Position numbers and translations under genes: made by a program. Positions 1 to 64,000 of a stretch of 64,000 bases of DNA are shown piece after piece (within the stretch, counting starts at the first letter, position 1; each line of letters opens with the position of its first letter). Source of the DNA: Laetmonice hystrix (Eukaryota); the NCBI GenBank assembly GCA_965235115.1, contig OZ249436.1:20462001-20526000 (forward strand), given 5' to 3'. The notes beneath the pieces are model-generated. The model did not search any database. It saw nothing but the letters and a program-made list of their open reading frames with translations, and was not told where the DNA came from.

Positions 1-391
1 GTAAAGAGTGAAATTCCGCCATTAAATCTAAAATCGTATGTCAGTCGCAATGATAATCGCCTTAGAGGAGGCCACGAGAAAGGGGACCATTTCGTTATAC
101 TACTAACAGCGACAACGCGCTGATATTTCAAACGCCAGAGCTCAAGATGTCATCGTAAATTTAAAGAGCGAATATCGCGTTCTTTCACGCCCATTCGCAA
201 GCAAATTTATTATCTCATTTTTACTGTCTTTGTGTACACGAGTTACTCAGTTTATTTGGTCATTACGGTTTTTCTTAACTAGGAAGTTTTTTAAGATATA
301 CTTTCAAGAACATGAAGATGTAGTCAGTCTAGTTGAGTACATTCACATACAGAGTACACAGCCGACGTCCTCTCCATGGATTCAGAAAGCC

Positions 392-3300
392 TCAGTTGAC
401 GGGTAAGGTTATAGTCCCCCGGAGAACGATGACCGCCTGCCCACTCACGTCCACCCTGCCATCATTGGTCAGTCGGACTCGGAGGTCTCCACCCCGCGCC
501 GAACACTGGCGGCCTTCAAAGGGAGTCAAAGCAAACACACGTCCATCACTTGGTCAGCGAGTAAACTCCACCAAGCGGGGCGACCGGGAAAGACGAAGAC
601 AAGAAAGAGAGGAGAAAGAAAACTAAAGGTCTTCTTAGAACTGCAATAACAGGCACTGAACTGTTTTTATGTGAAGTCGTTTTAGTGATTTATTTAGAAA
701 AGATGGGGGCCTTTCGTAAGATAGAACTTACCATATAATTTATTCTTGTTCAGCTCTTTTGACCAATATCCACCAAGGACTGTATGTGCCGAACCTAACA
801 ACCAACGTTAGATGATACAACACATTCATAGAGTGACATTCCTAAATCTATTGGCGTTGTAATACTAATCTATCATTACTAGTCAATATGTTCTCAAATA
901 TTTCTTCATTCATTATTTGTACACCTAAAGTTATTTTTCTTTCTTCTCGACAACTAAGCTGAACTAGTCTACTTTAGGATATTTTGCACTCTGTAAAGTT
1001 AAGGTTCGTTCTTGCAAGAAGATTATCCTTGGGCTAACTTGCGTCAAGAGTGGTGCATGGAGGAGTAGGAAAAGCAGGTCTATAGCAAGTTTGTTGTTCA
1101 TAGAGTGACACCTACCGGTGACGGGATCCTCAGCTATGCCGACCCAGGGCCCAAAGTAACGCGACAGGAAGTCATACTGCTCGCCATTGTGGTCCGTACC
1201 TCCAGTTTCCTCCTCAGCCTTCACAGTCACTATAACCCCTTTCACTTGACCAGTGTGAGAACACGTAACAAACTTGTCGATCTCTGGTCTCATTGACTCA
1301 AGGTCCTTTCTGCCAAAGGGAAAACAGTATAAAAAAGAAAGGTATAGTCTTGTCTAACCTGACGCTCGGCACACAGGGTGTGTATCATGCCTCGATAAAG
1401 ACGATGTACTGTCCCCACAGGGAACTAGGGGAGACCCCCTATATCCCAATCTAATGCTATATGCTTGGTAGACGCACATAGATGCTATTCAGTGACGTTT
1501 TCTCTATAAGGTACTTCCGATTGATCAAAACATGGAATAATTAATAGGCCTATACTACAAGTAATTAGGCCTAATATAGGCCTACTAACCCTAACCTTAT
1601 AAACTTACTATAAAAGGCTTTAATTTTGATTGGTACCACCCTGTAGTTGTTAACTGCCTGAAGTATTCCGACATTGATCATTTCCCAGATATATAGGCCT
1701 ACACCCTCGGGAATACCTGTTCTGTAATATCATGAATGATTATCATGGCGGGTTTTAGTTTGTCCTTGTCCTACCTGTGTGTCCCATCCGTCAGTCTGAC
1801 CAACAGTTTGCCGGTAGATGGCGACAATTGGACATCCTGAATGGTTCGGTCGCCAGCCACAGCCTGCCAATAAAACATGAAGAAAGATGGAATTTAAAAC
1901 ATATTTATAAGCACCGACTGCAATAAACTTTGCCTATATTTCAAATGGGACACTTCAAAAACGTCAGGCCTATACTCCACATATGTAATTAAGCACAACA
2001 AACAAACGTTTCTGTAAATAATAGGCCTGAAGGTGGCAAGGTCTAATTAATTCATTACAACTGGGCATGATATTGACTTCGAAACATTAAGTCACAGGTC
2101 TAAATACGTTAATCTATTATTTTTAAATTTCTTGAATGCTTTTACCAGAGTAAATGATTAGGCAAAGCAAAAAATGGCTCTATCGTTTTGCACACATTAT
2201 TACCTTTAGCAGTTCCGTCAGTTCGTTCGTGTTCTGAAATGAAACGATATGAAACAATCTGAGATGGTTTTTGAGGTGTGTTCAAATCAATATACTCATA
2301 TAGGCGTGGGAACCGGGGACAAGCCCCCCCCCCCCCCCCCACGTTAATGTGTGTGTGTATGGTGGTGGGGCAATAGTATCATAGACCCCCACCCCACCCC
2401 ACCCCCCACCCACCATTATTTGCCAGTTACTTTTGTAGTCTGTGTTCTCATAGGCGTGAGAATCTGGGGGGGGGGGTAAGGGGGCATTTCCCCCCAACTT
2501 TATGTTGGGGGTGGGGGTGGGTGGGGGGCAATAGTATAGTGCCGCCCCCCCCCCCCCCCATTATTTGCCAGTTAGGCCTATATTTTAATAACAGAGATAT
2601 GCCACTGTCGGGAGACCAAAAATCAGGAAAAGGAAAGTGACACTTAGCTTTGGGCCACAGAGGCCTCTGGATGCTAAAGGCTACAGAGGCCTCTTACTTC
2701 AGTGACAGTGTCAGTGGTGTATTCAGACTGACTCCCCCCTCCCCCCTCCCCATTAAATTCCATCTTTCTTCATGTTTTATTGGCAGGCTGTGGCTGGCGA
2801 CCGAACCATTCAGGATGTCCTATTGTCGCCATCTACCGGGAAACTGTTGGTCAGGCTGACGGATGGGATGCATGATATTGTCTTCGTTTTTTCCTTTTTA
2901 GGGGACATATTTAGCTTATTTTGGATTCCTAGGGATTCCAAGCATCACTATATTATGATGGCAGCAGGAACGGGACAAAATTTGCCTGTTGATGCATATT
3001 TGATGAAGGCACTGCAGTGAAAGGGGGTATCTAGGAATTTGGTACACTCTAAAAACAGATTGGTTAACAAAATAACCAATATGGTTGATTAGCCGTATGT
3101 TGGTTGTTTGAACCAAGCACCTTGATACTTTCTGACCAATACAGTGCATTAGCAGCTAACCAATATGTTTGGTTTCAGTTTCAACCAATAAAACTTGGTC
3201 ACTGATCAATCTCGCACACCCAGTCGACGGGCCTCGTGTTCCCTGAACACCCTAGCCTGGTCCCCAGGTCTATATTGACTGCTACGTATATCTGGTAGGC

Positions 3301-4775
3301 AGGGGACCAGGCTATGAACACCCCTCTAGATTCTTTGTTTACTTTCAACAATTTATTTACATAAGAAGTTAATTTTGTGTCTAGAACTCCTTGGTTTCTT
3401 TCGAGAAAAAATAATCCACCGAGGGGTGCTATCAATAAACCCCCTTGCTAACGCTATCTTTTCAATTACATACAGGGGTATTCCACGGGTCATATCCACG
3501 TGTAACCTATTCCACAGGAAATCCATGAGTTTTGCCTGCTGGGTATTAACCAAAATAATGGTTGTGATGACGGTGCATATTGTTTAACAAACGACCAATC
3601 CACATTTGGTTAATAGGGTAACAATATTGGATTGGTTATTTTGACCATAAGATTGATTGGACACATATCCATGCAGAAGATTGGTTGATTTTAACCAGGA
3701 TCCTGGTTGTTTTAACCAATCTGTTTTTAGGGTGTATAAGGGGGGGGGGGTAGAATCTGCTCGTGGGAAGCCGTCATGGTCAATTCAGAAAGTTCTATGG
3801 GGAAAAGAATTGTTGCCAAGGGAGGGTTGCAAACCCAAGACGCCCCACCCTTTGGCCGTCGTCACATGGCCCAAAGTTCCCCCCCCCCCCCCCCAAAAAA
3901 AAAAAAAAAAAAGAGAAGAAAATATGGTTGCCATGCACGCGTAGATCTACTACAAAATGCTTTGCTAAAATTACGTTTCACCTGTGGCCGGGGGTCGTTA
4001 CGGGGCAGGTCCATAGATATGGCGCCGGTTGGTAGTTTGCGGGCGACCAGCGGGCCGCTTGCTGTCTCAAACGTCAGAGTTGATGACGTATTACCAGAGC
4101 AGCCGAAAAGTACGGCAGCAGACGCCAGGGTCGCGTGACCGCACAGCGGGACCTCGGTGACCGGGGTAAACCAACGCAGTTTGAAACGTTCACCTGTCAA
4201 TGATTTTATACAAGTAGAAAAAATTCCCTTATTTTAAGGGGAAATGGCGAGCAAATTTGCCTTAAGTAATTAACTTACCGCTTTTGAATGTGTCGCTATT
4301 TTCAACTGGCCGCAGGAAGGCGGTCTCACTGATATTCATCTCAGCAGCGATTTTTTGCATCAGTTCATCACTTAAGCCCTAAGATCAAGATTAATCAAGA
4401 ACTTCAAAAGCGTTCCACAATGGAAACAAGTTATATAGGCCTATAGAGGCATAGATCTAGGCCGCCCCCTATTCCTATAGACCTCGCCCCTAAGTGGCTG
4501 GTTCGCATAGGACACAATTATTTCAAGAGGTTTTTCATATCTAATCTAACTTTAAAACTCATTTCTCTTAACCTCCAGTAGAGGATTCCTTGCTGTACTG
4601 TTTAATTTGACTTTACACTACCAACCGAACGTACCGATGTCGTGTCGTCCAGACAAACGGCAGCCGGGTTTCCAGCAAACGGTCGATCCGTGAACGCATC
4701 GACTGTGAACAATGGTAGGCCTACATTCCGCATGGGGGCGCTGGCGGCAAAATCGGGGGCCAAACTTGCTGCCAT
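392..4775 (-). CDS. PBLD: Phenazine biosynthesis-like domain protein (PhzF family), 8 exons, ~316 aa
   Basis: Exons (minus): 4775-4635, 4378-4279, 4193-3982, 2233-2204, 1863-1775, 1309-1116, 794-732, 513-392(TGA). All GT-AG, phase-consistent, total 951 nt. Motifs VDAFTDRPFAGNPAAVC, IAAEMNISETAF, LRWFTPVTEVPLCGHATLA, SRYFGPWVGIAEDPVTGSAH, RQCSARGG. Start ATG in AAGATGGC context; the upstream in-frame ATG at 4859 is less likely. Confidence 0.93.
2753..2868 (+). pseudogene. Inverted duplicate of PBLD exon 5 plus its acceptor/polypyrimidine tract
   Basis: Reverse complement of 1782-1897 with 3 mismatches in 116 bp; lacks the donor end. Confidence 0.9.
3045..3734. mobile_element. Non-autonomous DNA transposon, EnSpm/CACTA-like termini
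   Basis: TIRs CACTCTAAAAACAGATTGGTTAA ... TTAACCAATCTGTTTTTAGGGTG, flanked by TA on both sides; many subterminal AACCAA/TTGGTT motifs. Superfamily assignment is an inference. Confidence 0.75.
3253..3314. mobile_element. 62-bp mini-MITE with 9-bp target-site duplication, nested in the 3045-3734 element
   Basis: TAGCCTGGTCCCC ... GGGGACCAGGCTA flanked by TGAACACCC on both sides (3244-3252, 3315-3323). Confidence 0.75.
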
Positions 4776-6142
4776 CTTCTGTGAATCAATAACACCAGCC
4801 TCTGAAAAATATTTCATCTCACAACCACCCGCGTTCTCCAACAGGACCAGGATGTCCATTACAATTTGTGTATAGGAAGCCCTACGTCTATATATAAGAG
4901 CGGTGCAGACGTGCGATTGGGATATTAAAGCATCATGATTGAAGCATCAGGGCCCAAGTTCTGACGAATTACAAAACTATATAGGCTAGATCTAAGCGCT
5001 CAGATTGTCCCGTGTGAACGTGCGTTGTGCCCATGGATGGACAGCCGTCCCACTAGCCTATAGAAGGAGCCAGTGTAGGCCCTATATCATGCCTACTGAG
5101 GCCTATATAGTCGCTCGCCCATGACCAAAAGACAACTTTTCAAAGTAAATCAAAGAGTCTAAGAATCAGACAATTGATGACCCTACTCCAGAAATAGGCT
5201 CTACTGTAGGCTAGATCACTACAAAATGACATATATCTGCTTCTGTCTTCTATATTGGTATGATTTCGTATAGATCTATCTGACAATATAATGCGGTTAT
5301 AGGCTTGGAGTCTACGGCCTACACGATCATGTAACCTGTGCCTACCTTGACGCTGGATGCGTCCTCCGTATGGGCAGATCGCCTTGGACGAGCAGGGGCT
5401 GGAAAAACTCTATCACATGCAGCCACGCAGGAGGTGGACACACCGCTGTTTCTCAGCCAACCGACCTTGGATATATTAGTAGGCCGAGTCCAAGGACCTA
5501 CTTATTGCTGTGAGGCCACGTGATGAATGTCGGGCCCATTGAATAATGATTCTGATGTCTCAACACAGTCTCAACCTGACACCCTATAATTATTAGGCCT
5601 ACTCGATCTGAAATCATTTATGTCGTCGATCCTGTGTATACTATAGCGCCTGGGCTGGGTCAGTAGGCTAGGCCTACCCCCCCCCCCCCCAATTCGTGAC
5701 AGATTTAAAGGTTGGGATAGAGTGTGCGTACCCTAGGGGCCTAAAATTACCCGCCCCCCCCCCCCGTATAATATTTGGATGTTTCATGCTGTATTATGAA
5801 GCCTCGGCCCCACTTTAGGCCTCTAGGCCTACCTCTTTAGCCTATTCAACGCTGTTTTCAAGAGAACGCTCTGAGAGAAACTGTTTTTCACATTAGGCAG
5901 GCCTAGCAGTCTCAATCACTAAGATTTAATGTTTATTTCTTATGTCTGGTCACTTTTTTACCTTATAATTTCAAGAAAATTAAGTTGAAACACGTGTTGT
6001 TCGGCGATCATGTTAATTAGGCCTAAGTATAGATCATCTACTCGAGCGCCCCGTGGAAATCTTGGTACTATTGGTGTGATAAGCGGCCACAAGGTGGCAG
6101 TGTGATCAGCCATTCGGAACTCCTCGGCTGTGGTTTCAGTAC

Positions 6143-6415
6143 GGCGCGCACCATTTGATGCGGGGGGGGGGGGGCTATGGTTTTTCTTCGTGAGCAAACT
6201 TTTTTTTGGCCCCCAGTCCAAAGCTATCTTCGTTTTCGCTATGACCATTTTCGCTATGACCATTTCTACTATACTATATATATTTTTTTTACATATGGAG
6301 CAAACTATTTTTCTGATGGACAAACTGCGGGGGTATTTGTTTCCTGTGTTTGGTGAACAGATTTTTTTTCAAACAAAAATACCATAGCCCCCCCCCCGTA
6401 TCAAATGGTCCACCC
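6143..6415. mobile_element. MITE, second copy at 56385-56697
   Basis: TIR ACCATTTGAT..GGGGGCTATGG / CCATAGCCCCC..ATCAAATGGT; interior (TTTCCTGTGTTTGGTGAACAGATTTTTTT) shared with 56385-56697. Confidence 0.75.
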
Positions 6416-6494
6416 TTAATGCCCATCTCGCTCTGTGGCTCCAAATAACATGCAAGATGGCCAGGTTCCTCAATATATCATAAAAAAGCTTCAG

Positions 6495-6746
6495 GGCCCG
6501 GTTTTTTTGTTTACTTTTCCACCGTGAGCAAGGGTGAACTGAGCTGAGCAAGGGTGAGCAGAAGCTCATGCTCACTGTTTTCGTTTTTTGGGGTGTTTTT
6601 CCGCGAACTTGCTCATCATGAGCACGCCTCATGGAAAAAAGCAACCAAAAAAAAACATGAAAACGGCGAGAATGAGCTCACACTCACCCTTGCTCAGCTC
6701 AGCTCACCCTTGCTTACGGTGGAAAAGTAAACAAAAAAACCGGGCC
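6495..6746. mobile_element. Harbinger-like MITE (GGCCCGG termini, CAG TSD)
   Basis: Long TIRs GGCCCGGTTTTTTTGTTTACTTTTCCACCGT...ACGGTGGAAAAGTAAACAAAAAAACCGGGCC; CAG on both flanks. Confidence 0.8.
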
Positions 6747-6805
6747 CAGAGATAATGTATTTTCGGATGCTCCTGGTACATCATGAAGCCTCAGTGCCAC
6801 TTACC

Positions 6806-7269
6806 CAGGGGCGGATCCAGCGTTTTCCGTTCGGGGGGGTTCAACGTGTTTAGGGGCAACACAGACGTGACTGTACGAGCGCCGAAGGCGCGAAGTCTGC
6901 AATCGCCGAAGGCGCGAAGCCTCGCTACGGGGGTCCGGGGGCATGCCCCCCCCCCCCACCCGGAAAATTTAGAAATTCAAGGTGTAATTTGTTGCAATCC
7001 GATGCATTTTGGAGCACAAAATAAGCTATTCAATGACCAATGTGACCAAGGGCAAAAGGGCCTCCTCAAGTCCAACAGCAACTTTGGCTATAGCATGAAA
7101 TCATGCCGAGCGTACCCGAGGCAAAAAAAAAATTTAGGTGGTTTTTATCTTGCGACTGAAAAAAAACTTCTAAATTATAATGTTTGAACCCCCTTAAGTT
7201 AAAATGTGTGTAGGCCTATCTGCAAAGTTTTAGGGGGGGTCGACCCCCCCCCCCTTGGATCCGCCAGTG
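6806..7269. mobile_element. MITE with CAGGGGCGGATCC termini and 5-bp TSD
   Basis: CAGGGGCGGATCCA ... TGGATCCGCCAGTG flanked by TTACC/TTACC; related ends near 14450 and at 38747-39245. Confidence 0.8.
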
Positions 7270-10200
7270 TTACCTCATATTCTACAACCAATTACTTCAA
7301 GAGAACGCGTTTTCCTGTATGAAATGAACACATACTTCCAGTCTCATTCATTCAGATTAAGCGTTTATTTATTGTTTCAGGTGGCAAATGGCAAGGACGT
7401 GTGCGCAACTAAAATAGTTGGTGGAAAGAGTCTAACCTGCAGATTTACCTGTAAAATTCATCGTAAAATAGTACTTTCCTCAAAGGGACTAATCCACTAC
7501 AACAACAATTATTGGTGCACTAAAACAGCACATCTAGAAGATACAAAGACTTTTTAACATTTTCTTCCAGCTACAAACGAAGAAATCTGTATAAATCACT
7601 GTTTGTTTAAGTGAAAATTTCTTTCTCCTCACATTTGGAAACAGCAGGAGAAACCAAAGACAGTTACCATTTTGCTGGCAGTGCCTCCCTTCGATCGATC
7701 TAACACCCAATGTTTACGACTGCCACTTTAACCATGGGACACATTCTTGTACGCCTTTATGTAGACTATCACATTATATGGATGTGCACTAGCAGAAATT
7801 GCAGGACTCATTATTGCAACATTCTGGCTAAAAGCCATTAAACTGTACGATTCATCAACTGAGTGCACATGATATACTACACTATAGCTATAGTGCACTA
7901 ATTACCAATGCCAGATTGCAGCTCTGAGAAGTTAATGTACTCTAGAGCACTATAATAAAGTTAACAATATTATGAGAATTACGATACACATTTTATATCC
8001 AGCATGTGTTTCTTTTCTGTCCAGTATGCTGGAAGCATAGGTATGGTTAATACATCGCTTTACCGATTTTGACACAAGTATCACTTACAAGATACTGATT
8101 CACAACATACTGCATACAGCCACTGCATCTAAAGTAAAGCTACATGTACACCTGTAGAACTCACATTACATGATAATAAAAATATGGCCTGACGGTCATA
8201 TACGGGGGGCTCGTACTAAGTATTAAAACGTCACTCTACAAAAGAGCCCATCTTTACAAGGATCACTAGGGTGCAGGCTCACAATAGAGGAATGAAAGTA
8301 TCATTTTATCATTATTGAACAATAAAAGAATTTAAATACTAGGCCTACCATCATTATCAGTTTCAACTCAACGTGATTTCTTTTCCATGTCTTCTTCAAT
8401 TTGTGTATGTACATTTTTATTCCGATTCACTAATAAACATTAATTAAAACCTAAAACCGCCATCCCTTTTAAAGGGAAGGACTTTAGGGACACAATGGTC
8501 TATACTTCTGAATGTCTGCAAGTGAAAAGTACCGTAAAGTCTCTCCAATTAATGTCTCTAATTGAGACGTTAGGTTAACTACTGTTTGGATAAAGTGTAT
8601 ATAATTTTACTGTTGTGCTATACCTAACCTTATCTTTTTTTGTGCATATGTACGGTAATATAATGTTTTTAAACAAAGATGGCACCGCAGGTCAAATCTA
8701 ATAAATAACTAGGAGTTAGATTTCCTTATCTTGGATCACTACATCAAGTGCAATAACCTAACTATGTATACACTACACATCATTCATTGGCAAGAAAGTG
8801 AGTCAATTATCAGTCAACTTAACTAACCTGATTGCGGCAATGAATTCGTCGACAGGGTGATTCCATAAACGTTTGAATTTGGCTGCCCTGATTTTAAAAT
8901 ATATAAAACCTCTTTCCATGCAACAAAGAAAAACATCAGTTTGGGCCAGGAAATCACAGACACAACAAGACTACTAAATACATGTTCCTGCATTGAGTAC
9001 CACGGATTATTAACAACTCAATACATTATGTGACAAGATGGTTCCATGTGAACACCCAATCACGTCATAGTACTCATGTAACTCAACTGACTTTATCTAC
9101 ATGTACCAGTCATGGATAAAAACTACCATCTGTTACACATCATATATTAAATATTCATCATGAATCTATAAGTTCTATGTCTATATATTTCATCTCTTTT
9201 GTATGTCCACATCCATTTTAAAGATTACCGGTACTAACACACAGTACTGGTTCTTGGGAAAAGGTTTGTCCAATGATGAACAGAATATTACTCAGAGAGT
9301 GATTTCAAAATCTACCAAGTACCGTATCTAGAAAAATTCTTCAACTCAAACTAAAATGCAAATTTACATGACCTAATAAAGATGGACTTGTGCCCACGAA
9401 ATGCATTAAAATGGGAATGACTTCAACAACCGTTACCCCTGAGGATCATGTTAAATTTCACGTTTTCTCCTTAAATGACTAGATATATTTATCAGGCCTT
9501 TCTTTCTTTGTTGAATCAAACAGACCAAATTTCCATTAATGATCTCAAGTTTTTTCATTAAGCCTCACCTTCCCTGAATGTACCAGACAACTACTGGGGT
9601 ATTCTTGTTAGTTTAAGTACCAAGTATAGTGTGATACCATAACAACTAGATTTTTTAATAGAATAATGATGCTGCAATGCAGAAGTGCAGGACAGGACTT
9701 TATCTTATCTAACATTAGCCATCTAATCTGGCACTACAGTAAATCTTTCAAAATATACAAACAATAAACCTGTTACATTCGACCACTAGGTCACATTTAT
9801 ACAGATTTAAAAGAAATATTCTGATAATATAAAAAATTAACACAGAACTAATAACAGAAACAAATGCGAACAAAGACATTTCCAAAGGGAAAGTACACTT
9901 AAGCTTTGTTTAGTTTGATGTAAACCTTAAAAATGGAATTTCATTCATCAAATCATACACTATAACACTTTATACACTATAACATGGTTGTTAGAATATT
10001 TCAATGTAGGACTCAACATCTGTGCTAGTCGTACAGCGCTATCCATTAATGCCCTGCAAATATAATCATGCTACACATCCAACTATGGTGGCGATTTTCT
10101 GTGCTAGTACATACAAGCTTCTATACCATTCCCAGTTGTAAAAAATGTATTTATAAATAAATTTATAAAAGGATTCACTTCGGGCATGAGCTACGGGTAC

Positions 10201-11205
10201 GTCTGCAAAAGCCCTTTCAAAAATTCCCTTACATGGGAAAAACATTTAATGATCGACTTTTATAACAATTAACAGCATAATGGTCTTAAGCCCATGCCCT
10301 CAAACATAATGTTCTGAAAAAAGATTCTGCCCAGTACAATGAGTAGCATTATGAATTTGAAAGGTTGCCTTTTAAGAATATCTGCCAGGTCAATACTGAT
10401 TTAGATATAGGCTATTTTTTAACTCATCTTCCTCCTCCTGTACATGAAAATTTGGATCTGGATATTCTGGATAGCACTCTCAAAAGTACTGTTTATAAAA
10501 CAAAAGTTGCTCCTGCTCTCTCCAATTCAATGATAGAAGAATACAGGTACCGATAATTCGCCAACATTGCACTTATTTTTTTTTATATAACAAAAATGAA
10601 GTATAAAATAAAGATCATCAGTGTAAGGGATAAGGGATATTTTCAAGCACTAGGCCTACTCCTACACAATGTCTGCTGCACTTCATAAAAAAAATGTATA
10701 TTACTCGTACTGATCCGGTAATATGATATTTGAGATCTCTCATTCTGGGTACATAAAATACCACTCCATATAAGTGTAACTACTTCTTCCACTCACCTTG
10801 TCACTATTTAGCTTTATACTGGTCTACAGTTTAAAACAATTATAACAAATCATATTAAAAACGAAGTCAACCCCCAATCAGTATACAGCATCAGAAAATG
10901 GCAAGTGTTAGAAAATAATGATTTGGATCCTAATACTTGATTTTAATCTGTATAAAACCAAAATCTCATTATTAATAATCTATTACATCTGAGTTTACTT
11001 GACTTTGTTATTCATTTCGACCTCCAAGCAAATATACACGAGGATATAACTTAAAAGTAGTAAATTATCATACAAGACTTCCTCATTCATTTTTCGAGAC
11101 ATAATTATTTGCATCTTAAAGAGACTTTTTAACTTTGACTAATCTAACCTATAAAATATGTTTTTATTTGCTTTAGTTTCCTTTCCATGCTCTCTATAAT
11201 ACATG

Positions 11206-13470
11206 TCAGTGTACATACATCAAAAGCACTGAGAACACAAGTATGAGGAGTGGGCGATTCCCTGGTGCAGATGCTGAGAAACTGGACTTCCCTGATCCTG
11301 CCGCCATGACGCTGGCACTCAGGTATCTGTAGTCTTCATCATAGTACTGAGGTCTTTCCTCGGCTTGCTGGATGATGACCATTGACGTGAGAGGTGTAAC
11401 CAGATTGTAATCCAAAGCCAAAACCAATGCATCTTGTCTGATCTGTGCCTTCGTCTCCTCACTATCTGTCATGGCTTCTTGCCTGAGAAGATACCGGATC
11501 ATCTGATACGCATACAACTTCTGGGCATACCCTTTGGAAATCTGTGAGCATGAATTCTCTAGGTCAAAGTTCTTGGACATTGTTACTGGTCCATCTGCTA
11601 TGCCAGTTACTATCACTTCCAAAGCCTGGTTGACACGTGTGCTCTTCAACTTTCCTGCAACCACAAGTTCTGATCCATTGAAGTATTGACCATATTCCTT
11701 TTGAGTGATGGAATCTCCGACAACAATGTCCAAAGAGTAGGTGACTTTAAAATTGAATAATAAAGGAGTGTTGACCATATTAAAGAAGGTCTTCAACTGC
11801 TTGTCTGCATCCAATCCTGGATAAATACGCACAGCTCCTTCTGTTACACCAGTACGATATGAAATTCGCTTCAACAGTTCAAAATCAAGTTCATATTGCT
11901 TTCCGAAACCCAGTGAGAAGACTGAAACTTTATTTGCTGCTTCCTCTACAACATTGTTGACAATCTGTGTAGTGTCTGTGACTCCAGATGTTGGCTGGCC
12001 ATCTGTGAGGAAAACAATAATATTCGATCCCCACTGTCCAATGCTCTTCAAAGTTTTACATGCCTCCTTTAGAGCTTCATTGATGTTGGTGCTGCCTCTG
12101 GCTTTAAGTTCTGTCTGAAGAAATTCCTTTGCCACAGTGATGGTCTGATCATCAACTATTGTCATGCGATGTCGTTCCGGCCAATATTCCATTCTGTCAT
12201 CAAACAGCAATAAGTGAAAACGATCGCCATAACGTAACTCATCAAGAATAGCCATCATTGCTGTCTTAGTTTGTTCAATTTTTCCCCCAGTCATGGAACC
12301 ACTTCTGTCGATGACAAATACAACATTTTTATTCAGAGGATCAAAGCCTGTTGGTGAAAAGTAATGCACAAAATAGTCACCATCAACACAGACCATTCCA
12401 ACGTCCCTGTCTTCATGAGTGACATCATATGATACAATCAGGTCACCTTCCAACCCTTTCTCTGGATGCAGTTTCCGCTGTCTTTCAACGCTAGCTTCAT
12501 AATACACATGCTTTTCAATTGCACTGGTGTCTGAAATTTCTGTGTCAACAGCAGATATTCCATTGCCTGGCTCAGCAACTACAAGTTTTTTGATGCCTTG
12601 AGTGTCAGTGATGTGTATATCTGCTGTTAGGTCCTGAACAATTCGGTTGGGTCTGATGCTGATGATTTGTGAATAATACCCTAGACGGCGCTCAAGCAGT
12701 TGCAGATAAGTCAGAACAAAACGAACTGAACTCTTTGCAGCTACATTTACAGAAACTGTGAACAGTTCCATATCTCTGGCTGGCTGGATCTTCTCTCTTC
12801 GAACTGCACTTACTTTTCCTGCTGTCTCATTACGCTCTTTTGCTTTTTTATATTCTTCCTCTGCCTTTGCTTTCTCCTTCACTTCTCCCACAAACCACAA
12901 ACCATCAATCAACATTGTAAAGTTGGAAATGAATGCTTTCAGTGGAATCTGCACAGTAAACACTGCCTCGGCGTCTTCAGCGGCAAAGTTTCCAACTACA
13001 CTGGTGACCTGTGTGGTAGAGAAACGGTTAGATATGTTTGACACGATGGCCAGGGACTCGATGCTGGGCCTCGGTACGTTATCATTGCCGTCCCCGCCCC
13101 CCACGTCCCGCCGACTGCGGCGGTGGTAGGGCGGGCGGGCTGCCGGGTCGCTACCGCCTGCTCCCTTTACACTCACCGACGGTGGCGGCGACTGGTCAAG
13201 GGCAACTACATAATAAACACCTCGGTATTCTCCGTCTTCCTTCTCCGGCGTTGTCTGTTCCTTCCACCTGTCTTTGAACTCGGCCTTCTCCTGCCATGAC
13301 GCAAAAGGCGGTGACTTGTGACGATGGTGACGGTGGGCCTTCCGCAAGTTTTCATTTTGATGCGACTCCCAGTCAAACATACCCCGACATGGCACCAACA
13401 ACAGCATGCAGCAAAGTACGGTCATCGGTGCCATGTTGTTGATCACGGTCTTTATCATTACTGATGACAT
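11206..13470 (-). CDS. Inter-alpha-trypsin inhibitor heavy chain-like protein (VIT + vWA), single coding exon, 754 aa
   Basis: Uninterrupted ORF with a hydrophobic signal peptide, RRSRR furin-like site, VIT domain (IPLKAFISNFTM...GEVKEK), vWA MIDAS (FVIDRSGSM, FLTDGQPT), ITIH-type NLVTPLTSM and a hydrophobic C-terminus. Confidence 0.9.
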   Translation of the reverse strand: MSSVMIKTVINNMAPMTVLCCMLLLVPCRGMFDWESHQNENLRKAHRHHRHKSPPFASWQEKAEFKDRWKEQTTPEKEDGEYRGVYYVVALDQSPPPSVSVKGAGGSDPAARPPYHRRSRRDVGGGDGNDNVPRPSIESLAIVSNISNRFSTTQVTSVVGNFAAEDAEAVFTVQIPLKAFISNFTMLIDGLWFVGEVKEKAKAEEEYKKAKERNETAGKVSAVRREKIQPARDMELFTVSVNVAAKSSVRFVLTYLQLLERRLGYYSQIISIRPNRIVQDLTADIHITDTQGIKKLVVAEPGNGISAVDTEISDTSAIEKHVYYEASVERQRKLHPEKGLEGDLIVSYDVTHEDRDVGMVCVDGDYFVHYFSPTGFDPLNKNVVFVIDRSGSMTGGKIEQTKTAMMAILDELRYGDRFHLLLFDDRMEYWPERHRMTIVDDQTITVAKEFLQTELKARGSTNINEALKEACKTLKSIGQWGSNIIVFLTDGQPTSGVTDTTQIVNNVVEEAANKVSVFSLGFGKQYELDFELLKRISYRTGVTEGAVRIYPGLDADKQLKTFFNMVNTPLLFNFKVTYSLDIVVGDSITQKEYGQYFNGSELVVAGKLKSTRVNQALEVIVTGIADGPVTMSKNFDLENSCSQISKGYAQKLYAYQMIRYLLRQEAMTDSEETKAQIRQDALVLALDYNLVTPLTSMVIIQQAEERPQYYDEDYRYLSASVMAAGSGKSSFSASAPGNRPLLILVFSVLLMYVH

Positions 13471-14000
13471 TTAGCGTAAAGAACACCTGTCGTTTTGCTC
13501 GGATAGAATGATGGTATTATCATAATGGATGTAAACACGGAAGAGGAAACGGTGGGGCTTCCTGAATAAGGGCTCAATAGGGAAACTACATGTGAGCCTA
13601 TTACTAGTATCAGGGGAAGATTGCAACAATACTGAATAGTAAAACATTTGCAAATTTGATATCTCGAGGAAGTTAATTTTAAGCATTTCTAAGCCTGCAG
13701 AAAAGGATCATAATGATATTTGGTACCTTCTTTTTATTTTAGCAAAAAAACTTAACTTCTTTTAGATTGTATTATTGTTCAGTTACCTGAGACCTTATTT
13801 GTTGACTGTAGCCTCCAGACTAAGGACAATTTTTAATATTTGAACAGTTTCGATAGATACTTCTATATCTAGAGCCTATTATGAATAATAAACTGTTATT
13901 TCAGCTTTAAACATGTGAGATGGGAGAGAAAAATGGTGTTATAATCCACAAATATATATAGAATTAGAAAAAATCGAGAGTCTAGAGTATTCTATCCAAT

Positions 14001-17000
14001 ATGGCGGCGCCCAAGGGTGGGTCATTCCTAAGTTGATCACTCGTGTGAGAAAAGCAAATGTAGTTTTCATAGTTTTTATTAACCTAAATGAAATGACATG
14101 CACTATTCCGAATAATTCTTTAACCTATGCCATCTATGATATAGAGACACTATTGTACTAACGCCGTGTAATGTTACTACGCGATAAATCATTCAAATAT
14201 CGCTCACTGTATGGGACTTCGGACCTCCTTCCTTGCCCTGCTTCTCCACTTCGTCTGGGCCAGGCGCTGGTTCTGGCGGCACTGGTTAAACATCAATCCG
14301 TGCTCAGACCAAGGACACTGGCCAAGCGGTTGATTTTTTTGTCAAATGTAATAAATAAGTTGAAAGATGAAGATAGTAATTATGTAGTACTAATGTTAGT
14401 GCTATCCCCAGCCTTCTTCTGCCTTAACCCTCATTGGTGGTTCTTTTAGGGGCGGATCTAGGGTCTAGATATTTGGGGGGGGGGGGGGGGGGTCCGAAAT
14501 TTTCTAATTTAATCAGGTCTATCATCTTCCCCTGAGCCTGAGGACTGAAAATGCAAATTAATGAGTAAAAAATTATTTTTGTGGCCCAACTTCATTAATG
14601 TGCTCATGAAAGACATCACCAGGTTATTTGCTGAATTGTTCAGTAAATTTCTATACAGCTGCATTGTTACTCAGACCAGTGTTTCCGTCCTTCTAATGTA
14701 AGGGGGTACGGGGTGGCGCAGTGGTTAGAGCACAGGACCTTTGATCCAAAGGTTCTGGGTTCGAACCGCGGCTGTGTCAGACTTTCCTGCATAGCAGTGC
14801 TGCCGACTGCTTTATCAAAGGCCGGCTGTGTTACGCTATGTCAATTTGGAGAGGCACGTTAAAGATCCCTTGGCATCTATTGATAAGAGTAGGGGTTCGC
14901 CCCGATGCCGGGTTTCCTCCTATCATCTCATCATTATCACCCAATGGATTTCACTGACTGAGTTAGTTACCTTGTTCTCGCCCTGAAATAGCTGAAATAC
15001 TGCTGACTGGGCGTTAAACACCAACTACTCACTAACTGACTCACTCCGTCCTTGTATGTTGTCAGATGACACAAGTCGAGACAACCTGTCCAGTGTGAAA
15101 CACATTATACTGGTGCTGTCTGGTAAAGGTGGTGTTGGGAAGAGTACTGTAGCAGTACAGCTCGCTCTTGGCTTTAAGAATGCAGGCCAAAAGGTAGGTC
15201 ATCATTAACTCATAAAACCTTGTATGCACTTAAGATTTGGGAATAAAATTTATTTAAATTTAACTGAATCTTAAAGAGGTCTGAATTTGAACTGCACAAC
15301 AGAAAAACACCATACATGAAAATGATATATGAAAATTTATGTAATCTATGCTAAAACAATGCTTACTGATGCCAGGTTGGAATTCTGGATGTAGATCTTT
15401 GTGGGCCAAGTATACCCAGGATGCTAAACATAGAGTCTAATAAAGTGCACCAGTGTCCAGAAGGGTAAGTTATCATAGATATGTGTTCATAAAGTTGTTT
15501 TTTACTCTTAACATGACTCACTTTTTGTGGTTCCTGTCAACAATGCATGCTAATTTATATGTGATCTGTCTAGTGATGGAAATAGATTTCTTTGCAAGCT
15601 TCTAACTACCTGCCAACCATTCAACTATTAATTGGAATCTTGTAAATGTTCACAAAAAAATCAGAACATTTTGACTTCCACAAAAACAAAGAAAGCAATT
15701 TATTGTGTGGTTTTAATATATGACATGTTTTTTTCTCACACCTATAATGCTATACAATGGTAACAATGGTGAAATTTTCAGGCTCAGAATATTCTTTCTC
15801 TACCTTTAAAATATGCAGAGCTTAAAGGGAGCCGTAAAATTCATTTTTTCGATTTATGGCAGTGTTAGAAACATATGATTCGCATACCTTGGACTCCCAG
15901 TAACATCATGTGAGACTGTTATGGCCCAGCGACCAGTATTTAGTAAGGAAAATATGCCAAATCTCTCGCAAATACGTAGCTCAGAATTAGCGAGCGGCCC
16001 ACAGGATATTTAAGTTGGCCGCGGTCAGGCCATGATGACGCGTGATCACGTGACTTCCGGGTGTGGAAGGGAATCTCCCTCTAGTCTAGCGTTGACCTAA
16101 ATACCGCATGTACACCCGGAAGTCACGTGATCACGCGTCATCATCGCCCGACCGCGGCCAACTCAAATATCCTGTGGGCGCTCGCTAATTCTGAGCTACG
16201 TATTTGCGAGAGATTTGGCATATTTTCCTTACTAAATACTGGTCGCTGGGCCATAACAGTCTCACATGATGTTACTGGGAGTCCAAGGTATGTGAATCAT
16301 GTATGTTTCTAAGACTGCCATAAATCGAAAAAATGAATTTTACGGCTCCCTTTAAGTTAAGATCATGCTAACCTTTCTGAAACCGGACCCTGGACATGCT
16401 AACTGTCGCTATGACTGGAGCTAGCTGCAGCAGGTCACACCTAGGGACCCTGCCACTATATGCGCTGGTGTTAGTGGGCCTAATTTTTTTTCCTCTTGGG
16501 TCTTGGCCCCCAAAATCGCCTGCATATTAATACACGAGTGCGTACTATACACAATAATTTAGGTAACTAAATTACTTAACAAGTTCAGTTCAAACATTTT
16601 ATCCAGTCTCATAATGGGCCAGCAAGGTACCCTATACTGTTGGGAAGGAAACCTAGAAACTCCACATTATGTCCATTACGTTTCATATGATTTATCAAAT
16701 CAAATGTTGTTTAAATCGTTGGTGCAGTTTTTTTTAGGAAGGAAAGGAGTGTAAAATAAATATTTTTTTCAGGTGGGTACCTGTGTTTGCTGATGCTGAA
16801 CAGCGTCTAGCTGTCATGTCGATTGCCTTCCTGCTCAACAGCCGGGATGAAGCTGTAGTCTGGAGAGGCCCAAAAAAAACAGGTCAGGCTCCAAGGATTC
16901 AGGTTTTATTTTCCTTTTTTCAATTTTTTTTTTACAAGAGGAAACATGTCATTAATAACTTTTGCAGGTAATTACCTATTGTTTTATATCCATAAATGAC

Positions 17001-18225
17001 ATAGACATGACAGTTATAATCTTTCACTGTTTGCAGCTATGATAAAGCAGTTTCTGTCTGATGTCTACTGGCAAGACCTGGACTACTTGATCATTGATAC
17101 CCCACCTGGTACATCCGACGAACACATATCAGTGGTGGAAAGTCTTCGACAGTACTCACCAGATGGAGCTGTTCTGGTCACCACCCCACAAGTTAGCAAC
17201 AGCATAATATTTTTTCTCTAATTTGTTATCAGATTAGTCTTGTAAGAAAAAAAACCTCAATAAACGAACTTTTTTAAACATTTTTTAAGGTGCGGTTCTT
17301 TTTAACAAACCCTACAAATAAAAATATGGATTTAAATATTTCTCTCTTTCCTATAGGCTGTAGCTGTAGGGGATGTGCGGCGGGAACTCACGTTTTGTAG
17401 GAAAACTGGTATTCCAGTTTTAGGAGTAGTGGAAAATATGAGTGGATTTGTATGTCCACACTGCACTGTGAGTATAAAATACACATATCCCAGGGGTACC
17501 TTGTCACTGGCATAGAGACATGGTTTCCAGGGTTGTTTCTTCCATGACAGTTACACCTAGCATGTATTTTTCACTCTGTGCCCATGCAACTAATCATAGA
17601 TTCTGTGATTTTCTGGTTTTTAATTACCAGTTTTAAAACAAACACACACATGCAAGATATTCCTTGTGACAAAACAGCTTACCTCACATAATGATTGACA
17701 AATAACTTTTGTTTTAACAAAATCAATTTCAGGAGTGCACTAACGTTTTCTCTAAGGGAGGAGGGGAAGCTTTGGCCACAATGTTTGATGTACCATTCCT
17801 TGGTAAGCCAGATCTGATGTTCTAGTGTTCCCTCATCTGCCCCTCCCAACCAGTGGATTGTAAATTTTGCTTTCAGCTCAACATCGTTTGTATCTGAATG
17901 GATGTAATTCTGGATTGAATTCTCTCCCTGATAAATACAATTTAAAACTTTAAAGAAGAACTAAACATTCAAAGTCCGATAAAGAAATCGGTATTATTGT
18001 TGGATGAGAGATTAGAAGAGTAGGTCTACCCGTGTGCAAAACTTAAAACTCCTTTTTTTCAATTATGCTGCAGGTTGTGTACCTCTGGATCCCAAAGTTG
18101 CTGCTAGCGTGGAAGCTGGTCAAAACTTTCTGCAAATGTACCCACAGTCGCCAACTAAAGACGCTATCCAGAACGTTGTGGATAAAATTATGACACAAAC
18201 TAGGACATCCATAGGAAGCCAATGA
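14001..18225 (+). CDS. NUBP2: Cytosolic Fe-S cluster assembly factor NUBP2 (Cfd1), 8 exons, ~276 aa
   Basis: Exons 14001-14016, 15066-15193, 15376-15464, 16773-16882, 17037-17191, 17357-17467, 17733-17802, 18074-18225 (831 nt, phases consistent). Motifs [50 protein letters not shown]. Lacks the N-terminal Cys cluster of NUBP1. Confidence 0.93.
14702..15045 (+). mobile_element. tRNA-derived SINE in NUBP2 intron 1
   Basis: A box GTGGCGCAGTGG, B box GGTTCGAACC, central GCACGTTAAAGATCCC motif (resembles Meta-type SINE core), (ACTC/ACTA)n tail, flanking TCCGTCCTT duplication. Confidence 0.85.
15826..16351. mobile_element. Palindromic Kolobok-like MITE in NUBP2 intron 3
   Basis: About 240-bp inverted arms (15826-16064 / 16112-16351), termini AGGGAGCC...GGCTCCCT, TTAA on both flanks. 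Confidence 0.85.
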
Positions 18226-19234
18226 TACAAACCATGACTGTTAGAATCTGTGAGATGATGTCATTTCTGGCACTGAAATCTATAACATTAGACGGGTTTG
18301 TGCTAAATTAGGGGAACAGACAGACAAATTCACTTGGTTGCTATATGGGGATAGGTTTGTGTGGAAAAAAAGAAAGAATCCCCTATCTTTTAATAGTAAG
18401 TGAAAAAAAATCAATAAATAAAAAAATCTGAACCACTGGTATACATTATCATTATCTACTTGATTTATGACAAGAAAGTTGTAGGCATACTGTAATTCTT
18501 AAAGAAAATCACTTATCTTATATTTCAGATCTCTTATAAATATATTTCAATGACTTCAAAATGAAGACATGGGCTGTTAGGTTAGATACCGGTAAGGCCC
18601 TAGATTACATAACTCATTAATGTATACCCACAGAAATGGACAAATGTAAAATGAACATTTTTTATCGTTGCCTGTCCGCTATGAAATAGTTGACCTAGCA
18701 TTGCCTGGAACAGTCAATGAAATTCATCGGTTCATCACAGGAATTATCCCCCAATACATCCTAGCTAAGGAGATCCCTCTTGATCAATTTAGTGAGATCA
18801 CCCAATTCACCTCGTGTACAGTCTACCCTGCAAGTAGTCGTGAAAAAAACCTCCGTGCTAATGTTTGTTGTATAGGCCTAGATCTACAGCTCTAAATAAA
18901 GTTTATCTTTCCTCTTAGGCCTATCAGTATCATATGGCTGGCGGTGGAGAGGGGGGCACAGGGAGGGGCCAAGAGGGGGTAAAATAAATGTATTAGGGAA
19001 AAAAAGGGGGGGGGTTCCCGCCCCTTTGGGGTTGCTTTGGCCAATAGCAGAGCCTCTAGCCCAGGGTTTGTACGTGTAATGATTAGTTCCACACGAACCG
19101 CTAGGCTGCAGCAGTAGGTAGGGCTAATGTCATGACATGGCCCTCTGGCGTTTTTAACTTGAACTATAGCCTTACCCAAAATAGTAGTTTTGCCATTCTA
19201 CTAGGCATTACCTTTGTTGTGAATAACGTTAATG

Positions 19235-19316
19235 TCGTGCGGAAGAAGCAGCTATTATATGTGGTGACAAACGAGTTGAACAGGTATAACTCTGAGGAAA
19301 TTACTGGCGCCACCTG
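19235..19316 (+). other. Putative non-coding first exon of the ABCA gene (5' boundary approximate)
   Basis: CpG-containing patch ending in a strong donor CTG|GTGAGT; the coding exon has an acceptor 3 nt before its ATG, so an upstream exon is needed. Confidence 0.45.
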
Positions 19317-20985
19317 GTGAGTATGGCCATAACTCTGGGAGCGGTTTCGCGAACGGTGCATGTCTGCACTACCATTGTGGGATTTCCACAACAGTTTGCT
19401 CAGTTCATTCAACAGAAACTGTATTAAATAAAACCAATCGACACTATATTAGTTTAACACAAACACTAATTTTAATAGGAAATGAAAAGTTCTATCATGC
19501 AATATGGCTGATGAACCCCATAGAATTCGACCAGGGTTTCGAGAGTATGTTTACACACGTGACCATGACCAGCTGACGGAGGGTGCTGTGAGAGAGAATC
19601 TTTGTTATGCTCAGCTTGAGCCCCTAACACTACATTTATATTACGGTATGAGGGAGACCATTGACGTGGACCTACAAAACATCCTGTAGATCTGCTACAT
19701 ACAGGGATCTGTGAATGCGAAATGAATTATATTATTTAGGAGAGGGAAGATCTTCATATCACGTTGGTAAGGATGGGAAAAGGTTACCTGACGGAAAGAG
19801 TAGGGCTGGTCTTGACTTGAATGTTATGAATATGATTATGCTATATGGTGATAGCCTACCGAGTACTGTAGACAGTGTTAACTTAGTTCCTGTAAAAGTA
19901 TATGTTTTAACAGCACAGGCGAAAGACCGTGCACAGTCTATACTACCTGGTATTATTGTTTGGATAAGCCAAGCCAAAGGCAAAGCTGATATTCATGCCA
20001 GTCCATTGGCATTGTCATTATTTGCTGAGACTAAGTTGCTAGCACTAGCAGTGCTTTTGTTTCTCCAAGTCGACCAAGACAGTGTTTTTGATTTGAATCA
20101 TAACAAAATATACATTACAGTAATCTATTTATTAAACTCTATTCTACTCTATTTATTAAACTGGTGCATATGCTTGGTTTATTTTGAAATACACTCTAGA
20201 ATGAAACTATTCCAGACCTGGCTGAAATTGTTATCTGATAGAGAACTCAGTTTGGTCATGTTACATCAAATATGGGTCAGTCCGACAGTAGCTCTGAAAT
20301 GCAGTATCCTCTTTGTTGTCTGACTCGGATTTCACAGGAGAAAGCATGCATGACCTATTCCCAGCTAGGGTCAAGACCTAGTACACTGTGATGGGTCATG
20401 TGGATTGGGCATGCAGATACCCATGTGACTATGACACGACCACCCCCCCACACACATTCAATTAGAAGTAGTTTCTGTGCTAAAGTCTATAGTGTTTGAA
20501 CTGCTGGGATCAATGGGCCCTGGTTACATGCACCTAATGTGTGGTTCATGTGTGATCTGCAATTTCTTACTGCAAAAGTTAGATAACATCTAATAGTAAA
20601 AAATGTTTTTAGAAATATGTTAAAGAATGTATACAGATTTAAAGCATTTCATGAACTTTGGATGAAATGCATGACTTTATTTCAAAAGTATTTTTTTTTA
20701 AGCTTCAAATCAGGATTATGAATTTCTTGTTGTTTGAAGGATTAGAATCTGAAAGTGATACATCTCATTGATACATGTCAGAGAAGGTTTGAATAGAATA
20801 ATAGAAAACCTTCAATTTAAGTCAAAATTGGAATTGAGCAGATAATTAGACTGAACTGTGGAGCTAAGTTTTACACACTTCTGGGAGGCAATTCTATGTA
20901 TTCCATGTTTAAAACGTAGCTTGAATTGTATGGCCTAATACTTACTTCCTATCTTCCCAGAATTGCTTTTGAAGAATCGCTTCTG

Positions 20986-21139
20986 GGGCCGGTTTTACTA
21001 AAGGTCCTTATTTAAGGACGTCGCTAATTTAACATAGAAGTGAATGGGTTGCTAGGTCGAAAATAAGGACCTAGCAACCATTCACTTCTATGTTAAATTA
21101 GCGACGTCCTTAAATAAGGACCTTTAGTAAAACCGGCCC
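20986..21139. mobile_element. Hairpin Harbinger-like MITE
   Basis: Nearly perfect palindrome GGGCCGGTTTTACTAAAGGTCC...GGACCTTTAGTAAAACCGGCCC, CTG/CAG flanks. Confidence 0.8.
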
Positions 21140-21195
21140 CAGGAACAAAAAAGTGGTTTTCACTGATTCTATTTTGTCACCCTTTAATACAGGCA

Positions 21196-24100
21196 ATGGC
21201 ATCTGGACTGTGGCGCCTTCTCCTTCTCCTATGGAAAAACTTCTTGTTGCAAAAGCGGAGGTTGATCGTAACCATTGTAGAGATTGCTCTGCCTGCCCTG
21301 TTTGCACTCATCCTCATAGGAATCAGGCAGCGGGTACAGGCAGAGCCTTATGCAAATGTCACAACATGGCAAGCATTTGGCCTTGACAAGCTGCCAAAGA
21401 ACCTGACCACTTATCCTGAATGCTGGGACAAACGACCATGGAAACTTTATTACTCTCCCAGTTTTCCTGCCACCAAATCTGTGATGATGTTGTTACAACA
21501 ACAGATTGGACAACCTATCTCAGGTAATGTGTTAATGTTAATTGACCACATTGAACATCCTATCTCAGGTGATGCATTAATGTTAATTGACCACATTGAA
21601 CATCCTATCTCAGGTGATGCATTAATGTTAATTCAACACATTGAACATCCTATCTCAGGTAATGTGTTAATGTTAATTCAACACATTGGACATCCTATCT
21701 CAGGTAATGTGTTAATGTTAATTCAACACATTGGACATCCTATCTCAGGTGATGCATTAATGTTAATTCAACACATTGAACACCCTATCTCAGGTAATGT
21801 GTTGGACATCCTATCTCAGGTAATGTGTTAATGTTAATTGACCACATTGAACATCCTATCTCAGGTAATGTGTTAATGTTAATTCAACACATTGGACATC
21901 CTATCTCAGGTAATGTGTTAATGTTAATTAAACACATTGGACATCCTATCTCAGGTGATGTGTTAATGTTAATTCAACACATCGGACATCCTATCTCAGG
22001 TAATGTGTTAATGTTAATTAAACACATTGGACATCCTATCTCAGGTAATGTGTTAATGTTAATTCAACACATCGGACATCCTATCTCAGGTAATGTGTTG
22101 GACATCCTGTCTCAGGTAGTGTGTTAATGTTAATTCAACACACTGGACAACCTATCTCAGGTAATGTGTTAATGTTAATTCAACACATTGAACACCCTAT
22201 CTCAGGTAATGTGTTAATGTTAATTCAACACATTGAACATCCTATCTCAGGTAATGTGTTAATGTTAATTCAACAAACTGGACATCCTATCTCAGGTAAT
22301 GTGTTAATGTTAATTTACCACATTGAACATCCTATCTCAGGTGATGCATTAATGTTAATTCAACACATTGGACATCCTATCTCAGGTAATGTGTTAATGT
22401 TAATTCAACAAACTGGACATCCTATCTCAGGTAATGTGTTAATGTTAATTCAACAAACTGGACATCCTATCTCAGGTAATGTGTTAATGTTAATTCAACA
22501 CATCAGATATCTTATCTAAGGTAATGAATAAATATTACAACAACAGATTGGACAACCTATCTCAGGTAATGTGTTAATGTTAATTGAACACATCAGATAT
22601 CTTATCTAAAGTAATGAATAAATATTACAAATGTTCAACACATTGGACAACCTATCTCAGGTAATGTGTTAATGTTAATTGAACACATCAGATATCTTAT
22701 CTCAGGTAATGTGTACATGTTAATTCAACACACTGGACAACCTATCTCAGGTGATGTGTTAATGTTAATTCCACAAATTTCTGAGTGAGAATCATTGCTC
22801 TTTTTTGTAGAAGTGGTCGGCTATGAAACAGAAGATGCCATGGTTAAAGATATTATGAAGGACTTGCAGAGCACAGCTGACTGTAGTAGCGTTCTTGGTG
22901 GTGTGGTTTTCTACAACTGGGATACTTCATCCCAGTTCACTGTGCCTCAAAACCTGACATATAAAATCCGCCTGACTGCATCACCAAGAAATGCAGGGAA
23001 GGAGGGAAAAAGAAAACTGAATCCTTTTGGTTCAGATAGCAGATGGCTGACAACATTCCAGTTTCCAATGTTCCAGTCGGTTGGACCAAGGGAAAAACGG
23101 TGGAAACGTGGAGGTTTGCCAGGTACTTAAAATCATGTTAAGTCTTATGCAAGTTGCCAAAGTGGTTTTTGTTTCCATAACCTCTGTCATTAAGTGTTTT
23201 AAAGCAAGTCCTTTTGATTACATTGGAAATTTACTAAATGTATAATATTTGATAATAGAGATCTCTTCATTTCGGTGACATACAGTATTATAAATGTTAC
23301 AAATTTATTACTTTGCTGAGAATTCCGGGATTTGTTTCAGGATATTGGCGTGAAGGCTTTCTGACAATTCAGCATGCAGTGAACAAAGCCATAACCTCCC
23401 TAGCTTCAAGAATTCCTGTCACTTCACCTGACATCAAATTACACCTGCGACGTATGCCTTACCCACCATACAATGATGACAACTTTGTGGTTGTGGTGCA
23501 GAAATACTTCCCACTTCTCTTGATGCTCAGCTTTGTTTTCAGTGCTCTACACATTGTTAAAGAGATTGTACATGAAAAGGAAAGGAGAATTAAGGTACCT
23601 AACACTAATATTATTGAGTATTGTTAAAGGTCCACAGTCCTATTGATGTTCAGAGAGCTTGTTATTATATTATCAGAAAATCTCTTAAAATAGAACGTGT
23701 ATGGAACTAGATGGTTGGTTAAAATGAGTAAAGATATCTCAATGTCTATTAAGTTAAAATTGGACAACTTATTCTCACATTGCTGTCTTGAATTCATTCC
23801 GTAAATGTGGCCATGCAGGAAACTCTCAAGTTGATGGGACTACCCAACTGGATGCAGTGGACAGCCTGGTTTATCAAACACTTCATCTGTCTGATAATCA
23901 CTGTCTCCATCATGACTGCCTTCTTCATCATCAAAGTGGGAAATAAGGGTTCTGTCATAGGATATAGTAGTCCGTCTATCCTCTGGGTATTCCTGCTTGT
24001 CTATTCCATGGCAACCATTGCATTCTGCTTTGCTGTCAGTGTGTTCTTCAAGAAAGGTGTGTTTCTTTGAGAACATTTATCAAATAAATGAACAAATATT

Positions 24101-27100
24101 TCTAGATAGCGAGTGAAAGAAAGTATCGAGGTATCATACTGTCTCTCACAGTTAATAAAAAAACGTGTTTTGTAAAAACTGAGAAAATGTGAAGTCTCCT
24201 GACATTTTGGACTTTCTTATTGGAATGTGAGCAGTGTAAGTCATGTTAAATCTGTGCATCATTTCAGCTAACACAGCAGCAGCAGCAGGAGGTGTACTGT
24301 TCTTCCTCACTTACATGCCTTACGCCTTCCTACAACCACGCTACGACACTCTGAGCTGGGCAGGCAAGATGTCGGCATGTCTCTTTTCCAATGTTGCAAT
24401 GGCATTTGGTGGACAAGTATTTGGGATGTTTGAGGGCACAGGTAAAGAATATCAGTAATAATGTAAAAATTATTGATAGTCTGCACTGGAGGTTAGCTCA
24501 AAGCTTTTCTTTTTAACTTTTCTGACAGGAAACAGGCCAATATGTAACTGAGTTTTGAATAGTTAATTTATTATACTGTTATATATTGTATACTGTTCCC
24601 TTATCAGTAAGTATCCAAATTATGTCTATTATAATATTATTCTTTTTATTATAATCGGAAACCTGTCTGAAAATGTCTTTTCTAAAAGAACTTCAATTAA
24701 CATGAAATAGTGGTGATATTGACCTTGTGTGTTGTTGACAGGTGCTGGGATACAATGGAGTACAATTGATCAGGGTGTGTCCGTAGACGATGACTTTAGT
24801 TTACTCCATGTCATACTCATGCTACTCCTGGACACTTTCCTTTACTGTCTCATAGCGTGGTATGTGGAGGCCATCAAGCCTGGCGACTATGGCATAGCAC
24901 AGCCATGGTATTTTCCTGTACTGGTTTGTATACATTTATGAATTTATTCTTTTTTTTCTCTCTTTTTTTTTCATTTATTCTTTGAATGCCTAAGAAATAA
25001 ACTATGTAGCCTCTGTTAAACTATTGAAGGTAATAAGTCATTATAAATTATACATTTGTACAATTTTTCATATTAATTACATGGAATTAATATGAAAAAT
25101 TGTACAAATGTATAATTTATAATCCTTTATAAAAAAAAAAGACTGTTCTAGCATTGTTTCCTTTTAGATTTACTTTTGGTTGTCTATTTAGCATTTTTTT
25201 CCATGTTGCATGTAGAAATCGTACTGGTGCGGCACCAACCCTAAGGAACTTGATGAAGATGAGGTAGATGTCTTGGATAGCCAGATGTTTGAAAGTATTG
25301 AGAAGGACCCCATTGGTATAGATGCAGGAATTCGCATTCAAGGATTAAGAAAGGTGTGGTTTTCATTTGTATCAGAACTTTTCACTCTTTTTTTAAACAG
25401 ACCATTTTTTTACAATGCCTAATATGGTAATTCAAACTAATTGAAGAGCTTAGATTTAACACTGGAATCATACTGTTGTCTGGTGTCTTTCAGGAGTTTG
25501 GGAAGGGAGAACAGAAAAATGTTGCTGTGGCTGGGATGACACTGAACATGTATGAAGGACAGATCACTGCGCTGCTGGGTCACAATGGTGCAGGGAAAAC
25601 TACCACAATGTCCATGTTAACAGGTCAGTCATGTCAGCTGCCAATTATATTGTTCAATTTCTGCCCTTTTCTTTATTGTCTATATCGTTCTAAGACCAAG
25701 AAAAAGGAAAAAATCTGTATGGCTAATGTCATGCACCTTATTTCAGGGTTCCTGTCCCCTACCAGTGGCACAGCTATCATCAATGGTTACAACATTCGTA
25801 CAGATATAACAAATGTCCGCAAAAACCTTGGCCTCTGCCCGCAGCACGATGTCCTCTTTGATAGCCTAACAGTTGAAGAACACCTCACTTTCTTTGCCTT
25901 GGTGAGTAATGTCAGGGCCACAAATAGATGTGCTGTGCCAGAACAATATCATCGTTTACTCTCGTGTGTGACTCTCTTCTTATTGAATTTTCTCACACCA
26001 ACGAAGTAAAAAGGTTTGGATCAAGGGCCACTTGTTAATTAACTGAGTGTACGGTACAGCCTTTATTAGATGTCAGCAAGCAAAACATGTTTAGGACTTA
26101 TATTGGATATTTGTACACAAATGTGTGATGGATTACATGCATATAGTGTGCTTGTAGCCAGGAGATATTGTGACAAATTGTTTGCAGGTGAAAGGTTGGC
26201 CTCTTGGACAAGTACGCCAGGAAGTTAGGCGCATGCTTCGTGAATGTGGCTTGGTTAGCAAGAAGACTGCTTTATCTAAGACACTCTCTGGTGGTCAGAA
26301 GAGGAAACTCTCTGTTGCTATCGCCTTGATTGGTGGCTCCAAGGTAAGGCTCTAAGAAGGAATATTCTGTTAATCTTGTTGGTAACACTTTCCTACAGAA
26401 AGCTGGCCCAGTTGCCAAGGTTACTATTTTCAAAATATGCCCAGAAGTTGTTCCACTTGTCTCCAGAAACCTACCATATTTTGGCCAACTACACAGTGCT
26501 AAGTGTACATTGAAACTGGAATGATTCTAGATTGTGATTCTGGACGAGCCTACCTCAGGCTTGGACCCAAACGCAAGACGCCACCTGTGGGATGTACTAC
26601 AGCGTCACCGGGCAGGACGTACGATTGTCCTCTCGACACATTTCATGGATGAAGCTGATCTTTTGGGTGACCGTGTAGCCATAATGGCTGACGGGGTCAT
26701 TCAGTGTGCAGGCTCCTCTCTCTTCTTGAAAAATAAATATGGTATGTGACAGGCATGACCTTGGCAATAATAAACAAATGTATGATTCAGAAATTTTTGA
26801 AGTACAGGGTAAGAACATGTAAATGAAAAGCTCAGAACACTTGAGTCTTAATTTTAGCATTTACATTTTCCTCTCCAAGGTGCTGGTTACCACATGGTGA
26901 TTGTCAAGTTGGACGGTTGTGACGTTGACTGTATCACAGAACTAGTCATGACCCACGTACCTGAGGCACACCTGGAGAGTAACATCAGTGCAGAACTCTC
27001 CTACATTCTACCGGCCGAAAGATCAGATCAGTTTGAGGCACTTTTCTCGCAGATTGAGCAAAATCTGGAGGAACTGAAAATAGCGAGCTTCGGGGCTTCT

Positions 27101-30100
27101 GTGACAACGATGGAGGAGGTGTTCCTCCGGTAAGTACGGTATTTGCATGATTCGCCATACATGATTCAATTTTAAATTTTATGAGTACATCCATGAAAGA
27201 TTAAAGCCAGCCTTTCCTCTAGGCATTGAGATATATGTTGCAATGTAATGCTGGTACAAGTGTCATTGATTATTGTGTGAATGTTCAGTGTTGGCGAGAA
27301 CATGGACGGGACACTGCGGGACAGATTACAACAGACAGGTGCCATGATGGCAGGCGCTCCAGCCGAGCCATGTAAGTCAGATCACATTCTATTTTCCTCT
27401 AATTTGTGTATACCTCGGATAACTGAACTCTCCCTTCCTGTGCCCAGATTAGAATCTTCGTACAACCACATTTCCCACACTCTACAGCTAGATGTTTTAT
27501 AGATGTGCTTTTTCTAATGACAATACAGAAATATTAAAATTATAAATATCAGGTTTTGTAATCTTATGGTAGCTACAACACTCCCATGACTAGTAGATGT
27601 GGACCTTTAAAAAAATAGACTTATTTACGGGTACAAGGTTTCAGATCCGAGAGATCTCAGTAACATAATTTGTTTGCTGATTGTGCAGTGTTCAATGTGG
27701 ACATCCAGTTCAACCGCGGTCTGAGGCTGGAACTGCAGCAGTTCCAGGCAATGTTTATCAAACGTATGCTGCACACAGCCCGTAACTGGCTCGTCACCAC
27801 CACCCAGTTACTCATACCTTTGTTCTTCACGGTCATCGGTCTAATCGTTCTCAAGACACATCCTCCCCCGACTGACTCCCCGGCACTGACCGTGTCTCTA
27901 GCTGGGTTTGGGGACAATGTTCTCGGCTACAGCAGTGGACCCGATACCAATAAGCTGACAGAGGGATTGTGCAGAGCGTATGGCGAGAGTCAACTGATGG
28001 TCAATTCATATACCCAGCTTGACTACTTGAATAATGACACAGAGTACACACATGACCCGTCGATGATGCAGTTCTTAGTTGATGAAGGAAGTCGTAGCAT
28101 CAGAACGTATGTCACTCATTACATCGTTGGAGCCGAGTTTGTGACAGAAGAAACCAATGGTACAAACCAGACTCTAGGAACAGCATTCTTCAACAACCAA
28201 GGCTATCACACGCCAGCCATTGCATTGACGGCGATACAGGTAATACGTTTTGTGAAGTACCAAGGTACAAGTAATTTTAGCGAGGTACATGTATTTAATT
28301 TAGCGATTTGCCATTTTCGCTAACAATAGTTGCCGCTAAATTTTAACCATAAAGCCTTCCATACTAGTACTGATTCTCAAATCGCTAAAATTTGTACCCG
28401 CTAAATAGTCCATATTGAAAATTCACTAAATTTTCTAACCACTAAATTAAATTGTTATATCATAGTATATCGTATTCAGCTCTAGCCTTGTTTTAGTTTT
28501 AAGATCCTCTCTCATGCATCATTTGACCTGGGATCATTTTATGACTATTGATGTTTTTTCTTGTCCTTACAGAATGGTGTCCTGCGGTACCTGACCAACC
28601 GGAACCTGACTCTAACTACCATTAATCATCCACTCCCTCGCACACTACAAGACAAACTTAATGATGAGTTAGACATGGACTTTACTGGGTTTACAATATC
28701 GTTTTATGTCATGTTTGGCATGGCCTTCCTTGCATCCAGCTTTGTCCTCTTCCTCATTAAGGAGCGGGCTATCAAGGCCAAGCACTGTCAGGTCAGTACA
28801 TTTGGACAAATTTCTTCCCATTTCGATACAGCATTCCAATATTGGTAGAGCTAAAGCAAAACCACCAAAAATATCTCAGGTAATCAGGAATGAATGAAAT
28901 GTTGCTTATTTATTCCAATATCTGATGGTAACGTAGAGTGAGACGATGCGAGATGTTTGATATTTCAGTTTGTGAGTGGGGTTGGAATGGACGTGTTCTG
29001 GGTCTCTACTTTCTGCTGGGACATGATCAACTATATGATACCCGTGTTGCTGCTGATCGTCACGTTCTGGGCCTTCGGAATCACGGCCTTCAGTGAAGGC
29101 TCCCACCTCGGCCACATCCTGCTCCTGTTCTGTCTCTATGGCTGGGCCTGTCTGCCCTTCATGTACATATTGTCCATGCTCTTTACCGTACCATCCACAG
29201 GTTTCGTGTGGCTCACCATGTTAAATATCCTCTCAGGTAATCTTTCCGGCTAACACCAATAGAGAAAACTTCAGAGATCTATACGTAAGAACCAACAAAA
29301 CCTGTCGTGTGCTTGTATAGTTTATCACTCGTATGTTACTCTAATGGAGAAAGTTAACTTGAGGCTGTAGATATTTTACCTTCAAATGTTTCCTATTCCG
29401 AGAGGGTTACATATGAGTAAATGCCTAGATTATGTTTCCATGTTGAAAAGAATATCAGAGAAGACGAAAGTCTAACTTCCCTATGAGTATTTTGTAAGAT
29501 GGTTAATGTTTGTCCAGGAATTGGGACAGTGATGGCCGTAGAGATCCTACTACTACCTCAGATTGCCTCCAAGGCCGTCTCTGACGGCCTCAAATGGCTT
29601 TTCCTGACTTTTCTGCCAACATTCAACTTGGGTCAGGGAATCCAAGACTACTACAACAACTACCAGTTTCTTAACATCTGTACGTCGACTCCGGCCGTTG
29701 TCGCCTGCAAGATGCTACACTTGGAGACTCCCTGCTGTAAAGGTAGGCACAGGGATATCACCTCGAGTAATGTGAAATACCAGATATTTATTTATAATTT
29801 AGAAAGGTAGAGCTTGAATTTGTTTGAAAATGATGCCATGACAAGTGTGATATTTTTGTATCACAGACAACTGTGGCAACAACTGTCTCGACTACAACAC
29901 CGACTATTTGTCATGGCAGCCAGGGGGCATTGGGCGCATGCTTGTCTTCCTGAGTATACAGGGCATTTTCTACCTGGGCATCATCTTCATGATCGAGTCG
30001 GGAATATTCCGCCGGGTAGGCTGCTATATGAGAATTTACTTAGGATGGCTGGTGTTGTTGAATGGTCTGAAGATGGCCAGCATACAGCTGGACATGTAAT

Positions 30101-32388
30101 TAGGATATGTTCATCTGGTAAGCTACGTAAAACAATTAACTAAAATACTATAATTAACTATACCTGTAGCTATTTATTGTAATCCTAATCTTTCTCCTTT
30201 TTGTGTTGTAGATCTGGTACTTCACAGCGAGATTGAGACGTACCCCAGTACTGAGTCGGAGTAACAGCATTCACTCGCTGGTACAAGAAGATGACGACGT
30301 TCTCACTGAACGTCAGAGAATTGCTACCATGTCTCATGACGACATCAAAGTAGGTCACACCCTGGTGCTCAATGAACTGAGCAAGTCTTACGGGAACTTG
30401 TTAGCGGTAGACAGACTGAGTCTGGGGATCAGGCGGGGTCAGTGCTTCGGTCTGCTAGGAATCAACGGAGCAGGAAAAACGTCGACCTTCAAGATGCTGA
30501 CTGGAGATGAAACGGTCACTAGTGGAAATGCATACCTGCAGGGCTTTGATATCAAAACGAGCATCAAACAGGTAAGAGGCCGGCATCAGCGGCTACTTTA
30601 AGTCATGGCATTATTATTATTAGTGCATGGATGGGATATTCTGCAATATTTTGAAAAATTTCTATTCTCCTGTGAAATTTTTCACAAAAACCAATCGATG
30701 GTCCTGCCAATGATTGTGTTGCTAACGATTGTTTTTTGAAGGAGCACATTATAAGATTTTCCTGGTGTCTGCCTGCAGGTCCAGAGATGTCTAGGGTATT
30801 GCCCACAGTTTGATGCACTCATTGACCAGCTGACCGGGAGAGAGACCTTGACCATGTATGCTAGACTCCGAGGTGTGGTCAGTTACCAGATCCCGGGAAT
30901 GGTCCAACAGATCATTAAAACTTTACTTCTCGTCGACCACGCTGACAGGCTGGTCGGGTCATACAGGTGAGTACATGACCTAGGACTAGACTAGACTGTG
31001 CTAAATTAGTTTCTTAAATAATATTACTGCAGTAGAAGGGATCTCACAGTTCATGTAGTAAGTATGATACCAGTATGATCTATAGTATGTTCAGGAAGTT
31101 GTGTCATGTAAATGCATTGTTCTTGACCTTGAAGAGTTTCGTCCTTGTTATTTTACAGTGGAGGAAACAAGCGTAAACTGAGTGCAGCGATAGCACTGGT
31201 TGGAGACCCACCCGTAATATTCCTGGATGAGCCAACCACTGGCATGGACCCTGTGGCCCGCCGACTTCTCTGGGACACACTGTCCCGGCTCCGAGCGTCA
31301 GGCAGTACCCTGGTGTTGACATCACACAGGTCAGTCTCGATACATGCCTAACTTGAGCTCGATCACTGGCTGGCAAAACAACATCAACTATAATAGATTG
31401 ATAGTCGAGAATCTAGATTAGACCATAGGCTCAGTTAATGTCATTGGTAGTCTTCAAAAGTCTGCAAGCTTCACAAGACTAGTGGCTGGATGCAAGGACG
31501 TAGTTAGTCTCAATATTAACCCAATCCATGGATTTACGCCTATTCCCAGTTGCCAGAAAGTCAGAATGTTCAAGCCTTTTCTCTTTTTTGGGGTAAGTGG
31601 CCCATTTTTCACTGGCCAAGCACAATAGAATTCAGTTAAACATGAAGTCTACCAAACATACCCAACCTTAAATCTAGGCTAGATAGTAAGTTAAGCCATT
31701 CTTGGGATGTCACAAAATGTTTTTGCATTCAGCCATCAGCTATTAAATGCAATACTTGAACCCTAGATATGCTTAAGAGAGAACTTTGTAAGGTAATCTC
31801 ATTTTCTGTTTTTGTTTCCACAGTATGGAAGAATGTGAAGCGTTATGTACACGGATTGCCATCATGGTGAATGGCCAGCTCAAGTGTCTCGGCAGCACTC
31901 AGCACCTGAAGACCAAGTTTGGGGAGGGTTATACCGTGCTAGCCAAGGTAGGCCTGGCAGCTGGTGGTATCACATTCGATGACAGCTCGGACGTACCAGT
32001 ACCCAACCTCCAGCCCCTCATGGAACACATCGAGCAGACGTTCCCGAAGAGTTCCCTCAAAGACGTCCACCAGGGAATGCTCCACTACCACATAGCGGAC
32101 CCGACCATCTCCTGGGCTAAACTGTTCGGTGAGATGGAACGCTGTAAGTACAGGTTCCACATAGAGGACTACTCAGTCAGTCAGACGACGCTCGACCAGG
32201 TTTTTATTAACTTTGCCCGGTCCCAGGTGGCGCCACAGGAGACATCGGTTGGCTGTTGCCGCCGTGCCGCTACCTGGTGCTGCTGCTGTAGTTGTCACTG
32301 CTGCAGCGCCTGCTGTAGCAGATGCTGCGGCAGCAGTGACGAGGAGGATGAAGATTATGTCCACATCTTGGAGCATGAGATAATTTGA
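21196..32388 (+). CDS. ABCA3: ABC transporter subfamily A, ABCA3-like, 22 coding exons, ~1768 aa
   Basis: Exons 21196-21523, 22811-23122, 23341-23594, 23819-24056, 24268-24441, 24742-24923, 25216-25353, 25494-25623, 25747-25901, 26188-26343, 26531-26741, 26880-27129, 27289-27371, 27689-28239, 28573-28791, 28969-29236, 29518-29742, 29867-30015, 30212-30571, 30779-30966, 31159-31329, 31824-32388 (5307 nt). LLLWKN N-terminus; NBD1 [26 protein letters not shown]2 [23 protein letters not shown]. Paralogue assignment by recognition only. Confidence 0.9.
21505..22771 (+). repeat. 45-bp minisatellite spanning the ABCA exon/intron junction, ~28 units
   Basis: Unit CATCCTATCTCAG|GTAATGTGTTAATGTTAATTCAACACATTGGA; two 26-bp truncated units give a 296-bp higher-order repeat. 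Confidence 0.95.
25041..25122. repeat. AT-rich inverted repeat (hairpin) in an ABCA intron
   Basis: TTATAAATTATACATTTGTACAATTTTTCATATTAATT - ACATGG - AATTAATATGAAAAATTGTACAAATGTATAATTTATAA. Confidence 0.85.
28258..28467. mobile_element. Degenerate MITE-like element in an ABCA intron
   Basis: Repeated TTTAGCG at the left end and CGCTAAA/CACTAAA at the right end, in inverted arrangement. Confidence 0.45.
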
Positions 32389-35300
32389 TAAGCCCTCCTC
32401 GCAAACCCTCCGTTCCACTATGTCCAAAGAAACTACCGGTAATTCTCATGCGTCATCGTGATGGCACAAACGTGTTCAGGATTTTAAGTCAGGTTGCCAC
32501 TGTCGAAATTTGTGATGTCACATGGGCATTCCATGGTAGCACGGTTTGAGAACAACCAATCCAGTCAGAAAAAGACAAGTGTTTGTTGTCACAATAAGTA
32601 TTCCTATTACCAGTATAATCAAGGGAAACCCAAAGCAAGTACGTGTAATGTCAAAAAAATTGATTTCTATTTTCATTGTCCCCTTCGGTATCAGTGGTGT
32701 AGTTTGAATTGTTCACAGTTGTTCAGTCTGTAAATTCTTGATCTATACGAGGAACCTCGTATGATCTCATTGTATGATCACCGACCTTCGGTACAACTGC
32801 CATCATCACAGCTGTAAACATGATGGGAGTACGTGAAAAATAAGTTTGTGTATGGGACCATATTGTCAGATGTTGATCATCTTATAAAAAGTTGATTGAG
32901 AAAGTTTGTAGCGATGCATCATTCCATGATTCATCAAATTGTGATACTAATTTTGTGATCAACAGTGGCGTTGTAAATGCATTTAATCATTCCTACAGAT
33001 TATGATAATCATTCTTTCCAAATAAAAAAAAAAAGAATTTTCGAGATCATTGGGGGAACAAATCTTTACAAAATGTGTGCAAAGATTTCGTAATAGTTTT
33101 TATAGTATTTTAAGCATTTTTATTAAATTAATTGATTAAGATAGAATGTTATTTATTTGACTTTATTCAGATTGTTCATCATTATGATGAAGATGCATGA
33201 GATATTGCTGCAGAGTGTGCGTACATGATATCCTACCTATGTACACATGGTATACATAATATGACCAGTGGCGATAGCATGGATATATTTATTGTCTTTG
33301 ATTTAGATGGTCCAAAGTTCAAACATGGTAGTATTCATTAGAGTGAATGCAGTGAATAGCAGTACTGTGACTTCAGTCCTTGAAGTCCTATCATCTACGT
33401 GTTTTCGTAGGAGTTCATAATTGATAACTTAATGTGACTTTGAGTTGACAGTCAGAAGTACCGGTATTGAGTCCCATCACCACATTTGGTCTTATTGTAG
33501 GTGTAGGTAAGTATATATCCTTGAAAATGGTGCTGGGTTCCGTTCTTGTACAGACATAAGACGTATTTATTCAGACCTATAGTTAATTTTACGACAAAAA
33601 AAACCTGATTTGATATTGCGTTATAGGCCATATATATTGGCGTATCTCCACCCAAATATTGATCTTTGATCACTGAGTGTAGTTGCGTATGTTGTGAAAC
33701 CTTTACCACATGTATGTTACGGGAGATATTTGTGGTCCACGATGTCGATAGGTATGTCACTATGTGCCAGTTTATTGAGACAGAGTATGAATTGTATCAT
33801 TCCTATGTCTGCACCGCTTCTGGAATATTTGTTTTATCACATAGGTCATTGTAGATCAATGGATCTAGCATCTAGTAATTGAAACTATTTAAACCTATTG
33901 ATGTTTATATTATTACAAGCGCATTTATTTTATCACCTTACATTGTTTTTACGGTTATATATCGTGAATATTTAATCATTAGTGATAGTGACCGCATAAT
34001 GATATCATTCCCTAGTTATAGTGTAGAGACAACTCATTCTTGATGTGTGGCTTTTCCCTGTGATCAGTGATCAAGAAGCAATAACCTTGTATTAATGTGA
34101 GAATTCACCGATGGAACCTAAACCAGATTATTTTACTCTTATTGATTATAAGAACATGTAAAGAGGTGTACCAAAAAGGTCTTACCACATGCATTGTTCG
34201 TACCGCTCAAAATGTTTTACATCCACCAATTGAGTGGCCAGACAACCTGGCCGAGTAGAGAAATGTCTTGAAATACCTTTCTTATTGAAATTGTAAACGG
34301 AAATATATTGCGTAGAACAAAAATATATCCTTTTTTATGAATATATTTTTTAGACTAGCTCGGTGAAGAATTTGTCGCATATTTTAGATTCTTACCAGTG
34401 TCGGTTTTGAAAGTGTTTATTTTCAGAACCTGCCGTCCCATACATCATTTTAATCTTGCCTGTATGTGTTATCAGTCAGATTATCTGTCGTTTATTTGCG
34501 TAATTATTTAATGTTGATATTTAATGAATAAAATTTATAATGGTTTATTTTGACGGTGTGATGAGGTGGTTTTTCCCCATTGAGGTTGTGTTTATTGGTC
34601 TAAACAGGCGGTCTACGGGAATGAGTACTGGCAATTCAGGGTAAAGTCTTTAAAATCTCAGTTTATCATAGCGGATTGTCCACCTAGAGTTGTGGACACG
34701 AAATAAGGCAGAGAATGAACTGGATAACGTAAGATTTTACATCTTATGTCCATTATTAGTGGTTCGGGTGACAATATATATCTCAATTTTAGAGACTAGT
34801 CGGTTACACCTGCACTTCAATGCGTACTCCATTGTCTCAGCAAACGCAGACGTTCGTGACGTCATTCAAAGATTACCATGTGGAGATACACAAGTCCACA
34901 AAGAATTGCTACTAACGGAATATGATGATGATGTTGTGGGCCCTGATTACCGCGGTAATTAACGGGTAGATTGTTACATTGATAAGTGTTGATGTCATTG
35001 ATTGGTAGTGATCGGTTGGTCCACTTTTATTGGGGGTATTAATCATGTCACTGACTCACAGGGAACAGGACGAGGGGGTGATATTTATTGATAGACAGAC
35101 TTGGCGTCTGTGCTGGTGGCTAGAACGGGTACACTTGTACATCTGTACTCGTACAATGGAGGGATGGCTGTAAGAATGTCAGTGGTTTAGAGAGATCATA
35201 ATATCGTGAATTTATCTTTGTTGCACGTAGGCGTACTTATACATCAGTTAATGATTATTTAAAATTAACATGCACTCATCTAGGCTCATCAAGTCGGTTA

Positions 35301-37829
35301 GTAGGATGGAAGAATACATGTATGTAACGCGAGATAATGATGATCATTTGAATAAGACGCTCAAAATGTCACGTTTTGACATTCCGTACATGATATTATG
35401 TTGTTCGGCTCCGTGGATGGCTTGATTTACTGGTGATGGTGTCCACGGTAGGCCGGGCCGTATGGATGGAGAAAGCGGTTGACAACTTCTTTCAGCTTAT
35501 ATATAATTATACAGACCTACCCAACAAAATACTGTCTGTTTTGTACTGAATAGAAAACTAGAAATAAATGGGTACACCAAAAGTCGACGTTATGTTCTAT
35601 TTTATATGTAGACCGCATTTTTTCTATGTGTTAAAAATGTATTACTTGGCCATCCAAGACATGTGATTACTTCCTCACACAGGGCCGAGTTTCCACTGTG
35701 AACCATCCATGTGGTAAGATTGAGTGTCACGCACGACAATAGACCATGAGGCCGTATTACAACCACTCTAACAGTGCAGGGAAGGGTGTATACTACTAGC
35801 AGGTGACTCAGTATTTCGCACTCGGCCGGCCTTGGCAGAGATCCAAAGATGAAACGTCAGCAAGACGTTTTTCACCACTCTATGCAGTTCACTCCGTAAC
35901 TTGTAAGAGTAAAGGAGAAATATCCGCTGACACCCATAGGCCTACTAAATAAAATACTAGTTAACCCATGAGAATATATCTGATTCAAAATTTCGTTGGC
36001 ACCCTAGCTCTCGTTCCCATCACGTAAGGTGTAAGAATCACAGGCTGTATCTAGACAAGAAGACACCATTTAGATTTGGATCTATTGGCGATAAATAGCT
36101 GAATCGTTAAGCTGTTTACTAAACGCCCTTGCCCAACTTTTCGACCACACCTGTGGTCCGGTGTGAGAGGGTTATTACTTACCTGACGTTGGAGGCTGAG
36201 ACTCCGGGGTAGGATTCCCACTGCGGGAAAATTGCCTTCTAGCTTAGGCTAGAACGTACAATTTTTTAGTTAGGGAGAGCGCAATCGTGTCTCTCCCGAA
36301 ATTAAAACAAATTTGGCTTGTCAGTGAATTCCAGGTTAATCATTTAGGCACTTTCAGTTTGTGTCAATGTTTCCAATAGAATAATAAAGTTATCACGTTA
36401 CTAATGTTGGCGGGAAGACATCATTAAACCAAACACTAGGTTTATTGATCTTAGCACACGCTGGGGAGTGCAGCAGGCCATTTTATCGTCGAAAAGCGCG
36501 CACTCTCTCATTAATGTACATGTATAGGCCTAATGCCCAAGTGCATTATACGACCGGCTGTTTTGGGGTCGGCAATTTTTATCTCGTTTCGGACCTGCAC
36601 CTGTTTGCAGAATTTTAAATGGAAAACATGTTTACGTGTTTACACGAACTGCATGATGAAACTGCCACGTTTGTCACGAGGCCAAGGTGATCCACGCCCG
36701 GCGATATCCGGACACAAACACGCGAGGGTGCGCACAAACAGGTGGACACTTATATACTTACATAGGCCTACGTATCTCTTGGTGGTTAAGGAATCAATAC
36801 CCCCCCCCCCCCGCACCACCATAGGTTTATTATATCTTAGAGAATTAATGTATCTCCATGCGTGTCGTCATCAATAAAAGAAAGGATATATTTCTGTTAG
36901 AGATACGTCTAAGATAATATTAATTTTATGTACGCCTATAAAATGTCACATATCAATAATGTCATTTAATTACTATAGGCCTAACCGATGGAAAACCGAG
37001 CGGGAAGGACTGTTATGTGACTAAGGTTTGAACAATAGATATTTTGGTACTGCGCTGGAAGGTTAGGCTCGATCATTTCTAGATATCGCGGCCTCACGTT
37101 ATCTTCCTTCCCTGCGAGCGAGCCACATAACAGATATCTCTAACTTTATTCACTGGAATCACATTGTCATATTGTCCTGTGTACCTCGACCCTTGGAGGT
37201 ATAGACCACTTGATACGGATAGAGGAGTATAAATACGAATGTGTACTGTAGTCTTGTGAATGTCGATAACCCTTAACCTTTGTGCGCGTGACTATACCAC
37301 GTCACTACAGGTGAGAACAACAATTAGTCCCTATAGAGATCTATATAGTATGGGTGTTTTCATGTTCCCCCATGATATCCTATACCACCCCACCCTATAC
37401 GCTCTGAAATAAATAGCTCTAGACCTTCACCTATACATTATTATTTATACTCCTTGTCCAGGAATCAGGAACGGGAGTTTTCAAGGGGATGCGGGATGGA
37501 AGACCACAGCCTTAATTCAGCGGAGGGCTCTGTGAGTCAGATAAGCCCTAGTCTACTAATATTTTTTCATGATTACAAGGGGAACAATCATGGAGATGGG
37601 CGGGCGGAGGCAGATCGTGTCTGGGAATGCCTCTGTCCTATGTACGAGTGAAACTTTATCAAAATATGTAGCCTATAGTAATAGGCCCCATGTCTCCAGT
37701 GTGTGTATAAAAGTCGTTCACCTATAGATCTAGGCCTAATATGACTGGAGGCCAAGTGAACTTGAATCATAATTTGAACTCCCCTTTCAAATTGATTATA
37801 TATGCAGATGGCAAACGGGACAAGGTCAG

Positions 37830-37965
37830 GGCCCGGTTCCTAAAATCTTAAGATCTTACTTAAGTTTAGGCTTAACACTTGTGATTGGCTGGTCTAAGCA
37901 TACCAGCCTATCAGAAGTGTTAAGCCTAAACTTAAGTAAGATCTTAAGATTTTAGGAGCCGGGCC
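37830..37965. mobile_element. Hairpin Harbinger-like MITE
   Basis: GGCCCGGTTCCTAAAATCTTAAGATCTTACTTAAG...CTTAAGTAAGATCTTAAGATTTTAGGAGCCGGGCC. Confidence 0.8.
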
Positions 37966-38431
37966 CATGTGTCTCGCCTTGACAGAGTCTCTACTCCCTG
38001 CCTCTAATATTTTTTATCTGAAGGTAAAAAGTATATATAGGTCTAGAGATAAGAAATGGGAATTATTTCTTAGATCTAGTATAGGTTTAGGTTTATTCTG
38101 TTAGTTCAAAAATCCTTCATGAAGTCTGTAAAACTTAGGTCCAGCATCTGAGGAATTCATGTGAGTCATAAAATAACACCCTTGTTCTCGAATTGGTTTT
38201 ACAAAGACATACGACACCGGTGACCTTCTTGGAGGTCACATATATCCTGCTTCAAAACATTTTCAGACCGAAGGTTACAGTGTCCGGCGATTATATGCAA
38301 ATTACGTGGGCCGTGCCCCAGTCCGCTGCGCTGATTGGTGGAGGCGTGGAGGTGTGTCGCCGGCGAGCCCCTCGATATCATTATCAGTGCCCGATAGCAG
38401 CAGAACATTGCTCTGTCGTCTGGGCAGAGAA

Positions 38432-38577
38432 GTATAAAAAGGGTGCCAGCCAGATTCCAGAGCATTTGATTCCAGAACATTTCTTAGCAGTCCAGACCTA
38501 CACAACTGTGACGTTCCCGGCGACAGCAAAAGAAAGGCGTCTTTTCTTTTTTCGCTACATCGGAAACTTCTGATTAG
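38432..38577 (+). promoter_or_regulatory. Putative TATA promoter and non-coding first exon of the sulfurtransferase
   Basis: GTATAAAA at 38432, reverse CCAAT (ATTGG) near 38334, ATGCAAAT near 38295; donor TAG|GTAAG at 38577/8; acceptor at 39382 upstream of the ATG. Confidence 0.55.
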
Positions 38578-38746
38578 GTAAGAAAATTAGATCTACACCT
38601 AAAGCAATAGCCATAGGCCTATATAGTCCTCCACGGTTACGGTCCTACATATGAAATGAAGTGAAAGTGCATGGTTTTACGCTTGCGAGACATGTCATCG
38701 TTGTTGGATCTAACTAAAAAGGCCTACATAACAGTAAGGAGGGGGA

Positions 38747-39245
38747 GGGGCGGATCCAGGATTTTTTATTTTTTTTTGGGGGGGGGGGGGGGGGGGGGTA
38801 AGGGGGAATTTACTTAGGGAGGGGGTTAGCATGGTCAATTCGGAAAGTTCTATGAAGAAAAACAACTTTGTAATATTGTAATAATATTACTGATTATGTT
38901 GACAATAAACGTGCATGATCTAAAATATAAGATCTGCATGGGGTAGAGGGTTCCCCCTTGGATCCAGTGGCGGATTCATGATTTCAGGAAAGGGGGAGGG
39001 ACACATTTTCATGGATAATCGGGGGGTGTGGGTGTCCTCCCCCAGACACTTTTTTCAGGAAGGCCGGAGACGTGTTTTTTGAACTATAGAGTAGACATTT
39101 CTCCCAAATCTTTCAACGACATTCTAATATATGTATGCATGAAACATAGAAAGTAGGCAAGAGTTTGGAAAATAAGGGGGTGGGCCGGGTGATAGGGGGT
39201 GCCCCCCCCCCCCCCCCCTGAATCCGCCACTGGGATCCGCCACTG
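38747..39245. mobile_element. Nested GGCGGATCC-type MITEs
   Basis: Inner element 38965-39232 (CAGTGGCGGATTC...GAATCCGCCACTG) duplicates GGATC inside the right TIR of an outer element. Confidence 0.75.
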
Positions 39246-39433
39246 AGCGGAGAGAACATTTAGCTCCCCATAATTTCACAGCTATAGGCCTACAACATGC
39301 CTGACCCCCGGCCTCATTTTGAATAGCTAATTTAAAGATTACTCCGGCAGCATTGACACTGCTTGTGCCTTCGTTTTTCCAGGCAGCTCGAGTGTACCAT
39401 ACGGAGTTTCTTAGTAGAGAACGCTCGAGAATC

Positions 39434-39744
39434 ATGGGTAGTTTGAAGACGACCGTGACGGTAACGAGTGGGTGGTTGCGGCGACAACTGACCGCTGGTC
39501 ATCCTAACCTGTCCCTACTTGACACCACCTGGCCTGCTCTCGGCTCAGGCTTCAAGAGGTAAGTAGGCCTACATGATACTTCTATAATATAGCCTATATA
39601 CATACATCATGCAGCCTAAACTGAGGGCCAGATCCTAACTGCATGGGAGGAGATGTAATAATGTAATGTAATAGCCTTACATAATGGCATGTGTCCTGAA
39701 CTATAGGCATATGTAGGCTCATGCTTTCGTGCAAAGAAAGAGAG

Positions 39745-39816
<72 letters not shown>

Positions 39817-39823
39817 CGGGAGC

Positions 39824-39885
<62 letters not shown>

Positions 39886-42737
39886 CAGACAGACAGAGAC
39901 AAAGAGACAGAGAGACAGAGAGAGAGGGAGATAGCAGGTTGGCCGGGGTTATCAGTCTCCGCGATACCATCAGTTTTTAATGCGCAGTGGTCTCGGGCTA
40001 ATCGGTTCCGACGGTCGTTGGTCCCATAATGTATAGACTTACACTGAACGAAACCTTTGATATGCTACCTGTGATGATAACATGTTCTTCTATCTAAAAG
40101 AGAAAACTCAATGACGGAAAACTAAACACAAGGTCAATGATGGGAGATGATTTTTAATTGAGTAAATTTGTTTATAAAGGGGAGGAGTGAAAATGCTCGA
40201 TTTTGAAGTTTGTATCGGCCTATTATAGCCAAGTTTATGAAGCCTATACGAATGAGGCCTCACCTGACAATATCTTGTATCGGTTGGTACAGTAAGCACA
40301 TCCCAGGAGCGCGTGTATTCGACCAGGACCATTGCTGTGACCCGCCGCCAGTAGTCGCGCCCACCCTACCAGAACCCGACTGTTTCTCCCGTTACGCACG
40401 TCAGCTCGGCCTCAACCCAAACACCCATGTTGTTCTATACGACCGCGGCGGGATGTCCTCCGCCGCGCGCGCCTGGTGGACCTTCAGGGTAGGCCATTGT
40501 CTTTCTTTTCTTTTCTTTTTCTTTCTTTCTTTCTTTCTTTTCTTCTTTCTTTCTTTTTTTCTTTACTTTCTTTAATTTTCTTTCTTTGCTTTTTTTCTTT
40601 TGTACTTTTCTTTCTTTCTTTACTTTTCTTTCTTTGCTTTTCTTTCTTTTGTACTTTTCTTTCTTTTTGACCTCTTTTCTTTCCTTTTTTGTTTCTTTCC
40701 TTTTTTAAACTCTTTTCTCGTACTAAATATTATTCTTTGTCATGAATGGTTTGCTGATATCGTCATGTAGAAGTCACGCAGTCTGGCCTGTATCGAGGCA
40801 CTTGACGACGCATGGTCAATCGGATCCTATATAAAGAATTAAATATTTTATTCATGTTAGCCCGGAAGTTGGTTATAACCTCCTATATATCCCTCAGGTA
40901 CTCGGCCATCTGCGTGTGTCGGTACTGAACGGTGGACTGAGGGCCTGGGAGGCGGAGGGAAACCCGGCCAAGAGTGGCGACCAGAGGAAGGTGGAGGTCA
41001 GTTATATAAGACACCCGATCGACTGTTAATTACTGCAGGCCATGTTAATGAACAATTATTGAATAAGTCTCTCATTCTGCACGAAAGTCACGCGGGTATT
41101 TTTTTATATTCGTTTTGATTTGTTCATTATAGCAAGAGGGCACGTTTGTCTCCAGCGTTCGGCGGGACCTGGTGCGGACTTTCGACGACATAGTGTCCAT
41201 CGTTGACAGTCGAGACGAGCAGATTGTGGATGCCCGACACCCACGCCATTTCAATGGGCAGGAACAGGACCTCTCGTCCAGTACGTAAATTATTGATCGT
41301 ATAACAATCAGATAATACTCCCAATTTAACCCCTAATCCTAGGCCCCCGGTCCCGTAGGCCTATAGCGAACTTCGCGCCTCCGATGCTCGCTGCCATTTC
41401 GTGGGGCCCGTAGGCCTACTTTGAGAAAGGATAGACTTCTATCTATATGCCCTACGCCACTGATAATGCACACATAAGCCTACCTATAACCGCTTAATCA
41501 TTACAGAAGTAGATAATGTATGATAGCCTTAGTAGGCACGGGGAAATAACCATTGGCATATAACTAAGTATGCACAAGTGGGTCCTAGGCCCCCAGGCCT
41601 AAAGTTTGAGAATGTTTCGATAACGGCATGCATAGAGACAGGTCAGTAGGGTTGTATAATGATAAGACCACACCTCTATCTATTTGTCCCTCATGATTAA
41701 TCTTGATGAAAATTCCCGTTTACAGCATTGGTCTCGGCGTTCCGAGCAGTACGGGTGGCGGTGCCTGAGACCATCCAGAAGGGTCACATCCCAGGGGCCG
41801 TCAACCTACCAGCCGGTCACGTGCTGGCTCACAACGGCCAGCTCCGCTCTCCTGCCGAGCTCGCTACCAGTATGTACCGACAACCATGCACTGGAGAATT
41901 ATCATTTCTCCCGCCATTTTTAAGTGAAAAGATCGCTGTAGCTTTTATTTTAAGATCTTCAGTTCATTTACGCCTCCTATAGGCCTATATAACAAGGTAG
42001 ATTTATCCGACTCATTTTCCATAATTATATTGTAGGCTATGTGGTTACAATGTACTGTGTACCAATACTTTTTAAAATTAGTTGCAACAGGCTACCCCTG
42101 TAACTTTTAAACATTTTTGTATAGACGATAAGGCCTATTTGGCGAAGGCAGAGTGACAAATTTTTATTTAACCCACCTATTTAAATAGGCCTATAGGCCT
42201 GATGGTCCTTCGAAAGTTTGGACTATAGAACGAATCAAGCCTTTATACTTTGTCGCGTTCCTTGTATATTCTAGAATACTCATTTACTTTATGCGACTCA
42301 ATTGTTTCCAGTTTTCCGCCAGGCAGGTGTTGACATCGAACGCCCTCTGACGGTCATGTGTTACAATGGTCACATGGCATGTCTCGTTGCCCTGGCGGCC
42401 GCTGTCTGTGGCAACCCCGAACCTGCAGTCTACTATGTGAGTATTCAACTTAGGAGAATTCTACATTTTCTACATTGGTATATGGCATATAATATGACCC
42501 GATGGCCACAATTAGTTTGAATTGTTCAGTGATTTAGGGCCTATACCGTATCATCGATCTAGGCATACACTCCATGTCCACATCGAGACCTAATATAATA
42601 CCATGCATGTTGATGACCATTACACCCCCTAACATGTAAATCTCCTGTTTCCACAGGGGTCGTGGGTGGAGTGGGGTCAGAGAGCCCCTCCAGATTATGT
42701 TGTGCAGGATGAAGGGAAAGCACAAGCTGTCCTCTAG
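39434..42737 (+). CDS. Tandem-domain rhodanese / 3-mercaptopyruvate sulfurtransferase family protein (TST/MPST-like), 7 coding exons, ~305 aa
   Basis: Exons 39434-39558, 40293-40488, 40898-40996, 41133-41280, 41726-41869, 42312-42436, 42657-42737 (918 nt). Motifs HIPGARVFD, VVLYD, AARAWWTFR, VSVLNGGLRAW, IVDAR, GHIPGAVNLP, catalytic CYNGHMAC, YYGSWVEW. Confidence 0.9.
39737..39931. repeat. (GA)n microsatellite
   Basis: Long GA dinucleotide run in an intron. Confidence 0.95.
40501..40720. repeat. (CTTT)n-like polypyrimidine tract
   Basis: Low-complexity C/T tract directly after the donor. Confidence 0.9.
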
Positions 42738-42974
42738 ACACGCGCCATACAGTCCAAGATCTCATTACGTTTTTAATATATTATATGAATATTAACTAAC
42801 ATTGTAAGCGTGGCGTCCTGCAGGCTACAACTTGTTCAGTTGTGTATCATTAGGACATCTACCTACTTAAGTTCACACGTCATGAAGGTGTCAAACTAAA
42901 TAGTTAAGTAGAACCGGCTACATTTCGACATCACTACATACAGTGACATTATTTATTTTTCAAAGTGTTTGTAT

Positions 42975-43282
42975 GTATGTAGATCTATAGCCTACTGTTG
43001 CGTAGAAGCGACCTGTATGTAGATCTATAGCCTACTGTTACGTAGAAGCGACCTGTATGTAGACCTGTATGTAGATCTATAGCCTACTGTTGCGTAGAAG
43101 CGACCTGTATGTAGACCTGTATGTAGATCTATAGCCTACTGTAACGTAGAAGCGACCTGTATGTAGATCTATAGCCTACTGTTACGTAGAAGCGACCTGT
43201 ATGTAGATCTATAGCCTACTGTTGCGTAGAAGCGACCTGTATGCAGATCTATAGCCTACTGTTGCGTAGAAGCGACCTGTAT
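42975..43282. repeat. 40-bp minisatellite, ~7 copies, in the probable sulfurtransferase 3' UTR
   Basis: Unit CTGTATGTAGATCTATAGCCTACTGTTGCGTAGAAGCGAC, two units with a 12-bp internal duplication; AATAAA downstream at 43681 and 43707. Confidence 0.9.
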
Positions 43283-46264
43283 CAGCCGATATATTTCAGT
43301 AGTGTGAAAGGGCCTAGCCTAACCTTGCCTAGCCCTATCTGGTAGTTTTCTTTATATTTTTTTTCATAGCAACTGGTGCTAAGTATATTATTTATTGACA
43401 TACGTTGGCTGCATTTCTTGTTCTTGTATCATAGAATCTGTTTCTTCACGATAACGGTTAATACCACATATCTTATCCACGATGAGATGGTACATTGTAT
43501 ATTTTAACTGCAGAGCTTTCTAGAGATTGTGTAAATGATGCAATGCATACTCTCAAAGGCGGGTTCCATGAGTAACTAAGTATATTAACTTGTTTCATCA
43601 CAATATTGATTGAAGTGACGTTGTATATATAGGTGAATGGTTCGGGTGTATGTTATACACCGAAAATCATTTTTTGACGCAATAAACCTCATAAACTGCG
43701 TCTATTAATAAAATCCACTGTTCTCGTTTTACCTACGGGCCCCATCCATACTATATGGTTCGGTACATCGACCCCTTCAAACGGTCGTCCTCTGCCTCAG
43801 GAAACCTGCCAGACTAACACACCGGTAACATACACACACATACACCGGCCCGTAGGTTGGGGTGGGGTACTTGGGTTAGTCGTACGCCACCCACACCGCC
43901 AGCCAAGGTCCGCCTGGTCCAAAAAAAAAATCTCGACAATAAACTATTTTTAAAAATGCCCATGCAGATAAAACACGTCCCCAGATTCCAAAGAATTCAC
44001 CCATTGAGAATTTATACAAGCAGACGCAGCATGGACTCAGTTTCTAGACTTCTGCGCCCTTCTGGACCTTATTTATTTTGGAAGAATGAAGGCGCCGCTG
44101 AACAGAAACTGAATACACTTCTAACACACTTCTACAAATGCCTCCTGTTTGAAGCGACAAATTATGTGGTTGGGCGGTTGTCTTCTACTGGGACACAACA
44201 AAATTATTGTTCATATTCAGTTTTATTAGGAATTACGAGGTGTTACAGTTTCATGTCAAAGTGGGTCCTAGATTAGAACTGATAGGACCCTTTTATTTTA
44301 GTTTGGTTATCAGGTTCGGGGGTAGGAGGGGGAGGGGTACGCTCACTTTATTCGCGAGGAGCTTGCAGTTTCTGACCTTCAGGTTGAAGAAGCTTCCACA
44401 CTTATAAAAAGTAATATTGTTACCAATAGTGATCAAAAAAAAAATAAAAAAATTATACTGTAACAGATACGTGGTGTGGTTTTTTTTATGCCAATGTCCT
44501 TATTATTAACTAACATGCGATGACGATTAGAAATGTGTCTGCTCAGTCAACTTACACAATGACAAGGATAAAAGGTAAGAAAATAACACAGTGGAATTTC
44601 TTGACTGACAATGCCATCAAACTCATCAGTTACCTTTAAAAGCGTGATTTCTTCAAAAAAGATATATGAAAACAAAAATACATCTGAAGCCTTTCAATAC
44701 AAAGGTCCTTGGTTTGGGCCTGGGGTCAAGGCAACACTAATCTTAACAGCTGCTAGGAATTGTAATGTGAGATAGATACTACATATCGAAATTCATCTTT
44801 ACATCAGTAAAGTTTATAGTTTAGGGTTTATTTTGACGTACTGTATTCGAACATATATCCTAATACTGGTATGAAATGAACAGCATATGGTAATTTACTG
44901 CGAGCTGTCATGTAGGTTTTCTTATTTATTTACACCTTATTCCATCCCCCTCCCATTAGGCTCTGTACAATGACCACAAAGTGCAAAATCATATTTCATC
45001 TTGTTTAAAACAGTTTTCTTTTATGTATGTGTATTTCTCTGAATGTGTTTTAATAATTGCACGTATATTCATGTCTCATGTCTGGAGGATGATGGCCAGG
45101 TTTGTAGTCAAAGTTATAATCTGATATCTGAAGCTGGGCAAGGCTTGTAGATTGTGCCCTGACTGAGCAGCCGCTATGGTAGGCTGCCCTGTGAACTTAG
45201 TCTGTACACAACTAACATGATTCAAGTATGATCCGTCAACAAGTCATGCAGTGATGATCGAATGGATGATACAGTACTATACAATAACAAACCAACCCTC
45301 CCAGTGCATGCTCACCACCTCTACGCTAAAGAATAAATACATAATTTAGAGACTAAAAGAAAAGTCACACGCAAGTCTGCTGCACACCAACCTGAGTGCA
45401 ACTTTCTGCACCAATTTCATATAACCTTAGTACAATTCTTGTGATTCTAGTATCCAACCGCTGATACCTAAGTATCACGTCATTAACAACGAATTCCTTT
45501 CTTTTCTAGCATGGAGAAGAAGAATTTATATTGAAATCAATGCATCCTACAACGCAGTCATCAATTTTCATGTACACAACATTTTCTGCGTCGAGTGTAT
45601 GATACAATTCATATTAATAGAGCAGTGACTATGGGACATGCTACCACAGCAAAAAATGTACATTCTAATACACACATTTACAAAACAACATCCAGCGAAG
45701 GCGAGAACAACCTTATGTTTCCCCGAAAAACCACACTGATGCCACTCTTTGCGAACAGACTGAAGCATTTGCTGGGCCACCACGGGGTCAACTCCTCCTG
45801 CAATGTCTCCGTCTGTCCTAACTCCAATATCATGGCCTTCTACAGTACCTGTCCATTTCCTAACCTTAGATAGAATTAAAACCACATGAAGGCTTCTTTG
45901 ATACCTTCAATCAAATAAATCAAAAACGAGTCAAGAATTGTCAAAAGTTAAACTTCACATCTCAAAATCCATGATCTGTCGATATTCTACTGGGTAAAAT
46001 TATTTTTACTGATGATTTGGATAAAAAACGAACCAAACATTTCCAGCTATCAAGATAACAGAAATGCTGAATTGAAGTAGTTTTAACTGATTTCGACCCT
46101 ATGTATTATAGATGCGGGATCAACAGGTTTCAGCGATGTACGGCCAAAGATGGATACACCTATCACAGTAGCAAAACAAGCCATTTCTCTTAAAGCATTT
46201 CATCAGCCTCCTGTCCTACACGAACACTGGACCTGTACAGTTACGTATCTTACACATAGGCCTG

Positions 46265-46398
46265 GGCCCATTTCATATCAGCTGGAAGAGCTTAGTTTAA
46301 GCAGTAATTACAATAAATTTCAACCCTCACCTTCAACTCCTAAAACGTCAAGACCAGGTGAAAACTGCTTAAGCTTTTCTTCCTCTACGAACTGAGCC
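46265..46398. mobile_element. Degenerate Harbinger-like MITE in the region downstream of LIN54
   Basis: GGCCCATTTCATA ... TACGAACTGAGCC with CTG on both flanks. Confidence 0.5.
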
Positions 46399-47428
46399 CT
46401 GTAGTAAACTTAACATAAATTTTTCACACAATGCCCAAGATGGAAGCTTTTGGTCACGTGTATTTATATATTTATACCTTTTCTTTCTCTTCTGATCTAT
46501 ATATTATATATGTATATAGATCCCCTCATTTATTTACAGTTGAAAGATAGTCTAAAATAATACTCCACTGCCATTGCTTGTACTGGTAGAGGTACGGTGA
46601 GGTATCAAAGCCTTCCTATGCAATGGCTCAGAAGAGAAAGTAGGTAATAAGCACCTCGGTTTCTCCACACCAAAACAAATATTGCTCATCTCTGTCTGTA
46701 CCTTTAAAATGACTCGCATCTCACGTTTCTCTATCCATGTTAGAACGCCCGGTCGTAGACACGTGTTTCTGACCCCTGCTACAGACAGCACTTACACACG
46801 TCACACAACGCAATCAAAACGTTCAGCTGCTGTATCAAAGTCAACAGAAAGGTCTAGTGTAGATATATATACGTATGTTTGTAAAATTGCCCTGGGTAAG
46901 GGTAGCTGCTAGTGTTTTAAATGCTTTGTACAGTGTCCACCCTGCTGGGTTGGTGGGTGCTTTTACTGACCATGCTCAACAGAACACAGACACACTCATG
47001 CCAGGGTACGGGAGAAATCCTGGTCCTAACTGTAATTGCATGGTCTTCTGCAGATGTCTGACATATATAAGTAGAATTGTGTCCATCCGTTCTCCTCAAG
47101 TGAAATTTGTACTGCTGCAAGTAGGATGGAGCGGGTGAGACTACCAGGCCTAGATCTGTGCGGCATCTTAGATGCTTCCTTGGCTCATATTGTTTGCTCC
47201 TATTGCCATTGTTACAGAGTCTGGCCTTGTTATTGGTTGACCTTCATCAGGGCAAGGGGCTGGGTGCTGCAATTCAAACATCACATAGTAAATATAATAC
47301 TTTTCACAGGTGTTCTTCAAATGAAATACTGGAAAATATACTGAATGTGTACATTTGGCTTTCTAAGTACACTTGATTCTTCCTCTTGACCAACCTAAGA
47401 GCTTTCTAAACTATTTTTGAGTGAGCCT

Positions 47429-50400
47429 TTACCGTCCAATTAAGATGCAGTCATGCAAAAAGTAGAACAACCAACCTTTAGTCCTACCAGCAGATTCAAT
47501 GACTTGCATGAGACAGCGACCAAACTCCTCCAGTATCATCCGTTCCTGTACCATCTCCATCTGCCGCGTCCGTTCTGCCTCCTCAGCCTGAGCGATGAGG
47601 CAGGCACACGTAGCCTCTGCAACCTCCTTCGTTACGAACGTGTATGGAAACCTGGAATCAGTAAATTTTGTGTTCTTTGTCATATCAAGGCATATTAACA
47701 CATCACATGAAGAAAACTACCATATTTGTAACTGCACTAACTAATAAAAGTTGGTTTTTGTGGAATGTATTGTCGAAATAGTCTGACGTCTACCAACCTT
47801 TCACCCGTGACCGGTGCTGGAGGTCGCGATGGTAGATCCTGTATCTGGGACGACAACTTGGCCTTGGCAGAAGTTTGTTGCTGCACTCGTACCTCAGCCG
47901 CATCGGCCAGGTGCATCAATGTCTTCCGGTCAGGACTTTCCTCAAAATTCTTACAGCCAACACATTTACACGTGCTTGTACAGAGGATCTTGGCCTAGGA
48001 GAACAATGGACCAGATAATGTAAGTCACATTCTCTCTGTACCTTTATATCTGGTAACTACTATTTTTTTAATTCTAATTTAGCCTATTAGAAATGAAGTT
48101 TGGTGGAATACTGACAACACATAACCTTTACTACACTAGTAAAAAAAAAGGATAGAAGTCATGACAAAACATAACCTTGATAAAAGAAATAAAATAAAGA
48201 AATGAAATTGAGCCACTGAGCTCACCTCATAACATTCACAGTAATTCTTCAGACAGCCAGACCGTTTACAATTACATCCTTTGTTGTGACGTCGCTCTCC
48301 TCGACCTTTACCTGCACAACATCAAACACATTCAGCATTTCTAAGTTTACATGACGGAGAACTGCTCACAGATGATGGAAGGCAAGTATATATTCAACTT
48401 GACATACCACATTACGATCAATAGACATCTCTTTCCACTGAGTCTCCAATTTTGAAATACAATGGTTGCTTCTTAGGTGATACTTCTCATAATTTAGAAT
48501 TTGGTCTATTCACCATGGCTGGCTTACCTATCTTTGGATGGAAGGCCAGGGGGTTTCGATCGAGGCAGGCCTTGATGGCACGGGAACGCTCTTCTTCATG
48601 GTCAAGGTTGTTGGCACAGTTTGTACAGTTACAGTTGTGGCAGAACTCGCCATTGGCAAAACAGTCACAGTAAAGCTTGAGGCACTGGGACTTGGTACAG
48701 TTACATGGCTTACGTGGCCGCTGCCCTGAGGGTTCTTGTAGTACCGCCCTGAAATGTAAAAATACAAGGGCTTTCAAATTGTTTTTGAATAGGCAGGGAT
48801 TAGGCTAAAGTAGCAGGCACCATCACTGTTTTTGTCATCCTCAATATTTTTACTGCACCTGTTGAGTTACTATCTAGGGTTTATGCCATGTTGAAGACAT
48901 GACCTTGTAATTTTGGCATCATGAAAAAAACATGTAAAAAAACTTTTGTCAGCTGAGTTAAAGATGCTGACGCAGGTTGCCCTGTAGACGGGATCCCACC
49001 GGCTGCTGGCTTAATTTGAAAACCCTGCACACTCAGTCACAGCTGTTCTAATTAATAATTTGGGTGTTTTACTTGAAGGTTGATTGTAATGAAAGAGAAT
49101 CATACAAACTGACCCATTCATGTTTTGACGGGCTGAGGCCACCTCTGTAGTACTGCTGCTGGCAATAGGGACATAGCCTGAGTTGTCTTGTAGAGGAGCT
49201 GCTCCTTGGGGTTGACTTAACTGCTGACCAATCTACAAGTACCGTCCACATTGAATGAAGGTATGAATTTAAAGGAAAAACAACAAATTCTCTCTATACC
49301 AAGAGAAATATCCTAAGTTCAACACTATCTTGCCCTCTTGGCAATGATAATCACGGATATTCATAAAATATTTGTGATGGCTACCTTGCAGTTCAGCCAA
49401 TTAATTTTCCCATTACACTTCATCCAGTACTGAGTAGAATGTCTGTTTTCATGCCTTTTCTTCGATATCTTGCCCCACCAGAGATTAGATAATACACTCT
49501 ACTAGGACTTCAGACTACTCAAGTACTACAAATGGACATTTTCATATACTACTTACAGTTCCTACTTGTGTGACATACTGAGCCGGTACCAGGGCAAAGC
49601 TCTGAACTCCCTGAATGTTCTGTCCTCCAGAGATGATCGTTGTACCTGGTGGCAGTTGTGTGAGTGCTCCACCAGACCCTGCAGGTCGGATCTGGGTCAG
49701 AGTTTGCAAGGAGTTAGCAGAACTAGGTCGTAATGCAACTTGTCCCGTAGCTGGCAGCAATATTCGTTGTGATTGCTGTGATGTTTGTTGTAAAGTCTGC
49801 AGGGTTGGTCTGCCCACCATCTATAAAACATATCACATAACAATAAATATTTCACCATTATAAGGGGTGTTAATAATAGATAGTAAATTTTGTTGATCTT
49901 CTTTTCATGTTTACAGATTAGTCCTTTCAAAAATTGAAGTAAATAGTGACAATTCCCAAAGTCCCAAACAACTTTAACATCATGTATTCAAGTCACTGAC
50001 CTGCGTTGCAGAGTTTGATGGCATCGCTATTTTCATCTGTGTATTTGCCGTTGTCATGACTGGTTTAGCTTGTAGTGTCATCGGTGCTATACTGGCTGGC
50101 TTTGCTGTTGCTGGAACGATACAGAAATGTTAAAACTTATACCAAAAACCAACTGAAGATCCTATGTCAGGTTTCGAAACATGTTTTGCTGTCTTCATAT
50201 TGAGTAAAGATGTCTCAACTTAAGTTCTACCACACATAATAAATATTGGTATGGCATTATCACATTTTCAACTTTGGGTCCATATTATGTCCTCAAACTT
50301 GTGGTTTAAAAAATTGCCCTACAGTTCGACTGCTGTCTAGTAGGTTTTTTCAAATACAATTAATTCCCAAAAGGGTTAAAGTCCTTTGCTCTGTGAACCT

Positions 50401-53400
50401 CCAATGTTAAATCACTGACAGCTGAACGTATAAGGTCACTTACCTAGTGTGGTTTGTGATTGTGCTGCTGGGGTCGTGACCAACCTGACATATTGAAATT
50501 TGCTACCAGAAACGGACAGTGGTTGAACATTTGACAAAGGAATCCCCTGCATCTTAGGTCCCGTGTTCAACTGTTGGACCAATGCCATTTTGGAGCCCGA
50601 TTGATTCTGAAAAACAGTAGACAAGTACATGCCATATATTCTGTCTACTTTTGACTTGTGCAATATATTCAAATGTTTTTGTAAGAGAGTGAAGGCACTT
50701 TGCGACTGTTGATATGTTTCTCATCTCAAAGCCCCATCTATGGTGGGTACCCACCGTAATCTGGGTCAGGTCATGACCTAGGGTGAGATAAGGAGGAGGG
50801 AGGACCTAGTGGGCTTCGAGCCTCGACTCTGCACTAGATTTTGCACTACCATCACCCCCTTCAGCCGAGTGATTGACAGCTCACTCTAGAATTTCAAACC
50901 TAACTTATTTTACAAGTCGGACATATTCATCTAAAACACGTGTTTTGAGACATCTTAAAATTAAAGCAAGTTATTTATTACATTACTCATGTATTTATAT
51001 TGATAAATTTCATCTTTAGATTAGAAGATGGGACAAAGATATTAGCAATTACAACCGAGAGCTGTGTACAGCAGTGGGTGTGGGGTGTGAACATGTGCCC
51101 CCCGACCCCCTTTATACTGTGGCTGCCCCTTTAAACCAGACAAAATTCCAAGGTACTTACCCCTACAGTTTGGTGTTTAATTATCACCCTGGATGGGGAC
51201 ATTGTAATTGTTGTAGGCTTTGTTGCCGAGGAAGTCACTGTTGTTGTACCCGAAGTTGAATAAGACACTGTCTTTGCCACCATAGTTAACACCTGTCCTG
51301 TGGCAGATATTACCCGCTGAGGGGATTTTGTAGAAGTTGGGATCATAGTGATCTTAGTAGGAGTCTTTACTGGGGAAAGTGCTACCTTGTTTGCAGGGAT
51401 AAGTTTAGTTGGTGTGGCAGGGCTAGTTATATATTTAGTAGGGGAGACAATGCCACCTTGGCCTATTGTTATAGTTTTGGTTGGGGACATGAGTCCCTGG
51501 GCAGTGGAAATGGGTGTTAACCCTTGTGATCCCACCACCACTATTTGCCCACTATGATGACTTGAGCTGACTGGGATGGCCACCTGTTGGGTTTGATTAG
51601 TCGTAGGGTTCTTAGTTATGATCACTTTGGTGACCATTTGTCCTGAATTGGATGCGGCCGTACGCGGCCGTTTCACCTGTATGGTAGGCCCTTGTTGCAT
51701 GACTGACTCTTGCAGTGAGTGATCATTTTGCAACATGCTGAGCACGGTACCAGACTGGTTTGCTATCGCGGAGCCACTATCCAGTGTGCCCAGTAAGGAC
51801 GACGTGTCTCCAGTGGCCATGGTCAGCTGGGCGGGCTGTGTGCTAAGCTGGACAGTTGAGGTTGTCACGGCATCGCCATCTCCTGTGCTGTTCTGCAGAC
51901 GGTCCAACTCTGCCTGGATACTCTCGAGGGCAGCCAGATCTGACAACTGGCCTGTGAAGTCTGTACTCAGGTTGCCCCCCTCCAGGTTTGCCGGCTCAAC
52001 CGTTACTTTCCTCAACAGGCTCTGTCCGCTGGCAACTGGTGTTGGTTGTGATTCTGGACTGACAAGCTGATAGGAGATTATGGTGTCGACATCTCCACCA
52101 CCTGCAACCTGGGTCCCCGCCTTGGTGGCTGCAGCAAATAACAAAACTTTCAGAACACATGCACAGGTGGCTATCAATTTAATCGAGATCACTCAACTAG
52201 GTGGGAATTATGGGTCAATTTTATAAAGCCAAGCTGAACACAAGCTAAAAAAACCTTGGCAAAAACAGTGGTTAAGTAGATAGACCACATGCAGGTAGGC
52301 AGGGTAAAAATCCACAGGCACAGGTCATTCACACCAGTGTGTACACATGCTACAAGGACACCTTCAATTGCTAAGAGTTAAAGCATGCAGACAATATTGT
52401 GATGTTCTCATGAAATGAAAAAAAAAACATAACAGATTTTCTTTGAATCACACAAGCAAGACATTTAAGCACATTGGAATCACACTTAACTGGTGAAAAA
52501 AAGGTTTAGGCTGAATTCTGCATGGATCCTAGTTCTAGTTAACCCACCTGATTCAAGAGGAAATAAGGTCTGGGGACAGATGCAAGTTCTCTCAATGGTC
52601 AGGAAAGCAAAAGCTGGGCTGGAAGTTGAACACAACATATCACGTCACTCACACTTAGACACAAAAATTAAAAGCATTCTGACAAACCTTTCCTCAGATG
52701 TCATCATGCTGACACAAAATAATCACAGTAAAATCAAGCCGCAAAAAGATCTGACCAAAGGAAACCAGTGCAGCACATAAAGCAAGCAACAGATAAAATC
52801 TGACCTAGGTCATGAAACTGGATACGAGACCTACAGTTTCGGAGTCACTTTTCTGCCACAACATATAACATGTACTTTATCTTCTCAGCATTTAAAAAAA
52901 ACCATCATACTCATAGTGCATACCCAGTCTGTGAAATCCAACCTCGTCTGAATATATTCATACAACCACTTTAATTAAAAATAGATTTATAGATCTAGAT
53001 TCTGGTATACTAAGCTAGGAAAGGAGGTATAAATGTCAAATAAAATTAGTAGTATATTCTCATCTCCCCAACCCAGTCCAGGGTCTGCCAAATCACTGAG
53101 AAATGAGGTTGCCCATTGGGCAACCAGAAACTCAAATTGGTTGCCCCAACAACTAAACATGGTTGTCTGGGAACTGCAAATTATTTAAATAAAAAGAATA
53201 AAACAAAGTTTCAGTCCACTTGGAAGCAGTCACTCTACTTGGTGTGGCCACCATGATGGCGATAGTCTGGGTTTGATTTGAGCATATACCATTTGCAGTG
53301 TCAGGATCAAAAATCCTCCAACTTTGCTTTGGACCATCCACTGTTATTAGTCATACTACAGGGATGTGCCCAGAAAAAAATTGAGTGCTGGGCAGTAGTT

Positions 53401-55884
53401 TTGTGCTGGCACCGAAGCGCAAGGGTTTCAGTTGGTAAGAGGTGTGGGCGGGGACCGTTTAGTTAGCGCCTTGGTATATGATTGAACAAGAGACGGTATG
53501 AGAAGTTATGAGAAGTTAATATGTGTACACACACATTTATCAGATAATAGGCCCAATAAAAATTCCTGCTGGACAGCACTTGAACCTTTTTAGTTTAGTG
53601 CTGGGCGGATAAAAATGGTGCTGGGCGGGCCCGCCCAGCACTGCCCACCGTGGGCACATCCCTGATACATGTACTATAAAGACCTAAGTATAACTTTAGG
53701 CATTGTTGTAGTTGCCTGATGGGCAACTGCTCTTTTCAGACCAGTTACCCAGACTGATTTTTGAGTTGTCCCGGTCACTCGATTAGGTGGACTCTGCAGT
53801 CAGTTAAACCAGTGCTGCAAACAGACAGTCACCCACCCACCCCCACCCCCCAAGGCGACCAAGTCTTTGAGTGGGCAACAAAAACCTCTGTGAGACTCGC
53901 TCACTTTGGCAGCCAAGTATCCGGGCTGGGGCAGGCACAGGGTTAACACGTCAGGAGGTGCTGACCTACTTTCAAAGATGGGTTTTAGTTGGAAGAGGGA
54001 GAGGAGAAGGTTAAGAGGTCTATTACATTGAAAAGTAAAAATTTTGAAGTGGACCAATAAGGCCTGCTTTCCATGTACGCAGAATTTGGTGTGCAGAAAA
54101 TTCCACATACGATTCTGCCTGCTGAAATGCCTTTCCATGTGAGCGTTTTAACTTAAAACCTTTCTGTGTGCTGAGCCCATGGACTCATATGAAATCCCCC
54201 AAGAAATCCTCCTGATGTCACTTTGCCTTGCTGATCCATAATCGGCTTTTGGTTTTTTTTTTGTGAGCACCAAAAACATGCATGCAGAAACACTTACATG
54301 GAAAAGGTACAATACTAAGGATTGATATTTCGGTGTACTGATAGGCTGTGGAAACGCGAGCATTTCGGCATACATAGAAAGCAGGACTAAGTATCTGGTC
54401 TTACTGGGCCGTTCTGAACACCAAGTTGGTGGAACCTGTTTGCAGCACTGTTTTAAAACAGACCGTTAAGAATTTTGTTTTTCACGTAATGCTCTGATCC
54501 TCATTTTGGCTGAGCATGGGGTACTGTATTGTTTGTCTTGCATCTATCTAAATTACCATCCACATTTTGGGCTAGCTACAGAATAGAATTCTTCTCTGTG
54601 TTCTTGAAATGTTGATCAGTCCATATGCCTGGCTAGTACTTCCCGAAAGAATTGAAGTATATCTTCTCATAACACCTTGTCAAATCATAATAACTCCAGA
54701 TAATGTTGGTTCAGCAGCTGAGACATCTGGGAAGTTACAACATCTGACAACAAAATGGCCAAACTCACTGGTCACATTGTCAAATCATGAGATTTCTCAA
54801 ATCCCTTTATAGTAGATACTGTTATAATAATTTATCAATAGCTAAAGTAGCCTAAACTTGTGCGGAACAATAAATAAAGAATCACTGAACATGCTAAAAA
54901 CCACACATTCTGCATTACAAATAAACTCAGATTCAGAAAACACTGTCACTGGTGCTGACTGTACTCAACAACACTACAAGATCCAATATTAATTCTTTAC
55001 AATACAAACCTTCTTAGACTTAGAATACATTTGAACCCTCACATTCAATAGGCAGTGACTAGACTCTAACGTTAGATCTAAAACTTGGATTAGGCAATAC
55101 ACAATATTGTAGATAGCTGATATTATACAGCACAAGCATCTGCATAGATTCATAAAGTTTTGAATGCCTGAATAGGGTTTCTGTGTGGCTGTTAGTGTTA
55201 CAGTGGACACGTCAATATAATTTTAGAATCTAGGCCGAGATCTGCATGTCAAATGGTCATTGTCGACGTAGACGAGTTGCCGCCCACAACAAGGGCGAGA
55301 TGACACCTAAATGTCAACAATGGCAGCTTAGCACATAAGCAGTGGATACCTTTCGATATTTCCAAAACCGATCTTGTTGTTTCTATTTGTAACGCGAGAC
55401 GGCAATGCAATGGCTAAGACAACACGGCTAAACAAGCCAGGCCCAACTCGCTCTCCCTGCTTGCTTATTTTCATGCCATCTCAAATGACGCGCCATTATG
55501 CCCGGTCCAGAACAGGGAAATTCAAACTACAAAACATATGTGAAAATTTCCTTGGATTGCGGATCATATTCTTTACATGGACTAAAGATATGTATTTAAA
55601 CTATCAGGACAGGTAGGGTTGAGTTCACTTGGACCCTAAGATACATTTCGGGGTGTTTATTACGCCGCACTTCCCATGTAATAACACCCCAATTTTTGGC
55701 ACTTGGGCTGGTCGATCTGCTCCAGACCGAACCAAAACAAGGCCCATTACGACGCGATCCGTGGATAGAATTTCACTAAACTATGCAAACGAACACAAAA
55801 GAACCTATATATTATAACTAATTTGGTATTTTCGAAATCCGTGGAAGCAATAAAAATCCACTTACCAGTTTCTGTGGTCGGCAT
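47429..55884 (-). CDS. LIN54: Protein lin-54 homolog (MuvB/DREAM DNA-binding subunit, two CXC/CRC domains), ~780 aa
   Basis: Exons (minus): 55884-55866 (MPTTET, inferred from phase and GTAAGT donor), 52128-51161, 50606-50444, 50110-50001, 49820-49566, 49232-49114, 48748-48528, 48311-48226, 47994-47798, 47651-47476. The terminal exon is uncertain: read-through stop at 47429 or a short downstream exon. Motifs [62 protein letters not shown]. Confidence 0.9.
53079..53796. mobile_element. Nested MITEs in LIN54 intron 1
   Basis: Inner element 53359-53664 (CAGGGATGTGCCC...GGGCACATCCCTG) has a second copy at 62971-63219; outer element CAGGGTCTGCCAAATC...GATTAGGTGGACTCTG is flanked by CAGTC/CAGTC. 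Confidence 0.65.
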
Positions 55885-55894
55885 TCTGTATTTG

Positions 55895-55910
55895 TTCAAA
55901 ATCACGCGCC
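55895..55910 (-). promoter_or_regulatory. CDE/CHR-like element upstream of the LIN54 start
   Basis: Minus strand GGCGCG-TGAT-TTTGAA: CHR consensus TTTGAA 4 nt downstream of a GC-rich CDE/E2F-like core. Confidence 0.6.
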
Positions 55911-56384
55911 CACCATTACCATCCCATAATTTTGGAGGGCTCCGAGCGCTTCTCCGCGAAGCGAAAAAGTAGGTCATGACTATTTGGCGGTCGAACGTGA
56001 AAGGCTTACGGAACTGAAACAACTATTTTCCTGTAAAAAATACTTCTTGAGATCTAAGGGGATTAGATGGGTGTGGACACAGGGGGGTAATACCATTATT
56101 TTAAGCAAGCAGAAAATAACGGGTTAAACAAGAGACAAAAAGGAATGATGAATGGGGTAAAAGATTTAAAATCAAGGCTGATATAGGTAATGATAGTGAA
56201 AGGCCTTTCGATCTAAAATATGCTAGGCCTAGGCTAGATCTGGTGCAACGAGTGGGCATATTATTTCTCACTTGAACCAGTTTATGTTAACAAAATTTTG
56301 AGATTGATCAAAATTCAAGGTCTGTGTAATAACTCATTAATATCTTTTATAAAGAAACAATGATGAAAAAAATGCAATAATTGA

Positions 56385-56697
56385 GGGGTGGACCATTTGA
56401 TACGAAGGGGGGGGGGGGCTATGGTTTTTCTTCATGAGCAATTTTTTTTTACCCCCAGGCTGAAGCTATTTTTTCTCTGTCCATGACCATTACTCTTTTC
56501 CTATCCGCCCCCCATTACGACTAGATCTATATTATATACATTTTGTATTATTTTTACATATGGAAAAAGCTATTTTTTTTTTATATAGATCTACTTTGAT
56601 GAACAAACTATTTTTTTCCTGTGTTTGGTGAACAGATTTTTTTTCCAGAAAAAAAACCCATAATACCCCCCCCCCCCGGTATCCAATGGTCCGCCCC
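56385..56697. mobile_element. MITE (Harbinger-like), same family as 6143-6415
   Basis: GGGGTGGACCATTTGATAC ... GTATCCAATGGTCCGCCCC, TGA/TAA flanks. Confidence 0.75.
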
Positions 56698-57660
56698 TAA
56701 TAAATATTATGCCGATTTCAATAATGCTAACTGACTAATTAGCAGCATCGTACGATTTTGTTGTTGTTGTTTTTTTTTGGGGGGGGGGGGGCAAGAGGAT
56801 CATGTTTCCCGAAAAATCGACAACTGATTTTCTAGCATCATTAAACTCGGCAAAATTCACCCGATCTTTCCGCCAATAGGCCGGCCTACTCCCCGATGTT
56901 TTTTTTTTACGACGGATTGCCCAAAAAATTTCAATGGCCATTGGGTGGGGCATTATGTCCCCCCCCCCCTGATCCGGCCCCGCCTCCTACGGCTATGCCC
57001 TCCCCGCCCCCCCCCATTCCCACATTTTGGACGGTAGTAAAATATTAACCGGACTGAAAAATAATATTGAAAGTATTCATACTCATCATATAACATCATC
57101 TTTATACAGTCATTGTTATGTAATGGTGGGAGGGGCTGCAAAGAATCATATTTTAATGGTCATTCTACACTCTTTGGTACAACTACAAATTATCAAACAC
57201 AATAGCTGCAATCTTTAACTGCACTGACTATATTGCCAAAGCCAAGATTATATAAAACACAACAGAAGATACGAAAATGGTAAGGCTTAATTATAAATTT
57301 GTGATACAAAGCGAAGACGCGAATAAATCTATTTAATATTGTGCATACCACATTATCAAAGTTCCGAAGCCTGACATCCCATGGTAACCCAGCACACATG
57401 TTAATAAATGCAAGTCGTGGCACCTGGCGCCAACGTTTGGATTTCATTGGTCAATGCGATCGTGCCAAATTTGGTACATCTTTGAGAGTTTTAGACAGAA
57501 CTAAAATATGCGTTAAGTTTATCGATACTAGCAAATACTTTCCACGAAAATCGTTCAGAAATTGATGTACTATAACTTCGCGCTTCCCGTAGGAGGGAAT
57601 TACTTATAATATTTTGTTCGAATTTCCCGCCAATCAGAAGCAGACCTTCTCGACACAAAC

Positions 57661-63853
<6,193 letters not shown>

Positions 63854-64000
63854 ACTCCAAGTGGTTTATATTGGGCCTTTAAGATGGTCATATGAAAAAG
63901 TTGAGGAAAGTGAAAGAAAATAATTGGTCAACGCCAGGTGGCAGCACCTTCCAGTAAATTTTCAGTTGGGTTGACTCTCTGGATCTAAGGCAGGGAGAAA

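Follow-up and report, generated by a model that had tools for sequence, protein, structure and literature searches.

A minisatellite built over the end of the first coding exon of an ABCA3-like gene in Laetmonice hystrix repeats its splice donor

Described arrays of exon-intron boundaries

Tandem copies of an exon-intron boundary are known in lancelets under the name of 'mirages', where they occur in Adh3, troponin C, the globins BflGb6 and BflGb9, and PGBD5, and where splicing is reported to be undisturbed (PMC3087553, PMC3902484). Reported unit lengths range from 10 to 160 bp (PMC3087553), and the accessible text of both papers proposes such arrays only as a route to new introns (PMC3087553, PMC3902484). 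In humans, intron 7 of F7 carries a 37-bp VNTR for which 50 constructs showed that the identical pseudo-donors are functional and that only the most upstream one is used, even when later donors are in frame (PMC1557585). As summarised in the same source, LMNB2 and PDGF also use the first donor only, while in IFI6 (6-16) and CBS two further donors are used (PMC1557585). With a 25-bp VNTR in intron 18 of human ABCA7, one unit is reported to be retained at a minor level whatever the array length, while skipping of the next exon does depend on length (PMC5954066). Across these lancelet and human cases the first donor dominates, and use of the one or two donors after it is minor at most.

The array and its host gene in Laetmonice hystrix

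The window analysed here is a stretch of 64,000 nucleotides of Laetmonice hystrix DNA (contig OZ249436.1), in which Tandem Repeats Finder places an array of 45-bp period at 21499-22779. The array lies across the 3′ edge of the first coding exon and most of intron 1 of an ABCA3-like gene, with the following features:

21193..21523, + strand: first coding exon, with ATG 21196, TM1 and the start of exoplasmic domain 1
21499..22770, + strand: junction minisatellite that repeats exon end and donor 28 more times, in units of 45, 26 and 50 bp
21524..21525, + strand: first, probably authentic, donor; phase 1, after residue 109, at the intron position and with the loop length of relatives
21524..21793, + strand: six in-frame, stop-free units that lead to donors 2-7; use of such a donor would lengthen the protein by 15 aa per unit
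21524..22115, + strand: two copies of a 296-bp block, 93% identical
21829..21831, + strand: in-frame stop of the read-through frame
22476..22750, + strand: most diverged units, probably the oldest, with 4-9 differences from the majority unit
22751..22810, + strand: end of the array (a partial unit), followed by the unique intron stub and the acceptor, which scores 7.3 bits (leave-one-out)
22811..32388, + strand: remaining 21 exons of the ABCA3-like gene, of which introns 14, 17 and 19 match spliced contigs

The initial annotation had counted about 28 tandem donors with the first seven in frame, and this description holds: we found 29 donor-like sites between 21523 and 22750, 27 of which read CTCAG/GT. 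Twenty of the 29, donor 1 included, share an identical 9-base donor, so that 19 copies equal donor 1, and over 7 bases the agreement with donor 1 extends to 27 of the 29. Unit length is 45 bp in 25 cases, 26 bp in two and 50 bp in one; a 60-nt remainder and the acceptor at 22811 follow, which brings intron 1 to 1287 nt. The annotated block of six 45-bp units and one 26-bp unit is indeed present twice, as 296-bp copies with 93% identity. Differences from the majority unit number 0-3 in the middle of the array, 4-9 at its 3′ end and 0-6 at its 5′ end, and the true exon end, which differs from the units, recurs almost exactly before 22565, inside the diverged stretch. Scored with a matrix built from the 20 other donors of the gene, 28 of the 29 sites reach at least 7.5 bits (the odd one scores 2.1), and these 28 span 7.5-9.3 bits against a median of 8.0 for the genuine donors. 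By comparison, the gene's 20 other introns contain three GT sites of at least 7.5 bits in 4632 nt, against 28 of 29 sites in the 1.3-kb array. This demonstrates that the array holds competing donors of equal predicted strength.

Donors 1-7, ending at 21523, 21568, 21613, 21658, 21703, 21748 and 21793, are all in phase 1 and stop-free, and each joins the acceptor at 22811 in frame. The read-through frame closes at the stop at 21829-21831. The initial annotation had attributed premature termination to all donors beyond this stop; the stop is where it was placed, yet the loss of frame begins before it, at donor 8 (21819), which lies 5′ of the stop and is frameshifting. Donors 9-29 all lie 3′ of the stop, the last three (22660, 22705 and 22750) being again in phase 1, and in total 22 of the 29 donors lead to a premature stop. 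Similarly, the annotated addition of 15 residues per unit stands, but the His-rich character given to it fits less well, since the repeat peptide varies from unit to unit and holds 2 His per 15 residues.

Comparison with the lancelet cases shows that the array has four features of mirages: a boundary-spanning tandem repeat, unit size, retention of the splice signal and concerted turnover. Boundary copies stand in tandem in both, most of them with their splice signal kept (28 of 29 sites here); the unit lengths of 45, 26 and 50 bp fall inside the range of 10-160 bp; and a homogenised middle lies between diverged edges. On the other hand, there are 29 sites here against 3-6 units in the lancelet globin mirages, and the present array sits in another gene and has seven consecutive in-frame donors. 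We found no report of this locus in the literature searched, where coverage of subscription papers was thin, and the accessible text of PMC10078293 and PMC8724738 holds nothing on arrays of this junction type. In structure the array is of a described kind (mirage or donor-spanning minisatellite) and not a new one, of which it provides a fresh example.

The array is real, and an assembly artefact is unlikely. In three DNA-like sequencing runs, contigs begin in the last unit and run on through the unique intron stub (compared region 22706-32500), and the unit variants of the assembly are also present in contigs of those runs. Depth over the repeat part is roughly 27, 15 and 29 times background in the three runs, a rough excess of the right order, in which depth is not copy number. 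The units are also varied and show higher-order structure. An array created by the assembler, which we regard as scarcely credible, could draw on two points: none of the contigs listed bridges the whole compared stretch of 22706-32500, and all four runs come from one sample, possibly the source of the assembly itself.

With donor 1, the host gene encodes an uninterrupted ABCA3-like transporter of 1757 aa, in which 866 of 1652 aligned residues (52%) are identical to the lancelet ABCA3-like protein P0055. The layout fits a full transporter of this type, with two membrane and two nucleotide-binding halves and ABCA3 as best match, an assignment made from alignments. Among relatives of solved structure, human ABCA3 is also the best for exons 1 and 2, which correspond to residues 25-116 and 145-225 of its chain, respectively. 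The junction consequently falls after TM1, in the first exoplasmic domain, in agreement with the position first annotated. The first coding exon would begin after an acceptor AG at 21191-21192, preceded by a putative non-coding exon; this candidate, at 5.6 bits, matches the acceptor median of the gene and ranks 7th among 151 AGs in 18900-21200. Apart from intron 1, the introns are short (20 introns of 123-494 nt), and the largest exon has 551 nt; the donor of intron 13 and both borders of intron 18 are the uncertain parts of the model. Furthermore, the RNA-like run X4, which has no cover over 22706-27937, contains three GT-AG joints, and all three coincide with modelled introns (14, 17 and 19), so the gene appears to be transcribed and spliced.

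In Pfam, exon 3 had a match to ABC2_membrane_3 that stayed below threshold, and the one other match, to dockerin, was due to chance. Word-index protein searches gave no match to exon 2, two matches to exon 1 and no spliced protein of Laetmonice hystrix, and the read-through product was absent from the protein collection searched. A single-sequence structure model of that product was of low confidence, with a mean pLDDT of 50.6 and the repeats mostly below 50, and so gave no information on its fold. Elsewhere in the gene, the protein ends (about 32250-32388) in a tail with very many cysteines, possibly lipid-modified, and after it an acidic stretch, and introns 21 and 14 (about 31430-31710 and 28290-28490) hold high-copy interspersed repeats, with depths of up to 16000 and 2500 in the DNA-like runs.

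The ancestral donor and the open reading frame

Alignment of P0055 to the window placed its residues 16-102 on 21244-21525 and its residues 98-201 on 22807-23124. The protein is thus continuous across 21525/22807, and nothing is missing when donor 1 is used. We then compared the distance between two anchors, one in each exon, which is 55 residues with donor 1 and 70-145 residues with donors 2-7. Thirteen of 154 proteins examined span both anchors, two of the 13 belonging to one cluster, and in 12 of them the distance is 46-58 residues, which fits donor 1 and not donor 2 or any later one. The exception, P0035, has 200 residues between the anchors. The surplus in this ABCA3-like protein, about 145 residues at the corresponding point of the ectodomain, is non-repetitive, and it means that insertions there can be tolerated, which counts against the first-donor reading favoured here.

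A G occupies the donor-1 column in 33 of 38 aligned top relatives, as counted by eye in an alignment that may favour a matching G; the 38 are the best 40 without P0027, which matches the repeat only, and P0034, which has no anchor motif. After this G most such relatives pass into unrelated sequence and end early, the pattern that reading on into a phase-1 intron should give, and many of the related-protein matches are short products that apparently run from the first coding exon into the intron. The closest relative, P0001 (70% identical), continues past the junction without repeats. A period-15 repeat was seen in four of 152 proteins, all of which match the repeat alone and none of which is ABCA-like. 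The intron position and loop length of the relatives, together with the lack of the repeat among the ABCA relatives compared, indicate that the array is a lineage-specific addition behind a conserved donor. Conservation at donor 1 shows which donor is ancestral; which donor is used now is a separate matter, and this counts against the first-donor reading.

The seven in-frame donors raise the possibility of a functional ladder, in which donors 2-7 would be used at substantial, possibly regulated, levels to add 15-90 residues to the first exoplasmic domain, while later donors would feed nonsense-mediated decay (NMD) and the length of the array would tune both dose and isoform mix. Seven consecutive stop-free donors of equal predicted strength are what such a ladder would need, P0035 provides one relative with a large insertion at the site, and the extended exons would measure 376-601 nt, sizes that overlap or slightly exceed the range of the gene (largest exon 551 nt). 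An open unit is nevertheless explained by descent, since more than half of it is copied coding sequence. Simulations that duplicated the junction at each of the gene's other 20 donors gave an in-frame, stop-free result in 3248 of 19220 cases (17%), with values of 0-33% according to the donor. Moreover, the ladder register is open in 22 of 25 units, including units behind the stop that cannot be translated.

The variants among units lead in the same direction. The first six units show five amino-acid-changing and two silent variants, and the 14 units behind the stop show 11 and three, for an expected silent share of 0.21 without selection. No excess of silent variants is seen in either group (2/7 and 3/14), in a test whose power is low at 7 and 14 variants. 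The open frame is unremarkable, and nothing in these sequence comparisons points to selection on the peptide. The initial annotation had proposed a His-rich ladder, or NMD tuned by array length; with about one sixth of random duplications open, variants mostly amino-acid-changing, units behind the stop open as well and the repeat absent from relatives, this proposal found no support, nor was it refuted. A graded ladder that adds 15-90 partly intron-derived residues to an ectodomain handling lipids, in which array length would decide both the mix of isoforms and how much is lost to NMD, would be an unlikely outcome.

Choice among the donors and neighbouring features

We consider it most probable (roughly 75%) that the array is a tolerated by-product of repeat instability and that the first donor is the one used. 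A 45-bp piece that takes in the last part of the first coding exon and the first part of intron 1 has been repeated in tandem, probably by slippage or unequal crossing-over, and the first misalignment may have been seeded by a likeness, noted by eye, between the start of the intron and the exon about 48 bases upstream. Later turnover would then have produced the homogenised middle and the duplicated 296-bp block. In splicing, the exon would be defined from its upstream acceptor (candidate 21192) and the first donor met would be taken, as for human F7; the spliceosome would do so almost always, so that the copies are removed as intron and a normal protein is made. That the gene is intact, even though 22 of its 29 donors would truncate the product, counts for this reading. 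The initial annotation had offered enforcement of the first donor as its alternative, and it is this alternative that is better supported, by the conserved intron position, the loop length of relatives and the F7 precedent as described in PMC1557585.

Predicted donor strength and RNA structure were both considered as selectors of donor 1 and were both rejected. Donors 2 and 3 do differ, being a little weaker than donor 1 (8.7 and 9.3 bits, respectively), but 19 copies carry the nine bases of donor 1. Most units can fold over their donor, with -8.3 kcal/mol at donor 1 and -8.2 kcal/mol at the copies, and the unpaired probability of donor 1 (0.001) lies inside the range of the copies. Hairpin occlusion also fails because donor 1 and the copies are paired to the same degree and the folding of the array is no better than that of shuffled sequences (z of -1.1 to -1.7 in all four stretches). 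Since the copies are equal to it in both respects, neither strength nor structure can choose the donor, and position remains. In short introns, intron definition would favour donors near the acceptor. With introns of 123-494 nt in this gene, enforcement of the first donor is here an assumption from mammalian work.

The likeness to F7 is close: in both cases the exon end falls within the first unit, so that the intron holds one donor after another (5-9 copies in F7, and 25 pseudo-sites in IFI6), and identical donors compete for one acceptor. Unlike in F7, the unit is a stop-free multiple of 3, so that leakage to donors 2-7 would stay in frame instead of shifting it; the host is not a mammal, and its introns are short. 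In the accessible account of F7, in-frame pseudo-sites stay unused (PMC1557585), which weighs against a functional ladder, while the use of the next two donors by IFI6 and CBS, reported in the same place, speaks for one and counts against a strict first-donor reading (PMC1557585). ABCA7 also cuts both ways. It belongs to the same transporter subfamily, each unit of its VNTR starts with a donor and one-unit retention is seen there; VNTR length tracks expression and exon skipping, but the retention is minor (about 2%) and unchanged with VNTR length (PMC5954066). From what that paper describes, the two arrays are of independent origin, that of ABCA7 sits at another intron, before the first nucleotide-binding domain, its retention is out of frame and its unit has no exon-derived part. 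Altogether, a regulated isoform ladder is unlikely. For minor use of donors 2 and 3, giving a few per cent of transcripts with 15 or 30 extra residues that escape NMD, we would put the odds at about even, as plausible leakage on the model of CBS, IFI6 and ABCA7.

In recursive splice sites an acceptor is directly followed by a donor, the acceptor is strong and has a pyrimidine tract, and the intron is very long. The array junctions share the first of these properties, with AG/GT at 28 of 29, and the units hold, by eye, a branch-point-like and a pyrimidine-rich stretch. It could thus be imagined that units running from GT to AG correct themselves, a wrong or stepwise cut regenerating a splice site until repeated splicing yields the normal mRNA. 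Unlike recursive sites, however, the array has weak acceptors, a short intron (1287 nt) and a tandem origin. On a matrix from only the gene's 21 acceptors, whose own median is 5.6 bits, its AGs reach between -6.6 and 3.8 bits and most of them lie at 0-2; a quarter of ordinary intronic AGs reach 1.3 bits. A single unit of 45 nt is also far below the shortest intron of the gene (123 nt), and AG/GT arises automatically when any donor preceded by AG is duplicated. With internal acceptors this weak and units so much shorter than any intron of the gene, such self-correction seems decidedly unlikely.

Finally, splicing could be spread over many donors and most transcripts destroyed, leaving a damaged gene tolerated as a low-expression allele. 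Equal predicted strength and the premature stops from 22 of the 29 donors would allow this, but the remainder of the gene is intact and conserved, the diverged end units suggest that the array has persisted, and known donor arrays, as far as the accessible texts report, splice mostly normally (PMC3087553, PMC3902484, PMC1557585). We hold this outcome to be very unlikely.

Under the preferred reading, of a tolerated repeat with first-donor use, the array is a clean but ordinary case and offers, outside mammals, a natural experiment on how a 5′ splice site is chosen. Twenty identical donors compete in a gene with short introns, and any transcripts leaking to donors 2-7 would be spared by NMD, so that they could be counted directly in RNA reads. 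Were the ladder true, it would be exonisation caught in the act, with six extra in-frame donors, unlike the frameshifting donor VNTRs; were it also regulated, a junction minisatellite would be creating tunable protein diversity.

A second junction array is present in the window, at 61631-61725, where a 31-bp unit is repeated three times over an exon end and donor of the gene for COP9 signalosome subunit 4 (COPS4). Its unit is not a multiple of 3, and its presence counts for the preferred reading of the array in the ABCA3-like gene. Another minisatellite (42974-43282, 40/52-bp units) showed no link to a splice junction by eye. About 50 nt 5′ of the candidate first-exon acceptor, a perfect 65-bp inverted repeat with a 30-nt spacer (20983-21142) looks, from its sequence, like a small hairpin transposon. 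Further upstream, a gene on the + strand at about 15070-18230, which from reading by eye we take to be NUBP2/Cfd1 (a P-loop iron-sulfur scaffold), holds in one of its introns a large near-perfect inverted repeat (about 15830-16355, by eye).
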